Virus record (IMG/VR): IMGVR_UViG_3300021431_000012
Coordinates: 11,699-75,698 of that record
Strand: one strand, 5' to 3'
Length of the DNA stretch: 64,000 bases
Source of the DNA: a virus
Taxonomy: Duplodnaviria; Caudoviricetes
The notes under the pieces are model-generated. The model was not told where the DNA came from and did not search any database. It saw only the letters and a program-made list of their open reading frames with translations. Positions 1 to 64,000 of the stretch are shown piece by piece (the first letter of the stretch is position 1; every line of letters starts with the position of its first letter). A program made the position numbers and the translations under genes.

Positions 1-228
1 GCATCCAGAGTGCGCACCGACCTTCCGCAAGTAAGACACCTGCTTTTGCCCATACACAAAGATTCTAACATAAGTCACTGGCTTTTGCCCTTCGGTTTCG
101 CTTTGCGTTTCCCTAAAATAAGATTGAATGCACAACGTGAATGTGGCATAGTTCTGCCCATTGCTTGCCGTGCCGTACTTGAAGTCACTACCGATAGTTC
201 CTTCAAGGTGAACAAAGTTTTTATCCAT
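1..228 (-). CDS. ssb: Single-stranded DNA-binding protein (OB fold), 3' end outside window
   Basis: Manual translation MDKNFVHLEGTIGSDFKYGTASNGQNYATFTLCIQSYFRETQSETEGQKPVTYVRIFVYGQKQVSYLRKVGAHSGC matches the SSB N-terminal pattern. Absent from the ORF track because it is truncated. Confidence 0.8.
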   Translation of the reverse strand, partial: MDKNFVHLEGTIGSDFKYGTASNGQNYATFTLCIQSYFRETQSETEGQKPVTYVRIFVYGQKQVSYLRKVGAHSGC

Positions 229-252
229 TGTTGTCTTGAAATAAAGTTGTTG

Positions 253-502
253 TGGAGCGAGGGGGAATCGAACCCGTTGTAAGAATCACTATAAAAAACA
301 AATTATATGCTACACTCTATCATATACAATATGAGTAAACTAATATAATATTATAACCACTAAAATAAAAAATTATGTTTAACTAAAAAATCTGAAATTT
401 GAGATGTATTTGAATAAATTCGGATATACAACAAGCCATTTCGCAACGGCCACACATTCTCACTTGAATGTGGCGTGTTCCATAACACGCAAACCTCGCC
501 CC
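253..502 (-). ncRNA. tRNA-like / tmRNA-like RNA with an Ala-type acceptor stem
   Basis: 5' GGGGCGA (502-496) pairs with 3' TCGCTCC (260-254), including G3-U70, with discriminator A (253). T-loop GGG-TTCGATT-CCC, three internal hairpins, and a GTTGTA/TACAAC helix enclosing an AT-rich insert. Confidence 0.5.
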
Positions 503-506
503 GTGT

Positions 507-539
507 AAAAGGAAAGCTATTTTCACAAACCGCCTCCCC
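507..539 (-). terminator. Terminator-like hairpin (GTGA tetraloop) plus U tract in the leader of the tRNA-like RNA
   Basis: Minus strand GGGGAGGCGGTTT-GTGA-AAATAGCTTTCC-TTTT, about 12 bp with G-U pairs and one mismatch. Confidence 0.4.
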
Positions 540-583
540 GCGTATTATTCTAACTTAAAACAATAAAAAGTTTTAATCAACCA

Positions 584-617
584 CAAAGATACGAAAAATC
601 GTGATTAGATTTGCAAT
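584..617 (-). promoter_or_regulatory. Bacteroidetes sigma-A promoter
   Basis: -7 box TATCTTTG at 591-584, with TTGC about 21 nt upstream. Confidence 0.6.
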
Positions 618-639
618 AAAACAAATATTTAACACGAAA

Positions 640-1011
640 TTAACATTCTAGTGATGATAAATCTTGCGCTACACATTCTTGTTGCTTGATATATGAGTTT
701 AGCGATTTTTCAAGTGTGTCTAATCTAGTCTGAAAAAGACGATGCCGCGAGACAAGTGACCGTATATGTTTTACACGTTCCTCGTCAATAGGTTCGCTAA
801 CTAGTTTATACCCCTCATTTAGCCAATAGTCTACGTTGTATTTTGCTACGCGGCCTTGCCACACCTTAAATGCAGCTATGGCTTTGTCGCGGTTTTCAAG
901 CTCGTTTTTTAGGTAGTCAATTTCGGATTTAAGTTGTCCATTTTCTATTAACACCTGCTTTAAAACCGCCTCAACAGGAACGTCTTTATTCGATAGTTTC
1001 ATATTCTTCAT
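640..1011 (-). CDS. Hypothetical coiled-coil protein
   Basis: ORF track; start moved to MKNMKLSNK. Confidence 0.65.
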   Translation of the reverse strand: MKNMKLSNKDVPVEAVLKQVLIENGQLKSEIDYLKNELENRDKAIAAFKVWQGRVAKYNVDYWLNEGYKLVSEPIDEERVKHIRSLVSRHRLFQTRLDTLEKSLNSYIKQQECVAQDLSSLEC

Positions 1012-1088
1012 AACACAAAAATTTTTGTGAGGTCGAACCACATATAGCATGATGCAACGCCATTTGCGATTCGACCTTTGTTGTCCTA

Positions 1089-1370
1089 CTAGTTTATATC
1101 CTCGTCGCTAACATCGCCGCCACCTTCTCGTTCAGTAATAAGATTAACCGCGTGCATAATGCCCATCGCGAATGCCACAAGCACGGCTCGTTTGGTTTTC
1201 TTGTCAATGCTCATGAAATCAAGCCACTGGTTGAGATACGTTACGACACCCGTGACGAGAACCGTTTGGTGTTCCGCTTCATCTTTCGGTGACGAAAGTT
1301 CCATTGATTTTGCAATGGCAAGAACTAGGTCTTTTACCATCTGCAAGTGTTTTTTCTCTTCGTTGTTCAT
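1089..1370 (-). CDS. Hypothetical protein, paralog of 1392-1664
   Basis: ORF track; shares the pattern L.LAIA..M....P....E...L..GV..YL..W..F. Confidence 0.75.
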   Translation of the reverse strand: MNNEEKKHLQMVKDLVLAIAKSMELSSPKDEAEHQTVLVTGVVTYLNQWLDFMSIDKKTKRAVLVAFAMGIMHAVNLITEREGGGDVSDEDIN

Positions 1371-1391
1371 GATTGTTTGTTTGTTTAATTG

Positions 1392-1664
1392 TTATTTGTC
1401 ATCAAAATCATAAAATTCCGACAAGTTATTAGAACACTGCGCAATCGTGCGCCCTAGATACCACAATGACATTTCGATGTCATCTTTTTCGAACTTTTGG
1501 AATTTCATCCATTCGACAAGATAGCTTGTTACACCAGCGGTAAGGATAACTTCTAACTCCACTTGGTTTTCTGGCTTAATTTCAGCCATCGCCTCTGCAA
1601 TTGCGAGGGATAATCTTTGCACGTCTTTACACTTTTCCGAATCGTTTTTCTTAATTGTTTCCAT
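1392..1664 (-). CDS. Hypothetical protein, paralog of 1089-1370
   Basis: ORF track; same shared pattern. Confidence 0.75.
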   Translation of the reverse strand: METIKKNDSEKCKDVQRLSLAIAEAMAEIKPENQVELEVILTAGVTSYLVEWMKFQKFEKDDIEMSLWYLGRTIAQCSNNLSEFYDFDDK

Positions 1665-1708
1665 AATAATGTTGTTTTGTTTAAATTGGTGTTGTTGTAC
1701 TATTTTGT

Positions 1709-1843
1709 TTAATATTCCTCCTCCTCATACTCATCAAGCCCTAACTCTCTGCGCTGGTATCGGGCAAATAATTCACACCTCATGCAGTTGCATCCACAGT
1801 CGGGATTGCGCTCGCACATCTTGTCAAGTTCATACTCTGTCAT
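1709..1843 (-). CDS. Small Cys-rich protein (44 aa)
   Basis: Manual translation MTEYELDKMCERNPDCGCNCMRCELFARYQRRELGLDEYEEEEY; overlaps the stop of the upstream gene. Confidence 0.55.
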   Translation of the reverse strand: MTEYELDKMCERNPDCGCNCMRCELFARYQRRELGLDEYEEEEY

Positions 1844-2051
1844 ATCTTTTCTTTGCTATTTGTTTGTCAATCCACCTTTCGGCCTCGGCAAAGGTGTTGC
1901 ATTCATATACTATATCAAAATCTGACAAGTGATAACCTTCTTGGCCGCTATACCCGAAAAGATACCCGTCACTTTCGAAATCCCAATAAGAGAAAACATT
2001 GTAAAGTCCATCGCCTTCGTCCGCGACAAAATAATTTTTCTTATGTTTCAT
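1830..2051 (-). CDS. Hypothetical protein
   Basis: ORF track; co-oriented with the operon. Confidence 0.65.
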   Translation of the reverse strand: MKHKKNYFVADEGDGLYNVFSYWDFESDGYLFGYSGQEGYHLSDFDIVYECNTFAEAERWIDKQIAKKRYDRV

Positions 2052-2063
2052 TGTTCTAAAATT

Positions 2064-2282
2064 TTAGTAATCTTTATAAAGTTCGTTGGCTCTATCCACA
2101 ATCTTCTGGCGGCATTCTACGTCAAGGCTCATGTAAAAGAAAAGCCTGTCGCAATTCCCCTGCAGGTATTGCGTGTACTTGCCCCAAACATGCTTGCCTA
2201 GCCATTCGCCAAAAACTCGCATGCATTCTTCTTGATTCCACTTGTTGAACATGTAGAAACCAAAATTCGTTACTTCATTCAT
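2064..2282 (-). CDS. Hypothetical protein
   Basis: ORF track; A-rich start context. Confidence 0.65.
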   Translation of the reverse strand: MNEVTNFGFYMFNKWNQEECMRVFGEWLGKHVWGKYTQYLQGNCDRLFFYMSLDVECRQKIVDRANELYKDY

Positions 2283-2294
2283 AGTTTTTTGTTT

Positions 2295-2507
2295 TTAATC
2301 GGTTATGTCTTTGTTTGTAATATCTATTGCTCTGCCGTCGGTAATGTCTTTCAACTTATACCATTCTACCTCAGGTTGTTCTAGTCCCCAAAAGCCGATT
2401 AAAAACTTTCTATTGGCACAACTAGAATGCCCCGAATACATAGGTCTAAGAATGTGGTCATTGCCACGCTCTTTGATTTCGGCAACTATCGTTCTATACT
2501 CTTTCAT
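2295..2507 (-). CDS. Hypothetical protein
   Basis: ORF track; A-rich start context. Confidence 0.65.
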   Translation of the reverse strand: MKEYRTIVAEIKERGNDHILRPMYSGHSSCANRKFLIGFWGLEQPEVEWYKLKDITDGRAIDITNKDITD

Positions 2508-2531
2508 GTTGTTTTGTTATTTGGTTGATTA

Positions 2532-2795
2532 TTATTTGATAATTTCGTGTTCACTTACAATGTAATAAACTTTTGTGTTTGTAAAATATAGCGCAACAAA
2601 AAATACGTCATCGGAACATTTTGCCGAGGCGTCAAGCAAGCCGCCATGCACGGATTGCGTTTGCAATGCACTATTGTTCGCTGCGTTTATTGCTTTTTCT
2701 TTGTCGGCATACACGCCAAGAATGTTTTGTGCTATCATTTCTGGAGCATAACTATCTCTTGTGTATGATTCTGTTCTAAAAATATACGCTTTCAT
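2532..2795 (-). CDS. Hypothetical protein
   Basis: ORF track. Confidence 0.65.
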   Translation of the reverse strand: MKAYIFRTESYTRDSYAPEMIAQNILGVYADKEKAINAANNSALQTQSVHGGLLDASAKCSDDVFFVALYFTNTKVYYIVSEHEIIK

Positions 2796-2936
2796 AATTA
2801 TTACTTTTTAAAAGTTATTTGCCACTATCGGCTAGCCACTTGTCGAAATGCTTGTCTATAGCTTCTTGCAAAGACACACACGAATGACCCATTCTTGTAT
2901 GCATTTATAAAAAAGTTGTAAACGCACCAAGCATAA

Positions 2937-3050
2937 TTAGACGTTAATTTGTCCATGTTGCCACTTTATTTGCTTTCTAGCGCGTTTTCTTTTGTCGGGT
3001 GGGTAGTTATCCCACAATGACAAAAAGCGCGTCACGCGTCGCTTATTCAA
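2937..3050 (-). CDS. Possible small basic protein (TTG start, MNKRRVTRFLSLWDNYPPDKRKRARK...)
   Basis: In frame with ORF 2937-3137; the TTG overlaps the upstream stop. Confidence 0.3.
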   Translation of the reverse strand: MNKRRVTRFLSLWDNYPPDKRKRARKQIKWQHGQINV

Positions 3051-3318
3051 CCTCGTCGCCGTAACACACCAAAACGTCACCAACAACGAAGTCGCCAGAG
3101 TAAGGATGGGATTCTTCAAGCACCGCGGTAGCTGCATCGTTGAAATCGAGCCCGTTCACTTTTCCTTCCTCGTTCACAATCATAATTCGACTATCTTTGA
3201 GATACACAATCTCAATAAAGCCACCTACTATGTTCTGCATTTCTTTCAACGAATAATGCTTTCCGTTCTTCGGTTCAACATTAATCTTTTCACCGTTTGT
3301 TTTTATAATTGTTCCCAT
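3043..3318 (-). CDS. DUF3846-like protein
   Basis: Motif SLKEMQNIVGGFIEIV...MIVNEEGK.NGLDFN..AT...GDVLV. Confidence 0.7.
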   Translation of the reverse strand: MGTIIKTNGEKINVEPKNGKHYSLKEMQNIVGGFIEIVYLKDSRIMIVNEEGKVNGLDFNDAATAVLEESHPYSGDFVVGDVLVCYGDEVE

Positions 3319-3325
3319 AGTCGTA

Positions 3326-3562
3326 TTAATTTTTGATAGTGTACTCGGTTACCCACTTGCCAGTGTTGGTCTTAATCTTGCAGGTGTTGATGTTGTAGCC
3401 ACGCTCGCGAAGGTCATGAATGCGGCTTGCCAAGCGCATGCACCCGAAAAGGTTCAATGCTTCAAGACTCGTAATCGAATAGCCTTTCTGCATCCATTTA
3501 AGAATCATGTTGCACTGCGTCTGTGATGACGCGGCATTGTCGTTAATATTTGCCATGGTCAT
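3326..3562 (-). CDS. Winged HTH DNA-binding protein (HTH_39-like)
   Basis: ILKWMQKGYSITSLEALNLFGCMRLASRIHDLRERGYNI pattern. Confidence 0.7.
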   Translation of the reverse strand: MTMANINDNAASSQTQCNMILKWMQKGYSITSLEALNLFGCMRLASRIHDLRERGYNINTCKIKTNTGKWVTEYTIKN

Positions 3563-3568
3563 ACTTGT

Positions 3569-3859
3569 TTAAAAGTTGTTGATGTCAATTTCTTCTACAC
3601 GCGTATAAGTCAGCTTACCTTCGTAGCCACGACGGGCAAGTTCCGCCATGAGCTCACGCGGCGTAAATTCAGTAAGCCGTGTATTCCTGGCCGCCTCAAG
3701 TTCTTTGTCTAGCGATGCGAGTTTTTTCTTGTTTTCCTTGCCCCGCGCAATTAGTTTTGCACGGCATTCCGTACATGTGTGTGATACACCAAAATGAGTT
3801 TTGGCAAACTTTTCGATGGGCAACTCCCTGTCGCATACCTTACAAACTTTTGTTTCCAT
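3569..3859 (-). CDS. Zn-finger protein (CxxC...CxxC)
   Basis: KVCKVCDRELPIEKF...TCTEC; C-terminal FTPRELMAELARRGYEG. Confidence 0.7.
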   Translation of the reverse strand: METKVCKVCDRELPIEKFAKTHFGVSHTCTECRAKLIARGKENKKKLASLDKELEAARNTRLTEFTPRELMAELARRGYEGKLTYTRVEEIDINNF

Positions 3860-3872
3860 GTCGTTTTGATTT

Positions 3873-4046
3873 TTATTTAGTTGTTGATGATAAAAGAAGT
3901 CTTGCTATACGAGCTGGCAATACACGCGATGCGTTGCATGCGTCACAGCACTTGCCTTCTTCCTTAATCGGCCACGGGTTGTTGCCCCAGCCCCAAAATA
4001 CATTGCCGCAGATGCAGCACCTTTGTTTGTTGTTGTCAGTGTTCAT
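3873..4046 (-). CDS. Small Cys-rich phage protein (CCICG...GNNP.P...CCD.CN)
   Basis: Manual translation MNTDNNKQRCCICGNVFLGWGNNPWPIKEEGKCCDACNASRVLPARIARLLLSSTTK. Confidence 0.7.
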   Translation of the reverse strand: MNTDNNKQRCCICGNVFWGWGNNPWPIKEEGKCCDACNASRVLPARIARLLLSSTTK

Positions 4047-4063
4047 GATGTTTGTTTTTTGAA

Positions 4064-4228
4064 TTAATAAGTGTTGAGATATTCCATGTAGCTACACACG
4101 GCGAACTCGTCATGGTGTCGCGTGCCTTTCGGCATCTTGAAAACCTTAAAGTAGTTGCAGTTGCTACGCTCGTTTCGTTGAGCACACACCTGCAATGCTT
4201 CCTTTCTTGTCTTGAAATACTTTTTCAT
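4064..4228 (-). CDS. Hypothetical protein (54 aa)
   Basis: Manual translation MKKYFKTRKEALQVCAQRNERSNCNYFKVFKMPKGTRHHDEFAVCSYMEYLNTY. Confidence 0.6.
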   Translation of the reverse strand: MKKYFKTRKEALQVCAQRNERSNCNYFKVFKMPKGTRHHDEFAVCSYMEYLNTY

Positions 4229-4293
4229 AATGCTATTTTAAATCGGAAATCCCCATGCGCTTGGCGATGTCTAGAATCTCCGTTGTAAGTCTT

Positions 4294-5106
4294 TTAACTG
4301 CACACTTGCCCGTAACTAAATGAATTTTTCAAGCCACGAATGTAGCCAGCTAGTTTTATTTGTAGCTTTCTATCATCACCGCTAAACTCCCAACCGCTAA
4401 ATAGCGACGAGTCAACGTCGTTGTAATCACGCATAAGCTGAAGAATCTTTGCACGATTTTCTTTGTGCGTGTTAATACGCCACCACCCGCGCCATGTGGT
4501 CGGGTCATCATTCTTGCATACGTCGGGAAACACATTGCGAAGCACTTTGATAAAAGCCTGCGTGTCGCGGCTATTCTTCTTGCGCTCGTTTTGTGTTTTT
4601 GCACGCCGTGCTATGATGTCCATTTTCTCTGCTTCGCTTTTTGCTTTCATTGCGGCAACATATTTCTCGTTGCTTGCCCCCAGCTTTTCACCTTTTGCCT
4701 TCAATGCCGATAGTGCTGCGGTCGTGCGTTGTGAACAAAGTTCGCGCTCGTACTGTGCAACACTAGCGAACACACCCAGCAAAAGAGTGTTTATCGTCGG
4801 CATGTCGCAAAAATGAATTTCGATTCCCGTGTTCACCACCTTAAAGCAAAACTCAACATCACGGGCGAGGCGGTCTAGCTTTGCAATAACAAGCGCACAC
4901 GCATTGCTCCTGCAATATTCTATCGCCGCAGCTAACCCTTTTCTATCGCGGTGCGTACCACTTTCCACGTCGCTAAATTCGGCGGCACACACGCCGCCAG
5001 AACGCTTGATAAAGTCCTCGCACATGGCTCTTTGTGCCGCCATACCTAAACCACCAGCGCCCTGCTTGCGTGTAGACACGCGAAGGTATATTGCAAATTT
5101 TTTCAT
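4294..5106 (-). CDS. Serine recombinase, resolvase/invertase family
   Basis: YLRVSTRKQ catalytic Ser motif, DVESG, LVIAKLDRLARD, ASVAQYERELCSQRT..AL...KAKG..LG. Confidence 0.9.
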   Translation of the reverse strand: MKKFAIYLRVSTRKQGAGGLGMAAQRAMCEDFIKRSGGVCAAEFSDVESGTHRDRKGLAAAIEYCRSNACALVIAKLDRLARDVEFCFKVVNTGIEIHFCDMPTINTLLLGVFASVAQYERELCSQRTTAALSALKAKGEKLGASNEKYVAAMKAKSEAEKMDIIARRAKTQNERKKNSRDTQAFIKVLRNVFPDVCKNDDPTTWRGWWRINTHKENRAKILQLMRDYNDVDSSLFSGWEFSGDDRKLQIKLAGYIRGLKNSFSYGQVCS

Positions 5107-5339
5107 AATTCTCCTCCGTAAAAACTTCCGTACAATATCACTTTTGTATCTTTGTGACGAAGCCTGCCGCATTTGTTTATGCGTATATTACTCACTCCAC
5201 AAAGGCTATAGACATCTGCCGCAGCTTCACGAGCATTTTCCAAATTGTCGCACTTGATTGCATAGTGTTTAGTTTGATAGCCCATTAACCTAAAATAGTT
5301 GTTAGGTCTTATCTGAAATGTTACATATATTTTTTTCAT
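5103..5339 (-). CDS. Hypothetical protein
   Basis: ORF track; 4-nt overlap with the resolvase start. Confidence 0.6.
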   Translation of the reverse strand: MKKIYVTFQIRPNNYFRLMGYQTKHYAIKCDNLENAREAAADVYSLCGVSNIRINKCGRLRHKDTKVILYGSFYGGEL

Positions 5340-5365
5340 TTTTAACTCCCTTTCTATAGCTTTAA

Positions 5366-5542
5366 TTAGATGATTCCGTTTTCCTTAAACTCCCTAACTA
5401 GTCCGTAACGCTTTGCATCTTTTTCTAGACGTGACGTAACATCTGCAATAAACGCCCACGACATTTCGGTGTTCGCTATGTCATACTGCCACACCATTGC
5501 ATGCGAACGAAGCTCTGATTTTCTTTGCTGGTACGTTTTCAT
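5366..5542 (-). CDS. Hypothetical protein (58 aa, C-terminal KRYGLVREFKENGII)
   Basis: Manual translation. Confidence 0.65.
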   Translation of the reverse strand: MKTYQQRKSELRSHAMVWQYDIANTEMSWAFIADVTSRLEKDAKRYGLVREFKENGII

Positions 5543-5759
5543 AATTCAAAGATTTTAATTTCGCAGGACTATTCCTGCTTGTGGGCGCGGGTGGCGTTGC
5601 TCTAATCTACCCATGTAGACACCCCGACCGCTTCGAACGGATGCGCCCTCACTTTCTAACTTAAAAACTTATTTATTCTTCAAGATACCTCCCGAAAGAA
5701 TGTACCCGATAAATCCGATAAATACGATAAACGTCATATAAACCTCGCTTTCTTTTACC

Positions 5760-5921
5760 TTACACGTACCCAAGACGATTCAAAACACTCAGCTTTTCCT
5801 CGTCGGTCATGTTGTTGTTAATAAACTGCGCAAGCACATCAAGAGCTCTGTCGCTGCCGATTTGCTCTGCCACTTGCATAACACACTCTATGAAATTTTC
5901 CCCGTTAAAATCTGAATACAT
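5760..5921 (-). CDS. Hypothetical protein (53 aa)
   Basis: Manual translation MYSDFNGENFIECVMQVAEQIGSDRALDVLAQFINNNMTDEEKLSVLNRLGYV. Confidence 0.55.
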   Translation of the reverse strand: MYSDFNGENFIECVMQVAEQIGSDRALDVLAQFINNNMTDEEKLSVLNRLGYV

Positions 5922-5943
5922 GGTTCACTCGTTTTTTGGGTTG

Positions 5944-6213
5944 TTATTTACACTTCACATAAAAGTGGGCATAACGCCCGCGCTCGCTATCACAGTTAAA
6001 ATATTCGTAGTTATTGCAAAGTTGGTCGAATGTAAAGCCGAGTGACTCGCCGACTTCTTTGCTAATTACTATCGGCGTCTGCCACGCGCTATCGAAATGC
6101 ATGTTGCACGGGCAAAGATAAATCATTTCGCCTTTATGAAACATATTTCTTGCTGTACGTTTTTGCACCTGCTGCATCATCGTGCCCATGGTGCTGGAAT
6201 AAAATTTCTCCAT
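5944..6213 (-). CDS. Hypothetical protein
   Basis: ORF track. Confidence 0.65.
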   Translation of the reverse strand: MEKFYSSTMGTMMQQVQKRTARNMFHKGEMIYLCPCNMHFDSAWQTPIVISKEVGESLGFTFDQLCNNYEYFNCDSERGRYAHFYVKCK

Positions 6214-6227
6214 GATGTTGTATTGCC

Positions 6228-6485
6228 TTAAATTGATAACCCTTTTGCTTTCATAAATTCCGATGCACTTTCAAACCTGCAAAGCGAAACAAGGTGCAAC
6301 CTAAATCCGCCTTCGAATATTATAGTGTCTTCATCTTGATATATACGCCCGACGTTAAACGTGTCGGCATACTCTTTCATCGCTTCTACTGCGTCATCGT
6401 AATGTGCAAATTCTGCAACATATTCAACAACGCTTTCGCAACCGCAAACCTTTTCGGTTGCTACAATAATATGAGCTAGTTCCAT
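6228..6485 (-). CDS. Hypothetical protein
   Basis: ORF track. Confidence 0.65.
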   Translation of the reverse strand: MELAHIIVATEKVCGCESVVEYVAEFAHYDDAVEAMKEYADTFNVGRIYQDEDTIIFEGGFRLHLVSLCRFESASEFMKAKGLSI

Positions 6486-6520
6486 GATGATAAATATTTA
6501 TTTATTTTGGTTGTTTGTTG

Positions 6521-6796
6521 TTAGTCGCAAAAGTAACCATCTACAATGGCAAACGTGAGTGTAGATTTGCCTTCGCTGTATTCCTTTTCAAGCGTAGCTT
6601 CGTACTCGTAGAAGCCTTTTTCGACGTTCATTCTGTCGAGTTTCCTAACTAGAGTAAAACCTCTTTTATTTGTGTATTCCTGCACCTCTTCGTTCATGAC
6701 TTTCTTCGCATTGTCCCACGAACGAAAATATCTGTCCCATGCATTTCTTCCATATTTGTCGGAATACGCAGCCCTCGTTAAAATACTAAATCCCAT
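6521..6796 (-). CDS. Hypothetical protein
   Basis: ORF track. Confidence 0.65.
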   Translation of the reverse strand: MGFSILTRAAYSDKYGRNAWDRYFRSWDNAKKVMNEEVQEYTNKRGFTLVRKLDRMNVEKGFYEYEATLEKEYSEGKSTLTFAIVDGYFCD

Positions 6797-6876
6797 ATTT
6801 GACTCGTTTTTTATTCGTTGATATTACTAAAAATCTGTTCCCACTCTTCGGGAGAAAATCGCCTAAACGCCGTTGA

Positions 6877-7155
6877 TTATTCTTCGTAGTAATAGTTAAT
6901 TTTTTGGATGTATTTTTTTGCATCCTCAAAAGGCCATACCATTTCGCCGAGTCTAAATTCCTTATATTTAAAGGACACTTTTACTTCTTTATGGTTGAAT
7001 TCTTCTATCCATCCACGAATCACTACGGCGTCACCTTTATATGGGCAAAATTCAAAGTAAGCGGTTTCCCCAGATGTTAACCTTATAGTGCAATGCATTG
7101 GAAGTTCGAAGTATTCGAAAAATTCTTCAAATGTGGAAAAATTTCTGTGTGCCAT
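6877..7155 (-). CDS. Hypothetical protein
   Basis: ORF track. Confidence 0.6.
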   Translation of the reverse strand: MAHRNFSTFEEFFEYFELPMHCTIRLTSGETAYFEFCPYKGDAVVIRGWIEEFNHKEVKVSFKYKEFRLGEMVWPFEDAKKYIQKINYYYEE

Positions 7156-7170
7156 AATTTAAGCCCTTTC

Positions 7171-7269
7171 TTATTCTTTTACGTTGTTAAAAATGTTTCT
7201 CCACTCTTCAGGCGTGTGGGCGGTGATGATTAACACCGCCACACTAATCACGATAAATGCTCCAAACAT
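7171..7269 (-). CDS. Small single-pass membrane protein (32 aa)
   Basis: Manual translation MFGAFIVISVAVLIITAHTPEEWRNIFNNVKE. Confidence 0.5.
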   Translation of the reverse strand: MFGAFIVISVAVLIITAHTPEEWRNIFNNVKE

Positions 7270-7296
7270 AATGTAATAAGTTTTAAGTGTCGTTTT

Positions 7297-7863
7297 TTAG
7301 CAGTCACTAAACACGCAGCCCGATTCTTCGTCAAAAGAATAATCAAACCGCATATCGCGCTCAAACGCTTCATAATCAAAATAGCGAGTAAAAAATTCTG
7401 GCACGCCACTAGATAAGCATTCGATTTGCTCGTTAGCACATTCGTCCGTGAAGTCGCGAAAGCTGTCATACTTCCCCATGAATCTATCCCGCGCCTTTTC
7501 AAGAATATCTTCAAAATCTTTCAGCTCGCAGCCATGAATGCGAACGTACGCCTCAACCATCTCGCGCTCGTCTTCGTCTAGTTCCAGCCAGTCAATAATA
7601 CGCTGCACGTCATCCGTACACATGGACTCGCTATAAAACTCTTCGGGAAATCCCTGAAAGTCCTGCATCATAAACTCTGGGTCTGCTTCGTCTTCGTGAA
7701 GACGGCGACACACCTCAAAAAATTCTTCAGCATCATTGCAGCTTTCGAGGTCTATCCACGCGCCTTCAATGCTGCCCTCGGCATACTTTTTGTACGTCCC
7801 AACATACAAACCGACGCCATCTGCATCTTGCATCAGGTAGTCGTTTACGTTTTCTTTTTTCAT
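7297..7863 (-). CDS. ardA: Antirestriction protein ArdA (acidic DNA mimic)
   Basis: YVGTYKKYAEGSIEGAWIDL, EFMMQD..GFP, YFDYEAFERD motifs; highly acidic; start moved to MKKENV. Confidence 0.9.
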   Translation of the reverse strand: MKKENVNDYLMQDADGVGLYVGTYKKYAEGSIEGAWIDLESCNDAEEFFEVCRRLHEDEADPEFMMQDFQGFPEEFYSESMCTDDVQRIIDWLELDEDEREMVEAYVRIHGCELKDFEDILEKARDRFMGKYDSFRDFTDECANEQIECLSSGVPEFFTRYFDYEAFERDMRFDYSFDEESGCVFSDC

Positions 7864-7979
7864 AACATAAACCTGTTTAAATTGTTTCGCGGAAATATCT
7901 CCGTTTGTGGGCTGGGCGGCGTTCCTCAACGCCCTGGCTGGTTTTAACAGACGAGCCCTCCTTTGTGTCGCGGCGCGGC

Positions 7980-8462
7980 CTACTTTGCGCTGTTGGCTTC
8001 GTCGCTTTCGTTTGTGTCTTCTTTTGTGTTTTGTGTTAGCATTTCTAGCCACGTGTCACACTCGGCTAGCATGTCGGCCAGCTTTTGTTCGTCATCAATT
8101 TCGTAACGCCGTGCGATACGGGCGCGAATATATTCCGCCTCGTTTTCATAATAACGTACGGCGGACTCGCGTGCTATTTCTATTTCGTCCGCGTCGGTGC
8201 ATTGTGCAATGTCATCAGCCCAAATAATCTCCGAAGTCCACTCCGCACCGTTTGCGGCACAATGTACGAAGCCGACACGCAGACCGTCGATAAAAATGCT
8301 ATCAACCATGCCGAACACGGGCGAGCCCTTTTTGTCGGTGTACTTTGCAAACGTGCCGACGCACCCGCTAAAATACACGGGGGTTTTGTTTGCTTTGGCG
8401 TTGTTTATTGTGTTAATGTTTTCGGCGCAAATTGCGCTTTCATTGTTGCTGTTCGTTTTCAT
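7980..8462 (-). CDS. Hypothetical protein
   Basis: ORF track. Confidence 0.65.
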   Translation of the reverse strand: MKTNSNNESAICAENINTINNAKANKTPVYFSGCVGTFAKYTDKKGSPVFGMVDSIFIDGLRVGFVHCAANGAEWTSEIIWADDIAQCTDADEIEIARESAVRYYENEAEYIRARIARRYEIDDEQKLADMLAECDTWLEMLTQNTKEDTNESDEANSAK

Positions 8463-8589
8463 ATATTAAAGCGTTTCGTTTTGTTCAAAAATAAGCGTGT
8501 TTATTTGTCGCGTGTTGCGTTGTTTTGGCGAGCACGGGCAACAATGCACCTGCGCCCGTGTCCGCCCGTCTAAACCCAAATAATGCGGG

Positions 8590-9399
8590 TTATTTGCGCC
8601 CGCATTGGTTTAGAATATATTTGCACACCTCCTCGGGCGTGCGGCTTCCGACTCGGCTGATATTCATGATAACGTCGGGCTTCACCTGAAGCTCATTTAG
8701 AAGTTTTCTTTCGACGTCTTCGCTATGAATAGCGTAACCGTAACCGCAAGCAAACGAAACTGGAAGACCTTCGAAAACCTCCATATAACGGAATAGGTGT
8801 CTGCGAAGCATAGACGGGTGAGCCATAGTGTACGCGCATTTTAGAGTATCTAAATGCTGCCTGCTATCTTTAATTAGTACAGCGATTGCTTCTTCTTCGT
8901 CGTTGTGAGATTCGCTCATTTCGCACAACACCACGTTACACCGCACTCCACTAGCTTCTAGTATTAAAACTGCGCCCAAAAATGACGCAGAGGCGTTTAC
9001 TATTCTGTCTGTAGAAACATCTCCGTTTACAGAACAGTTCCAGGCTAGCGTCAAAACTTTAGCGGGCACGCGCTTTTTTCGCGCGTCTATCATGGCGCAC
9101 GGAAGGCCAGCGATATAATTTGGCACATGTGCTGCCGCGCCAACGACGTTTGTAAAGATTTTTCTTTGTGGGGCAGTCTTTTTAATTTGCGCCCGCACGC
9201 GGCTCACGCCTGCGGCCTCTATTCGCTTTTGAATATCGGCTGCGCCGTACATTAAAAGCTGTTCGGCCTCCTCGTACGAGCGCGTCTTCGTAAAATCATA
9301 TGAGCCAATTATGCTTTTTTCACGAAAACCTGGCTGCGTTGTGCCGTTGTTTAGAAATGCACTAAACTCCGTTATTGATTTAAAATATTTTCCGTACAT
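8590..9399 (-). CDS. vWA/CobT-like partner of the MoxR AAA+ ATPase
   Basis: VVG...HVPNYIAG.P..M, NCSVNG...(MIDAS-like)...GVRCNV, AHPSMLRR; directly downstream of the AAA gene. Confidence 0.65.
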   Translation of the reverse strand: MYGKYFKSITEFSAFLNNGTTQPGFREKSIIGSYDFTKTRSYEEAEQLLMYGAADIQKRIEAAGVSRVRAQIKKTAPQRKIFTNVVGAAAHVPNYIAGLPCAMIDARKKRVPAKVLTLAWNCSVNGDVSTDRIVNASASFLGAVLILEASGVRCNVVLCEMSESHNDEEEAIAVLIKDSRQHLDTLKCAYTMAHPSMLRRHLFRYMEVFEGLPVSFACGYGYAIHSEDVERKLLNELQVKPDVIMNISRVGSRTPEEVCKYILNQCGRK

Positions 9400-9498
9400 A
9401 ATGCCGTTTATTTTGTTTGTGTTGCGTTGTTTTGTTGTGGTAAATACAACGGGCAAAGCATTATAACTTCGCCCGTTGTGCGTGTTGTGTTGCGTCGC

Positions 9499-10887
9499 TT
9501 ACTTTATCATGCTAGCAACGGCCTCTGCCCACTCATTCTCTTTGTGTTCGAGTGCGCCGTAAATCATGCGTACTTCGTCAGTGTCCAGACCCTTAAACAA
9601 CCCGCGACGGAGGGCTGCCTGTTTGTTTTCTTTGCGGGCTTCAAGATAACGCGTGGTACGATAGCTTGCCAGCATTGATACCTTCGTTTTATCAATGGCG
9701 CGGCGGACGTCCTCCATGAAGTCCACGAGCTCGGCGTCGTTGTTTGCCATAACGGGTAACTCCACGCGCCTGTCGTATTGCATGCGATAGAACACGAATC
9801 TGTCGCGGCTTGATGCGTCCACGACGTTTGCTGCCGTGTACTCTAAATCTGCGCCAGTCATGGCCGTGTTGCCCGCTGCAATTACGCGGAAGTTAGGGTG
9901 AGCCTTTTTGTTGCCAACGACGGGAAAATCGAAGGAGCCAGTTGCCATGGCGGTATTTAAAACCGTCGTACATTGTACCTCCGTTCTGTCCCACTCGTCC
10001 AAAAATAGAATGCCGCCCTTCGTGAAGGCGTTGTAGAACGGAGTCGGGACAAAGTTACCTGCGGCGTCCCCGTACCCCTTTACCTCGTGCGCAAATTGCA
10101 ACTGCGAACACTCATAAAAGTCGAGCCCGAGGGCGTCGGCTACCTGTCGCGCTGTGTGCGATTTTCCGCAACCTGCCGCGCCGAACATGTAGGGCGCGAA
10201 GCCTTCGTTGACGTCCTGCACAATATCGGCGAAGTCTGAACACGTCACACCTTCGACGTTATGCTCCTGTCCGTCGGCCGTTGTTACAACAACACGCTGG
10301 GCATGTGTTGCGGCCGTTGCTTTTAGCTCATCAATAACGGGCTGCAACTTTGCGAACACGGCAGCAACGACGTTCTTCTCCACACCTGCGAACAACGGCG
10401 TGAGTGCGCTGAACGCGTCCACAACGGCCGACTCTGTGGGCGTTGCGGCGGGCACGGGTGCAGCGTCGGCGGGTGTTGTGTCCGTCGTGGGCTGAACGTC
10501 TGCGGCTGGCTTCGTTGCACGCTTGCCACGACGCGGCTTCCGTGCTGGTTTCTCCTCCGTCGGTTTTTCGTCCGTCGGCACGGGCACAACATCGGGCTGT
10601 GCTGGCGTTGCTTCCGTCGGCGTTGCTTCGCTATCGGGCTCGGGCTTCGTTGCTGGCTTCGACGTGCGCGGCTTCCCTCCGCGGCGCGTCGTTAATTCGT
10701 ACCCGTCCATGATACGGAAGGCCTGACAGCCTTCTTCGTCCGTTGTTAACTCAAGAACGTGCGCCCAGTTTTTGATAAAGCGGGCAGTCATATCTTTGCC
10801 AGTGTTTGACTTCACCAGGCCGTTCTTCACTGTTACGTTTGACACATTGAAAACCTCACTCGTCTGAATGTTCTTTAAAGTAATCAT
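9499..10887 (-). CDS. MoxR/CbbQ/CobS-like AAA+ ATPase with a low-complexity N-terminal linker
   Basis: Walker A GAAGCGKS, Walker B LFLDEWD, HPNFRVIAAGNT, DASSRDRF. Confidence 0.85.
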   Translation of the reverse strand: MITLKNIQTSEVFNVSNVTVKNGLVKSNTGKDMTARFIKNWAHVLELTTDEEGCQAFRIMDGYELTTRRGGKPRTSKPATKPEPDSEATPTEATPAQPDVVPVPTDEKPTEEKPARKPRRGKRATKPAADVQPTTDTTPADAAPVPAATPTESAVVDAFSALTPLFAGVEKNVVAAVFAKLQPVIDELKATAATHAQRVVVTTADGQEHNVEGVTCSDFADIVQDVNEGFAPYMFGAAGCGKSHTARQVADALGLDFYECSQLQFAHEVKGYGDAAGNFVPTPFYNAFTKGGILFLDEWDRTEVQCTTVLNTAMATGSFDFPVVGNKKAHPNFRVIAAGNTAMTGADLEYTAANVVDASSRDRFVFYRMQYDRRVELPVMANNDAELVDFMEDVRRAIDKTKVSMLASYRTTRYLEARKENKQAALRRGLFKGLDTDEVRMIYGALEHKENEWAEAVASMIK

Positions 10888-10948
10888 AATTTTTTATTGT
10901 TTTTAAAGTTAGAAAATGTTGTTATTTATTGATTGTTGTTTTGTTTGT

Positions 10949-11260
10949 TCACCATAGCTCGGAATTTATAACTTCTTCCTGAACTGCGATTGATTCCTGA
11001 TTGAACAGCTTTTTAAGCGTGTCGCAAAGATTTTTAACTTGCATTTTTTCGGCAAATAACAACTCAATGCGCAGCGTTGTTTCGGTTACAATTTGCCCGT
11101 TTTCGTGCTTGTAAATACCTTTTGCCTCAAAAATTGTGCCTCCGTCAAAATCGGCAGAGATTAAGTTACTAACAATTTTGTAGGCTTCTACTGTCGCAAT
11201 TTGTTGCGTTTTTGTATCTTTGTCGTTGAGACCGAGATACAAAGTAAATTTTTTAATCAT
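10949..11260 (-). CDS. DUF3574-like protein
   Basis: LYLGLNDKD...GGTIFEAKGIY...E.TLRIE...LK..FNQESI. Confidence 0.6.
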   Translation of the reverse strand: MIKKFTLYLGLNDKDTKTQQIATVEAYKIVSNLISADFDGGTIFEAKGIYKHENGQIVTETTLRIELLFAEKMQVKNLCDTLKKLFNQESIAVQEEVINSELW

Positions 11261-11377
11261 AATAAAATACGTTTTAAGTTAGAATAAGTTAGAATAAATT
11301 TGCACCATATTCGCGGACTCGCACCGCTTCTGCCCGTCTAAAAATTTACGGGAAAGGGTAGTAAAAACTCCTTCGTT

Positions 11378-11393
11378 TGTTTCACGTGAAACA
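11378..11393. promoter_or_regulatory. parS palindrome 1
   Basis: Exact TGTTTCACGTGAAACA, the canonical chromosomal ParB-binding consensus. Confidence 0.8.
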
Positions 11394-11501
11394 TAAGAGT
11401 TTTAAATTATTTGGTACGTCTGCCCGCGGCCGTCGGCGTGTCGCGCTTTTCGGTTGACTATCGCCCGCCTGGTGAGTGTGCCATGTACGTGCTGAACTTC
11501 G

Positions 11502-11517
11502 TGTTTCACGTGAAACA
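11502..11517. promoter_or_regulatory. parS palindrome 2
   Basis: Exact TGTTTCACGTGAAACA. Confidence 0.8.
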
Positions 11518-11639
11518 AACAAAGAAATTTTCATATAATAAAATAATATGTTTCTTTCGTCGTTTTCCTTTGTGCATTTTGCTACATTCAACACTCTCCA
11601 AAATAACTTTTTTAATCGCTAGAAAATTAAAACGCTTTG

Positions 11640-12195
11640 TTTCGTTTTAGGTTTTTCGTCTTCGCGAAAAAGCTATTTTTCGCGGCTCTATTTTACTAGA
11701 GCCGAATTTTTCGCTCGCGGCATGCACTCGCCGCCGTTGTTTTTATTCGCGTCTATTAAGCACTCTCGCTGCCGTCTGGCTTCGTCCCGCCGTCGGGCTT
11801 CGGGTGATTTTACAACGAATTCCGCGCCATGTTCACCCCGTACTATCAAACGCCAAACCGTTCTCCCGTTTGGGATACCTCCGCCTGCTGCTATGCCTAC
11901 TCTATTACGCTAGTGAGCCTGCTCGGGTCTGCGTCGCGTTGTCTGTGGTCGTTAAATTATCATGTTTTAACCGCCGCCCGTTGGGCGTGCGTTGCGCGTT
12001 GTGTCAATAGGTTACAAAAAGCGGTGAGCCCGTATCAACTCACAAAAACAAATCACTCGCGCCGTGTTCGTTGCCTGGTGTCCTCGTTGCGACGCGTTGC
12101 ACGTCGTTTTAGTCTAAACCCTCGAGGGTGCCTGTCTCGGCGATGCGTCGGGTGTCCCCGTTGCGCTTTGTTGTAACCACTATTTCAAAGAACAC
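11640..12195 (-). ncRNA. Candidate large structured RNA / long leader of the early operon
   Basis: At least 8 stems directly downstream of a consensus promoter, no credible ORF, and G-U pairs that work only on the minus strand. Confidence 0.45.
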
Positions 12196-12199
12196 GATG

Positions 12200-12231
12200 C
12201 AAAGGTACGCATTATTTTTTAATCCACCAAA
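12200..12231 (-). promoter_or_regulatory. Consensus Bacteroidetes promoter driving the leftward early region
   Basis: TTTG (12231-12228), 20-nt spacer, TACCTTTG (12207-12200). Confidence 0.8.
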
Positions 12232-12273
12232 TTTTTTTGCAATTATTTTTTAAATATTTAAAGTACTTTTTTA

Positions 12274-12834
12274 TAACTCGTTGTAAATCAATGAGTTACG
12301 AATATTATTTATAATTAATCTAAATAAGCGTGTTTAGTGCGTAAAATACACGCTATTATTGCCCGTTGTTTGCATGTTCTTTTATATATACATTATTATA
12401 TATAATATATAGATATAATCTATCATGATATAATATTAATTAAATGTATCTTTTACACTATAAAACAAACGTATAACAAAGAAATATAAATAATAAATAT
12501 TATGATAAATAAAACACGTACATGGCAAACGTCCTATTTATCATAATACCTATTTAATCATGCAAAAAGCGGTTTTCACTGTGTGCGCACACAAAACGGC
12601 GATTTTTTCGGGTGTAGATATGTTCCCCACAAAACACCCGAAAACGCAACACGGGCAAAACAACGCGTTTTTCGTTTTTCTTGACACTGATAGAATCAAA
12701 ACGCATAACTAATTGAAAATCAATGAGTTATAATGTGCAAAAATAAAAAGGTACGTTAACTCGTTGACTATCAAGTAGTTACAAAAAATCACGCTTTAAT
12801 AGATGTTTATAACTAATTGAAAATCAATAACTTA
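12274..12834. repeat. Four copies of a 25-bp imperfect palindrome, consensus TAACT-N2-TTG-N4-TCAA-N2-AGTTA
   Basis: Copies at 12274-12298, 12706-12730, 12757-12781 and 12810-12834 (the last ends AACTTA). Confidence 0.8.
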
Positions 12835-12874
12835 AACCCAAATTTATGAAATGTAAATGTTTTTCATATAGCAT

Positions 12875-13090
12875 TATTTAGTGTATATATTACAATATAT
12901 TATAGTAATATTATAGTAATAATATAGAAATACTATTATAGTACTTTTATAGTATATCACAACATATTACTACAGTATATTATATAGTATTACGATAGTA
13001 AATAACAATCAAATAATAATATTATAATATTATAATCATGATAAAATAATAATAATATAATAGTAATAATATTATATATAATATATAGTG
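12875..13090. other. Extremely AT-rich low-complexity tract (candidate unwinding element)
   Basis: About 215 nt dominated by TAT/ATA/TAATA with almost no GC-rich stretch. Confidence 0.45.
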
Positions 13091-13124
13091 CCTTTACTAC
13101 TTTTTGCGAGTTTTGTGTTGTCAT

Positions 13125-13140
13125 TGTTTCACGTGAAACA
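13125..13140. promoter_or_regulatory. parS palindrome 3
   Basis: Exact TGTTTCACGTGAAACA. Confidence 0.8.
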
Positions 13141-13512
13141 TTTGTCGATTTTTTGCCCGTCCGCTTTCGTGCGTTGTGTGTTTTCCCGTTGTTGTTTTTG
13201 TTATATGTTCGTTTGTCAAAATCAAAACCGCGTATTTTGGCCGCGTGTCGGCGTTGTTGGCGGGCGTTGTGTGTGTGGACGCTCGCGACGTTTTAACGCA
13301 ACACGCGCAAAGAAAACGCCCAAATTTGCGACGTTTTGCCGTGCGGCAGAATCGCGTGAGGAGGTGTCGCTTTTTCGTGCGCTTTATTCAAGAAGGGGGG
13401 GCGGGGGTACGCGCCGCCGCAATGATGTGGTGCAAATCGTCCAATTTTTTCTGAAAAAATTTTTTTGAAAAATTTACGAATTACAAAAATATATTAAATT
13501 TCTAGTAATAAT

Positions 13513-13544
13513 ATTGCAATTGCTTATTAAATTTATTATATTTG
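13513..13544 (+). promoter_or_regulatory. Bacteroidetes promoter for 13599-14409
   Basis: ATTG, 20-nt spacer, TATATTTG (13537-13544). Confidence 0.6.
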
Positions 13545-13598
13545 CAAGCTAGTATTTCTTTACTATGCTAGTATAGTGTTAATATATATAGATAATAG

Positions 13599-14054
13599 AT
13601 GGCTGATTTTCAAGTTACAGGTCATATAAGTCGCATTCGTAGGAAGAACGGTGTTATTTGTGTGTACGTTGATGAGTACATGCGTGGTTTTCGTCGTTCT
13701 GATGGTGAGGTTGTTCAAGAGAAGCATTTGACGTGGTGTTGTGTGTTTAAGAATGCGTTTAGTAATTTTTTGGATAGGATTGGTATTGGTAGTTTAGTGA
13801 CGATAAAGGGCGAGATACTACCTTATGGTCGTAGTATAGATGAAAAGGTTGAAGGATATACGTTATTTGGTCAAGTGATAAATGTTGCTTCTTATCCGAA
13901 ATTTCTTCGTGTTGAGGAAAAGATGGTTCGTGATTCGTCAAAGGTTGTGGATGTGCAATCGTCTGATTCTGTTGTTAGTGATGAGGGTAGTGATAGTGTT
14001 AGTCGCAATATTGTTGTTCCTGACATATATGGGTTTAATGAGCCAGATTTTTAG
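13599..14054 (+). CDS. SSB-like OB-fold protein
   Basis: FQVTGHISRI...TW.CVF...IGSLVTIKGEI; acidic/aromatic C-terminus EPDF. Confidence 0.55.
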   Translation: MADFQVTGHISRIRRKNGVICVYVDEYMRGFRRSDGEVVQEKHLTWCCVFKNAFSNFLDRIGIGSLVTIKGEILPYGRSIDEKVEGYTLFGQVINVASYPKFLRVEEKMVRDSSKVVDVQSSDSVVSDEGSDSVSRNIVVPDIYGFNEPDF

Positions 14055-14085
14055 TATTTAATTTAAATAGTGATTACTTTGTGTT

Positions 14086-14409
14086 ATGGTAAAATTAGTT
14101 GATAGCGAATTGGATATTGTTCCCGTTGTGGGGTCTAACAATGATTTATCCAAAGAATTAACGAAGTTGCGTCGTTCAAATACTGCGTTACGCAATGTGA
14201 ACAAGGAGCGTGGCAATCGCATTAGTCTTTTGGAGTCAAAGATTGCCGAGTTGCATGATGAAAAGCGTGCAACGGAGTCATACATTGACACGCTTGTTGA
14301 TAGGGCGAAGCATTTTGAGGAGTTGTACGAAAATGTTCTTTGTGAGCTTGAGGATGAGCGTAGTAAGACGTTATGGGCGCGTTTTCGTGAGCGTTTTCTT
14401 CCGTACTAG
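14086..14409 (+). CDS. Hypothetical coiled-coil protein
   Basis: ORF track; heptad-rich. Confidence 0.65.
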   Translation: MVKLVDSELDIVPVVGSNNDLSKELTKLRRSNTALRNVNKERGNRISLLESKIAELHDEKRATESYIDTLVDRAKHFEELYENVLCELEDERSKTLWARFRERFLPY

Positions 14410-14504
14410 TATGTGCGGACTTTAGTTTTGTGTTATTTTGATTAATATTTGTCTGTTGTCTGAATAGATTTTTCATGTAAATGTAAGATGTTTAGAAATG
14501 ATGA

Positions 14505-14546
14505 GCCCACCCTATTGGTTGTGAAACCGTTGGGGTGGGCGTTTTT
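14505..14546 (+). terminator. Intrinsic terminator between converging units
   Basis: GCCCACCCTATTGGTT-GTGA-AACCGTTGGGGTGGGC-GTTTTT. Confidence 0.75.
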
Positions 14547-14569
14547 AATTAAGGAAAGGGATATATAAA

Positions 14570-14758
14570 CTAAGAAAACACAATCGTATCGCCTTCGACT
14601 TCTACTTTTGCGCCTTGCTGTTGTATTGCCTCGTTGAACGTAGCGTTTAGTTCTTGCTGTGTTTTGTTGAGGTTTGCATCTTTTATTTGTGCTGCGCGTG
14701 CTACAATGCCGTCGCCCGTTTGTGCGTGCAATGTGCCATAAACTTTGATGTCTGCCAT
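14570..14758 (-). CDS. Small virion/tail-associated protein
   Basis: IKVYGTLHAQTGDGIVARAAQIKD.NLNKTQQELN resembles the N-termini of Bacteroidetes phage fibre proteins; last gene of the tail operon. Confidence 0.55.
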   Translation of the reverse strand: MADIKVYGTLHAQTGDGIVARAAQIKDANLNKTQQELNATFNEAIQQQGAKVEVEGDTIVFS

Positions 14759-14784
14759 AATTCTTTCTTTGTTTTTGTTGTTTA

Positions 14785-15600
14785 TTATTCGATATAGAAC
14801 ACCATGCTGCCGCTTGCGATGGAGTTAGACGAGCGATAGCACTTGTACTTGCCGATAGTGATTGGCGTTTGCATGGGTACTTCGAAGCCAGATGATGTGA
14901 CTTTCATGATAGTAGCATCCGTGCATAGCCAAAGGTATGCCGTTGATGGTGTCGTTGTGGTGTACTTGCTAAATATTGCCGTTCCCGTCTTATGCTGCAC
15001 GTTTGTAAGCGATTCTATGTCCGTGGTCGTAGAAATCGTGCTTCCGCCAAATCCTGCATAGATTTCGTTTGTGTCCTCTGGTGTTGGTGTCGGTGGTGTT
15101 GGTACGGGTGGCGTTGGTGCTTCGTGTGCAATCATTTCCTCTAGCACATGTAGCTTGATAGTGCCCATGATATACGAATTACCTTGCCGTTGTAGCTTTT
15201 CCGTTGTCGGTTTGTACGATTCTAGGCATACACAATGTGCTTCTTTTAGTGTGTAGGTAGAGAAAACGTACACGTCGGAATCGGTAAGGAAAGACACGAA
15301 CTCGTCATGTTGTTCGCGAACGTCAATACCGCCCTCTGCGTATCTATTACCAACGATGAAAGTGATTTCGATGTCGGGGTTTTCGCGTATCACCACGGGG
15401 TTGTTATGCTCGTCTAGTGTGGCAATCTGAAAATCCTCCGTCTGGTTGTCTATCCAGTGTGCCGTATAGATGTTCACTGGCTTGCCTCGTTCCTCAAAAC
15501 CGTCAATTTTCAAGATTCTCACGCCGTCAAAGAGAGTTGTGATGTCTTGATAGTCGTTTATTTCGGAATTTTTGATAAAATACTTGTTTTTAAGTTCCAT
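14785..15600 (-). CDS. Distal tail (Dit)-like protein with a Pro-rich linker and extra C-terminal domain
   Basis: Position downstream of the TMP; APTPPVPTPPTPTPE linker. Confidence 0.5.
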   Translation of the reverse strand: MELKNKYFIKNSEINDYQDITTLFDGVRILKIDGFEERGKPVNIYTAHWIDNQTEDFQIATLDEHNNPVVIRENPDIEITFIVGNRYAEGGIDVREQHDEFVSFLTDSDVYVFSTYTLKEAHCVCLESYKPTTEKLQRQGNSYIMGTIKLHVLEEMIAHEAPTPPVPTPPTPTPEDTNEIYAGFGGSTISTTTDIESLTNVQHKTGTAIFSKYTTTTPSTAYLWLCTDATIMKVTSSGFEVPMQTPITIGKYKCYRSSNSIASGSMVFYIE

Positions 15601-15619
15601 AATGTGTATAGATTTTGTT

Positions 15620-16207
15620 TTATAGTCGTAGTTCTTTGTCAAACACCTTTATATCGTTGGATAGGCAGTATTTTTCTTGAATCACATTCGCCTTTTCGCT
15701 ATATCTGAACACGCGAATAGTGCTTTCATCATCCACGTCATCTAGATGTATGGTGCTATCGTCGAAGAGCATGATGCGGATGTTGTTATAGCCGCCACAA
15801 ACAAGATGTATGTTTGATGTGTTGCTAACGTAGATAGTCGGGCATTTGGTTTCTTCCACCTCTATAGTGATTCCCTCGCACCATATAAAGTGCGAAATAT
15901 CCACTTTTAGCGGCATCACATTCGCATGATAGTCAACGAACAAGCCATAGGTGTAGCCATGTACGCCGTCGCAGTCGTATAGTTCTCGTCCATTGACGTA
16001 ATCGGCGAACTCTTTTAGAATATACTCCTTGCTTAGTCCTTTGTGCCAATAGCAGTATGATGCAAAGAATGGAATTGATTGCTGTGCGAGGCACAAGGAA
16101 ACCAATTTCTCCTTGTCCTCGCCAGCGGATTTCCAATAGCCTTTATACTCATCGCATAGGTTGTTAAGCAATGCTTCTTTGTAGAATGAAAACATTTCCT
16201 TGTCCAT
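15620..16207 (-). CDS. Hypothetical protein following the TMP
   Basis: ORF track. Confidence 0.75.
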   Translation of the reverse strand: MDKEMFSFYKEALLNNLCDEYKGYWKSAGEDKEKLVSLCLAQQSIPFFASYCYWHKGLSKEYILKEFADYVNGRELYDCDGVHGYTYGLFVDYHANVMPLKVDISHFIWCEGITIEVEETKCPTIYVSNTSNIHLVCGGYNNIRIMLFDDSTIHLDDVDDESTIRVFRYSEKANVIQEKYCLSNDIKVFDKELRL

Positions 16208-16221
16208 GTTGTATTTCGCTT

Positions 16222-19200
16222 TTAAACCATTTCACATCGTACTGCCAAGCCATTAGCACTGCTCCATCCAATCAAGATGTTCTGTATTGCCGTTTGCACT
16301 TGATAGCTATATTGTAGCTGCAAAAGTATTTGTGCTTGCGTGCCAAGTTGTGCGTCATTGTCTGCGGCAACCACTGCATCGCGAATCTGCGTCAACAAGT
16401 CCGTATGAACATATTGTTGTTGTGTGTTTGCATTCCAATATGCTTCTAGTGCGCCAGCCTGGTCTTCGGTGATTCCTTGTATGCCTTGTTGTAGTGCCGA
16501 TAGGTTGCTTTGTGTCGTGCTACTACTACCATAGGCAACACCAAGTGCGTTATAAAGGTTTCGCAAATCCTCGTTGATGGCTTCGCTAATGCTCTTGTCG
16601 CCAATAAGCTGCCGTATGCGCATGAGTTCGCTTTCCGTGATGTCAGTGCCACCTGCACTATCTTCGCCCGTGATTTGCTCCACCAAGTCCCAAATCGGTT
16701 GAAGTCGTTTAGCGACAAGTCGTGATGCTACCGATTTCATAATCATTTGGTCAATCATGTCATCAAACTTGCTACTTAGTGCATCCATGGTGTCCTCACC
16801 ACTTCGCCATGCGCCTACCCATGTGCTTACAAAGTCCTCTGCGGCCGATTTGATGTCGCTACCGAGCAATGTAGTGGTAATGCTTTCCGTCAAGTCCTCA
16901 ATTTCGTTCTTTAGGCTTTGCATCGTTTCCTCGTTTTGCTTGATAGTTTCATCGTCGCGGTCTTTTGAGCGTTTAGAGCGTTCAAGTCGTGTCTGACGTT
17001 CAATCTCCGCAAGTTCTGCTTGCTTATTCGCAATGGCAAGCTTCCTTGCGCGTAATTCCTCATTGCCCATGGCTTTATCAACACTCCTTTCAAGGTCGTT
17101 GTATGCCATTTGCAACCGCCTTACTTCCTCTTGGCTCTTGGTGATTTCCTTGTTGATGCGCTTTGTTCTTGCTGCGCCGTCACCAAATGCACTTGCAATG
17201 GCATCGCCAAGCCCGCCGACGGTCTTTAGGACGCCCGTTACCGCGCCAACCACATTGCCACTTTGCAATGATGATACCGTTTGGTTCAAGCCTTCGCCCA
17301 TTGTGCCCAAGTCATCAATGACTGCGTTTAGCTCATTGCCAAGGTCTACGCCGAACATATCATGCAATGTGTCACGCAACTCGCCAAGTGACTGTAGGTT
17401 CGCGGCTACGATTTGCACAACTTTTGCGATTCCACTTGCCTGGTCATCGAATATCTTGCGCATGAGGTCGTATTGTTCATTAAGTTCCTCTGCTGCGGCA
17501 AGTTCTTCCTTTAGCTTTTGGAGCTTTTCTTCCTCCATGGAAAGCTGGCCCTCCAAAGCCGTGCGAATAACCACGTTCCACGGTTGTTGTGCCTTTAGCT
17601 GTTCAAGTTGTACTTTCTTTGCTTCAACAATCTTTTCTTGTTCATCATAGTTTATTTGTGCTTGAACAAAGTCTTTTTGCGCCTGCTTGCCTTGTTTTCC
17701 TACCGCCCTAGCATAGTCCCGCACGTTCTTTATAAGCCCCTTGAACGGGTTTCTATCTATCAATTCGGCGTTGATTTTCTCAAATTGTTGTGTGACCTGC
17801 TTGAGTTGTTCGGGCGAGAGCGTTCCCATTTCGTCTTTCAGTTCGATAAGACGTTGGCGAATCGCCATTAGTGTGGATTGTGAAAGCGTGTCAAGATTTT
17901 CAAACATTGCGATATACAATCTGCTTTGCTTGAATTCGTCAAACTTTGCCGCACCCTTTTCCCTTTGCGCACCACTTTCAATGGCATTTAGCTTTGCTAT
18001 GTATTCGGGTCGCTTGCGCATTTCCTCGGTATAGTATGCTTCGTTGAGCTTTTTAACCTTTTCAAGTCTATCTGCTTCAATTTCGGCTATCTTATCCGTG
18101 TAGTCACCGTATTTCTTTACATAGTCATCAAGCATCTTTTCCGTGTCTTCAATGTTTTTCTTGAACATGTCACGGAATGATTTTTGCCATTGTATTAGCT
18201 TTTGCATGGGTTCGCTTTGCGTGTCTATACCCATCCATGTATCGCCGCTTAAATCGGTTCGCATTAGGTCAAACGGGGTGTTTACACCTAGCTTTGCAAG
18301 TTCCTTTTTGGCAATTTCATTTGCGCGGTGCAATGCTTCGCCAAAGGTGTGTGGCAACGCCTCTAAATCAATGTCGAATAGGTTGGCAAACACATCACCA
18401 AGTTCGGGATTTGCATCCAATTCTACGGCAAGCTCATATTCATCCTTTAGCTTTGAAAGTTCGTTGTTTAGACCCTCGGTGATTTTCTTGTGGTCATAGG
18501 AGATGGCGTCAATCTTGATTTCCTTGATTTTCACCTCCAAGTCCTTGATTTCTGCAGGCTTTGCTTTTCCCGATGCAACAAGTGAATCAAGTTGCGTTTG
18601 CAACATGTTCATGATTTCACGAGGATTGGCTACGCCTGCAAACTTTTTCAATTGCAATTCACCAAGACCAAACTTTTGGAAAGTCTTGTTGATAGATGTT
18701 ACCGACTTATCGTAGCCATCAATAGACTCTTGTATTGCGGTTTCCGAATCAACGCCCTCCTTGACAAGTTTCTTGTATGTAGAACGAACCTTGTCAATAA
18801 GTGAAAGTTCCTCGCGCAAGGCTTTTTGTAACTCGCTTTCCTCTTGCCGTTGCTGCTTTGCCGCATCACGGCGCGATTTGGCTTCGTCTTTCCTATCTTT
18901 TGCTTCTTGTTTCTTGTCATGGCCACCTTGGGCTTCTGCTCTAGCAAGGTCTTTTTCGTTGTCTTCTATTTCTTTAATGACTTGCGCGTATTCCTTTGCT
19001 GTTTTATAGTCACCTTTTAGACCACCAGCCTTTGCAAGTTCATCCCTACGTCGCTTTAGACGTTCAATATTTGATGTTGCCTTTTGTACTTGTGAATCAG
19101 CCTCGTTAAGAATATCTATAACACGTTTTTCTTCGCCAGTTCCAATAGTCAATGGGATAAATATGCTCCATTGGTTTGCGTTCAAGATGTAGTTTCTTAA

Positions 19201-22200
19201 TTGGTTGAACACATTTTCGTATGATTCGCCATTTTGCTTTGCATACTGACGTGCAAGGTCACTAACCCACTTGTAGTATTCGCCTTTTTGGAAATCAAGT
19301 GATTTGATTTGTTTTGCATCCATTCCTCGGAACATTTCCGTCATTTCTGACATGTGCTGTTCCTTCATCCACTTGGTAAAACTTGCCCAATGCACACGGC
19401 TTTCGGCGGTGTTGCTATTGAAGAACTTTTGTTCCTCTACTAAAGCATCTATTCTTGCTTGAATATCCGCACGGGCATTTTCATCTCTAGCATGTGCAAG
19501 CGCGGCTTTTTCATCGGCAATACGAATCTTGTATGCTTCTTGCATCGCCTTCGTCTTTTGCTCTTCGACGAGCATTTGCAATGTAAAAGCATGCTGCGGG
19601 TCAAGTTGGTTTTCGGCAACAAGTTTGCTTGTGATTTGCGAGAACACCTCTGTAATCCTATCAGTATTACCTCCCCAACCTTTCATGTTGATAAAATCAA
19701 TAATTGATTGGGTGGTTTCTGCCACATCTTCCCTTACCTTGTAGAATGCTTCCGACAAGCCTCGTACATCATTCTTATAGCTATTTGCAACATTCGCCGC
19801 AAGCGTCCTTGTGCCGTCTTTTTGTAGTACCGTAGACTTTTCTAACAAAGCATTAACACTACCATACTGCTTAATAACCTTGTTGAGTTCGCCTTGGTAG
19901 TCTTTAAGGTTGCCAATCAAACCGTCTGGCGCAGCCCATAGATTCCACCATTTAGACCAATCCTGTGTTACCTTAATAGTTTCGTCATCAATTTCTTTTA
20001 AAGCTGCACTTACAACGCTAATTTCATTGATTATCTTAAAGCCTTGGCGTAATCTTTCGCTTACATTTTCAATTTGCATTAAGCGACTAATATGTTCATC
20101 GGCAGCTTTAGATGTAAGTTCGATTTGTTCGCGCATGGCTTCCCATGCCTTGTTAGCCTCATCCTCATTGATGTCTTGAGGAATCAATGTGTCGGTGTAA
20201 ACTGGCTTTCCATTTTTTGTGCCATACTGCCTTTTTTCTGTCCTATATAGACTATTGGCAACATCTTGGTATCGCTCGCCAAACTTTGCAAGGTCATCAT
20301 AGTTGCTTTTTGCACCTTCTCGTATGGATTGGTTTAGCTGCTTGGTTGCTTCATCACAATTTGATATTGCTTGAACAACATCAACAATGGCAAGGGCAAG
20401 CAAAGACCACCATGTTAATGGCGTTCTTACAAGTGCGCCAATAGACTTGCCAACCATGGATATTCTTTTTGAAGCCCATGAACCAGCAATTCCAGCGGTT
20501 GTCATTTCCTTGCTAAGAATACGCCATTGCAGACCACTTTTAACAAGTATGACGTTTAATGCTCTAAAGGCGACAACGATTCCTGCAGCCCATGCGACAT
20601 TTTTAAGTGCCCTGTCGAATTCGCGCCAATGCAAAAATAATGTTTTTAATGCATTAATGCCAGTAGTGAGCATTCCTTGGCTTTCCTTACCGATTTCATT
20701 AAGCATGTTGTTCCATGCAAGCGTAAGGTTTGCCAATCGCACCTTTAGCGTGTCGGCCATCTTTGCTTGGAAGTTGAAATACTTACCACCCTCATCGGTT
20801 AGGCGTGTTACAACGGTCATTACATCATTGTAGCTAATTGCCTTTTTCTTGATTCTATCGTAGACATCGGCAACGCTAACCACTTTTCCTTCAAGTTCCG
20901 AATAGGTGTTTGCAAGTTCACGAACGAGAGGGATACCTGCGTTGGCAAACATACGAGCATCACGTGCATTGAGATAGCCGTAAGCCTTTACCTGTCCCAA
21001 TGCGTATGTAAGACGGTCAATAGGTACACCAACTGCCGACGCCATATCTGCCAAACGACGCGTGGTATCAACAACATCCTTTGCCGCAACATCATAAGCC
21101 GTAAGCTGCTTTGCTGCTTGCGAAAGTTCAATTAGTGTGTACGGCGAGATAAGTGCCATTTGCGATAGTTCTTGGAATATCTCAGAACCACGCTCTGCGC
21201 TATCAACAAGAATGCCCAATGCGCGTTCGGTCATTTCATATTGACCTCGAATCTCAATAAGACCCTTTACAAATTGCGTGCTAGCACCAATGGTAAGGTA
21301 GAATGCCATACGATTTTTCATGTAGTTCCATGAACGTGTAAGGGCATTTGTGACCTCGTTGGCTTGTTTGGTCGATGCTGTGAACCTATCCATGTCCCTA
21401 GTCAACTTGACAATGGCATCATCAACCTTTTTTATTTCGCCCGCCTGCTTTGGGTCTGTGACATTGATTCCTCGTTTGTATGCTTGCAATTGCTTTAGCT
21501 TGTAAGCCATTTCGTCAAGAGTTCTAACGGGTAGGCTTTCGATAAAGCTCATGTTTATAGGGCGCGACATTTCAGATTTAGTCATGTGAATGGCTTGCTG
21601 TAAATATTGCATCCTATCAATTGTGTGCTTACCTAAAGGGGATTGCCTTTCGGTAGCCGTCATTTTTTTGTAGGCACTTTCAAGCTGCTTGTACTCACTA
21701 GTGATTTTTTCCAAAGAATCGGAATACATTCTAGAATTAATTACCTCTTCTCTGCTAATTCCTAGTTTATTTGCGAGCATGTTGTTAAATGCGCCTTGAT
21801 TACCTATTTCGGCATTTGGAGAAATGTATTTATTGCGCTTTTGCTGCTCTTGTGTTATTTGTTGTTCAATAACAAGCCTTTGTTGTGCTGCACTAACTTC
21901 TGCTTGCGCATTTTGTTGTTCAATTTGTGACGCACGTTCACGCTTTTGTCTTTCGGCGGCAAGTTGCTGTTCAATTTTAAGGATTTGTTCCTCAACGGAT
22001 AATGTTGATTTCGCATATATTGGCATAGAAGCCAACTTGCGTACATCATCTTCGGTGACCCATGTCGAATAGTAGCCTACGCCTTTTTCTTTCCAAGATG
22101 TGCTTTCACGAATGGCTTGTGCTTGCCGCCTAATTTCTTCGGTCTTTCTTTGTTCTTGTGACGTTTGCGCCGCTGACGCCTCGGTTGCGCTTCGTTGTTC

Positions 22201-22890
22201 AACCGTAAGTTCGCGCAATGCTTGGCGTTGCTTGTCATATTCGGCTTGCTTTGCGGCAAGTGCTGCCTTTTCTTCTTGTGCAATCCTACTAGTGCTTTGT
22301 AGTTGTTCCGATGTTAATTGCTTGATTTTTTGTTGCAAAAGGTCAATTTCATCGGTAATAGCTTTAACCTCCATTCTTGACCTGTCAGGATTTGAATACA
22401 ATGTATTGAGTTGCGCTCGTAGTTCTTGAATTCTATTTTGCACCTCAATTATTTGTCTTTCAAACCTTTGGTATTCCGAAAATTGCCTATCAAGGCTAAT
22501 ACCAGGCATTGATGTAATCTCTGCTTTTAGCTTTGAAAGATTATCCCTATAGCTTTGAACAAAGACATAGAAACTATCTTGTGCGCTTTTCGGGCGCATG
22601 GCATTTTGTTGCGCATTGGCAAGTGCATCAAATGTTTGGGTAGTGGTTTTAACGGCTTGTGTAAGGCGTTCTTGTTGCACTATTTGTTGCGTGTTTGCAT
22701 TAGCACTACCTGCATCAATCTTGACATTGTTCAATTGACGAACTTTTTGCAACATTCCGTCAATCGTTGTGTCAAAATTATGTTTCATCTTTTGCGTGCC
22801 GTCAGCAACCGCTTGCACAAGTTCTTGGATAGACTTTTTTATCTGGCTATCGTCCAAACTTCCAACAATGATTGTCGCTTCGTTTTGCAT
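16222..22890 (-). CDS. Tape measure protein
   Basis: 2222 aa, helical/coiled-coil; tape-measure N-terminal-type domain (IRGQYEMTERALGILV...SPYTLIELSQAAKQLTAY); follows the tail chaperones. Confidence 0.95.
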   Translation of the reverse strand: MQNEATIIVGSLDDSQIKKSIQELVQAVADGTQKMKHNFDTTIDGMLQKVRQLNNVKIDAGSANANTQQIVQQERLTQAVKTTTQTFDALANAQQNAMRPKSAQDSFYVFVQSYRDNLSKLKAEITSMPGISLDRQFSEYQRFERQIIEVQNRIQELRAQLNTLYSNPDRSRMEVKAITDEIDLLQQKIKQLTSEQLQSTSRIAQEEKAALAAKQAEYDKQRQALRELTVEQRSATEASAAQTSQEQRKTEEIRRQAQAIRESTSWKEKGVGYYSTWVTEDDVRKLASMPIYAKSTLSVEEQILKIEQQLAAERQKRERASQIEQQNAQAEVSAAQQRLVIEQQITQEQQKRNKYISPNAEIGNQGAFNNMLANKLGISREEVINSRMYSDSLEKITSEYKQLESAYKKMTATERQSPLGKHTIDRMQYLQQAIHMTKSEMSRPINMSFIESLPVRTLDEMAYKLKQLQAYKRGINVTDPKQAGEIKKVDDAIVKLTRDMDRFTASTKQANEVTNALTRSWNYMKNRMAFYLTIGASTQFVKGLIEIRGQYEMTERALGILVDSAERGSEIFQELSQMALISPYTLIELSQAAKQLTAYDVAAKDVVDTTRRLADMASAVGVPIDRLTYALGQVKAYGYLNARDARMFANAGIPLVRELANTYSELEGKVVSVADVYDRIKKKAISYNDVMTVVTRLTDEGGKYFNFQAKMADTLKVRLANLTLAWNNMLNEIGKESQGMLTTGINALKTLFLHWREFDRALKNVAWAAGIVVAFRALNVILVKSGLQWRILSKEMTTAGIAGSWASKRISMVGKSIGALVRTPLTWWSLLALAIVDVVQAISNCDEATKQLNQSIREGAKSNYDDLAKFGERYQDVANSLYRTEKRQYGTKNGKPVYTDTLIPQDINEDEANKAWEAMREQIELTSKAADEHISRLMQIENVSERLRQGFKIINEISVVSAALKEIDDETIKVTQDWSKWWNLWAAPDGLIGNLKDYQGELNKVIKQYGSVNALLEKSTVLQKDGTRTLAANVANSYKNDVRGLSEAFYKVREDVAETTQSIIDFINMKGWGGNTDRITEVFSQITSKLVAENQLDPQHAFTLQMLVEEQKTKAMQEAYKIRIADEKAALAHARDENARADIQARIDALVEEQKFFNSNTAESRVHWASFTKWMKEQHMSEMTEMFRGMDAKQIKSLDFQKGEYYKWVSDLARQYAKQNGESYENVFNQLRNYILNANQWSIFIPLTIGTGEEKRVIDILNEADSQVQKATSNIERLKRRRDELAKAGGLKGDYKTAKEYAQVIKEIEDNEKDLARAEAQGGHDKKQEAKDRKDEAKSRRDAAKQQRQEESELQKALREELSLIDKVRSTYKKLVKEGVDSETAIQESIDGYDKSVTSINKTFQKFGLGELQLKKFAGVANPREIMNMLQTQLDSLVASGKAKPAEIKDLEVKIKEIKIDAISYDHKKITEGLNNELSKLKDEYELAVELDANPELGDVFANLFDIDLEALPHTFGEALHRANEIAKKELAKLGVNTPFDLMRTDLSGDTWMGIDTQSEPMQKLIQWQKSFRDMFKKNIEDTEKMLDDYVKKYGDYTDKIAEIEADRLEKVKKLNEAYYTEEMRKRPEYIAKLNAIESGAQREKGAAKFDEFKQSRLYIAMFENLDTLSQSTLMAIRQRLIELKDEMGTLSPEQLKQVTQQFEKINAELIDRNPFKGLIKNVRDYARAVGKQGKQAQKDFVQAQINYDEQEKIVEAKKVQLEQLKAQQPWNVVIRTALEGQLSMEEEKLQKLKEELAAAEELNEQYDLMRKIFDDQASGIAKVVQIVAANLQSLGELRDTLHDMFGVDLGNELNAVIDDLGTMGEGLNQTVSSLQSGNVVGAVTGVLKTVGGLGDAIASAFGDGAARTKRINKEITKSQEEVRRLQMAYNDLERSVDKAMGNEELRARKLAIANKQAELAEIERQTRLERSKRSKDRDDETIKQNEETMQSLKNEIEDLTESITTTLLGSDIKSAAEDFVSTWVGAWRSGEDTMDALSSKFDDMIDQMIMKSVASRLVAKRLQPIWDLVEQITGEDSAGGTDITESELMRIRQLIGDKSISEAINEDLRNLYNALGVAYGSSSTTQSNLSALQQGIQGITEDQAGALEAYWNANTQQQYVHTDLLTQIRDAVVAADNDAQLGTQAQILLQLQYSYQVQTAIQNILIGWSSANGLAVRCEMV

Positions 22891-22895
22891 ATCTT

Positions 22896-23258
22896 TTACT
22901 TTTTAATCGGAACATCGAATTCTTCGCCATCTTCAAGTTCGGGTGCATTAAGACCGTTAAAGAACTTGTCCAACTGCTTTTGTGAATCAAGTGCCTCCTT
23001 GTAGTTTTTCCACGTCTTTTTGTCCGCGCCTTTCAAATACTTTGTGTGCGTGTTATCAATTGCCATAAATTGAATCCTTGCACAACTTAGCCGATATAGA
23101 TAGTCATCAAGCGTGTATTGCGTGAACACCTTTAGGAAGTCGGCTGCATCCGCAATGATTGTGCTTCCGTAAACAGTGAGGCTGTCTCCATTGACTTCTT
23201 CTTCCTCGTCAGAAGAGAATCCGTAAGCATACTCACCGATTTTTTGAGTAAAAAAAAA
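22896..23258 (-). CDS. Tail assembly chaperone GT-like extension (-1 frame)
   Basis: The -1 frame is open from the slippery run at 23258-23249 to the stop at 22896, with no ATG start of its own. Confidence 0.75.
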   Translation of the reverse strand, partial: FFFTQKIGEYAYGFSSDEEEEVNGDSLTVYGSTIIADAADFLKVFTQYTLDDYLYRLSCARIQFMAIDNTHTKYLKGADKKTWKNYKEALDSQKQLDKFFNGLNAPELEDGEEFDVPIKK

Positions 23259-23719
23259 CCAGACAAGTCAATGCTTTTAATGGCGGCAAGCACAATTCCT
23301 GCCCATTGGTTCACCTCAAATGTGCTATTCATCACTTTCATCTTCATCACGGAAACATAATGGTCATTGCGCGATTTCCCCTCCTCGTTGGTCATGTTAC
23401 CTTCTGGCGTGAACAAATGGTTACAAAGAATAATGGCAACAATCTCACACATGGCATCAAGGTCGGTGCATAATGCCGTGAGAATTTTGTTGTCATCGTC
23501 TAAATTTTCGTCGGCTTGGCGCATATCCAATGCTAGCCTACAAATGCGATACAGCGAATAATAACGCATATTTTGGATGCGAAATTCGCCATCACCTAAC
23601 TTGACAATGGTAGGAGTATCATTTAGGATGTCAATAATGTCCCTTTTGATGTCAATGGGAAAGTCTTGAAGTTCCGTTATTGGTTCGCTTGTTTTTATTT
23701 CCTTTTCCTTTTTTTTCAT
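23132..23719 (-). CDS. Tail assembly chaperone (gpG-like)
   Basis: Lies between the major tail gene and the TMP; contains GGT TTT TTT TTA slippery site; start moved to MKKKEKEIK. Confidence 0.8.
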   Translation of the reverse strand: MKKKEKEIKTSEPITELQDFPIDIKRDIIDILNDTPTIVKLGDGEFRIQNMRYYSLYRICRLALDMRQADENLDDDNKILTALCTDLDAMCEIVAIILCNHLFTPEGNMTNEEGKSRNDHYVSVMKMKVMNSTFEVNQWAGIVLAAIKSIDLSGFFLLKKSVSMLTDSLLTRKKKSMETASLFTEAQSLRMQPTS

Positions 23720-23759
23720 ATTCGTAAACGTGTTTAAATTTTTATACAACATCTTCGTG

Positions 23760-23804
23760 AAAACAAAAGGGAGCGTCACTGGGGTGTCCCCAATAAACGC
23801 TCCC
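23760..23804 (-). terminator. Terminator after the major tail protein gene
   Basis: GGGAGCG...TTGGGG-ACA-CCCCAG...CGCTCCC-TTTTGTTT. Confidence 0.7.
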
Positions 23805-23828
23805 CACGTTCACGAAAACGAAAAGTTT

Positions 23829-24338
23829 TTAAGCACTTGTTTTCTTACCGATAATCTTGTAGAGGTGGTCTGTCTCGTTGCTATCTGTGTAGACAAGCGA
23901 GCTAATGGTAACTGAATAGTTCAGTGCGCCATCCTCGTCCTTCTTGATAGTACCGATGGTAAGACCACGATAGATGACAAGCGATGCATTACCACGGCTA
24001 AAGTCAAGTTTCCACTCGAACTCGTTAGTGGTGGCGGCAACGGCTGCCTCATACTCGTCGGCTGCGCTAGATGTAGCGGCGGTAGCAGAACCACCGAATA
24101 CTGCTGGAAGCTCCGCGAGGTCGTAGTTTGCAAGTTCAAACGTCATGGTGACGGGATTACCCTGATAGAAGATGTCGAAGGGTGAATCGTAGAACTCGGC
24201 TTCAATCTCGGTGCTATCTGGTTCGTCCTGACCAATGGTAAGACCCTTCAGAACGCCCATAAACTTGGTGTAATCATCACTAGAACCTACTGCGCGATAG
24301 CCCAACTCAATAGGCTTCAAAGTTGTTCTCTTTGCCAT
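23829..24338 (-). CDS. Major tail (tube) protein
   Basis: 169 aa, beta-rich, synteny between neck genes and chaperone, followed by a terminator. Confidence 0.8.
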   Translation of the reverse strand: MAKRTTLKPIELGYRAVGSSDDYTKFMGVLKGLTIGQDEPDSTEIEAEFYDSPFDIFYQGNPVTMTFELANYDLAELPAVFGGSATAATSSAADEYEAAVAATTNEFEWKLDFSRGNASLVIYRGLTIGTIKKDEDGALNYSVTISSLVYTDSNETDHLYKIIGKKTSA

Positions 24339-24366
24339 AATTGCTAAATTTTGTTTGGTTTATTTG

Positions 24367-24801
24367 TTATTTGTTTATTACTACAATGAAAGATTTCACA
24401 AACAAGAAAAATTGGTTGTCTGCGTTAGAATTTTCATTCGTGTCCATAGACAACACGCTTTGTTCTTGTATGCTAAATTCACCATCATCATTGCCAATCG
24501 CATTTGCAATCACAAGATTTATAGCATCCTCGTATTCCTGATACTTGGTGTAATCAAGCCGTCCGCGACTAAGTGGCGGGACATAAGCCTCAACATAAAC
24601 ACGCGCCCATCCGTAAGCAGAACAAGTGAACTCGCTTTCATCATACAAATCACCGACTCGGATAACAAGGAAGCCGTCGTTTGTGTCACTAGTCGTAAGT
24701 TCTTGTGGCTCAAACATTGAATACACATTCTTAGTTACAACATCGTAAAAGAGGTTGTAAACATAATCATATATATCAATTCTTGAATATCGTTCCGTCA
24801 T
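24367..24801 (-). CDS. Tail terminator/completion protein
   Basis: Synteny, size, acidic composition. Confidence 0.6.
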   Translation of the reverse strand: MTERYSRIDIYDYVYNLFYDVVTKNVYSMFEPQELTTSDTNDGFLVIRVGDLYDESEFTCSAYGWARVYVEAYVPPLSRGRLDYTKYQEYEDAINLVIANAIGNDDGEFSIQEQSVLSMDTNENSNADNQFFLFVKSFIVVINK

Positions 24802-24806
24802 ATTAC

Positions 24807-25343
24807 TTATCTAGGCACATAGTTTTTAAATGTAACTTTGGCGGGGGATAGGTCTTTTTTCACCACATCATAATATTGCGTCATCACCGCAAAATGCTGG
24901 AATCTGCCATTTCTAATGTTTCGGTGTCCTTTTTCCCAATATCCCCAATAAGGTGCAAGCACTGCAAAAAACACTTCCCATCCATGGCTTTGTGGGTTGT
25001 AGCTATTGATGAACTTTGCCGCTCTTAGGTGGCCGTCTATTTCCTCACCTTTTGGTGTTTGCCATTCGTGTAGGTGGGAATTTTCATAAGCCTCGCTACT
25101 GCGGTAATATCCAACCTTTTTCGCTTTGCCACCATAGTAAACACCCCAACATAGACTATCTAGTAATGTACCTGTCCTATCCATGTGGTTTGCACCATGA
25201 TAGTTGTTTATGCTAGCACCAATAACACCAATTGTTCTTTCGGCATAGGCAATCAGTCTTCGTGTTTGTTCGGCAATGATAGGTGTAAGAATTGCTTTTT
25301 CCACCTTTTTCTTTGCGAATATAACTCTTGTACCTCCTGACAT
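24807..25343 (-). CDS. HK97 gp10-like neck protein
   Basis: DRTGTLLDSL...APY..YWEKG pattern; synteny. Confidence 0.6.
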   Translation of the reverse strand: MSGGTRVIFAKKKVEKAILTPIIAEQTRRLIAYAERTIGVIGASINNYHGANHMDRTGTLLDSLCWGVYYGGKAKKVGYYRSSEAYENSHLHEWQTPKGEEIDGHLRAAKFINSYNPQSHGWEVFFAVLAPYWGYWEKGHRNIRNGRFQHFAVMTQYYDVVKKDLSPAKVTFKNYVPR

Positions 25344-25349
25344 AGCTTC

Positions 25350-25685
25350 CTACCAACTTGTTCTTGTCGCGAATACGCTAACACCACCCAATTGCGAAGG
25401 GTCTGCGTTATCTACTACCAACGTGAATGTTTCACCATAACGGGTAACGGAAACCTTGTCACCTTTCAATGGCACTATCCATTCTCCATTTTCCTTTTTG
25501 GTCAACGGAATGGAAATCACATAGGATGCCGTCTGCAATGTGCGTCCGTCCTTGTAGGTAACAAGATGTTCGTCCATAACACCTTGGTAAAGTAATTCCT
25601 CGGTGTCGGGATTGCGACCTGTCCCCGTGATAACCCTTGTGATTGTGCCAGTGTAGGGATATTCTAAGATTTCGCTCCTTTTCAT
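25350..25685 (-). CDS. Head closure/stopper protein
   Basis: Synteny and size. Confidence 0.55.
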   Translation of the reverse strand: MKRSEILEYPYTGTITRVITGTGRNPDTEELLYQGVMDEHLVTYKDGRTLQTASYVISIPLTKKENGEWIVPLKGDKVSVTRYGETFTLVVDNADPSQLGGVSVFATRTSW

Positions 25686-26062
25686 AGGCTTTCCACGTCA
25701 ACAATAGGTACAAACTTGATTCTTTTCTTCACACTATCAAGGATGTCGGCTCTATCATCTTGGTATTGATTGTAAATGCGAATCGCATACGTTATCTTGT
25801 CGTCTTGGTAATAGTCGGTTTCACTACCAATGGTCTTTTGATAACCATTGTGTGATTGTTGCAATGACGATGTACTTGAAGGGCTTAAAAGCACGGCAGT
25901 AAAAATGATGTCGGCAGTCATAAGTTCCCTTTGCTGCTTCGTCACACTACTACCATACACGTCGTCATCGGGATTGCAACCCCTATCGAGTGCTATCTTT
26001 GTAAACGTCTGTTCATCAAACGTATAACGTGTGGATGCTTCAAGCCATTCAAGTACGGTCAT
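25682..26062 (-). CDS. Head-tail adaptor (DUF6706-like)
   Basis: First gene after the major capsid gene; helical N-terminus. Confidence 0.55.
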   Translation of the reverse strand: MTVLEWLEASTRYTFDEQTFTKIALDRGCNPDDDVYGSSVTKQQRELMTADIIFTAVLLSPSSTSSLQQSHNGYQKTIGSETDYYQDDKITYAIRIYNQYQDDRADILDSVKKRIKFVPIVDVESL

Positions 26063-26107
26063 ACAACACTTTACCTTAAATCATTTATTATGAACAACAA
26101 CAAAATT

Positions 26108-27391
26108 TTAAGCGTCTGCGGTGGCAATGTCCACTACAACGTGGTACGGCGACTCGGTGAGGACGGGTGCATAGCGACCGATAACGTCGGTGTGATAGGA
26201 CTTCAACATTCCATTCGGTGTGACCTTGTTAATCACATAGAGGAAATTCTGAACCTTTGCCAACGAGAACTGGATGCCGCTGTTGACCTCGCCCGACTGC
26301 ATGAGCTGAACGTCTGCGGTCTTTGCGTGAACAACAACACCTGCCATGCCAAGAGGACGGAGTACAACCGTGTTGGGCTTCCAACCACGAACCGTAGTAG
26401 TAGTGGTGATACCTTGGACGGTTTGCTGCTCGCGAACAATGCGAATCGGCGAAATCTTGGAAATCGGCGAACGGCTATATTCAACAAGTTGCTCCCATGT
26501 GATAGAAGAAACCTGCGTCGAGGACTGACCATTCTGAACGATAACCACCTTGTCCGTGCCATAAAGGGCAATGTAGCGATTGACCTCGGCAATGAAAGCG
26601 GCGTTCTTCAGAAGAACATTCACTACGGTATCCCAAGGAATATCCCACTCGAACGGAGTGCCATCAGGGATGTAATTAGCGTTCTTAAAGTCTTCCTCAA
26701 TCTTGCGCATCTGCTCGGGGATGTCGGCTGCGGCGGCTGTCCACACCGATGCGCCTGCGGTCTTGTAGTTGGCAAGGGGAATGTAGGCATTTTGGTTGGT
26801 GATAACACCGCTAAAGCCTTGTGTGGTAGCCGTACCACCGCCAACTTGTGTAAGTGCGGTTGTGTTGCTATAAGCACCACCACGCGAAAGAACCATAGCT
26901 GCCATGTTCGACAGGCGGAGGTTGTGCGACTTGATAAGGTCGGCAACGCCACGAACAAAGCCTACAACAAGATTTTGGTCGCTTGCGTTGAGTTCGCGAA
27001 GACGAGCCTGGAGTTCCAACTTGGACATAGACGTTTCGAAAAGACCCTTACCATACTGGTAGATAGAGCCCGTTTTCTCCGTCCAACCCTCGTTGTCAAG
27101 TTGCATCGTTTCGGACAGAGGAGCCATTGCGTCTGCCATAGGAATGGCGCGGTTGATGCGTTGGCGAACAGTCCATGCGGGATTCTTCTTGAGGTCGGCA
27201 AGTTCAACGTCATACTCGTTACCTTCTACGGCAAAATGCTCCTGCCAGAAGAAAGAATTCTCTTCGATTTCGATAGTGTTGTCAATAAGCGTCTGGAGGA
27301 AACCTACGTTTGTTCCGTCCATAAAGCCACGCTGATAGAGCTTTTCAATAGCCTCATCGGGTGTCCATGCGTATTTATAAGCGTTAGGCAT
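26108..27391 (-). CDS. Major capsid protein (HK97 fold)
   Basis: 427 aa, downstream of scaffold and decoration genes, strongly biased high-expression codon usage. Confidence 0.85.
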   Translation of the reverse strand: MPNAYKYAWTPDEAIEKLYQRGFMDGTNVGFLQTLIDNTIEIEENSFFWQEHFAVEGNEYDVELADLKKNPAWTVRQRINRAIPMADAMAPLSETMQLDNEGWTEKTGSIYQYGKGLFETSMSKLELQARLRELNASDQNLVVGFVRGVADLIKSHNLRLSNMAAMVLSRGGAYSNTTALTQVGGGTATTQGFSGVITNQNAYIPLANYKTAGASVWTAAAADIPEQMRKIEEDFKNANYIPDGTPFEWDIPWDTVVNVLLKNAAFIAEVNRYIALYGTDKVVIVQNGQSSTQVSSITWEQLVEYSRSPISKISPIRIVREQQTVQGITTTTTVRGWKPNTVVLRPLGMAGVVVHAKTADVQLMQSGEVNSGIQFSLAKVQNFLYVINKVTPNGMLKSYHTDVIGRYAPVLTESPYHVVVDIATADA

Positions 27392-27413
27392 ATTTTACTT
27401 CTCCTTTCTTTAA

Positions 27414-28076
27414 TTAAATCCAGAAAATGCCGTCAATGTAGGAACGGTTCTTGGCAAGAACGTACGAGGGGAGCGGCTGCATGCGAGCGACCCATGCTTC
27501 CTTGTCATGTACGGTGCTAATCGAGTAGTTGGCATTCTCGATACCATATCCCTCGGTGGGAAGGAGGTCGCGGTCTGCCTCAATGAAAGTGTTCGGGTTC
27601 TTAACGAGAACCTCGGCGGACTGGCTAGCGGCGGTTCCTGCTGCTTCAACAAGAATTGCACCAGCACTTGCGGTAAGAGCCGTGTCCGTGGTCACAACAA
27701 ACTTTGCGTTTGCTGCATCATAGCTTACTGCGGTCACCTTTGCCGACTGGCCAGTACCCGTAGCGGCGTTGGGTGCTACCATAAGGAGCATGCCAACCTC
27801 GGGTGCATCTGAATAACCGTCAGCCTTGATGTTGATTGTGGTGCTACTTGCGGAAATCACCTCGAACGAACGGAAGATGTAGCATCCTACGCCAGGCTTG
27901 TATTCTACAAGCTGAGCAGCCCACAAGTGACCAAATCCCTTGTTCGGATTAAGAATAGTGCCGCCGAGAAGCACGTTCTTGCGCGACTCGCCATTGCTAT
28001 CTTTAACCCAAACCCACTTACCACCACGCACCTTGCGCGATGTTTCAAAGAAATAGGCTAAATTTGTTACTTGCAT
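27414..28076 (-). CDS. Head decoration/cement protein
   Basis: Lies between scaffold and MCP; Ala/Thr-rich beta protein. Confidence 0.6.
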   Translation of the reverse strand: MQVTNLAYFFETSRKVRGGKWVWVKDSNGESRKNVLLGGTILNPNKGFGHLWAAQLVEYKPGVGCYIFRSFEVISASSTTINIKADGYSDAPEVGMLLMVAPNAATGTGQSAKVTAVSYDAANAKFVVTTDTALTASAGAILVEAAGTAASQSAEVLVKNPNTFIEADRDLLPTEGYGIENANYSISTVHDKEAWVARMQPLPSYVLAKNRSYIDGIFWI

Positions 28077-28098
28077 AAAATTAATAAATTGGTTTAAC

Positions 28099-28734
28099 TT
28101 AAACTTTTACCTTGGGAATCTGTCCGAGGATTTCTTCATCACGCTTGTTTGTCTGTTTCGGTGCTAAAGGCTTGATGTCACCAATGCTATCTTTGAAAAT
28201 CTCTTGAAAGCGAGTGGTTAGCTTCTTTGCTTGCTCCTCATCAGTTTCATCCAACGTGATTGCAAAGTCCGCTGCGTAGTTTTCAAGCGACTTGTGCAAA
28301 TCCTGTCGAACACGTTTCTTTGCCATTTCCAAAACCGACTTGTACTTGTCTTGTTTGCGTTGTGCATCCTTGAACTTTTCCAACTCATCCAATTTCTCCT
28401 GCAATTCTTTCGGAATTTTCGGTTCATCATTGTCTTTTTTCGGTTCTTTACTGGCTTTTTTGCTTAACTCCTCAATCTGACGCTTAAAGTCATTCTCTTT
28501 TGACTCAAAACTTGTTCGCTGTCTAGCAAGACCTTTGACTGCTGCGCTTCGTGCCGTGTCAAGATTAAATTTTAACTCGTCAACAATGCCATCGTCATCA
28601 ATTCCTGCGTCGGGATGCCTTTTTACAAAGAAATCCGCAAACTTGTCTTTAAAATCGTCCGTAAGGGTTTCGCTGTCGTAACTTCTCTCGTTACAATAGT
28701 CGTTTGCTCTCTGCAAAACTTCTTCTTTGGTCAT
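28099..28734 (-). CDS. Capsid scaffolding protein
   Basis: Charged coiled-coil; first gene of the head operon. Confidence 0.65.
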   Translation of the reverse strand: MTKEEVLQRANDYCNERSYDSETLTDDFKDKFADFFVKRHPDAGIDDDGIVDELKFNLDTARSAAVKGLARQRTSFESKENDFKRQIEELSKKASKEPKKDNDEPKIPKELQEKLDELEKFKDAQRKQDKYKSVLEMAKKRVRQDLHKSLENYAADFAITLDETDEEQAKKLTTRFQEIFKDSIGDIKPLAPKQTNKRDEEILGQIPKVKV

Positions 28735-28771
28735 AGTTCTCTCCTATTAAAAATAAAACAAAAAGTTTGTG

Positions 28772-28895
28772 CAAATATAGCAACATGCGTGCATCAAAAA
28801 GAAATAATGTGTTTGTTTCTTGTTTGGAATTAGTCTAAATAGTAAAACAAACAAACCAAATTTCTATATATAGCATTGTGTGCAATTTAACTTTG
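28772..28895. promoter_or_regulatory. Divergent promoter pair (head/tail operon leftward, terminase operon rightward)
   Basis: TATATTTG on the minus strand at 28779-28772; TAACTTTG on the plus strand at 28888-28895. Confidence 0.6.
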
Positions 28896-28937
28896 CATTG
28901 GAATAAAGTCACCATTGTAGTAAAAGAACATTTAGTT

Positions 28938-30704
28938 ATGGCTAGAAAGAAAAACGATATTGTATTAGCTCCCTTGGAGGATGGCAACCAAAAGTATGCC
29001 ATTCGCTCTAATGCAGACATCGTTTGCTTTACTGGCAACACTGGTGGCGGCAAATCGGTTGCGTTGTATTATGCGCCTGCTGGGTATCTAGCGCAAAACG
29101 ACAATGCAAAGATAGTTTGCTTTATGCGTAACATTAGTGACTTTTGGGGCGCAGGTAAGGTAAACGACACGCTAAAGAAAATGTACCCGTTGATTGATAG
29201 AACTATCAAGAAACAACCGCATGACCCTATTGGAGAAATCATTCGTAACCAAACCGACATGGGTATGAAATGGTACAATGGTAGTGAAATCAAATTCCAA
29301 CAACTTGACAACGAAAACCCAGTAGTCATTGATAAGATTGCAAAAGGTTTACAGGCAAAGAAACTTATCTTTGACGAATGCAATAAGTTTGAATGGCGCA
29401 CGGTAACATCATTCATGCCGCGTTTGCGTTCCGACGCTTCTGGCAAGGCGCAAATATATCTCGCCCAAAACCCTGAACGCGAATGCTTCTTGCGCACTCT
29501 ATGCGGAAAAGGCATTCATGGTGGCGGGTGGATTAATGATGATGGGTCTATTGATAAAAGCATGGACGGTGTTGTGATGTTCTTCAACATGCAAGATGGT
29601 GACCCAAACAAGACGTACTTCGGTAGAACAAAGAAAGAAGTTTACGAAAAATGCAAGGAACACATTGATTCCTTGATAGCTCACGACCCCGATATGTCAT
29701 ACGAGGACTTTATTCTTTCAATGGTCTTTTATTCCTTTGATGTTCGTGATAACAAGAAAATGTTGTCCAAGAACAAGGCATATCGTGGTCTTGCAGCAAA
29801 TTCTGCTACAGCACAGTCATCTTTTTCCGCTAATTGGAACTATTCCCTTACGGATGACGAGTACGAAGAAGAATCGGTAAATACACAAGTAACAACAACC
29901 GATATTGAACGAATGTTTGTCCCTAGTGAAATTCCACACAATTCGGAATTGCTAAAGCGATTCATGACGGTTGACATGGCAACCACTGGTTTTGACAATC
30001 TCGTTATGAAATATTGGGAACTATGGTCACATTACGGGTTCGTTTGTAAGGACATCAAATATTCGGTAAAGAATAGCAACCGCGAAGCCGTAATGATGAT
30101 AACCGATTTTAGAGATAGGCACGAACTACAAGAAAAGGAAATGATTCTTGATGTTCAAGGCTTTGGATTTCTTCGTGATTGCTATCCACGGGCAATGTGC
30201 TTTTCTGGCGCATCGCAACCAAGCAAACGTAGCAAGCAACAATACAAGACGTTGAAAGACGAGGCAGCACACATCGCAATGGAAATGATTCTTGGTGGTC
30301 TTGTTCATTACTCGCCAAATCTTGCCAACATGCGATACGTTCATCAAAACATGAAACGCGAGGGTGCTACATCTATTCTTCGTCACATGAAATTTGAAAG
30401 TGTTATATTCCAATTCGATAGGACACCAAACGGTCGCATCACGGTTCTTGAAAAAGAAAAGCAGAAAAAGCTATTAAAGGGAATGTCACCAGACCTTACC
30501 GACAACTTGATAATGCTTTGTGGTGCTACTTGCTATGATTGCTATCGCATGTTAAGGGATGATGCTGGTGTGGCAAGAAAAGCCCTACAATCGCAAGATA
30601 TGTTGTCAATGCTACATGTGGACACGGACATGGTAGATACGCGATTACAACGGAAAAGAATACGCAATGCAAGCGAAATATTAAATGTTTTAAGTAATAT
30701 ATGA
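28938..30704 (+). CDS. terL: Terminase large subunit
   Basis: Walker A GNTGGGKS, Walker B LIFDE, coupling motif LAQNP, RNase H-like VDMAT..FD...DLTD; start moved to MARKKND. Confidence 0.9.
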   Translation: MARKKNDIVLAPLEDGNQKYAIRSNADIVCFTGNTGGGKSVALYYAPAGYLAQNDNAKIVCFMRNISDFWGAGKVNDTLKKMYPLIDRTIKKQPHDPIGEIIRNQTDMGMKWYNGSEIKFQQLDNENPVVIDKIAKGLQAKKLIFDECNKFEWRTVTSFMPRLRSDASGKAQIYLAQNPERECFLRTLCGKGIHGGGWINDDGSIDKSMDGVVMFFNMQDGDPNKTYFGRTKKEVYEKCKEHIDSLIAHDPDMSYEDFILSMVFYSFDVRDNKKMLSKNKAYRGLAANSATAQSSFSANWNYSLTDDEYEEESVNTQVTTTDIERMFVPSEIPHNSELLKRFMTVDMATTGFDNLVMKYWELWSHYGFVCKDIKYSVKNSNREAVMMITDFRDRHELQEKEMILDVQGFGFLRDCYPRAMCFSGASQPSKRSKQQYKTLKDEAAHIAMEMILGGLVHYSPNLANMRYVHQNMKREGATSILRHMKFESVIFQFDRTPNGRITVLEKEKQKKLLKGMSPDLTDNLIMLCGATCYDCYRMLRDDAGVARKALQSQDMLSMLHVDTDMVDTRLQRKRIRNASEILNVLSNI

Positions 30705-32236
30705 TACGCGAACATGATATAAAATGGTTTTTGGAAAACCCCGAAAGGCTAATGGTAATGAAACCTTTCACCCGTGGCGGTAGCTTGAATAGTCACGGGT
30801 ACGAAGGTGGTGACATTAAAAACAATGCCTTAATTGAAACTGGTTTTGCCAACCTTACACTACACCCAATTTCGCAAGACACCTATATAACGGAATATAG
30901 ACCTGACTTGCACCACATCATTTTGAACAAGACAATTCCACACATCAAGGTCGTTCTTGATGGAATGGAAATGCCTGCAAACATGATGGAATTAACACAA
31001 ACGGCGGCATTCCAAAAGCTCATTCATTCGGCGCACACGCGAAACCTTACCGTCAACCCTCTTGAATTCAATCTTTGCAACATCAATCCCGATGATAGCG
31101 AAAAGCAAGTGTTTAGCGAAATTAAGCAAGAGTGGCTTTGGCGCGGTTGTGAGTGGAATCGCTACATGGCTATCAACACATGCAAGCAACTTGGTAATTG
31201 TGCCACATTGTTCTCTTATGACAAGCAGCAAGGTAGGTATGTTATTAGTGATTATTCATATGAAGATGGCTACCAAATCGTGCCAAACTATGACGAATAC
31301 GGACTTGAGGTTGCACGTTCATTGATTTATGAGGTGGACGGTCAACGCGTCATAGACACCTATGATGCAAAGTTCCATTATCGCACAAAAGAAAGCGCAA
31401 ATGGATGGGAAATCGAACGTGAGGTTCATGGTTTCTCGCGTTGCCCGTTGCTTTGCAAGCGCGGAAAGGTGGCATGGGAATATGCAGAAAGCACCATTGA
31501 AATGTGGGAACTTATGGCAAACATTCAAGCTATTGCCCTAAAGCGTTTCGGTACGTTTGCTTTGGTTCTTATTGGTGACATGGACACCGAATCATTTAAG
31601 CGCGATTCAAGCACTTTGGTCATCAACCTTTCTAGTGATACCACAAACGGCAAACAAGACGCAAAGATTTTGGATTTCCCAGAGCCGCAGACAATGGACG
31701 GCTACTTAAAGACGTTGGAAGAAAAGATTTCTTTGTTTAGTTCTACGTCATTCATCACGCCAAAAGATATTACAACGAGTAATAGTGGTGGTAATGGTAT
31801 TGCTTTGGCAATGTCTAACGACTATGCACTTGCCACACAAGGTGCGCTAGATTGGAAGAACTATGTGAACGAAATGGTTCGCCTGCACCAAGAGGGACTT
31901 GACCTAGAAACAAATGGTGTAAGCAAGTATGCACAGTTGAAGATTGGTGCAAACATCATTCCTTGGTCGCTTGAAACCAACAACACCAAAATTACGAACC
32001 TATCAATGGAAGGTGTTTACTTGTCAACGCAAACTATCATTGAAAGGTGTCCCGATGCAGCACCCGATGAAATTGATAGGGTCATGCGCGAACGTGGTGC
32101 TATCGTTACTCGTGACAATGCACTTGCGCAACAAAACGCAGACAAGGCGCATAATATTGCCGTGAATAGAAATAATGAGATTGTTGACAATATGACAAAA
32201 GTTGTTGACATTGAACCTGTAACAATTAATTCTTAG
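30701..32236 (+). CDS. Portal protein
   Basis: 511 aa directly after terL (ATGA overlap); SPP1-like helical pattern. Confidence 0.8.
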   Translation: MIREHDIKWFLENPERLMVMKPFTRGGSLNSHGYEGGDIKNNALIETGFANLTLHPISQDTYITEYRPDLHHIILNKTIPHIKVVLDGMEMPANMMELTQTAAFQKLIHSAHTRNLTVNPLEFNLCNINPDDSEKQVFSEIKQEWLWRGCEWNRYMAINTCKQLGNCATLFSYDKQQGRYVISDYSYEDGYQIVPNYDEYGLEVARSLIYEVDGQRVIDTYDAKFHYRTKESANGWEIEREVHGFSRCPLLCKRGKVAWEYAESTIEMWELMANIQAIALKRFGTFALVLIGDMDTESFKRDSSTLVINLSSDTTNGKQDAKILDFPEPQTMDGYLKTLEEKISLFSSTSFITPKDITTSNSGGNGIALAMSNDYALATQGALDWKNYVNEMVRLHQEGLDLETNGVSKYAQLKIGANIIPWSLETNNTKITNLSMEGVYLSTQTIIERCPDAAPDEIDRVMRERGAIVTRDNALAQQNADKAHNIAVNRNNEIVDNMTKVVDIEPVTINS

Positions 32237-32248
32237 GAGGGAACGCGT

Positions 32249-32608
32249 ATGGGATGGCTTGAATTTGGATTAAGTATTGCCACATTGGTTTTCGGAGGCG
32301 GTTGGTTTGTGTACTATCGAGCCAACAAAATGAAAGCCTATGGTGATGCTTGGGAATCACAACAACATGTGTACCAAAACACTATTTCCGACTTGGAGCG
32401 TTCTTGTGAGTTCATTCGTAATGATAGGGATTTGCTTCGTAGAGAAAATGAGGAACTTAGACGTGAAAATAGAGAATTGCGTGAAAAGATAAACCATCTT
32501 GAAACAGTGATTCTAGACATTCGCAAAGAAATGGCTAGGCAAGGAAGGCGCATCGAATCTCTCACAAATAAAACCAAGAAATCAAAGAAAAAAGAGGAGG
32601 AAGAATAA
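32249..32608 (+). CDS. Holin-like membrane protein (N-terminal TM plus coiled coil)
   Basis: LSIATLVFGGGWFVYY TM segment; coupled to the endolysin by a TAATG overlap. Confidence 0.45.
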   Translation: MGWLEFGLSIATLVFGGGWFVYYRANKMKAYGDAWESQQHVYQNTISDLERSCEFIRNDRDLLRRENEELRRENRELREKINHLETVILDIRKEMARQGRRIESLTNKTKKSKKKEEEE

Positions 32609-33051
32609 TGGAATTACTATTAAAAAGGATAGCACGCAAACCTACCTATACCATTGGCAACCTATATGTCAATGGAAAGAAAGTTTGTGACACGCTAGAA
32701 GACTATGATAGAATCCATTTTGGCGGCTCTAAAATCCCAGGAAAGACTGCAATCCCATGTGGGCGATACGAAGTGGTGTTGAACAACTATTCGCCCAAAT
32801 TCGGCAGCAAAGAGCCTTATCGCTCAATATGTGGCGGATGTGTGCCATTGATTAGCAATGTGCCAAACTTTGTTGGCGTGCGCATTCACATTGGAAACAA
32901 GGAAAGTGACACAGACGGTTGCCCGTTGGTAGGCTACAACAAAAGAGTCGGCATGGTTCTAGATTCGCGACAGGCATTCGCAATGCTTATGAACAAGTAT
33001 CTTACGCTAGCGCGTAATAGAAAAGAAAAGGTATATATAACAATAAAGTAG
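32608..33051 (+). CDS. Endolysin, DUF5675 family
   Basis: YTIGNLYVNG...CDTLED...KIPGKTAIP.GRY...GVRIHIGN...DTDGCPLVG. Confidence 0.8.
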   Translation: MELLLKRIARKPTYTIGNLYVNGKKVCDTLEDYDRIHFGGSKIPGKTAIPCGRYEVVLNNYSPKFGSKEPYRSICGGCVPLISNVPNFVGVRIHIGNKESDTDGCPLVGYNKRVGMVLDSRQAFAMLMNKYLTLARNRKEKVYITIK

Positions 33052-33052
33052 T

Positions 33053-33220
33053 ATGGCAAACGTAAGCAAAGCAAGGGTAAAAGGCACTACATACAATATT
33101 GTTGATAGTGGGCGTGGGCAAGCTAATGGCGTTGCCACACTAGATACAGATGGGAAAGTGCCAGTTGAACAATTACCAGATAGCGTTATACAGATGATGG
33201 AGGATATTTTTTATTACTAA
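33053..33220 (+). CDS. Small tail-fibre-like protein (55 aa)
   Basis: Manual translation; NGVATLDTDGKVPVEQLP matches NGVASLNASGKIPSEQLP in 34383-35189. Confidence 0.6.
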   Translation: MANVSKARVKGTTYNIVDSGRGQANGVATLDTDGKVPVEQLPDSVIQMMEDIFYY

Positions 33221-33234
33221 CAAAGTGAAAAAAC

Positions 33235-33552
33235 ATGGATGAACTTGATAGATATTGGATTGGCACAGACCTAAAATTTGCTTTTAGGGTAAAAGCAAAA
33301 AGTACACAGGAATTGTTGGATAATTTCGACATTTGGCTTGTGTGTGGCACAAAGAAAGAGCAAGTTGGTTCCGAAAATATCATTTACGATGATGAAAACG
33401 AACAACATGTTCTTCTTGTAGATTCCGAACGATTCCCTAGTGGCACACTTGTAATGGTCGTAAAAGCACGCGTCAATGATTCGGACTTTACGAGCGGAAT
33501 AAGACGCGAAGTAGGACGTATAGAACTTTGTAAAATCAAACACCCATGGTAG
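33235..33552 (+). CDS. Hypothetical virion protein (BppU N-terminal-like)
   Basis: GTDLKFAFRV pattern; located in the tail-fibre cluster. Confidence 0.55.
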   Translation: MDELDRYWIGTDLKFAFRVKAKSTQELLDNFDIWLVCGTKKEQVGSENIIYDDENEQHVLLVDSERFPSGTLVMVVKARVNDSDFTSGIRREVGRIELCKIKHPW

Positions 33553-33851
33553 AAATAGCTGGATGCCTTGCACTAGAACTCACGCCAATAGATAACGGAA
33601 TATCTATTGAAACGGAAAACAAAAATGGAATCGTTGTTGATGCGGAAAACATTGACAATGGTCTTATTGTCGTTCTAACAAAGCAACCAGACTTTCTTGA
33701 TATTGATGTTGAACCATTAAATAGCGGAATCATCATTGAAGCTGGCTTAATATGCGCAACATCATTGGGTGGTGACATGGAAGTTCTTTGGGTAATAGAC
33801 CAACCATTGCTCACAATAGATGGTGGTTATCTTCTTGTTAATAGAAATTAA
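33546..33851 (+). CDS. Hypothetical protein
   Basis: ORF track. Confidence 0.6.
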   Translation: MVEIAGCLALELTPIDNGISIETENKNGIVVDAENIDNGLIVVLTKQPDFLDIDVEPLNSGIIIEAGLICATSLGGDMEVLWVIDQPLLTIDGGYLLVNRN

Positions 33852-33861
33852 ATAAGCAGTT

Positions 33862-34359
33862 ATGGCAAAGGTAGGATATGAACTAGATAGAACGGGCGAT
33901 GATGTCAAACGATTGCTGGACAAGATTGACAACATGACCGATGATTTTGTACTCTTTCGTGGGTGCGGTGATAGGTGGATAGATAACAATCCGCAAAACG
34001 GGAAAGAAAGCTATTTCAACTTTTCCTATGACGAATTGCTTGCGCCTATACTAGAAAACAAGGTTGTGTGCTTGATGTGGGAGGATAAGGTTGACCATTT
34101 TATGCCGTCATTAGCTTATGCGTTCTACAATTCCTTTGGCTATAGTGGCATTAGCCTCATGCACAACTTGGGTGTGTCGGCAAAATTACGAGTTCAATTC
34201 CTTGCGCAAAATGATAACGCTATTTATGTCGAAAATGAATATGAGTTGAATCTTTTGGAGGAGGAGGTTGACCCAATGTTTGAGGATTGGTTTACTAATC
34301 ACCCAGAAATCGCTGATAAAGAATTGACTATTTCGGAAATCAAAGATATATTTAATTAA
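33862..34359 (+). CDS. Hypothetical tail-associated protein
   Basis: N-terminal YELDRTGDDVKRLLDKI is typical of Bacteroidetes fibre N-termini. Confidence 0.6.
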   Translation: MAKVGYELDRTGDDVKRLLDKIDNMTDDFVLFRGCGDRWIDNNPQNGKESYFNFSYDELLAPILENKVVCLMWEDKVDHFMPSLAYAFYNSFGYSGISLMHNLGVSAKLRVQFLAQNDNAIYVENEYELNLLEEEVDPMFEDWFTNHPEIADKELTISEIKDIFN

Positions 34360-34382
34360 ACATAATCAAAAAAACAAAGAAA

Positions 34383-35189
34383 ATGGCAAAGTACATTGGA
34401 AAATCGGGTTTAACCTATGCATGGACACAAATAAAGGCTTTTTTAGCCAATTTTGTGAAAATCACAGTTGTTAATGACGTGAAAACGCTTACAGTTGGCA
34501 ATGTGTCAGTGGTGATTGCTGGTAAAACATCACAATTAACCAACGATTCGGGTTTTATTACTATTGATGATGTGCCAGAAGGCGCATCTGCATCATCTAC
34601 TACGCCTAAAATGGATGGAACTGCTGCCGTTGGTACGGAAACTGCTTTCGCTCGCGGTGACCATAGACACCCAACGGACACCTCACGGCAAGCCGTCATT
34701 GACGACCTTGACACCATTCGTAGTGGTGCTGCGGCGGGCGCTACTGCTTACCAATTGCCGTCAACGGGTATTCCAGAATCTGCACTTGCAGATGCGGTTC
34801 AAAACAAACTTACGGCGGCTAGCAATGCTATTCCGTCAAGTGCAAAAGGCGCGGCTAACGGTGTTGCATCGCTAAATGCAAGTGGCAAGATTCCTTCGGA
34901 GCAGCTTCCGTCTTATGTGGATGATGTCATTGAAGCCTATGCCCGTAGCGGTCAAACGGAATTGTCGTCAACATGGCTTGCAAGCGATTCGGCTGGTTCA
35001 AGCGTTATCACACCCGAGTCTGGAAAGATTTACGTTCTTATGGCGGACTATCCAAATGCCACAAATCCAACCTATACGGCAAACACACAATTCCGTTGGG
35101 GTGGGTCTACCTACATCAAGCTAAATGATGGTGGCATAAGTGAAATGTCTACCGACGAAATGGATGAGGCGACAAACAATTGGACATAA
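34383..35189 (+). CDS. Tail fibre protein
   Basis: TPKMDGTAAVGTETAFARGDHRHPTDTS motif, SYVDDVIE motif. Confidence 0.7.
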   Translation: MAKYIGKSGLTYAWTQIKAFLANFVKITVVNDVKTLTVGNVSVVIAGKTSQLTNDSGFITIDDVPEGASASSTTPKMDGTAAVGTETAFARGDHRHPTDTSRQAVIDDLDTIRSGAAAGATAYQLPSTGIPESALADAVQNKLTAASNAIPSSAKGAANGVASLNASGKIPSEQLPSYVDDVIEAYARSGQTELSSTWLASDSAGSSVITPESGKIYVLMADYPNATNPTYTANTQFRWGGSTYIKLNDGGISEMSTDEMDEATNNWT

Positions 35190-35235
35190 CACCACGTCTT
35201 ATCCCGTGACTTAAAATTACAATAACAAAAAGTTT

Positions 35236-36114
35236 ATGGGAAATTTTATAGGACAAAATAGGCTCGCATACCTATGGGAGAAGACAAAGGGCACATTCGC
35301 CAAGAAGAGCGACCTGGAGGCCCATCCTACTGCAAGGGTCTACGTGGGTTCCTGCTCTACTACTGCTGCCACAAATCCGAAGATATGCAATGTTGAGGAT
35401 TTCCCTCTTGATGCTGAAGGCAAGCCACTTGTGGGTACGCTTATCTCCGTGAAGTTCTCTGCTACGAATACTTCGACAAGTACTACTCCACAGCTGAACG
35501 TGAATGACACGGGAGCCATCAGGATTTGGTATAACAATGCTGTACTGGCTGCTGCGAAGAGTGCTTATGCTGGCTATGCCAACAGGTATATCAACTATAT
35601 GTATGACGGCACATACTGGGTGTTCCTGGGGCATAGCACGGATAACAACACTACCTACTCGGCACTCACTCAGGCGAAGATTGATGCTGGAACTGAAACA
35701 ACTGGAAGGCTTATCTCGGCAGACTTGCTGAGGGATAACTTCTATACGGAGAGTGAAGTGGATGGTCTGCTTGCTTCAAAGGCTAACTCTAACGACTTAG
35801 CAACGGTGGCAACAAGTGGCAGCTATAAAGACTTGTATAATAAGCCAAAGCTTCTTGACTATTACCCAGAAACTGATGATGTTCCAAATGTAACATCTGT
35901 GGGTAGTGCTTCTACATGGAGCTTTGCAATGGGTACTGGTAATGATGAGCATACTCTTATTATTAGTGGTAGCAATGGTACTGCTCCAAGTTTAGGAGCA
36001 GCAAAAACAGTTGCTACAGGTAAACTTGGTAGGATAAGTGATGGGGCAATACCTGCTATGGTACGTATATATTCACCAAACGAAGTTCCTGCTTCTGGTG
36101 GTAGTAACGATTAA
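35236..36114 (+). CDS. Tail fibre protein
   Basis: CSTTAATNPK...VKFSATNT...LNVNDTGA...YDGTYWV module; LATVATSGSYKDL..KP motif. Confidence 0.7.
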   Translation: MGNFIGQNRLAYLWEKTKGTFAKKSDLEAHPTARVYVGSCSTTAATNPKICNVEDFPLDAEGKPLVGTLISVKFSATNTSTSTTPQLNVNDTGAIRIWYNNAVLAAAKSAYAGYANRYINYMYDGTYWVFLGHSTDNNTTYSALTQAKIDAGTETTGRLISADLLRDNFYTESEVDGLLASKANSNDLATVATSGSYKDLYNKPKLLDYYPETDDVPNVTSVGSASTWSFAMGTGNDEHTLIISGSNGTAPSLGAAKTVATGKLGRISDGAIPAMVRIYSPNEVPASGGSND

Positions 36115-36125
36115 ACAAGACTATT

Positions 36126-36776
36126 ATGGCATACTTAGATAAAATAAAAGTAAACAATACGAATGTAGATGTCCATGACAGTCGCATTCCTAATGAGCCA
36201 GTAACAAGTGTTAATGGTAAGACGGGTGATGTTACTCTAACAATTCCAACAAAGGTTTCTAAGCTGGAGAATGACAGTGGTTTTACTACGAATACTGGTA
36301 CCATCACTGGCATCACGATGAACGGTGTTTCCAAAGGAACATCTGGAAACGTGAATCTTGGCACTGTGCTTACTGAGCACCAAAGCCTTGCAGGTAAGCA
36401 GGATGTGATTAGTGACTTGGCAACTATCCGTAGTGGGGCAAGTGCTGGTGCAACGGCTTATCAGAAGCCTTCCACGGGGATTCCGAAGACGGACTTGGCA
36501 AGTGCCGTGCAGACGAGTCTTGGAAAGGCAGACACGGCGTTGCAGAGCCATCAGGACATCAGCGGTAAGGCTGACGTGGCTGCGCTGGCAGGCTATACGC
36601 CTACGGCTAACTTTGCCACTATCAATGGTGCAAGCATCACTGGTGGTGGTGACATCATCATCACGGCAGGAAGCAGTAGTATCACTACTATTGATGCTGT
36701 GCCGACGAAGAACAGTACGAACCCCGTGCAGAGTGGAGGTGTCTACGATGCCATTGAGGGGGGATTTTATTATTGA
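36126..36776 (+). CDS. Tail fibre protein
   Basis: VTSVNGKTGDV, PTKVSKLENDSGF, PTKNSTNPVQSGGVY modules. Confidence 0.7.
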   Translation: MAYLDKIKVNNTNVDVHDSRIPNEPVTSVNGKTGDVTLTIPTKVSKLENDSGFTTNTGTITGITMNGVSKGTSGNVNLGTVLTEHQSLAGKQDVISDLATIRSGASAGATAYQKPSTGIPKTDLASAVQTSLGKADTALQSHQDISGKADVAALAGYTPTANFATINGASITGGGDIIITAGSSSITTIDAVPTKNSTNPVQSGGVYDAIEGGFYY

Positions 36777-36822
36777 GTTAAGTGTTATTAGTTTGTGGTC
36801 TACTAAAAGAATATATTAAGAT

Positions 36823-39366
36823 ATGGGACAAATAATTGGTTCAGCGGCGAAGCCGAAAAGATGCAATCTTTCCAAGTTATCACAACTCGGAACACCAGCG
36901 GCAGGGGAGCATATTCTTGTCAGCAGCGACAACTCCATGAATGCGGCAGGACAAGGGAACTTTGACTGCTACATCATGGGCAACGGAAGAACGGCTGCGA
37001 CGGCGTTGCCGCTTCATTACCTTGCAGATGAAGAGCCAGTAGCGGGAAGTACGCAGGGCATTATGAGCGGATGGGCGCACAAGTACGTGAAGCCTATTAC
37101 CGACGAGATGGTTGAGGTGTCGCAAACGACCGAAGATGTGACACAAGTATATGATGACAGAATTACGGAAGCATACATTGCCTCAAATGGGCGAATTTAT
37201 GGCGCAAGCAGAGGTTCTACGCTTGTAGTGAATCTTAAACAATTTGCCGTAGATACGACTCTTTCCTATTCAATAACAGGCGGCAGTATTGGCATCGTGT
37301 TAAGCGTAACCAAACCTGCAAAAAATGGAACGTACACAGTTGTTGCTACTTCGGGTAGTGGGCAGGTGACCGTGCCTGCTGGCTATTGGCTTGGATGGGG
37401 ACGAAACGAACCCGCAGGTGCTGCGCTGACCCAGCAGGTTGAAACGATAGTCGTGAAAACACCTCTCTTTCCTTCAGACGTTGAGGACGAAGTAACGGAG
37501 GAATCCACCGCACCCGTCACAAGTGCTGCCATCTATTCGGCTATTCAAGCAGGCAAGGGTCAGAAGACTGAATATGCCAATATAGTGCCCGACGGCTCGC
37601 TTGTTGACTACTACATTGCTTCGAGCAATAGCAAAGTGTATGCTGGAAACAATTATACGATTAATTATAAATATCTAACGGAAGACACCACAATTCGGTA
37701 TAACGTAGGCGAGAGTACTGAAAGCGTCGCATACCATTCCTCGATTCCATCTGCAAACACGCAGGTTACGCTTGTGGCTACTTCTGGCAATTCGGGTGAA
37801 GCCGTTATCCCTGCTGGCAATTATCTGCTTTGGGTAGTATATAGGGAACAAATTAGTTGCTTTGTGGGCGAAAAGGCGGAAGTGCCTTTGCAATATATTA
37901 ACGCTGACACACTTGTTGTAGCGGAGAACATCAAGCAGAGAAAGGAAACACGGAGCGCAATCATCGTGGATGGCTCGATGCCTCTCGGATGGTGCAAGAA
38001 TAGTTGCAAGGACATATTCGACGTTACCGCGGCAACGGCAGACACTATCAGTGTGTCATCGGCTGATGCCGCATCTTTCGATAGCACGGAAGGACTTGTA
38101 GCCGTGAAGCATAGCAACGGGAACTATACCTGCCACCTCTTCACGATTTCGGGCAACGTGCTGACCATTCTGCGAAAGAAAGGATATGACGATGATGTGA
38201 GCCTTGCGGATGTCGTGAAATGCCAAGGAGTGTATGATACGAATAATAGCGGTATGGGGCAGCACCTTTCTGCTTTCGGCTATCTCGCCTATGCAAACTA
38301 TATCGCGCAGGCAATCCACGCACGATGCAGCATCAAGCAAGACAACCTTGTATACGGCTTGCATTTCACGGAGCAGGGAGTCAACTCTTCTGCACCTTAC
38401 TACAAGTCGGGACTGCTCTATGATACGGACATGAATGTCATTGCCGTTCCGAGGTATCACCAAGCAAAATTTACGGGAACGCTCGCAAGTGGAATTTCAG
38501 CCCATGCTGGCGTACTGCAAAACAACCAATACGACAAGATACGCGCTTGCGCCCTAAAATATTTTGCGTTCGTTCAGAACACTCAAGGAACGTGGGTTGA
38601 ATTTGACCTACCGAGCGACGGGTGTCTTGGTAACGGCTATGTGGAAATCACGGGCGGTTGTTATATAGATGAAACAAGGACGGGGCACATTCGCGTGGAT
38701 GTACTCGCAAATGGTGTGTCAGTATATAACACAATGCTTGCCAATAGCAACGAGGGAAAGATTGCCTGCGACAACCTCGACTTGCAAAAGCATATATCTG
38801 TAAGGTTTACGCTGACCGATGCAGCACTAACCGTTATGTTGCTAACCGATATTCGCTTATATCAAGCAGCCGAAGGCAAGACTGCCGTTCCCACCATTAA
38901 GACAACCGACAAGATTGCTATCATCGGTGATTCATGGACTCAATTCCCGACTACCAGCGGTGTGGTTGAAAGCGATAACACGTATAACACCATTGACACG
39001 CTTGCCAATGGTCAGCAGGCTGGAGGCTATTGCTATCTGCCAAAGGAGTTGTCGCGCCTGCTCGGTGTTGAGATTGACAACTACGGCAAAAGCAACATGA
39101 CGGCAAGTTACGGCATTGAGCAGATGGCTGACATCATCAAGAGTGGCAAGCACTACGACTACATCATCCTCGAATACTATATCAATGACCGCACGGCAAG
39201 CGTGGATGCAAATATTTGGCTTTCGAAGATGGCGCAACTTGTGACAATGTGCAAGAGCATTAATGCGAAGCCTATCATCCTCGGACCGACTGCAACAAAT
39301 AGTATCAACCAGTCCGTAGGCTTGATTTCGTGGTGGCATCAACTTGTAAAAGGGTTGAATCTATAA
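36823..39366 (+). CDS. Receptor-binding/tail spike protein with SGNH (GDSL) esterase motifs
   Basis: IIGDSW (aa 702-705 GDSW), NYGKS, YIND, and an upstream GQHLSAFGY..YA..IA segment. Confidence 0.65.
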   Translation: MGQIIGSAAKPKRCNLSKLSQLGTPAAGEHILVSSDNSMNAAGQGNFDCYIMGNGRTAATALPLHYLADEEPVAGSTQGIMSGWAHKYVKPITDEMVEVSQTTEDVTQVYDDRITEAYIASNGRIYGASRGSTLVVNLKQFAVDTTLSYSITGGSIGIVLSVTKPAKNGTYTVVATSGSGQVTVPAGYWLGWGRNEPAGAALTQQVETIVVKTPLFPSDVEDEVTEESTAPVTSAAIYSAIQAGKGQKTEYANIVPDGSLVDYYIASSNSKVYAGNNYTINYKYLTEDTTIRYNVGESTESVAYHSSIPSANTQVTLVATSGNSGEAVIPAGNYLLWVVYREQISCFVGEKAEVPLQYINADTLVVAENIKQRKETRSAIIVDGSMPLGWCKNSCKDIFDVTAATADTISVSSADAASFDSTEGLVAVKHSNGNYTCHLFTISGNVLTILRKKGYDDDVSLADVVKCQGVYDTNNSGMGQHLSAFGYLAYANYIAQAIHARCSIKQDNLVYGLHFTEQGVNSSAPYYKSGLLYDTDMNVIAVPRYHQAKFTGTLASGISAHAGVLQNNQYDKIRACALKYFAFVQNTQGTWVEFDLPSDGCLGNGYVEITGGCYIDETRTGHIRVDVLANGVSVYNTMLANSNEGKIACDNLDLQKHISVRFTLTDAALTVMLLTDIRLYQAAEGKTAVPTIKTTDKIAIIGDSWTQFPTTSGVVESDNTYNTIDTLANGQQAGGYCYLPKELSRLLGVEIDNYGKSNMTASYGIEQMADIIKSGKHYDYIILEYYINDRTASVDANIWLSKMAQLVTMCKSINAKPIILGPTATNSINQSVGLISWWHQLVKGLNL

Positions 39367-39419
39367 CGTGTTTCAGAGTAACTAATAATAGGTAAAAAGG
39401 CATTAAAATGGTGTTGAAT

Positions 39420-39821
39420 ATGAAAAAAGCATTGGTATTTATAACAATAGCATTCATGGTGCTATCTTGTGCAACCAAAACCAAAATCGAATATGTAGAT
39501 AGGGAGGTTGTTAAGGATAGAATGCATTATGTTCATGACACGTTAAGGGAAATCACCCGTGACACCATTGAACATAATGTGTTTATGCGTGGTGACACCG
39601 TGTTTGATGTCAAGTATGTCAAGAGCGTACAATGGAAAGACAAAATTGTTGAAAAAACCGACACGATTATCCGTGATTCTATCCAAGTGCAAGTGAAAAA
39701 AGAAATTGTAGAAAAGAAAGTAATTCCAAAATGGTGCTACATTTCTTTGCTTATTTGTGGATTATTTGCTATCTTTGCAATTATTAAGTTGATTTTATGG
39801 AAACAAGTTCATTCGGTTTAA
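39420..39821 (+). CDS. Putative unimolecular spanin
   Basis: Lipobox VLSC after a signal peptide, beta-rich middle, C-terminal TM WCYISLLICGLFAIFAIIKLIL. Confidence 0.6.
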   Translation: MKKALVFITIAFMVLSCATKTKIEYVDREVVKDRMHYVHDTLREITRDTIEHNVFMRGDTVFDVKYVKSVQWKDKIVEKTDTIIRDSIQVQVKKEIVEKKVIPKWCYISLLICGLFAIFAIIKLILWKQVHSV

Positions 39822-42800
39822 ACCAAAATTTCCAGATATACAAGGATGTGGACGGTGTGCAAACGCCGTTCCACAATCTTGTTTTAAGAAAGTCGGTAGT
39901 TGATAGTGTAGTAATGTCATTGGGTGACAAAATCACTGGTGATGTCTATTACATTAACAACCACTTAGATGTATCAATGCAAGAATATGTCGTTTACAAT
40001 GGCATTAAGTATTCATTGGTAAATCCACCTACAATTGTAAAGGAAGGCATTGTTAGCGACAATTCGGAGTTGCGTGGCATGACCAAATACTCGTTTGAAT
40101 TCTACCACCCGATGTATATGCTATCAAGCATTCCTTTTACTGATGTTGCGGTTAGTAACGATGAAGCAAGGTATCTTTCCGAGAATCGCAACTTTAGTTG
40201 GATGGGTTCACTTGTTGACTATGTTGCAAAGCTAAACAAGAATCTTGAAAACACGGAATGGGTAGTAGCCATTAGTGATGATAGTGGCGTGCAAGCCAAA
40301 AGATTCGTTCTAAGCGACGTTCTTTCTTTCGACAATAACTTTATAAGCGACGCGTTAAAAACCGCTTACGACACGTGGGAAGTGCCTTTTGTGATAGATA
40401 AGACCGATGCTTATGGTAACAACAAAAAGTTTTTGATTCTTTTTGGCTTGCCTAGCAATGAAATCTATGAAACAGATTCGCATGGTGACCCAACCGAAAC
40501 GCCCTTTGTTTTCCACTACGGAAAAGGCGTCGGCTTAAAGAATAATTCTCGCACACCGAAGAACAACAAGATAGTTACACGCATTGTTGGCTATGGTAGT
40601 GAAAACAACATTCCCTATGGCTACCCACAAATTATTTGGCAAGGTGACCAATCATGGGAATACACATTGAACAACACGCCTGGTGTTCAAGAAATAAGCA
40701 TTGGTGGCGAACTTGTTTCGGCAACATCATATCCTATCTATGACGGCATTGTTGGTGGTAGGCATGTAAGACTAATCAAGCACCCGTTCCAAAGAAACCA
40801 CCTTATGCCTAGTGTCTACACGGATAGGGTGAACAAAAAGGTAAATCCTTTTGCCGCGAATTTCAATCCTAACATTGAACTTGTAGACTACTATGATGCG
40901 GACGGCACTTATCCAAACGAGATTAATCCGCTAGCCCCGTCTTGCGAAATACACGAATTTGAAAAGATAAAGCCAGAACTTGGAACGGCAAAAATTATAA
41001 GTGTTGCGCCTTATGATGAAGCAGCAGAAAAATACATTTCATACTCCACATTTGAACAATACATCAATGCTATTATTGATGGCGACAACACGCCACAACG
41101 GGAGCATGATGTGCTAACAACACTTCTTGACGAAATTAACCATGGTACGGAAACTTACCACGACTCTTTCAATGGCGGCACATACGGCTACGAACTAGAC
41201 ATGACTAGCGATGAAACATATTACTACATCAAGTATGTTTCTAGCAATAGCAACTTTGAATACATCGTTCTAAAAGATGCGCATGCAGTTCCGCCCGTTG
41301 TTTGGGATGACACAATGGATGATGACGGCAACTATAAGCAAAGCTATTTTAAGCTAACATTGCCGCGTCTTGACTTTGACATTTACGCTTGTGCATCTAT
41401 CACGGAAGAAATGTCTATTGCCATGCGTAGTGGTGCATGCATTGGCTGCACATTCCAAGTGCAAGTAGATTGGGAGGATTACAAGAAGAATTTCTTTAAT
41501 GTCGATGGCGTTTTCGACCCGATTCCACATACAACCGACGATGACGGTCACGTTCGCGACATTAATAAGTACCCGAATAGCGAAAACGGTTCTATCACAC
41601 TTATTGTTCAAAAGGACAACAATACTTTTGGCATATTAATGCCTAACACATACCAATATCCGAAAGCGGACGATGACTTTGTGATTCTTGGTATATCATT
41701 GCCTACATCATACATCACAAACGCTGAGGAAAGACTAGATGAGGCTATGCGTGAATACATGTTGGAAAACAATGTGTATTACTACGACTACCCTTTGAAA
41801 TTTGACGAGCATTTCCTTGCCACACACCTTGGCATTCTTCGCCAAATGCGAAACAACACTATTGTGCGATTCCAATTTGGCAACGAACCACCGATGGCAC
41901 TATATATCAAGCAGCTTACGGTTAAGTTCGGTGAAAGTGTATTGCCGCAATATGACATCACGCTCACCGATGATGTTGAAATTGTTCTCAATCAAATTGG
42001 ACAAGTAACGGAAGATGTCAGTCGCCTTCGTGTGCAATTAGCAGAAATCCAAAAATATTATCTTGGTGACTATGTTGATGCCATGAATGGCAAGCTATCA
42101 CGCATTGTTGATGACGTTGCTCTTGGTCGTATCACATTCCAACAAGGATTGAATTCTATTGGCAACATAATCTTGCATAGCGAAATCAAATCCAACGGCT
42201 TTGTTTCTGGCATGGATGGTACTGGCCGTGGATGGCGAATAGACCAACTTGGTAATGGCGAATTAGAAAGTCTTCGCGTCCGTTCCTACTTGGAGGTTGT
42301 GGAATTGCTTATCAATCGTCTTCAAGCACAAGAGGGTGATACATTGTTCACAGACAATGACCAAATTGAATACGTCAAAGAGAAAGTAGTCAATGATGTA
42401 ACGTACTACATTCTAACACTAAAGGAAAAGTGGGAAGGTTACTTTACGTCGCAACAAGAAGGAAATATTGTCAAAGGAATTATCAACACGTTGGCAGCAA
42501 ACTATGGTAATGTAAGTGATATTACCGAAGCGCAATGTGTTGAAGCAGATGGACAAAACAAATACTACACATCATGGATGCGTGTTGTCAACCCGTCACT
42601 TGCCGAAGAAACCGTTGGTAGAAACCAAATTGTTGTAGTCCTTTATGGTGATTCAGATGTTCCAGCACAAAGGAATTTCCCGCCATGCGAATTGATGACT
42701 ATTGCTAGGTTTGGTTGCGAGGATGCGCCCGATGGCGCTACCGATGCTCAAAAGGCTAGCGTGGAACGTAGACAAAGACTTTTTTCTATTTCCGTTTCTG

Positions 42801-45800
42801 ACGGTCGTATTTCAAAGCTAACGGGTGTCAACAAGCCGATTCTTGAAGAATGGAACTATGGAACAACGCTTGGCGTTATTCCTGATTTTATCAACAATTG
42901 GGCTATCAAGGAGCGTCTTATTGAGGGACGTGATTACTTGTATGCACAAGGTGTTATTGTCGGCGATTTTATCAAGGTAGACATCAATGGAGCGCCGCTT
43001 GTCAACTATGTTGATGTTGGCGAATGGGTAGACGGGCAAGAATATCTTCACAACGAGTACAATCCCGTAAACCTACAATGGGAAACGCATGATGTATGGC
43101 ACAATCAAGCCAAATGGCGTTGCGAACAACACCAACCCGTTAAAAGTGGCTCTACATTGAGGTATTACGAGCCGCAAGACAATTCGCCCTATTGGACAAA
43201 GCTACTTAGTAGTGGCGAAGGTTCACCAGTGCCATACTACCATGACCAATTCTATAGCTGGTCGGCTTATGCTTCAACTAATTCGCAAACAACGCCTCCG
43301 TCCGATGCCGTTTGGTCACGTTCCATTCCAACCGCAACATCGGGCAAGCCGTACCTTTGGTTAAAAGACCAATTAATGACATGGAATGATAGCACAAAGG
43401 AATACGACGCAGGTGCTATCTACTACACAAGAATCACTGGTGAGGATGGAACGGGTATTGCCGTTAAAGGCTCTGTTGTTGCCGTTGTAGGTAATGTTTC
43501 AAGCCTTCCGTCAACCGCAAACAACGGCGACCTTGCTATCGTCACGTCAAGTCCATACATCTACATCTATCAAAATGGGCAATGGCAAGAGCGTGGCGAT
43601 ATTGCCGACGTGGGCGATTGCTATGTTTATGATGGTGATGGTCACTTGTGGGTATGGAATGGTTCATCATGGCAAGATGTCGGTGTGTTTAGGGGAGAAC
43701 CAGGCGTGTCAAGTTACATCCACATTGCTTGGGCTAACGAACTTGATTTAACCGACCAACAAACTGGCAAAAAATACCCGTCAACATTCGTTGTAACAAA
43801 AGAGCCTAATGAAGAATTTCGTTACATGGGTGTTTATGTTGATGACAATGCTGGGGCTGACTCATCTGATGGTACGAAATATGATTGGTCTGAAGTAAAA
43901 GGTAGCGACGCTCCTTATGTGACTAGTTCGCAATCCATATTGCTTTTTGACACAAACAACGATGGGGTTGCGACCTCGACATCTTCGCAGCAATGCACCA
44001 TAAAATTATTCGTAGGTGGCAGTCAAGTTGATGTGACAAATGTTACAATACAAAAGCCTATTTATAGCACAGCAACATATGTTATCGACAATGGGGCTGT
44101 TGTGTTAACGATTTCTGTAAATATTAGCACGCCAGAATCGGCATTTGGAGGTCTTTATGGCATTACGGTTAAAGGCACTAAAGATGGCAAAGAATACACG
44201 GCATACGCATCTATTACGGTTGCGGCAAATAAGGCTGGTGCAGGTGCCATTTTCCTTGACCTTGACAATGAAAACGATTCCATGTTGTATGGTTCTAGTG
44301 ATGACGAAACACCCGTTAGCGGCAATGTTATTTCACAAGGCTACATGTATGACAATGGCAATGATGTCACAAGCCAAGTGTCGCAATGGTCAATTGTTGA
44401 ATCATATGGCTGTACCTATAGCACATCTATTCAGAATGGAAAGATGACCATTACTGGCATGACGGCAACATCTGGATATGCCGTTCTTGAAGCAACTTAT
44501 TTAGGGGTTAAATATCGTGCAAAGCTAACCCTCAAAAAGCTCGTTGGTGTAGATAAATACGAAATCATTGTCAACCCTAACGCATTAGGATATTCTACCG
44601 ACACAATATCTACACCACAGCAAATCCAAATACAAGTTTATAAGACTACGATAACAGGTGAAAGACAAAGAATAACGGCTGCAATACCAGCCGATTATGG
44701 TCTGTATTACTATCAAGGAAATTCAACGTCTGGCACACGAATCACAAGCTATAGTTCTAGTGGCGATTATTGGTATTTTGTGGCAACCGACGTGTCTTCA
44801 TTGACGCAATATCGTGTGGCATTGCTTGATGAAAACAATGAAATTCTTGATTCGGAAACAATTCCCATTACAAAGGTTTCAAAGGGCGCGGATGGTGATG
44901 CTGCGGTGGCTTACCAACTTCTACCCACAGCAACCGCATTGAACTTTTCTCGTGGCAATGATGGTGAAACGTTTGTGCCAAGTTCATTGAACATTTCTTG
45001 CGGCTACATGAAAATTGTTGGCGAAGAAATCAAAGACAAGGATGACGGCACAAACGTGCAAGGCACTGGGCTTACCATTGATGGCTACAACTTGTATTTC
45101 CGTAGGCTTAACCAAAATGGAGTGCCGATTGCTTCATCATACACAACGGAAGGTTGGGATTGGACTGGCGGCACTGGAACTACCGCATATTTTATAAAGC
45201 ATAATGGTGTTATTGAGGTTGATGCATATAGTAGTCAAAGTGCTATTGAATTTTGTCTTAGTAGCAACACTCCAAATGCCACAACTAGTGATGACATTAT
45301 TGCTATACTAACCGTTCCAATTACGCGAAGTGGCGAAAAAGGTAGCATCGGCAAAATGGGAAAAAATTTCTATTATGCTGGTGAGTGGAATGAAAGTGAT
45401 GGTGGTTCGTTTGAGGTAACCGACTATGAAACCCCGTATTTCATGTATAACAACAAGTATTGGGTGTGGGTAGGTGACAATGGCACATACTCTATTAATT
45501 CCACTAACCGCCCATCTAGTAGTAATTCCGATTGGGAACTTATGGTTACCGATTTCAAATACCTTATTACCGAGGCTATGTTCACAAAATTCGCCAAACT
45601 TGGTGCTGGTATTTTTAACGAAGATTGGATGTTTTCTAGTCATGGAAATGCCTTAGTGACTATCGCCCTTACAGCTAGTACATCATCTAGCGAATCATGG
45701 GCACGAATAAGTGGGCAAACGGCAATTCAAGTCAAGCAGGGGGCTACTTATTCATTTGTCATTAATTGCAAGACTACGGCATCTGGAAATACATATTCTA

Positions 45801-46909
45801 TTCGTCCGTATATTGACGATGGTTCTGGCTATGAACAATCACAAGCACGAATTTGGATAACGTCAACGACGGCGCAAAATTACACATTCAATTTTGTTGC
45901 TGAAAGAACTGGTACATTACTATTCTATCATTATGGCAATGGCACAACATATTCCATAAGAACATATAATAGTTCGGAATACAACAAGGTTACTCCGTCA
46001 TTTATGAATGCCGATGAAAGAATATTGCTTGATGCACCAAGAGAAATTAACACAACAACACACACAAGGATTGTTGAAACATCCGTGACTGTTGTTAGTG
46101 GTCTCACGTATAGAATTACGGTAAAAGGATATGCAAATAGTGGAACTTTGCGCGTTAGACCATATTTTAAAAATAGTGGTTCTGCCGCATCTTCTAGTTA
46201 CTTGTCAATATCATATAGAACATCAACCACAATCACATACACGTTTACACCAACGTCAAGTGGTGATATAACAATAGATGGCTATATGGCTACATCTGGA
46301 ACGTCGGGGTATGTGGAATATATGTCAATAAAAGCAACCAATCCTTTCATTCCTCGTGTCGCTATTGATTGGCGTAGTGGTTATGCCCACTTCGGCGGTG
46401 ACAATATTCGCTTTAACCCAGACGGCAGCGGTTTCCTTGCAAACAAGAATATTACTTGGGACGAAAACGGCAATTGTATCTTTAGCGGACTGCAAATGAA
46501 ACGAAAGACGGTTGTTAATTCAAGTAATTATCTAAATTATTTAAAGCCAGATGATACATGGGGTTATTCGGAATATGTTTTTGACTTTGAAAAAGCATCA
46601 ACTTGGATGGAAATAGAGTCTTTGCCAAGCAACTTTTCTGGCATTTTAATGCCTATTAGCGGTGATTTTGTCCGTTCACTAGTTGGACAGTCTATATTAT
46701 TATACAACAAGTCTAGCGTTACGATTCCAATCACTGGGAGAACATTTTGGGAAAATGGGAAAACAACAATCCCCGTAACAAACCCTAGCTTTAATAGCAC
46801 GACAATAGCGCCTAATTGCTTTGTGAGATTTGAATGTAAAATTACTATTGACGGGAATGACAATGAATTACTTTATTGGAGTTGTGTAAAAGGAAACATA
46901 TCTTCGTAA
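39797..46909 (+). CDS. Large tail protein (Tal/central fibre, 2370 aa)
   Basis: N-terminal hub region (GVGLKNNSRTPKNNKIVTRIVGYGSENNIP), Ig-like and CBM-like repeats toward the C-terminus. Confidence 0.8.
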   Translation: METSSFGLNQNFQIYKDVDGVQTPFHNLVLRKSVVDSVVMSLGDKITGDVYYINNHLDVSMQEYVVYNGIKYSLVNPPTIVKEGIVSDNSELRGMTKYSFEFYHPMYMLSSIPFTDVAVSNDEARYLSENRNFSWMGSLVDYVAKLNKNLENTEWVVAISDDSGVQAKRFVLSDVLSFDNNFISDALKTAYDTWEVPFVIDKTDAYGNNKKFLILFGLPSNEIYETDSHGDPTETPFVFHYGKGVGLKNNSRTPKNNKIVTRIVGYGSENNIPYGYPQIIWQGDQSWEYTLNNTPGVQEISIGGELVSATSYPIYDGIVGGRHVRLIKHPFQRNHLMPSVYTDRVNKKVNPFAANFNPNIELVDYYDADGTYPNEINPLAPSCEIHEFEKIKPELGTAKIISVAPYDEAAEKYISYSTFEQYINAIIDGDNTPQREHDVLTTLLDEINHGTETYHDSFNGGTYGYELDMTSDETYYYIKYVSSNSNFEYIVLKDAHAVPPVVWDDTMDDDGNYKQSYFKLTLPRLDFDIYACASITEEMSIAMRSGACIGCTFQVQVDWEDYKKNFFNVDGVFDPIPHTTDDDGHVRDINKYPNSENGSITLIVQKDNNTFGILMPNTYQYPKADDDFVILGISLPTSYITNAEERLDEAMREYMLENNVYYYDYPLKFDEHFLATHLGILRQMRNNTIVRFQFGNEPPMALYIKQLTVKFGESVLPQYDITLTDDVEIVLNQIGQVTEDVSRLRVQLAEIQKYYLGDYVDAMNGKLSRIVDDVALGRITFQQGLNSIGNIILHSEIKSNGFVSGMDGTGRGWRIDQLGNGELESLRVRSYLEVVELLINRLQAQEGDTLFTDNDQIEYVKEKVVNDVTYYILTLKEKWEGYFTSQQEGNIVKGIINTLAANYGNVSDITEAQCVEADGQNKYYTSWMRVVNPSLAEETVGRNQIVVVLYGDSDVPAQRNFPPCELMTIARFGCEDAPDGATDAQKASVERRQRLFSISVSDGRISKLTGVNKPILEEWNYGTTLGVIPDFINNWAIKERLIEGRDYLYAQGVIVGDFIKVDINGAPLVNYVDVGEWVDGQEYLHNEYNPVNLQWETHDVWHNQAKWRCEQHQPVKSGSTLRYYEPQDNSPYWTKLLSSGEGSPVPYYHDQFYSWSAYASTNSQTTPPSDAVWSRSIPTATSGKPYLWLKDQLMTWNDSTKEYDAGAIYYTRITGEDGTGIAVKGSVVAVVGNVSSLPSTANNGDLAIVTSSPYIYIYQNGQWQERGDIADVGDCYVYDGDGHLWVWNGSSWQDVGVFRGEPGVSSYIHIAWANELDLTDQQTGKKYPSTFVVTKEPNEEFRYMGVYVDDNAGADSSDGTKYDWSEVKGSDAPYVTSSQSILLFDTNNDGVATSTSSQQCTIKLFVGGSQVDVTNVTIQKPIYSTATYVIDNGAVVLTISVNISTPESAFGGLYGITVKGTKDGKEYTAYASITVAANKAGAGAIFLDLDNENDSMLYGSSDDETPVSGNVISQGYMYDNGNDVTSQVSQWSIVESYGCTYSTSIQNGKMTITGMTATSGYAVLEATYLGVKYRAKLTLKKLVGVDKYEIIVNPNALGYSTDTISTPQQIQIQVYKTTITGERQRITAAIPADYGLYYYQGNSTSGTRITSYSSSGDYWYFVATDVSSLTQYRVALLDENNEILDSETIPITKVSKGADGDAAVAYQLLPTATALNFSRGNDGETFVPSSLNISCGYMKIVGEEIKDKDDGTNVQGTGLTIDGYNLYFRRLNQNGVPIASSYTTEGWDWTGGTGTTAYFIKHNGVIEVDAYSSQSAIEFCLSSNTPNATTSDDIIAILTVPITRSGEKGSIGKMGKNFYYAGEWNESDGGSFEVTDYETPYFMYNNKYWVWVGDNGTYSINSTNRPSSSNSDWELMVTDFKYLITEAMFTKFAKLGAGIFNEDWMFSSHGNALVTIALTASTSSSESWARISGQTAIQVKQGATYSFVINCKTTASGNTYSIRPYIDDGSGYEQSQARIWITSTTAQNYTFNFVAERTGTLLFYHYGNGTTYSIRTYNSSEYNKVTPSFMNADERILLDAPREINTTTHTRIVETSVTVVSGLTYRITVKGYANSGTLRVRPYFKNSGSAASSSYLSISYRTSTTITYTFTPTSSGDITIDGYMATSGTSGYVEYMSIKATNPFIPRVAIDWRSGYAHFGGDNIRFNPDGSGFLANKNITWDENGNCIFSGLQMKRKTVVNSSNYLNYLKPDDTWGYSEYVFDFEKASTWMEIESLPSNFSGILMPISGDFVRSLVGQSILLYNKSSVTIPITGRTFWENGKTTIPVTNPSFNSTTIAPNCFVRFECKITIDGNDNELLYWSCVKGNISS

Positions 46910-46957
46910 TAGCGCACAAAGAAAACTTTCTGTTCTTGTACTATATCTATATTGTTG

Positions 46958-46989
46958 AAGGTGTTAGATTTTGGTCTAGCACCTTTTTT
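46958..46989 (+). terminator. Intrinsic terminator
   Basis: AAGGTGTTAGA-TTTTGG-TCTAGCACCTT-TTTT. Confidence 0.7.
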
Positions 46990-47109
46990 GCTTTTTGACA
47001 CTTATGGACACAAAGTAGTCCAAGCATGCTATAATGTGTTTTTGGCTTACATTTGCAAAAGTAACGCGTTATGTAGTCAAAATTTAAATCATTTAAAACA
47101 AAAAACATT

Positions 47110-48078
47110 ATGGCAGAAATTTATCAACTTCCCGAAAATGGGAACAATGGTAATGCAACCATTCCTTTCTCTATTCCTATTGGCTTTGGTGGCTATGGAA
47201 ATGGTGGCATGTTTGGCAATGGTAATGGCTTTAACTCCATCGCCGACCTCTTTGGTCTTGCAATCATCGCATCCATGTTTGGATGGGGTGGTAATGGCTT
47301 TGGTGGTCTTGGCGGTGGATGGGGCGGCAATGGCGGCGCAGGTTTCATCAGTAATCAGCTCAACAACGATTCTGGCCGCGAGTTGCTCATGAATGCTATC
47401 ACCAACCAAGGCGAAGCATCGCGCACGGCAATTCAAACTCTTTCCACAATGCTTGGTCAGGACTTTAACCTTGTGAACGCAGGTATTCAGTCGGCTCAGA
47501 ACACGCTCAACCAAATTGCGAACACACAGGGCATGTCAACCTTGCAACTGATTAACGCCGTCCAGGCTGGCGATGCCAACCTTGCTAGCACCATTCAAAA
47601 GTGTTGCTGTGAGCAACAGCTTGCCACATGTCAGCAGACAAATGCTTTGCAAAATAGCATCAATGGCGTAGGTCAGCAAGTTGCCGCAAAAGCAGCAGCA
47701 GACCAGCTTTCGATGTGCCAGCAGACGTATGCGCTTACCGACACCATGAACCGTAACTATCTTGCTCTTGACAACAAGATTGATGCTCTTGAGTCTAGTC
47801 GCAAAGACCGTGAAATCACTAGCCTTACGGCGCAGGTTGCCAAACTTGAATCGCAGAATTTTACTGCAGGCATCGTTCAGCAAGCCGTTGCTCCACTCAA
47901 CGCATCACTTAACTCGCTTGCCCGCGAGGTTGATGACATTAAGTGCAAGCTCCCCGAAACCGTAAACGTGCAATACCCCAATCTTGTTGCCATAAACGCC
48001 ACTCCGTATGTTAGTGGTGGTTTCTACCCCAATGGGTATTACGGCAACGGCTTCGGTGGCAATAACTTTGTGTTCTAA
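47110..48078 (+). CDS. Gly-rich/coiled-coil protein with CCC motif, function unknown
   Basis: Gly/Asn/Phe-rich N-terminus with a hydrophobic segment, QKCCCEQQ, long heptad region, Tyr/Gly/Asn C-terminal tail. Confidence 0.85.
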   Translation: MAEIYQLPENGNNGNATIPFSIPIGFGGYGNGGMFGNGNGFNSIADLFGLAIIASMFGWGGNGFGGLGGGWGGNGGAGFISNQLNNDSGRELLMNAITNQGEASRTAIQTLSTMLGQDFNLVNAGIQSAQNTLNQIANTQGMSTLQLINAVQAGDANLASTIQKCCCEQQLATCQQTNALQNSINGVGQQVAAKAAADQLSMCQQTYALTDTMNRNYLALDNKIDALESSRKDREITSLTAQVAKLESQNFTAGIVQQAVAPLNASLNSLAREVDDIKCKLPETVNVQYPNLVAINATPYVSGGFYPNGYYGNGFGGNNFVF

Positions 48079-48102
48079 ATTTATGGCATAGGAGGTAAAA
48101 GC

Positions 48103-48447
48103 ATGAGTTGTAATTGTAATAACTGCAATATAACAATTAACGCAGGTGGTGAGCCGTATATTGCGAATACACAAGTTGTCGTAGGAACTGACACCGTGAA
48201 CATTGCACTTGGTTGGAGGCGTATTCAGCCGATAGGCAAATTCATTGTACGCATGGAGAATCCTATTCCGTCTGATGCAACAACTACATCTCCAATAACA
48301 CTTACATTGAATGGTGTTACACGTCCACTAACCCTTCCAAACGGTACGGCAGTGACTGTGGCGGATATTCTAAACGTGAGTGTTTTCGAGGTTCTGAATG
48401 ACAAGTTCAACGGAATCTTGGCTCTTATGTCAAGAACTATTGTGTAA
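48103..48447 (+). CDS. Small beta-rich protein (MSCNCNNC N-terminus)
   Basis: ORF track. Confidence 0.75.
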   Translation: MSCNCNNCNITINAGGEPYIANTQVVVGTDTVNIALGWRRIQPIGKFIVRMENPIPSDATTTSPITLTLNGVTRPLTLPNGTAVTVADILNVSVFEVLNDKFNGILALMSRTIV

Positions 48448-48479
48448 AACTAGTGATTAACAATTAAAACAAAACAAAA

Positions 48480-48992
48480 ATGGACTTTCAAAGTTTAGGT
48501 AACGGCAATCCGTTTTATGTTCTCAAAAAAGGAGAAAAGCCAATCCTTGAGGTTGGTGTGGTGAAATCAAAGTCGCAACCACGCGCGAAGTTTCCGACGC
48601 AAACGCCAAACATCATGGCTGGCGTTCAAATGCAGCAGGTTGTTGACGTAGTAGTAACAATCAATGGTCGCGATGAAACATTTAGCGAAATACCTATCAA
48701 TGTAGAAATCGCAGCCCGTGGAAATGACACGTTTAGCGGTAGTCGTGAAGCTATGTTGCAAGCCGTAGATGCTATGTTACAAACATCTAAAAAAGCACTT
48801 GACCAAATCCCTTACCACAAGGCGGTAATCTCCGAAAGCGAGAAAATGCTTGAAGTGCTTAATCCACGTTATGCCGAGGAAAAGAAACAAGCAAGGACTA
48901 TCAAAGCATTAGAGGAAAGGCAAACCGCTACCGATGCAAAGTTGGATAGCATTCTTTCTATCTTGCAAAAACTTGATTCACCGTCTGCTTAG
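48480..48992 (+). CDS. Hypothetical protein (beta N-terminal domain plus coiled coil)
   Basis: ORF track. Confidence 0.8.
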   Translation: MDFQSLGNGNPFYVLKKGEKPILEVGVVKSKSQPRAKFPTQTPNIMAGVQMQQVVDVVVTINGRDETFSEIPINVEIAARGNDTFSGSREAMLQAVDAMLQTSKKALDQIPYHKAVISESEKMLEVLNPRYAEEKKQARTIKALEERQTATDAKLDSILSILQKLDSPSA

Positions 48993-49029
48993 TCTTTTGA
49001 AAGTCCAATCTAAAAAAACATCAAGAACT

Positions 49030-49272
49030 ATGGCATGGATTTTTGTTGACAAGGAAGATGGTGGCTCACAGGAGAAGATGCGCCAGCAGATGCGTCGTTC
49101 AATGCGTAGCGGTGGTTATCGCTCTTATGGCGGAACTAGTGGCGGTAGTGGAAGCTATCGTGATGGTTATCGCCAAGGCTATAAGCACGGATGGGATGAC
49201 AAGGAGATGGAAATGGAAGATGATGACATGGAATATCGCCGTCAGCGTGATAGCCGTGGTCGTTATATGTAA
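49030..49272 (+). CDS. Disordered Arg/Gly/Ser/Tyr-rich protein (80 aa)
   Basis: MAWIFVDKEDGG...RSGGYRSYGG...YRRQRDSRGRYM; start moved from 48934. Confidence 0.75.
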   Translation: MAWIFVDKEDGGSQEKMRQQMRRSMRSGGYRSYGGTSGGSGSYRDGYRQGYKHGWDDKEMEMEDDDMEYRRQRDSRGRYM

Positions 49273-49289
49273 TCTATCTTATTCAAATG

Positions 49290-49317
49290 GGGTGGGGTTC
49301 TTGCCCTACCCTTTTTT
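49290..49317 (+). terminator. Intrinsic terminator inside the cassette
   Basis: GGGTGGGG-TTCTTG-CCCTACCC-TTTTTT. Confidence 0.7.
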
Positions 49318-49344
49318 ATTTATCAATTAACAAAAAAAAAGAAA

Positions 49345-49761
49345 ATGGGAAATACATTATCTAACTATTGCATACCAGAGGACATGGAGCAATATTTATC
49401 TTTCTATGGTTGGCATTTCAACAAGAACTTGTGTAAGTTTGCAACCGATATGATGAAAAGGGAAGATAATGCGTCTGGAATGCTCAAGAAAATTACTCCA
49501 ATGAAAATGGAGGAATTGAAAGAATTGCTAGAAAAGCATAAAATAGAACTAGAACCGAATGATTGGTATGATGCACTTTATCTAGCAAACATGGTAAAGG
49601 CTGACTATTGGGGAAGTAGCATTGAAGACGAGGAACACATGGCGCGTTACATTGAAGATGTTATTTGCGATGTAGACGGCTATGAGGGAATCGTGTTTTC
49701 GCGCTTTCTTGCCGATTGTACTTGTAAAGGCGTTGTAATATTTTGGGACATGATGATTTAG
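49345..49761 (+). CDS. Conserved hypothetical protein (YLSFYGWHFNKNLC...KADYWGSSI)
   Basis: ORF track; motif recalled from Bacteroidales prophages. Confidence 0.8.
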   Translation: MGNTLSNYCIPEDMEQYLSFYGWHFNKNLCKFATDMMKREDNASGMLKKITPMKMEELKELLEKHKIELEPNDWYDALYLANMVKADYWGSSIEDEEHMARYIEDVICDVDGYEGIVFSRFLADCTCKGVVIFWDMMI

Positions 49762-49765
49762 GCTT

Positions 49766-50152
49766 ATGATTACAAAGTATTTAGAGGTCGGTGACGGTGA
49801 TTGGGGAATCTTGTTGAACTACAATTTCGACGAAACGGATTACGAAGACATTTATGCCGCATTATATTCTTTTGGCATGAATGACAAGAATATTCGCAAG
49901 TCCCTTAACATTCTTTCCGCGCCGAACACTGGTATGACGATTTCCAATGATGCTTTGCGCATGACAAACATATATATTGGAAAGCAAACGTCGGTAGGTG
50001 AATTTTGGAGCACCATAAACCACGAACTATATCATGCCACAACCGCGATTATTGATTACTATGGTGAACCATACGACCAAGAGCCAGCGGCATACCTACA
50101 AGGCGAATTAATGCGGCTAGTGGTAGAGGAAATTGGCGAGCCATGCTATTAA
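49766..50152 (+). CDS. Small HExxH (zincin-like) protein
   Basis: INHELYHAT followed by EPAAYL. Confidence 0.6.
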   Translation: MITKYLEVGDGDWGILLNYNFDETDYEDIYAALYSFGMNDKNIRKSLNILSAPNTGMTISNDALRMTNIYIGKQTSVGEFWSTINHELYHATTAIIDYYGEPYDQEPAAYLQGELMRLVVEEIGEPCY

Positions 50153-50204
50153 ATTCCTTTCTAAGCGACTTTTATAATCAAAGGTGGGTGGTTATAGGGA
50201 AAGG

Positions 50205-50254
50205 CAAAGGAAAGCCGTTAGACGCAAAATAAACGCGGTCTACGGCTTTCCTTT
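50205..50254. terminator. Bidirectional terminator between converging operons
   Basis: AAAGGAAAGCCGT (50205-50217) pairs with ACGGCTTTCCTTT (50241-50253). Confidence 0.8.
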
Positions 50255-50263
50255 TATGTGTTA

Positions 50264-50485
50264 TTATAATTTTAAAGGCTTGTGACTATACACAAATCGC
50301 CATAATGCTCTCATTTCACTCATCAAATGTGGCGTGCCAAAAGTCGAACATGGCATCGGGTAGTTAATCTTTTTGCCATTTTTTGCCATAATAAACAAAG
50401 CCATAATAAATGCTTCATATGTATCTATCTTGCTTTGCATGTGCGCAATTTCTCTAACAATGTTGTTGTCTAAATCTTTTTCCAT
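50264..50485 (-). CDS. Hypothetical protein
   Basis: ORF track. Confidence 0.6.
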   Translation of the reverse strand: MEKDLDNNIVREIAHMQSKIDTYEAFIMALFIMAKNGKKINYPMPCSTFGTPHLMSEMRALWRFVYSHKPLKL

Positions 50486-50490
50486 AATTG

Positions 50491-51111
50491 TTATAGTTTA
50501 ACTGGTTGTGGGTAAAATCTTTCTTGTACTTCATCCCAAATAAACTTACAACCGCAGAATGGGCAAATACTACTAACTCCCCTTGCGACATCTATTTCAT
50601 GATTACAAGATGGACACATTGCCGTAAATGGTGGATAAACATTGATAAAATGCTTTTGAAAACCGTCACCGCCCTCTAATGCGCCTTGTGATGCAAGTTC
50701 ACGAATAAGCGCAGTAATATCACGCACGCTTGCTTCTTCAAGGTTTTCACTTCTTGATGCAAGCAAGTTGGAAAGCATCTGAACAATTTCTTCTGCAGAA
50801 AACTTGTAGTTTTTAAGGTTTGTTGCCCGCTTTTGGATTTCTGCGCGAAATTGTTCCTCGATAAGTTCTTTGAGTTGTTGGCATTCTTGTGATTGAATGG
50901 CAAGTTCCGCATCTTTCTTTATTTTTGATAGATATGCTGCCTCATCCTCCGTTCCAATAACTCTTTTGAATTCTTTCGTGTCAAAAATCATTGCGTAGGC
51001 AACTTCTATATCCTCGCCTAATGCCGTTTGTAACACGAAAAGGTATTGTTTTTCCGTGAACGTGATACTTCTTGTGTGTAGTCTTTCTACATTGTCAATA
51101 TAACTAAGCAT
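50491..51111 (-). CDS. Terminase small subunit-like protein with a C-terminal Zn ribbon
   Basis: FTEKQYLFV...G.DIEVAY and FSAEEIVQMLSNL echo TerS patterns; CPSC...CPFC. Confidence 0.45.
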   Translation of the reverse strand: MLSYIDNVERLHTRSITFTEKQYLFVLQTALGEDIEVAYAMIFDTKEFKRVIGTEDEAAYLSKIKKDAELAIQSQECQQLKELIEEQFRAEIQKRATNLKNYKFSAEEIVQMLSNLLASRSENLEEASVRDITALIRELASQGALEGGDGFQKHFINVYPPFTAMCPSCNHEIDVARGVSSICPFCGCKFIWDEVQERFYPQPVKL

Positions 51112-51116
51112 AAATC

Positions 51117-51518
51117 TTAAAATAATTCTGGTTGTTTACTATTTTTTGTTTCCACACCGCCAACTTCGACCAACGTGAATTCAATGCGAGGATTATTCTT
51201 GTCAATAAATTTATTGGCAACAATCTTTACGCAGTTTCGGTCATTCTTTATTGCGTTGCACGTTTGTAGACAGTCAAGCAAGCATTTTAATGAGTTGTCA
51301 AGGTCTGGTTGGTTGGAATGAAAATACACGTCAACATAAAGTTCAAAAAAGCCATTAATATTCTTGTTGCGATACGCTCCGCATTGAAGATAGAACTTTT
51401 CTTCGTATTCTTTTAATGCTTTCGTTTTCGCCAAGCTACCGTGCCCCTTAATAGTGATAATTTTATATTGGTTGGCTTTAGACGGCGCGTTACCCAAAAT
51501 AACTTGTTCGTGTTTCAT
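51117..51518 (-). CDS. rusA: RusA-like Holliday junction resolvase
   Basis: PSKAN, PDLDNSLKCLLDCLQ, IKNDRNCVKIVANK. Confidence 0.85.
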   Translation of the reverse strand: MKHEQVILGNAPSKANQYKIITIKGHGSLAKTKALKEYEEKFYLQCGAYRNKNINGFFELYVDVYFHSNQPDLDNSLKCLLDCLQTCNAIKNDRNCVKIVANKFIDKNNPRIEFTLVEVGGVETKNSKQPELF

Positions 51519-51551
51519 ATCTACTTAACTACATAATAATTACTCTGAGAG

Positions 51552-52199
51552 TTATAGGGTGAAGAGTGAAGAGTGAAGAGTTTGCTGCCGCACCAGTTTG
51601 AAGGTGTAGGCGAACACCCACGGGTTGCTCTTCCATGTACCTGTGCCGCTCACCTTGTCGATGAGATAGGCAAACGCATATCGGGCAGAGCAGCGGTATA
51701 TCAGATTATCGCTATCCCATTTGTATGGTTTAACGTATGGCGGCCACGGTGCAAACATATCCATCTCGTGATGAAGTGGTGGCTTGTCGTACTTGAACAC
51801 ACCTTCGCGCATAGCATCCTCTTCGCTGATGTCTTGCAATCGTTCCAACTTGATGTTGGTGATGCGGATGCGGTAGGGCATGTATTCAGCCTTAACGAAC
51901 ATCTTATTGCTCCATCCCTTCGAGTGGGTTATCGCTTTCCAGTCGATGCCTGGAAGTGCAGGCCACCGAAGTGTTTGGTATGCTTGTGCGATTGCTACGA
52001 TTTCACCTTCTTCGTAGCCAGGTTTCACTTCCACGGAATCCCCGTCGCTTGTGTCAGCAATGAAATGCCAACCACCATTTGCATGATACGCCTTGATGTC
52101 TTCAAAATTCCCTTTGATGATGCGCCGCGTCGTCTTCTTCTTTTCCTCTAATACGGCTTGCATCAGCCCGTAGCGGTCGTTAAACATTATCTTCTTCAT
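51552..52199 (-). CDS. ASCH-like domain protein
   Basis: IMFND...AVLE.KK.TTRR, N.MFVKA..MP.RIRIT.IK.ERLQDISEEDA.REG, W.SNPWVFAYTF. Confidence 0.75.
   Translation of the reverse strand: MKKIMFNDRYGLMQAVLEEKKKTTRRIIKGNFEDIKAYHANGGWHFIADTSDGDSVEVKPGYEEGEIVAIAQAYQTLRWPALPGIDWKAITHSKGWSNKMFVKAEYMPYRIRITNIKLERLQDISEEDAMREGVFKYDKPPLHHEMDMFAPWPPYVKPYKWDSDNLIYRCSARYAFAYLIDKVSGTGTWKSNPWVFAYTFKLVRQQTLHSSLFTL
51559..51591 (+). repeat. 3x GTGAAGA tandem repeat plus GTTTGCTGCCGC
   Basis: Read directly; lies in the last codons of 51552-52199. Confidence 0.8.
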
Positions 52200-52211
52200 A
52201 GTTCCTTGATA

Positions 52212-52244
52212 AATTCGTGTATAATTCGTGTATAATTCGTGTAT
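52212..52244 (+). repeat. 3x AATTCGTGTAT tandem repeat
   Basis: Read directly. Confidence 0.85.
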
Positions 52245-52276
52245 AAAATAAATGCAGAGCTGTAGCCTATTATTAG

Positions 52277-52756
52277 TTACTTTTTTAAAATTTCCACCTC
52301 AATATTGGACGAAATCGGTATGTTTACAACAATCTTTTGCTTTTTGTTTTCGTCATCTTTTTTGTATTTTAGCTTGATGATATGTTTGATAAGTTTCCAT
52401 CTATTTGCCCATATATAATCGGTTTCAATTAACATGGCTATTTTTTGGCAACCGACGCGTATTGATTCACTTGAAAACTTACATCTTTCCATTGATGTTT
52501 TTTGCGCTATCCTTTCATATGTTTCATTTGTCATGTACCGCACGGCATACCAAAACAGCCATCTAGCTTGCGAAAGATACACTTTATCACATGATGAAAG
52601 CATATCTGACACATCAACATCGCACATTGCAGAAATATGGTATGCAAGAAAGTTAATGCATACATAATCGTACTTTGAAACAACGTGTTCTATTTCGGAA
52701 ACAACGGTTTGTTCTACACCTTCCCATTCGGAAAGCATTTCATTTTCTCCTTTCAT
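52277..52756 (-). CDS. Protein with a DnaA domain IV-like HTH
   Basis: ISAMCDVDVSDMLS...LSQARWLFWYAVRYMTNETYERIA parallels the DnaA C-terminal pattern. Confidence 0.55.
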   Translation of the reverse strand: MKGENEMLSEWEGVEQTVVSEIEHVVSKYDYVCINFLAYHISAMCDVDVSDMLSSCDKVYLSQARWLFWYAVRYMTNETYERIAQKTSMERCKFSSESIRVGCQKIAMLIETDYIWANRWKLIKHIIKLKYKKDDENKKQKIVVNIPISSNIEVEILKK

Positions 52757-53171
52757 CGCTTTTCCTTTTGTTTATGTTATTAATAATAGTTTGTTCACCC
52801 ATTGGCTTTCTTTCAACAAAAAAGTTTAGACGTTGCTTTTCTTTTCCTATCACGGAATCAATGATGGCTACAATGGTATAGCAAAACCGAAAAAAGACGA
52901 ATTCGCCTTTAAAGGATAAAACACCTTTTGGCTGTTTCTTTAAATATACCTCCCACATCGGTTCACGCCTTTTATTGTAGTATTCGCCAGTTTCTAAATT
53001 ATATTCTAGCATGGGTTTCCTCTTTAGCCACAAATAAGTATCGCCTTTTTCGTCTTTAAAGAAAACACCTTCAATCGGCGACAAGTCAACACCGTCTATT
53101 TCTATTTCACCTTCATACTTTCCGCCAGCTTTGCGTTGTATGAAACCGTTGTTGTAGCCACGTTCTTTCAT
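52740..53171 (-). CDS. Hypothetical protein
   Basis: ORF track. Confidence 0.7.
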   Translation of the reverse strand: MKERGYNNGFIQRKAGGKYEGEIEIDGVDLSPIEGVFFKDEKGDTYLWLKRKPMLEYNLETGEYYNKRREPMWEVYLKKQPKGVLSFKGEFVFFRFCYTIVAIIDSVIGKEKQRLNFFVERKPMGEQTIINNINKRKSDERRK

Positions 53172-53863
53172 TCCTTGTAGAAATTTAAAAATTCATATAG
53201 CTTATAAAAGTCGTTGTCACCAAACATTTCTTTTGCTATTTCGGTTAGCTTAATAGTGTTCGTTAGTGTAGATTTCATTCTTTTAGGTATCACGCCATAC
53301 TTGTAGGCATTTTCAAAAATCTTGTCATTGCATGGCAACAATCCGATGCTTGCATATTTCCAAATCTTTAGCTTATATGTAAGCCAATAGAAAAGAAGAT
53401 TATAGCGATAGAATGTTCCATTGTTTCTTGTTGTTGGAAATCCAGTGTTTCCGCTAAAAATCAACGACAATGCATCGTGGGCATATTTGCATTTATGTCT
53501 TTTGTAATTTTGGAAATACTTGTAAAAAGCATGCTCCAAATCTTCATTCATGATGTACGTTTCGTACAGCTTTGTTAGCAGGTTGTGAAGATTTGAATAC
53601 GTCAAGATTCCAATCATGCTAGCACTACCTTTTTCTTTCCATTTCCCATCTTTTCCATAGTTAAGGACGTATGGTAACACCCAAATCATTTCCGACAAGA
53701 CAAAGTTTTCAAACACAACATCTTCGTACTTAAAACCGTTGTCCATCCAAGCACCTAGCACGGCAACAACCTCGGCATTACGCTTTTCAGTAAAAGTGGA
53801 AATGAATAGCGACTTTTCGTTATCGCTATCCACTCCACACATTATGATTTCTTCTTTGGTCAT
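53168..53863 (-). CDS. Divergent DUF2400 (TIGR02757)-like protein
   Basis: NAEVVAVLGAW, PY.., RYNLLFYWL...IW...LLPC......A.KYGVI..R......IKLTEIAK pattern. Confidence 0.45.
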   Translation of the reverse strand: MTKEEIIMCGVDSDNEKSLFISTFTEKRNAEVVAVLGAWMDNGFKYEDVVFENFVLSEMIWVLPYVLNYGKDGKWKEKGSASMIGILTYSNLHNLLTKLYETYIMNEDLEHAFYKYFQNYKRHKCKYAHDALSLIFSGNTGFPTTRNNGTFYRYNLLFYWLTYKLKIWKYASIGLLPCNDKIFENAYKYGVIPKRMKSTLTNTIKLTEIAKEMFGDNDFYKLYEFLNFYKE

Positions 53864-54306
53864 ATTGGCTCGATTTCAGTTTCAATAAGTTCCCAATCGC
53901 TAGCCTCGTCAAGCAGGTATGAAAGGTGCGAAATATGCTTTATCTTTGCACGCGTTTCTTTTGAGGAAACATCTTCGTTTTTTATTTCCGACATTTCTTT
54001 TTCTTTCAAAGCAAGAATTTCGTTTGCCATTGCGGTGATAAGGTCTAATGGGTCAAGATGTTTAGATGAAGCCAATTCTTGTTCCCAATTTATATCATCG
54101 TCAAACTCAAAACAATGGCATCCAAAATCATCTGGTTCACATGGAGGTTCAATGATTTCACGATACATCGTCGTAGGAATTGACATGCATTTACAAAGCG
54201 TGCATGTAACGTCGCAGTCAAAATCCTTAGTTTCATTTTCCACTTGGTTGTACGGCGCATTGGAGTCGAATTCTGCGCCAGGCGGGTAATAACCTGATTC
54301 TCTCAT
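53860..54306 (-). CDS. Hypothetical protein (YYPPGAE.D.NAPYNQ N-terminus)
   Basis: ORF track. Confidence 0.7.
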   Translation of the reverse strand: MRESGYYPPGAEFDSNAPYNQVENETKDFDCDVTCTLCKCMSIPTTMYREIIEPPCEPDDFGCHCFEFDDDINWEQELASSKHLDPLDLITAMANEILALKEKEMSEIKNEDVSSKETRAKIKHISHLSYLLDEASDWELIETEIEPI

Positions 54307-54326
54307 AACTTTTCGTTTTTTGTGTT

Positions 54327-55466
54327 TTAATTGATAAGCATCGGCATTAATAGCGAAAGTGTATTGATATTGTCATCACTATCCTTTGCCATAAACAAAG
54401 CGGACTTTTCTGGTGCTGACATCGCCATTACAATATCGCTAGATTTAATATTTTGAACAACTTGTAACAACACGCTTCCCTTAAAACCGATATTGATAGC
54501 TTGCATGTTGTATGCACATTCTACTATTTCTTTTGCACTAGTGGCAAAATCAATATCCTCGGCATTAATCGTTAAGCTATCATTTTCAAATAAAAGAACA
54601 ACAAGTTCACTAGTTGAACTACCCATTGGCAACACTCGTTTCAATGCCGCGACAAACTGCTCTTTAGGCAATGTCGCTACAAGATTATTGTTTGTTGGAA
54701 TTACGCTATTGTAATTTGGGTAGCGACCTTCTTGTAGTCTTGTGATAAGCCTAAAGTCGTTTTGCATAAAACGAACACATGATTCGTTGTACGAAATATA
54801 AATGTCCTCACTAGAAGAAAGAACATTTTTTAGGATTTTTGCTGGTTTAGACGGAAGTGTGAACCAGCTATTAGCATCACTTGTAACCATGGCATTTGAA
54901 TGTTTTACCATTTTGTGACCATCCGTAGCCACAACAAACATGCCATCCTTAAAGAAATCAAAATGAATGCCGTTCATAACTGGGCGCAACACGTCGTTAC
55001 CTACTGCATAATCCGTTACCGCAATACTATTTGCAAGATATTCACCTTTTATTGCTTTGTCTATTTTTGTACTGCTTTCCAAACTTTTGTTGACAACATC
55101 TGGCTTTGGATAGGCGTCCGCATCCTCATAGGGGATTGAAAAATGCCCGTTTTCATAATTTCCTTTAAGCGTGTTGGATTCTTTTTGCACCTCTAGTGTA
55201 ATTACACTACCAACAAGATTTCTAAGCGCAGATGCAATATTTTGGGCGTTTATGCAAAAGCTACCCTCAAAAGTACTTTCTAGTGGGTCAACATAAGTTG
55301 TTAGCCATGTGTCATTATCCGATGATGTGATTTTAATTATGCCATCATCCGTAGATTCAAACAACAATGTGTCTAGAATCGGTAAAGCTGATTTTCCATT
55401 GATAACCGATGAAACCAATTGCAACCGTGGCAATAGTTCGTCAACATTAAACTTAATTGTTTCCAT
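54327..55466 (-). CDS. dnaN: DNA polymerase III beta sliding clamp
   Basis: LPILDTLLFE, DVLRPVMNGIHF, VATDGHKM, RLQEGRYPNY..VIP, IGFKG, LLMPM. Confidence 0.95.
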   Translation of the reverse strand: METIKFNVDELLPRLQLVSSVINGKSALPILDTLLFESTDDGIIKITSSDNDTWLTTYVDPLESTFEGSFCINAQNIASALRNLVGSVITLEVQKESNTLKGNYENGHFSIPYEDADAYPKPDVVNKSLESSTKIDKAIKGEYLANSIAVTDYAVGNDVLRPVMNGIHFDFFKDGMFVVATDGHKMVKHSNAMVTSDANSWFTLPSKPAKILKNVLSSSEDIYISYNESCVRFMQNDFRLITRLQEGRYPNYNSVIPTNNNLVATLPKEQFVAALKRVLPMGSSTSELVVLLFENDSLTINAEDIDFATSAKEIVECAYNMQAINIGFKGSVLLQVVQNIKSSDIVMAMSAPEKSALFMAKDSDDNINTLSLLMPMLIN

Positions 55467-55557
55467 ACTTTAAAATTTTCGTTTAGTGAATTTTGGTGCA
55501 AATATAAATAATAATTTTGAATATACCAAATAATTGTTTTCTAATTGTGATTTTTTA

Positions 55558-57654
55558 TCAAAATGGTGCTTCATCAAGCGTAGGAGCATCAAATGGCATA
55601 CCACTTGTTTTTGGCGGTTCATCTTTAATAAACGGCATAGTGCTTTGTTCAACTTTTTGTTCCCACCCATAACGCACTTCCTCGTCCATTGTGTTTTTGA
55701 ATCGTCTACTTTCGATTTCATAATGAAAACCGACAAGATAATCAACAACGCCATACATTCTATTTTTGGCAACCTCTAGAACATTTCCAAAACCTTGGAA
55801 CTTTTGAATTTCGCCATTACCAAAGAATTCTGCGCCTGAACGGAAAAAGTCTTGATTCACACGATGAATGATAAACACATTATCAACGGCATTCGTCAAA
55901 TCACTACTACCGCTAATATCTGTCTTTCGTAGGAATGTTGTAACCTTTCTTGGGTGTGCAACAAGAATGATGTGAACTTGATTTTTCTTCGCAAAGTCTT
56001 TTACTTGAAGAATTAGTTCGCGCTGCTTATTGTTTTTATCACCTTCCAATAGGTCAATATTCAAGCTAAACAAGTTATCAAGAATAAACACTTTTACGCC
56101 ACCTTTCAACAACTCCGTCATATCATGGAATATTTGTTCCCATGTGTTGCCATATTCGTTGTTGTAAAGAAAGAACTTTCCGTTCATCCATTCGTCAATC
56201 TTTTCGGCAATGTTGTTTGGAACAAAATACTTTCCATCGCCATATTGTGACGGCTTTAACCATCTTTTCCCTGCCGCTACCATCTGAATCCATGCCTTTA
56301 GGATGTCTGGGCGTAATTCGCCAGACCACAATGCAACCTTAAAGTCTTTTTGGATAATGTTAAGTATCAAAGTATTTAACCACGATGATTTACCGCTAGA
56401 ATTGCTACCACTAAGGATTGTGACCTCCGACATGTTCAAACCGACAATCTCTTTATCCAAGCCAAAGAAACCAGTTTTTACATTTTCAATCTGCGTGATG
56501 TCTATTTTCTTTATGTCACTCATCGAAAGCCACTTTTCGCCAAGTTCTGGCAATTCATCCTTGATTTCATACTTTGGCTTTTGTTGTGGCATGTATTGGC
56601 GTGGTTGATAATACGCTTGTGGTTGCCATTGCGGTTTAGAATACGCATCTGGTTCGTAGAACACACGAAAGTCATGCCACGTCTTATCCTTGCAATGTGA
56701 ATGCTGGCAATTAAACGTGATTTTACCTTCCGTGTCCAAGAATAATGCGCTATCCCATTTCTTGTGGTCTGAATGTGTATCTACCCATGGGCAATATTCA
56801 AGTGTAAACCTAGTGCTTGCGCCTTGCTTTTCCTCCTTGTAGACAATGCCGTGATTATTTAACCATGACCGTAAATCAAAAGGCATTGCGCTTTGCCGAT
56901 ATGGGTTTCGCACGATAGTTGCGGTCTTAGGTTCTTCTTTGGGCAACAAGTCTGAAAGTTCCTTGAACTTTTCTATCGGTGTAGCCTTAATTTCCTTTGG
57001 TACATAGATAATCGTTGACTCACGCCATGGTCTATCTTGTAAGTTTGCTCCTTTCTTTGCAATCGTACCATACAGCTTGCATAGACGTGCCAAATTAAAA
57101 TTCTTTTGGTCAAATTCAACTTTTTCATCTGAAAACTTTTCGCCCATGAACTTAAAGAAACCACGAATGATTTCTGTAGTTTCTTCATCATTTGGCAAGT
57201 CCACATGATAGTCTAGATGAATACCATTACCACTTTTGCATATCACTGGTTCGCTAAATCCGTGGTCGCGCAAAAACCTAAACACGTCTTGCGCTTTCTT
57301 GTATGCAAAGTTAAATTCTTCGTCACTAGCATTAACGCCCGACTTGCGAACTGGGTCAAAATCACACATTACCCACAAACGCCGTGTAATGTCGTTGTCG
57401 TTCGTTGTAATCTTTGGCGATTTGACAAACTTTTCGCTTTGCTGCCTACCATAACATGCGTCATCAATCCTATTTAGTACAAAATAAATTTGTTCGTCAT
57501 CCATATTACCATATGGTTCGATTTGTGCTAATAGGTTGTCAACGGATTTAAAGTAGCCGCTATATTGGTAGCGACCAAGTATGCGGACTTCGGTAAAATT
57601 ACCATCGCCCACAAACACCTCCCACCACCGCCTTATTGTATCTTTATTTATCAT
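55558..57654 (-). CDS. Primase-helicase (AEP-like N-terminus, SF4 DnaB/Twinkle-like C-terminus)
   Basis: DFD...SGNG.H primase motifs, Cys/His Zn module, Walker A SGSNSSGKS, LDNL, ILVAHPRK, EVAKNR. Confidence 0.9.
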   Translation of the reverse strand: MINKDTIRRWWEVFVGDGNFTEVRILGRYQYSGYFKSVDNLLAQIEPYGNMDDEQIYFVLNRIDDACYGRQQSEKFVKSPKITTNDNDITRRLWVMCDFDPVRKSGVNASDEEFNFAYKKAQDVFRFLRDHGFSEPVICKSGNGIHLDYHVDLPNDEETTEIIRGFFKFMGEKFSDEKVEFDQKNFNLARLCKLYGTIAKKGANLQDRPWRESTIIYVPKEIKATPIEKFKELSDLLPKEEPKTATIVRNPYRQSAMPFDLRSWLNNHGIVYKEEKQGASTRFTLEYCPWVDTHSDHKKWDSALFLDTEGKITFNCQHSHCKDKTWHDFRVFYEPDAYSKPQWQPQAYYQPRQYMPQQKPKYEIKDELPELGEKWLSMSDIKKIDITQIENVKTGFFGLDKEIVGLNMSEVTILSGSNSSGKSSWLNTLILNIIQKDFKVALWSGELRPDILKAWIQMVAAGKRWLKPSQYGDGKYFVPNNIAEKIDEWMNGKFFLYNNEYGNTWEQIFHDMTELLKGGVKVFILDNLFSLNIDLLEGDKNNKQRELILQVKDFAKKNQVHIILVAHPRKVTTFLRKTDISGSSDLTNAVDNVFIIHRVNQDFFRSGAEFFGNGEIQKFQGFGNVLEVAKNRMYGVVDYLVGFHYEIESRRFKNTMDEEVRYGWEQKVEQSTMPFIKDEPPKTSGMPFDAPTLDEAPF

Positions 57655-58730
57655 TTTTTAATCCACTTTCTTTCTTGTTTGCACCATGTTACAACACCCC
57701 TGCCATTGTTTAGTGTTACTTGCGCACCATCTGGACGTTCTTCATCAGAATACCCATCTGGAATGTGACCATCCCAATATCCTGTAAACATAAAGCATTT
57801 GTAATAATCGTTCCACCATAGACTACCACCGCATTCTGGTGAATACGGCGCATCCTTACCTAACATTATTGTCGAAAATGCTTGTGGATTTTCTAGATGC
57901 ACTTTTCCTTCCAACGCTTTAGTAAGCCATCCATTTGTATTAGCGAGCCACCAATCAAAATCTGGTTTCCAATTAGCATGTTGTTTGTTTGGATTGTAAA
58001 GCCACTTGTCTGCAAATGGCAATGTTTTGAAAAACTGTATTAGTTGTTCTTGCGTAATATCATTGTCATCTAAAGCTCTTTTAATTGCTCTTTTGCGTTT
58101 GTCGGTTATTTTTGTTACTTTACCAAGTTTCTTTCCATTATGTTCGTTCCAACAATCAACTATTTCTTGAAAATCATTTTTCTTTAAAGGTATGTTAATA
58201 CCTTTTTCTTTATTATTGTTAATAGTAGATGAGTTGTTATTATCTATATTATTATTATTATTATTTATATTGCACTTGTATTCAGCTACTTTTGCACTTG
58301 TATCTAAATACTTGTGCGAATGATTTTCCATACTTATGATAGAATATTCATTGTTATAAACTATATCTTCGTAGGCTTTTCCTATACGAAAAGCCGTATA
58401 ACTACCAGATTGGTTTTTTACAATTGCTTTTTCCAATAAGCCAAAATCACATAATTTCTTTAGTCTATCGCTTAATGCTTGTTGTTTTATGTTTAGTATT
58501 GGTAGGTCGTTAATGATAACTTGATACTTAATGCTAAAGAATGTTTTTTCGTCTATCACATACTTTATGATGTTGCGCCTATTCATAAAGTCGGCGACGT
58601 CTTGCAATATGAGAAGGTCTACAACATCAATTCTTTTTATAACTTTTGTTTTACCAAAAATTTCATCTACAATTGTTTCTTGTAGCTCCAATACTTTTTC
58701 TTGGTTAAATCCCAAAATTGAATATTTCAT
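57651..58730 (-). CDS. Phage replication initiator (N-terminal wHTH, Asn-rich linker, C-terminal helical domain)
   Basis: Start MKYSILGFNQ; I...WNE...KVTKITDKRKRAIKR...WKPDFDW pattern; coupled to the helicase gene. Confidence 0.7.
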   Translation of the reverse strand: MKYSILGFNQEKVLELQETIVDEIFGKTKVIKRIDVVDLLILQDVADFMNRRNIIKYVIDEKTFFSIKYQVIINDLPILNIKQQALSDRLKKLCDFGLLEKAIVKNQSGSYTAFRIGKAYEDIVYNNEYSIISMENHSHKYLDTSAKVAEYKCNINNNNNNIDNNNSSTINNNKEKGINIPLKKNDFQEIVDCWNEHNGKKLGKVTKITDKRKRAIKRALDDNDITQEQLIQFFKTLPFADKWLYNPNKQHANWKPDFDWWLANTNGWLTKALEGKVHLENPQAFSTIMLGKDAPYSPECGGSLWWNDYYKCFMFTGYWDGHIPDGYSDEERPDGAQVTLNNGRGVVTWCKQERKWIKK

Positions 58731-58733
58731 ATT

Positions 58734-58857
58734 ATGACCGTTTAAAAACCTAACGGGCAATGCTACTTGTTGCGGTCATTCAACTTTCACATTGCCCGTA
58801 TCGGCAAAATTAGTATATACTTATATTTTTATCTTTTGCGCCTATATGACCGACAAC
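58734..58857 (-). promoter_or_regulatory. Structured leader with three mutually complementary ATGACCG/CGGTCAT boxes
   Basis: Boxes at 58734-58740, 58773-58779 and 58846-58852; 10-bp stem 58753-58762/58790-58799. Confidence 0.7.
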
Positions 58858-58876
58858 GCATTACGATTTTCTGGTG

Positions 58877-58907
58877 CAAAGATAATGATAATATTTCAAT
58901 AAACAAA
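58877..58907 (-). promoter_or_regulatory. Consensus promoter of the replication operon
   Basis: TTTG (58907-58904), 19-nt spacer, TATCTTTG (58884-58877). Confidence 0.75.
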
Positions 58908-58911
58908 CAAA

Positions 58912-59802
58912 TTATTCTTGTTTTTTAAACATTAATATATTTTGATGCACTTTAACCAACTTGCCGCTTTTCATATTTCCTGCCGCTCTTAATGCCGCAC
59001 TAGCCAAAGATGTTGCCAATATACCTTCGTTGTAATATTTCATATTTTTGCATCTTTGCATAAGTTTAACCGTGTCTGCCGTGAACCCGTAATAATTTCC
59101 TTTTTTACAACGAACTTCACCGACGACAACTACGGCCATTCCATTTACTTTAAGTAATTTACATGCTTTACGCATAATGCTTTCAAAAGTAAATATGAAA
59201 TCATCATAATCCATGTTTGATATGTCTCCTTGAATATCGCTATAAACTTCTAAATCTGCGTACGGAGGGCATGTGAAAACAAGGTCAAAATCTTGTTGTT
59301 TAATTTGGTCGAGAACAATATTACTATCGCCGCAATACCATGTCGGTATATTATCTACTAGTATTTCTTTCGCTTGCGCTATGTTGCTATCTATTTGTTC
59401 TTGTCGTATATCTATACCAGTATAATGGTAACCAAGATAATTTGCAATGATTCCGCGAACGCTACCTCCCGCAAACGGGTCTAGAATTTTTCCTCCACTT
59501 GGGCAATACCAACGGTAAATTAACTCACAAAGAACTGGGTCGAATATAGAAGTGTCACTTGGTAATTTATTTCCTCGTAAAGTACCTTCTTCACCTTTTT
59601 TGTCTGCCCAATTTTTCATATGATAAGTTACGGCATCGCGGCCAACTTCTGACTGAATGCCTAGCCCAATCCATTTCTTTTTTCTAGCTTGCCACAATCC
59701 ATCTTTTGTGTCTAGAATAGAAAACGGGTTTGCACCAAATTCTTTTTTTAGGTCACCTTTTTCTTGAATAGGGTTACCAAATAAATCAAATTGTTGTTCC
59801 AT
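58912..59802 (-). CDS. DNA amino-methyltransferase (N6-A/N4-C type)
   Basis: Motif I ILDPFAGGS precedes motif IV FTCPPY; start moved to MEQQFD. Confidence 0.85.
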   Translation of the reverse strand: MEQQFDLFGNPIQEKGDLKKEFGANPFSILDTKDGLWQARKKKWIGLGIQSEVGRDAVTYHMKNWADKKGEEGTLRGNKLPSDTSIFDPVLCELIYRWYCPSGGKILDPFAGGSVRGIIANYLGYHYTGIDIRQEQIDSNIAQAKEILVDNIPTWYCGDSNIVLDQIKQQDFDLVFTCPPYADLEVYSDIQGDISNMDYDDFIFTFESIMRKACKLLKVNGMAVVVVGEVRCKKGNYYGFTADTVKLMQRCKNMKYYNEGILATSLASAALRAAGNMKSGKLVKVHQNILMFKKQE

Positions 59803-59809
59803 GTTGTTT

Positions 59810-60595
59810 TTAATTTTGTAATTTTTTACCAATTATCCAAAGTAAATCATTGTCTTTTATAAAAGGGATACATTTTGCTTCATATATTTCGTCAAGTTCT
59901 ATTCCGTCTATAGTTGTTTTTTGCGGTTTTGCATGATAATCAAACGGTGAGTTATTGAAAGAATATTTTACGTTTGTGTTGCCAAACAAGTCGTTTTTTG
60001 CTGGATATAAATTATATTTTTTAAATACATCTTGCGGGTTTTTCCCAACTACAATGCCAACAACTTCTTTGTCAATCATTCCGTAATATTCAAGACCTTT
60101 TATTATTGCAATCATATTCATGCCGCCACCACACGGAACAACAATTCGTTTAACGTGGTTTGGGATGTTTTGAACTTGATGCATATTTATATCAATAGTC
60201 AATTGGCATTCTAATCCAAAAGGTATGTATAAATAATTATTCTCTTTAGCGTACAAAGTAGATTGTGCTATAAGAACATTGTTATATCCGACTTTTGTTC
60301 TGTGTATTGTCGCGCCAGAAGTTCTTGATATTGATTCTATTATATTTGTATCTTTTCCGCTTGGCATAAAGATGTGGCTATTTACGCCCATTGTTTCGCA
60401 CACTTTAGCAACTACTTCGCATTGTCTGCTATCTCTACTGCCACACGTCACAAAGTTGCTTACGCCGTAATCTATCCCTTTTTTTATAAGTTCAAGGGCT
60501 ACACGAGCCTTGCCGCCGCAAACGCCATTTATTACAAATTCGTCTTCACGTTTGTAATAATGATTTCCAATTTTTTCAATTTTTGTTATTTCCAT
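59810..60595 (-). CDS. PLP-dependent enzyme, fold type II (ACC deaminase/D-Cys desulfhydrase/Cys synthase-like)
   Basis: KRED...GGKAR (Schiff-base Lys), VVPCGGG phosphate loop, LDEIYEAK. Confidence 0.8.
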   Translation of the reverse strand: MEITKIEKIGNHYYKREDEFVINGVCGGKARVALELIKKGIDYGVSNFVTCGSRDSRQCEVVAKVCETMGVNSHIFMPSGKDTNIIESISRTSGATIHRTKVGYNNVLIAQSTLYAKENNYLYIPFGLECQLTIDINMHQVQNIPNHVKRIVVPCGGGMNMIAIIKGLEYYGMIDKEVVGIVVGKNPQDVFKKYNLYPAKNDLFGNTNVKYSFNNSPFDYHAKPQKTTIDGIELDEIYEAKCIPFIKDNDLLWIIGKKLQN

Positions 60596-61628
60596 AATCT
60601 TTTATTTGATTGATTTTGTAATAAATTGCATTGTCATACCATGATTGTTTGTGTATCAACTGTGATTTATCACCGTGAACTCCATCCACAAATATAGCAT
60701 CACACAAATAATGCTCAAAAAGGTAGTCTTTAATATATTCTGAAGAAAGACATCCTAGATAATCTTTTATTTTTTTGGCAATTACAATGTCGCATTGTGT
60801 ATATGCAACTATTTTTTCTAACGAAAAAGACGTTATATTTTTACCACAATGTAAAAAATACGCATTTTTGTAATCTTTGCTTAATATTTCAATTCCTATA
60901 AGTTTGTCATTATAATAAAAAGCAAATGCGATGCCGCAATCTTTATTGATACATAAATCCAACATCCTATTCGCCGTTTTTGTGTTAAACTTGAATCTAT
61001 TTTCTATAAAATATTTATATAGATTATTTGCTTCGTATGAAACGGCTTTTATGTTAGTTTTATCTACAATAACAATCTTTACGCCATTTGATAAAAGTTC
61101 ATTTGCGTGACGATAATGTTTTCTTTGTCTTTTTTTTCTTTTATAACTTTTTGTAACATAGAAATTGCAGTTATCCCAATTATCGTTTTCTGTACATATT
61201 ACTTCGTATGTTTTTACCCTTTCAAAGTTCTTAAAAAATGGGATAACAACTTTATTTCCTGATATGTTTGCATTGTTACACAAAACTTTATAAGATATTG
61301 AAAAATATTGAGAATGAAACATTATTCCGACAATACGCAACATAACAAGAAATATGTTGTCTTGATGTTCTATCAACATGTATCTTAACTTATAGTTAGA
61401 TGTTGCTTCACCCCAATAACAAGACGTGTAATATTGCGGGATTTCGTTTATAGGGATATTATTAACATTAAAAAAGAAATCAAAAATTGGCTTGGAATTT
61501 ATGTCAATTCTTTTAGAATTTTTTTTAACCCATTCAAAGTTTTGGTTATTTTTAATAAATAATTCGTCAGACTTTATAGCATTGTCTTTGATTATGTCAA
61601 ATAATCCGAATAAATTTTGTTCATGCAT
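60576..61628 (-). CDS. DUF2156/MprF-C-like GNAT-fold (aminoacyl) transferase, tentative
   Basis: NFYV...KKRQRKH...N, AFYYNDKLIGIEI...LHCGKN, ...DG..GDKSQLIHKQSW pattern; very AT-rich; start moved to MHEQNL. Confidence 0.45.
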   Translation of the reverse strand: MHEQNLFGLFDIIKDNAIKSDELFIKNNQNFEWVKKNSKRIDINSKPIFDFFFNVNNIPINEIPQYYTSCYWGEATSNYKLRYMLIEHQDNIFLVMLRIVGIMFHSQYFSISYKVLCNNANISGNKVVIPFFKNFERVKTYEVICTENDNWDNCNFYVTKSYKRKKRQRKHYRHANELLSNGVKIVIVDKTNIKAVSYEANNLYKYFIENRFKFNTKTANRMLDLCINKDCGIAFAFYYNDKLIGIEILSKDYKNAYFLHCGKNITSFSLEKIVAYTQCDIVIAKKIKDYLGCLSSEYIKDYLFEHYLCDAIFVDGVHGDKSQLIHKQSWYDNAIYYKINQIKDYGNNKN

Positions 61629-61660
61629 AATTATAAAGTTTTTAGGTGAAAAATAAATTG

Positions 61661-61731
61661 TCAGGGTGTCAAGATTTGAACTTGAACTAATAGAACCAAA
61701 ATCTATTGTGCTACCATTACACCACACCCCG
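61661..61731 (-). tRNA. tRNA-Gln (anticodon TTG)
   Basis: Cloverleaf: acceptor CGGGGTG/CACCCTG, D arm GTGT-AATGGT-AGCAC, anticodon stem ATAGA/TCTAT with loop TT-TTG-GT, T loop TTCAAAT; CCA not encoded. Confidence 0.9.
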
Positions 61732-61837
61732 ATGTCCCCACCGCCGTGGGGAATTTACATAATTAATTCAAACTAACATAAATTATTTCGATTATGACTT
61801 TTTCGCCCATCACGGGCTAATCTTTTTGACCACGATG

Positions 61838-61868
61838 CAAAGTTAGCAATAAACGTTGAATATGCAAA
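61838..61868 (-). promoter_or_regulatory. Consensus promoter of the tRNA/modification cassette
   Basis: TTTG (61868-61865), 19-nt spacer, TAACTTTG (61845-61838). Confidence 0.8.
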
Positions 61869-62003
61869 CTTATAGGCGTGTTATTTTCGAAATTTTATAA
61901 GTTACAATAACATGGGGCGTTTGAATTTTGCCACTTTTCTTTTGTTTTAAGCGACTTTCTATTGAAATGTGATAACTTGTACCACAAAGCAAAAGAAATC
62001 GTC

Positions 62004-62288
62004 TTACGCGCCATTTCTTTGCCTATCTATTTCCATGATAGTCAACACGCAATAGTTTGCGATGTCCATAAGGTTATCGCGCATACTTTCATCATAGTTC
62101 ATTTTTTCGCCTTTCACCATTTTCTTGATGCGGTTCAATTTGTCATTGATACGCGCCACAGCTGGTATAAAACCGAATTCTTTTATGGTGTCGCCAAAGC
62201 TATTTCCGTAGTCGGCATTTTTCTTTTCATACGTTTCGCGCATTTCCAAAAGAATTTCGCTAAACTTGCTAACATTACTATTTTCCAT
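62004..62288 (-). CDS. DUF1599 / nucleotide modification associated domain 1 (Nmad1)
   Basis: YEKKNADYGNSF...RINDKLNRI...ESMRDNLMDIANYCVL; start moved to MENSNV. Confidence 0.85.
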   Translation of the reverse strand: MENSNVSKFSEILLEMRETYEKKNADYGNSFGDTIKEFGFIPAVARINDKLNRIKKMVKGEKMNYDESMRDNLMDIANYCVLTIMEIDRQRNGA

Positions 62289-62685
62289 TTTCTTTTTCTT
62301 TTTCGTAGTTAAACAACGTACTAACAATATGCCTGCATAGGTCATATGTGGAAACATTTCTGGGTATTTCGTCCCAATGCTGAGAAAGATAGTGTGCAAG
62401 TCTTTCCATTCCACCTAATTTCGCCAAAGAAACATCTTGAATGTCTCCTGCTTTTAGGCACATGTATTTTTCAAGCATATACTTGCCATTAGTGATGGAC
62501 TTTGAACCATAGTGCTTAACAACAACCCAAACGCCTTCTGGTAGGTCATTTGTCATTAGCATTGAACACGGTTCGTATTTATTACCAATCTTTCGATATA
62601 GCTTGTTGTCATGTTTTTGTACTGGCTCAACGTATTCAACATATCTGCCTTTTTCGTTCTTAACATAAAGTTTTGGCGTCTTCAT
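62278..62685 (-). CDS. Hypothetical protein
   Basis: ORF track. Confidence 0.7.
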   Translation of the reverse strand: MKTPKLYVKNEKGRYVEYVEPVQKHDNKLYRKIGNKYEPCSMLMTNDLPEGVWVVVKHYGSKSITNGKYMLEKYMCLKAGDIQDVSLAKLGGMERLAHYLSQHWDEIPRNVSTYDLCRHIVSTLFNYEKEKENGK

Positions 62686-63019
62686 CTTTTTGTTCGTGTT
62701 TAAATAATAGTGCGCTTACTTTGCTATAAGTTCCAACATGACCTAATTTTTTGATTTTGTCAAAATCACCTTTAGATTCACATTGGCGATAGGATTTACC
62801 GAATAGCTTTGGAATATCATTTCTAGCTATCCTGTCATCGTTTACGCAACGTGCAAGTAGTTCGACTTCTTCTTCCGTACCTTGACACTTTTCTTGTCGG
62901 TTGAGTTGAATGGTTTCTTTAATAAAACCACCCAACCCATATTTGCTAGCCAACGTGTATAGCCTTGCTAAATATTCCCGACACAATGATTGTAGTGCTT
63001 TGTTCCTAGCATCATTCAT
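62660..63019 (-). CDS. Hypothetical protein
   Basis: ORF track. Confidence 0.7.
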   Translation of the reverse strand: MNDARNKALQSLCREYLARLYTLASKYGLGGFIKETIQLNRQEKCQGTEEEVELLARCVNDDRIARNDIPKLFGKSYRQCESKGDFDKIKKLGHVGTYSKVSALLFKHEQKDEDAKTLC

Positions 63020-63021
63020 AA

Positions 63022-63399
63022 CTAGAATGGTATATCATCTTGTTCTTCAAACGGGTTTGTTTGCGTTACTTGTGGTGCTTGTTGTGGCACAACTTGCTGA
63101 GGTGCTACTTGTTGATTTTGATACACTTGTTCCGTTGGCTTGATGTTCCACACATTACATGATGTGTACCACTTGCTATTCCATTCGCGACTTTCGATGT
63201 CAAAGAAAACTGTTCTAGTTTGTCCCACATGAACATTCCAATGTGCCCACTTTTCATCACCCAGTGCATCAAACTTAATAATTTTCGGATAACGCTCGTC
63301 TTCATTCGAAAGGACGAATCCATAACGCTTCATTGTACCATTCTTCCCATTGAATGTGATTGGTTCTAAAACCTTTGTAATTTTACCTTGAATTTCCAT
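63022..63399 (-). CDS. DUF3127 SSB-like OB-fold protein
   Basis: MEIQGKITKVLE...YP..I.FD..G...FDIESREWN.KWYTSCN.W; acidic tail DDIPF. Confidence 0.85.
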   Translation of the reverse strand: MEIQGKITKVLEPITFNGKNGTMKRYGFVLSNEDERYPKIIKFDALGDEKWAHWNVHVGQTRTVFFDIESREWNSKWYTSCNVWNIKPTEQVYQNQQVAPQQVVPQQAPQVTQTNPFEEQDDIPF

Positions 63400-63416
63400 G
63401 ATGTTGTTTTGTTTTG

Positions 63417-63692
63417 TTATTCAAATATATCTAATAGAATGCTATCTACTTGTTGGTGTACCATGCGCTTGTTCCTTTCGGCACAAAAGCGGCAGTTGCC
63501 TTTGTGAGCGAGCAGATAAGTTCCTCGTATATATTCGCAGCTATCAATAACGACTATTTTATAGCCATCAACAATCCTTTTTGATTGATGTTCTTCCTCA
63601 CAGCTCATCAGCAGGAGAACTGCAAGGATGACGGTGATTGCCACTACTAAGGTGACGATGATTCTGTCTTTTATTCTTTCAATTTTCTTCAT
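63417..63692 (-). CDS. Putative lipoprotein (IDSCEYI...LAHKGNC..C)
   Basis: Hydrophobic N-terminus ending LMSC. Confidence 0.65.
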   Translation of the reverse strand: MKKIERIKDRIIVTLVVAITVILAVLLLMSCEEEHQSKRIVDGYKIVVIDSCEYIRGTYLLAHKGNCRFCAERNKRMVHQQVDSILLDIFE

Positions 63693-63999
63693 GTTTTTGG
63701 TTTGTTATTTCAGTTGTAAGACAATCTAATTGCTTTTTCAAATCATTCACTTTCATAAGTTCGCCATCCATCTTTGAAACTACTGCATCAGTAGCTTGGA
63801 TAGCCTTTTTCAAAGATTTTATTTCTTCATTTAAAGAAATGACGGCATCATACATGCTATTAATAAACTTATAATTTATTAGCATCCTTTCCCTCAAATT
63901 ATCAATACGAATGTTAGAATACCTAACATCACGTTCTATTTCGTTAATCTTAAAAGATACAAGATAAATACCTATTGTAAGAACAAAAATTGCTGTTGT
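63679..63999 (-). CDS. Membrane-anchored coiled-coil protein, 5' end outside window
   Basis: The frame is open to the window edge: TTAIFVLTIGIYLVSFKINEIERDVRYSNIRIDNLRERM... Confidence 0.6.
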   Translation of the reverse strand, partial: TTAIFVLTIGIYLVSFKINEIERDVRYSNIRIDNLRERMLINYKFINSMYDAVISLNEEIKSLKKAIQATDAVVSKMDGELMKVNDLKKQLDCLTTEITNQKHEEN

Positions 64000-64000
64000 T

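Follow-up and report, generated by a model that had tools for sequence, protein, structure and literature searches.

The window analysed here, a stretch of 64,000 nucleotides (positions 11,699 to 75,698 of the IMG/VR record IMGVR_UViG_3300021431_000012), is part of the complete 75.7-kb genome of a Bacteroidota-type, gut-type phage. All features of the locus lie on the minus strand. A Bacteroidota-type promoter at 61838-61868 (TTTG, a 19 nt spacer and TAACTTTG), located by pattern search, stands upstream of a tRNA-Gln gene with the anticodon UUG (61660-61731; ARAGORN; Rfam RF00005, 64 bits; no encoded CCA) and of three open reading frames. ORF1 (60576-61628) is predicted to encode a soluble tandem-GNAT protein of 350 aa, the second gene (59810-60595) a short fold-type II PLP enzyme of 261 aa, and the third (58912-59802) a SAM-dependent amino-methyltransferase-fold enzyme of 296 aa. 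The PLP gene shares 20 nt with ORF1 and stands 7 nt from the methyltransferase gene, and the methyltransferase stop codon (58912-58914) is found 4 nt before the TTTG box of the next Bacteroidota-type promoter (58877-58907; TTTG, a 19 nt spacer and TATCTTTG). This second promoter heads the replication initiator operon, with genes for an O-like initiator, a DnaB-type primase/helicase and a clamp. The preliminary description of this DNA had given the same layout of two consensus promoters, tRNA gene and three coupled genes, down to the overlap, the gap and the position of the last stop codon, and the sequence bore it out.

The pattern TTTG-N19-TAnnTTTG occurs at nine sites in the window against 1.9 expected, a count that none of 100 shuffles reached. 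Sigma-70-type promoters were not above chance in the window (19 found, 19.3 expected). No conservation of the 61838-61868 promoter was seen in the related locus L001, and the stretch from the tRNA to the cassette genes contains no terminator, nor does the DNA that follows the methyltransferase gene. A longer frame of ORF1 that starts at a GTG, extends up to 61727 and overlaps the tRNA was rejected as spurious, because the homologues begin at the ATG. The block had also been described as more AT-rich than its flanks and, for that reason, as an inserted module. The low GC content was found for ORF1 only (0.26-0.30 against 0.37-0.40 in the flanks), the methyltransferase gene lying at 0.33-0.385. 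As for the insertion, the relatives L003 and L005 keep the cassette at the same place, before an initiator-like gene, DnaB and the clamp, so the block is syntenic and not a recent insertion.

The third gene product, previously called an xPPY amino-methyltransferase, matched PF01555 with 53.6 bits (cut-off 26.7) and phrog_12517 with an E-value of 2e-84. It has the SAM motif I of the beta/gamma-class N6-adenine/N4-cytosine DNA methyltransferases, including phage ParB-methyltransferase fusions, and a putative catalytic loop with PPY. In contrast to these, the clade of the cassette enzyme keeps the PPY of motif IV behind a Cys instead of D, N or S in 64 out of 65 family members, and motif I (DPFAGGSVRG, invariant where aligned) precedes motif IV (TCPPY).

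The PLP enzyme matched PF00291 (36.6 bits, cut-off 35) and phrog_3650 (E 1.2e-28). Its AF2 model (pLDDT 92.8) resembled 1j0a with a Z of 24.3 and DcyD with a Z of 23.7, and TrpB and the serine dehydratases with Z values of about 20-21. All 38 relatives share K29 (in GGKAR) and S56, the counterparts of K51 and S78 in the alignment with ACC deaminase. The pair Y238-E239 in LDxxYE(A/S)KC is also invariant and resembles the YE pair near the C-terminus of ACC deaminases; the HMMER alignment to ACC deaminase stops short of this region. The earlier assignment to the fold-type II PLP enzymes, with the Lys of GGKAR as the PLP lysine, is supported; within these the enzyme is placed in the ACC-deaminase/D-Cys-desulfhydrase branch, with this Lys at the position of the catalytic Lys. 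The enzyme also aligned with gp226 of Salmonella phage ViI (hhalign probability 98.6%, E 5e-16; BLASTP 7e-10), in such a way that K29 faces K92 of gp226, and a ViI-like orthologue fills phrog_3650 at an E-value of 3e-214. Judged by these alignments, the enzyme is a homologue of gp226, and its sequence affinity appears to be with the ACC-deaminase/DcyD branch and gp226, not with TrpB or CysK. Gp226 and gp52 of Pseudomonas phage M6 depend on PLP and decarboxylate amino-acid:thymine conjugates within DNA (Lee et al., NAR 2021, PMC8989533). The preliminary description had been right about the fold type. It had listed beta/gamma elimination or replacement as the chemistry of such enzymes; the nearest studied relative is a decarboxylase that acts on DNA-borne amino acids, not an eliminase. 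Like its two relatives, the enzyme is encoded by a phage among DNA-modification genes; unlike gp226, with 424 aa, it has only 261. Eliminations, not decarboxylation, are the usual reactions of fold-type II PLP enzymes in the ACC-deaminase branch, and this counts against the decarboxylation step proposed below.

Among 80 IMG/VR loci with a homologue of the PLP enzyme, the methyltransferase was fused, adjacent or near in 72: both domains shared one ORF in 49, were adjacent in 12 and lay within 7 kb in 11. Most fusions have the PLP domain inside the methyltransferase profile, at about positions 147-150 and between motifs I and IV, an arrangement that sets most relatives found via the PLP enzyme apart from ordinary PF01555 methyltransferases; N- and C-terminal fusions exist as well. 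The pairing is also present in cyanophage Pam4 (gp70), mycobacteriophage Vincenzo (gp1/gp2) and Erythrobacter phage R6L (gp1). The methyltransferase and the PLP enzyme, in most cases joined in a single protein, therefore make up the conserved core. With 153 viral loci confirmed in one scan, the module is widely distributed, among phages of Bacteroidota, cyanobacteria, actinobacteria, alphaproteobacteria and Bacillota. The module contains neither a kinase nor a glycosylase-like transferase. Related cassettes additionally recruit a PP-loop ATPase-like gene; PP-loop ATPases are a class of enzymes that activate carboxylates or carbonyls.

By sequence, Pfam, PHROGs, the PDB and tblastn against phages gave nothing useful for ORF1, and its fold was resolved only by structure prediction. 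The AF2 model (pLDDT 93.5) is a two-domain, tandem GNAT. The best structural match by VIA was 2hqy, a DUF2156 protein of B. thetaiotaomicron (Z 18.6, rmsd 3.8, 271 aligned residues), and Z values of 15.4 and 15.1 were obtained for the aaPGS/MprF structures 4v36 (L-PGS) and 5vrv, 12.8-14.7 for FemX (6snr, 1xf8, 4ii9) and 12.3 for FemA. All of the top 23 structural matches were aminoacyl-tRNA-dependent enzymes, while the acyl-CoA tandem GNATs reached a Z of only ~11. The Atlas comparison gave TM values of 0.61-0.77 to LPG_synthase_C/FemAB/Acetyltransf_6 clusters, with 0.64/0.77 to a PF09924 cluster. Foldseek, which had been recommended as a check on this gene, gave an E-value of 1.7e-8 for the FemABX fold. 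The GNAT call, once considered the weakest link, proved robust: the model gives ORF1 a tandem-GNAT fold of the DUF2156/MprF/Fem type, the fold of enzymes for which aminoacyl-tRNA is the donor and an amine or a hydroxyl the acceptor of the amino acid.

ORF1 resembles this group (DUF2156/LPG_synthase_C with 2HQY and the C-terminal domain of aaPGS/MprF, FemX, and Sbb17/Sba18; Z 12.5-18.6, or from 12.3 with FemA) over nearly its whole length (250-273 residues), and like the group it has no CoA-binding motif: motif A (Q/R-x-x-G-x-G/A) is absent from ORF1 and was found by pattern in just two of 28 family members. The likeness to the DUF2156/Fem enzymes is one of fold, without a match to a sequence model. 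ORF1 and 28 relatives, from a family of 31 representatives, gave no Pfam match at E up to 1, and neither PF09924, which matches in seven control genomes, nor PF02388 (FemABX) was detected in the genome at E up to 10. Unlike members of the group, ORF1 lacks a membrane domain (its highest 19-residue hydropathy is 1.43), and it lies among phage replication genes and with a DNA methyltransferase gene instead of among genes for lipids or the cell wall. The ORF1 family was present in seven of 93 loci and is an optional accessory confined to a small subclade. Wherever relatives were placed (L001, with a homologue 81% identical to ORF1, L003, L005, L096, L099 and L101), a C/SPPY methyltransferase was always nearby, and in L096, L099 and L101, whose ORF1 relatives are distant, no PLP enzyme was in view.

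The tRNA-Gln is the sole tRNA of the complete genome according to ARAGORN, and 31 nt separate its 3' end from the start of ORF1, in one transcription unit with no terminator between them. Such an arrangement would suit a dedicated, non-translational donor from which ORF1 places glutamine (or glutamate) on DNA. We regard this as highly improbable, since no tRNA gene stands beside the ORF1 homologues of L001, L003 and L005, the DNA upstream of ORF1 has no homology to L001, and the tRNA scores as a normal one in Rfam. Codon usage fits supply to translation: CAA makes up 3.2% of the codons, with 456 CAA against 147 CAG in the phage genes. The tRNA is most likely an ordinary codon-supply tRNA and not a required donor. 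Hence, of the four-gene neighbourhood suspected earlier, the three protein genes co-occur in other phages, and the tRNA, rejected here as a conserved part of the cassette, does not belong to it.

We propose that the three protein genes form a DNA base-modification cassette within the replication module, working by trimming and aminoacylation, and we put the probability of this reading at roughly 0.45. Between them, the three enzymes probably leave on the phage DNA an amino-acid-like mark of an undescribed kind. The methyltransferase-fold enzyme would flip the target base and place on its exocyclic nitrogen a group bearing an alpha-amino acid, the simplest choice being the 3-amino-3-carboxypropyl group of SAM with release of MTA. 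The PLP enzyme would then form a Schiff base with the amine of the adduct on the DNA and trim it, most likely by decarboxylation to an aminopropyl group, and a host aminoacyl-tRNA may serve ORF1 as the source of an amino acid with which it acylates the amine thus left free. The DNA would end up carrying a bulky, charged adduct and so be shielded from nucleases of the host. We infer this chemistry of aminocarboxypropyl transfer, trimming and aminoacylation; that exactly these steps, from the SAM-derived group through PLP decarboxylation on DNA to Fem/DUF2156-type N-aminoacylation from charged tRNA, define a new class of hypermodification is unlikely. Literature searches found no description of a methyltransferase-PLP or aminocarboxypropyl modification of DNA.

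A simpler explanation is that the cassette carries out ordinary N6-methyladenine or N4-methylcytosine methylation, with the PLP enzyme as a metabolic helper (acting for example on SAM, SAH or a free amino acid) and ORF1 aminoacylating an acceptor other than DNA. The PF01555 membership and the intact SAM motif I agree with this, and the CPPY clade frequently occurs without any PLP partner, as in gp77 of Listeria phage B054, so that the methyltransferase core may simply methylate. R6L gp1 has been annotated merely as a CcrM-like methylase, from sequence alone (PMC5463345). However, a helper working on free metabolites need not sit inside the methyltransferase domain, yet the fusion was found in 49 of the 80 loci and in several architectures. 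In addition, the only studied relatives of the PLP enzyme act on substrates borne by DNA, and the relatives of ORF1 track methyltransferase genes across distant phages. We therefore consider plain methylation somewhat unlikely.

As another alternative, ORF1 could aminoacylate the exocyclic amine of the base directly from tRNA while the methyltransferase-fold protein presents the base; the PLP enzyme would then remodel the aminoacyl group, and the methyltransferase may methylate it. There is a precedent in Mom of phage Mu, a GNAT with Gly-tRNA as the donor of the glycine that it places on N6 of adenine in dsDNA (Silva et al., Nat Commun 2026, PMC13219725), and some ORF1 relatives do have the methyltransferase without the PLP enzyme. 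In principle ORF1 would share with Mom the charged tRNA as donor, DNA as final target and restriction evasion as the result. Nevertheless, Mom is a single-domain GNAT, marked by the Mom insertion and R111/S124, that acts alone as a dimer. The model of ORF1 has two domains, so ORF1 is not predicted to be a Mom-type GNAT and would at best resemble Mom in its way of working. Its gene always has a methyltransferase-fold gene at its side, and its substrate is probably an adduct, not the bare base. Most loci combine the methyltransferase and the PLP enzyme without an ORF1-family gene, so the PLP substrate must exist without ORF1, and an amide-linked aminoacyl group would offer no free carboxylate for a decarboxylation of the gp226 type. 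Direct aminoacylation is thus quite unlikely. A beta-replacement, in which serine, cysteine or O-acetylserine is converted into an aminoacrylate by the PLP enzyme and the amine of the flipped base attacks it to give an alanyl-type adduct, with SAM used for further methylation or not at all, appears very unlikely to us. Fold-type II enzymes such as TrpB and O-acetylserine sulfhydrylase do perform such chemistry, and the domain insertion would bring both active sites side by side, but none of the partnered methyltransferases departs from the SAM motif I, and the sequence affinity of the PLP enzyme points away from TrpB and CysK.

Two further routes were discarded. The thymidine hypermodification pathway was rejected because genes of the AADT, HMUD2 and thymidylate-synthase families (PF18747, PF18724 and PF00303) were missing from the complete genome, the absence being weaker for PF18747, which matched no control genome. 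By these searches the genome, unlike the ViI/M6 pathway, has no 5-hmdU kinase, amino acid:DNA transferase or dUMP hydroxymethylase, and the partner of the PLP enzyme is a methyltransferase-fold enzyme. Sulfur transfer, with the Cys of CPPY working together with a desulfhydrase-like PLP enzyme, was set aside as the cassette has no ATP-dependent activating domain; moreover, sulfide is set free by fold-type II desulfhydrases, which do not load persulfides.

The known routes of phage hypermodification set out from 5-hydroxymethylpyrimidines or 7-deazaguanine, or rely on Mom acting alone. The module described here joins a SAM enzyme to an enzyme family known for trimming amino acids on DNA, and this phage adds a transferase of the charged-tRNA type. 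If the aminocarboxypropyl route is true, it would be a hypermodification that starts from a canonical base, with no need for 5-hmdU, and the first DNA-directed role for Fem-type transferases. A new adduct as the product would explain the resistance of such phage DNA to restriction and sequencing chemistries, provide new DNA-labelling enzymes and extend tRNA-dependent DNA chemistry beyond Mom. The proposal is open to direct testing, as Erythrobacter phage vB_EliS-R6L, Pseudanabaena phage Pam4 and mycobacteriophage Vincenzo are cultured carriers of the module.

The window spans bases 11699-75698 of a complete phage genome of 75,698 bp with direct terminal repeats. Genes for a terminase and for a giant protein resembling a tape measure are present, as are those for an O-like initiator, a DnaB-type primase/helicase and a sliding clamp. 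The promoters follow the Bacteroidota type: the pattern TTTG-N19-21-TAnnTTTG occurred nine times in the window against 1.9 expected, a number reached by 0 of 100 shuffles. As the preliminary description had proposed, the minus-strand block is promoter-bounded, with minus-strand matches of the pattern search at both borders (61838-61868 and 58877-58907). Between these two sites the minus strand encodes tRNA-Gln(UUG) (61660-61731), ORF1 (60576-61628), the PLP enzyme gene (59810-60595) and the methyltransferase gene (58912-59802). The described tight coupling was likewise seen, with a 20-nt overlap between ORF1 and the PLP gene and a 7-nt gap after the latter, and no terminator was found within or after the block. 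The AT-richness ascribed to the whole block was clear for ORF1 alone (GC 0.26-0.30). An exact TTTG-N19-TAnnTTTG match inside ORF1 (60689-60719, minus), ~95 nt ahead of the PLP start codon, may drive the PLP and methyltransferase genes as an internal promoter or may have arisen by chance. A perfect GC-rich hairpin without a T-run (CCCCAC, loop GGCG, GTGGGG; 61736-61751, minus) sits 4 nt upstream of the tRNA-Gln 5' end and may serve as a processing or pausing signal between promoter and tRNA.

The methyltransferase matched PF01555 and phrog_12517 and carries motif I (DPFAGGSVRG) followed by motif IV (TCPPY). Motif I was invariant across the family wherever aligned, and Cys preceded PPY in 64 of 65 sequences. 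The PLP enzyme matched PF00291 barely over the threshold; its model is of fold-type II, nearest to the ACC-deaminase homologue 1J0A (Z 24.3) and D-cysteine desulfhydrase (Z 23.7), and in the alignment with ACC deaminase K29 and S56 coincide with its catalytic Lys and Ser. The PHROG of the PLP enzyme, phrog_3650, is the one to which gene 226 of the ViI-like phages belongs. A profile of 38 PLP-enzyme relatives matched ViI gp226 with 98.6% probability and an E-value of 5e-16, placing K29 onto gp226 K92, the lysine named by Lee et al. (PMC8989533). For ViI gp226 and M6 gp52, decarboxylation of O-serinyl- and C-glycinyl-thymidine in DNA has been demonstrated (PMC8989533). The PLP enzyme is homologous to gp226. 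No genes feeding the thymidine pathway were found in the complete phage genome.

The coupling of the two enzymes was surveyed with our own profiles in 80 viral loci fetched via the PLP enzyme, out of 153 confirmed. Both domains were located within a single ORF in 49 loci, in adjacent genes in 12 and in genes at most 7 kb apart in 11; in the remaining eight no methyltransferase partner reached the threshold, one of these having a CPPY protein nearby. Most fused proteins carry the PLP domain as an insertion between methyltransferase profile positions ~147 and ~150, which separates the SAM-binding half from the catalytic loop, and fusions with the PLP domain first or last likewise occur. Among cultured phages the pairing was found in Pam4 gp70, Vincenzo gp1/gp2 and R6L gp1. 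The last (L105:388-3003), a CPPY methyltransferase extended at its N-terminus and holding an inserted, divergent PLP domain (E 2.9e-11), was published as a 'CcrM-like DNA modification methylase' with the PLP domain unmentioned (PMC5463345). In loci L006 (5013-6756) and L009 (5025-7059), from phages that read TAG as glutamine, the PLP enzyme directly follows a methyltransferase-like protein of another kind, which is of SPPY type and has no Pfam match; a similar SPPY protein lies close to an ORF1 relative in locus L101.

For ORF1, sequence methods found nothing, and scanning all 1.84 billion representatives yielded 31 relatives of ~320-350 aa each. A confident AlphaFold2 model based on an alignment of 28 of them contains two GNAT domains (pLDDT 93.5, pTM 0.89), which bears out the GNAT call, previously named the weakest link. 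The best structural match was 2HQY, a stand-alone DUF2156 protein from Bacteroides thetaiotaomicron (Z 18.6 over 271 aligned residues, rmsd 3.8), followed by the C-terminal domains of aaPGS/MprF (Z 13.5-15.4), by FemX and FemA (Z 12.3-14.7) and by Sbb17/Sba18, peptide synthases that depend on aminoacyl-tRNA (Z 12.3-12.6), while acyl-CoA tandem GNATs scored no higher than Z ~11. In the ESM Atlas, sequence features and shape alike pointed to the same transferase families. The CoA motif is present in only 2 of 28 members, so that the family is counted as lacking it, and ORF1 contains no membrane segment. PF09924 and PF02388 did not match even at E 10. ORF1 thus has the fold of an aminoacyl-tRNA-dependent transferase and lies outside the named families by sequence. 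Its donor is predicted to be an aminoacyl-tRNA.

Neighbourhood conservation of all four genes had been proposed as a check. The three protein genes do recur, in L001 (ORF1 81% identical), in L003 and, with altered order and an additional ORF1 paralogue, in L005, but the tRNA is not a kept member: L001, L003 and L005 have no tRNA genes, and ahead of ORF1 the DNA of this phage bears no relation to that of L001. tRNA-Gln(UUG) is the sole tRNA of the complete genome, where glutamine codons are CAA 456 times vs CAG 147. Distant ORF1 relatives in L096, L099 and L101 adjoin methyltransferases of the CPPY or SPPY type, and no PLP enzyme was seen in these loci; L103 carries ORF1 relatives as tandem paralogues. 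The second, divergent paralogues in the cassettes of L005 (3107-4096; hhalign 95.4%) and L103 (221-1276; hhalign 100%) mean that some phages have two Fem-like enzymes. An extra gene of ~350 aa recurs in related cassettes (L003:3893-4984, L096:931-1959, L013:4051-5091 and L099:6006-7076). All four copies show a weak PP-loop ATPase signature, a QueC/TilS/MnmA-type N-terminal motif, and those of L003, L096 and L013 are related to one another (phmmer E 1e-16 to 1e-83); no such gene was found in this phage genome.

The constant pair consists of a base-flipping SAM enzyme and a member of an enzyme family known to act on DNA-borne alpha-amino acids, and the optional partners are an amine-acting enzyme (ORF1) and a carboxylate- or carbonyl-activating enzyme (PP-loop). 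Aminocarboxypropyl transfer is proposed as the simplest single assumption that supplies a substrate to all of them. The methyltransferase-fold enzyme would load a base nitrogen with the aminocarboxypropyl group of SAM, decarboxylation of the adduct by the PLP enzyme would follow, and ORF1 would aminoacylate the amine with a charged tRNA as donor. We infer each of these steps and put the probability of the aminocarboxypropyl reading at about 0.2, an estimate raised by the Fem-type and PP-loop partners. The strongest competing reading is ordinary methylation, the other enzymes acting as helpers; it is favored by the many CPPY methyltransferases without a PLP partner, Listeria phage B054 gp77 being one example from the clade. 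In the literature we found no description of the methyltransferase-PLP pair or of the trio with ORF1, and Mom of phage Mu is the only demonstrated case of tRNA-dependent DNA modification (PMC13219725).

Elsewhere in the window, an 847-aa protein (36823-39366, plus) had no PHROG match and a 2370-aa protein (39797-46909, plus) matched, weakly, only PHROGs of unknown function. A 462-aa protein (9499-10887, minus) had hits to phrog_249 (E 4.5e-43, annotated as 'porphyrin biosynthesis') and to an ATPase PHROG, and is probably a CobS/MoxR-type AAA ATPase.
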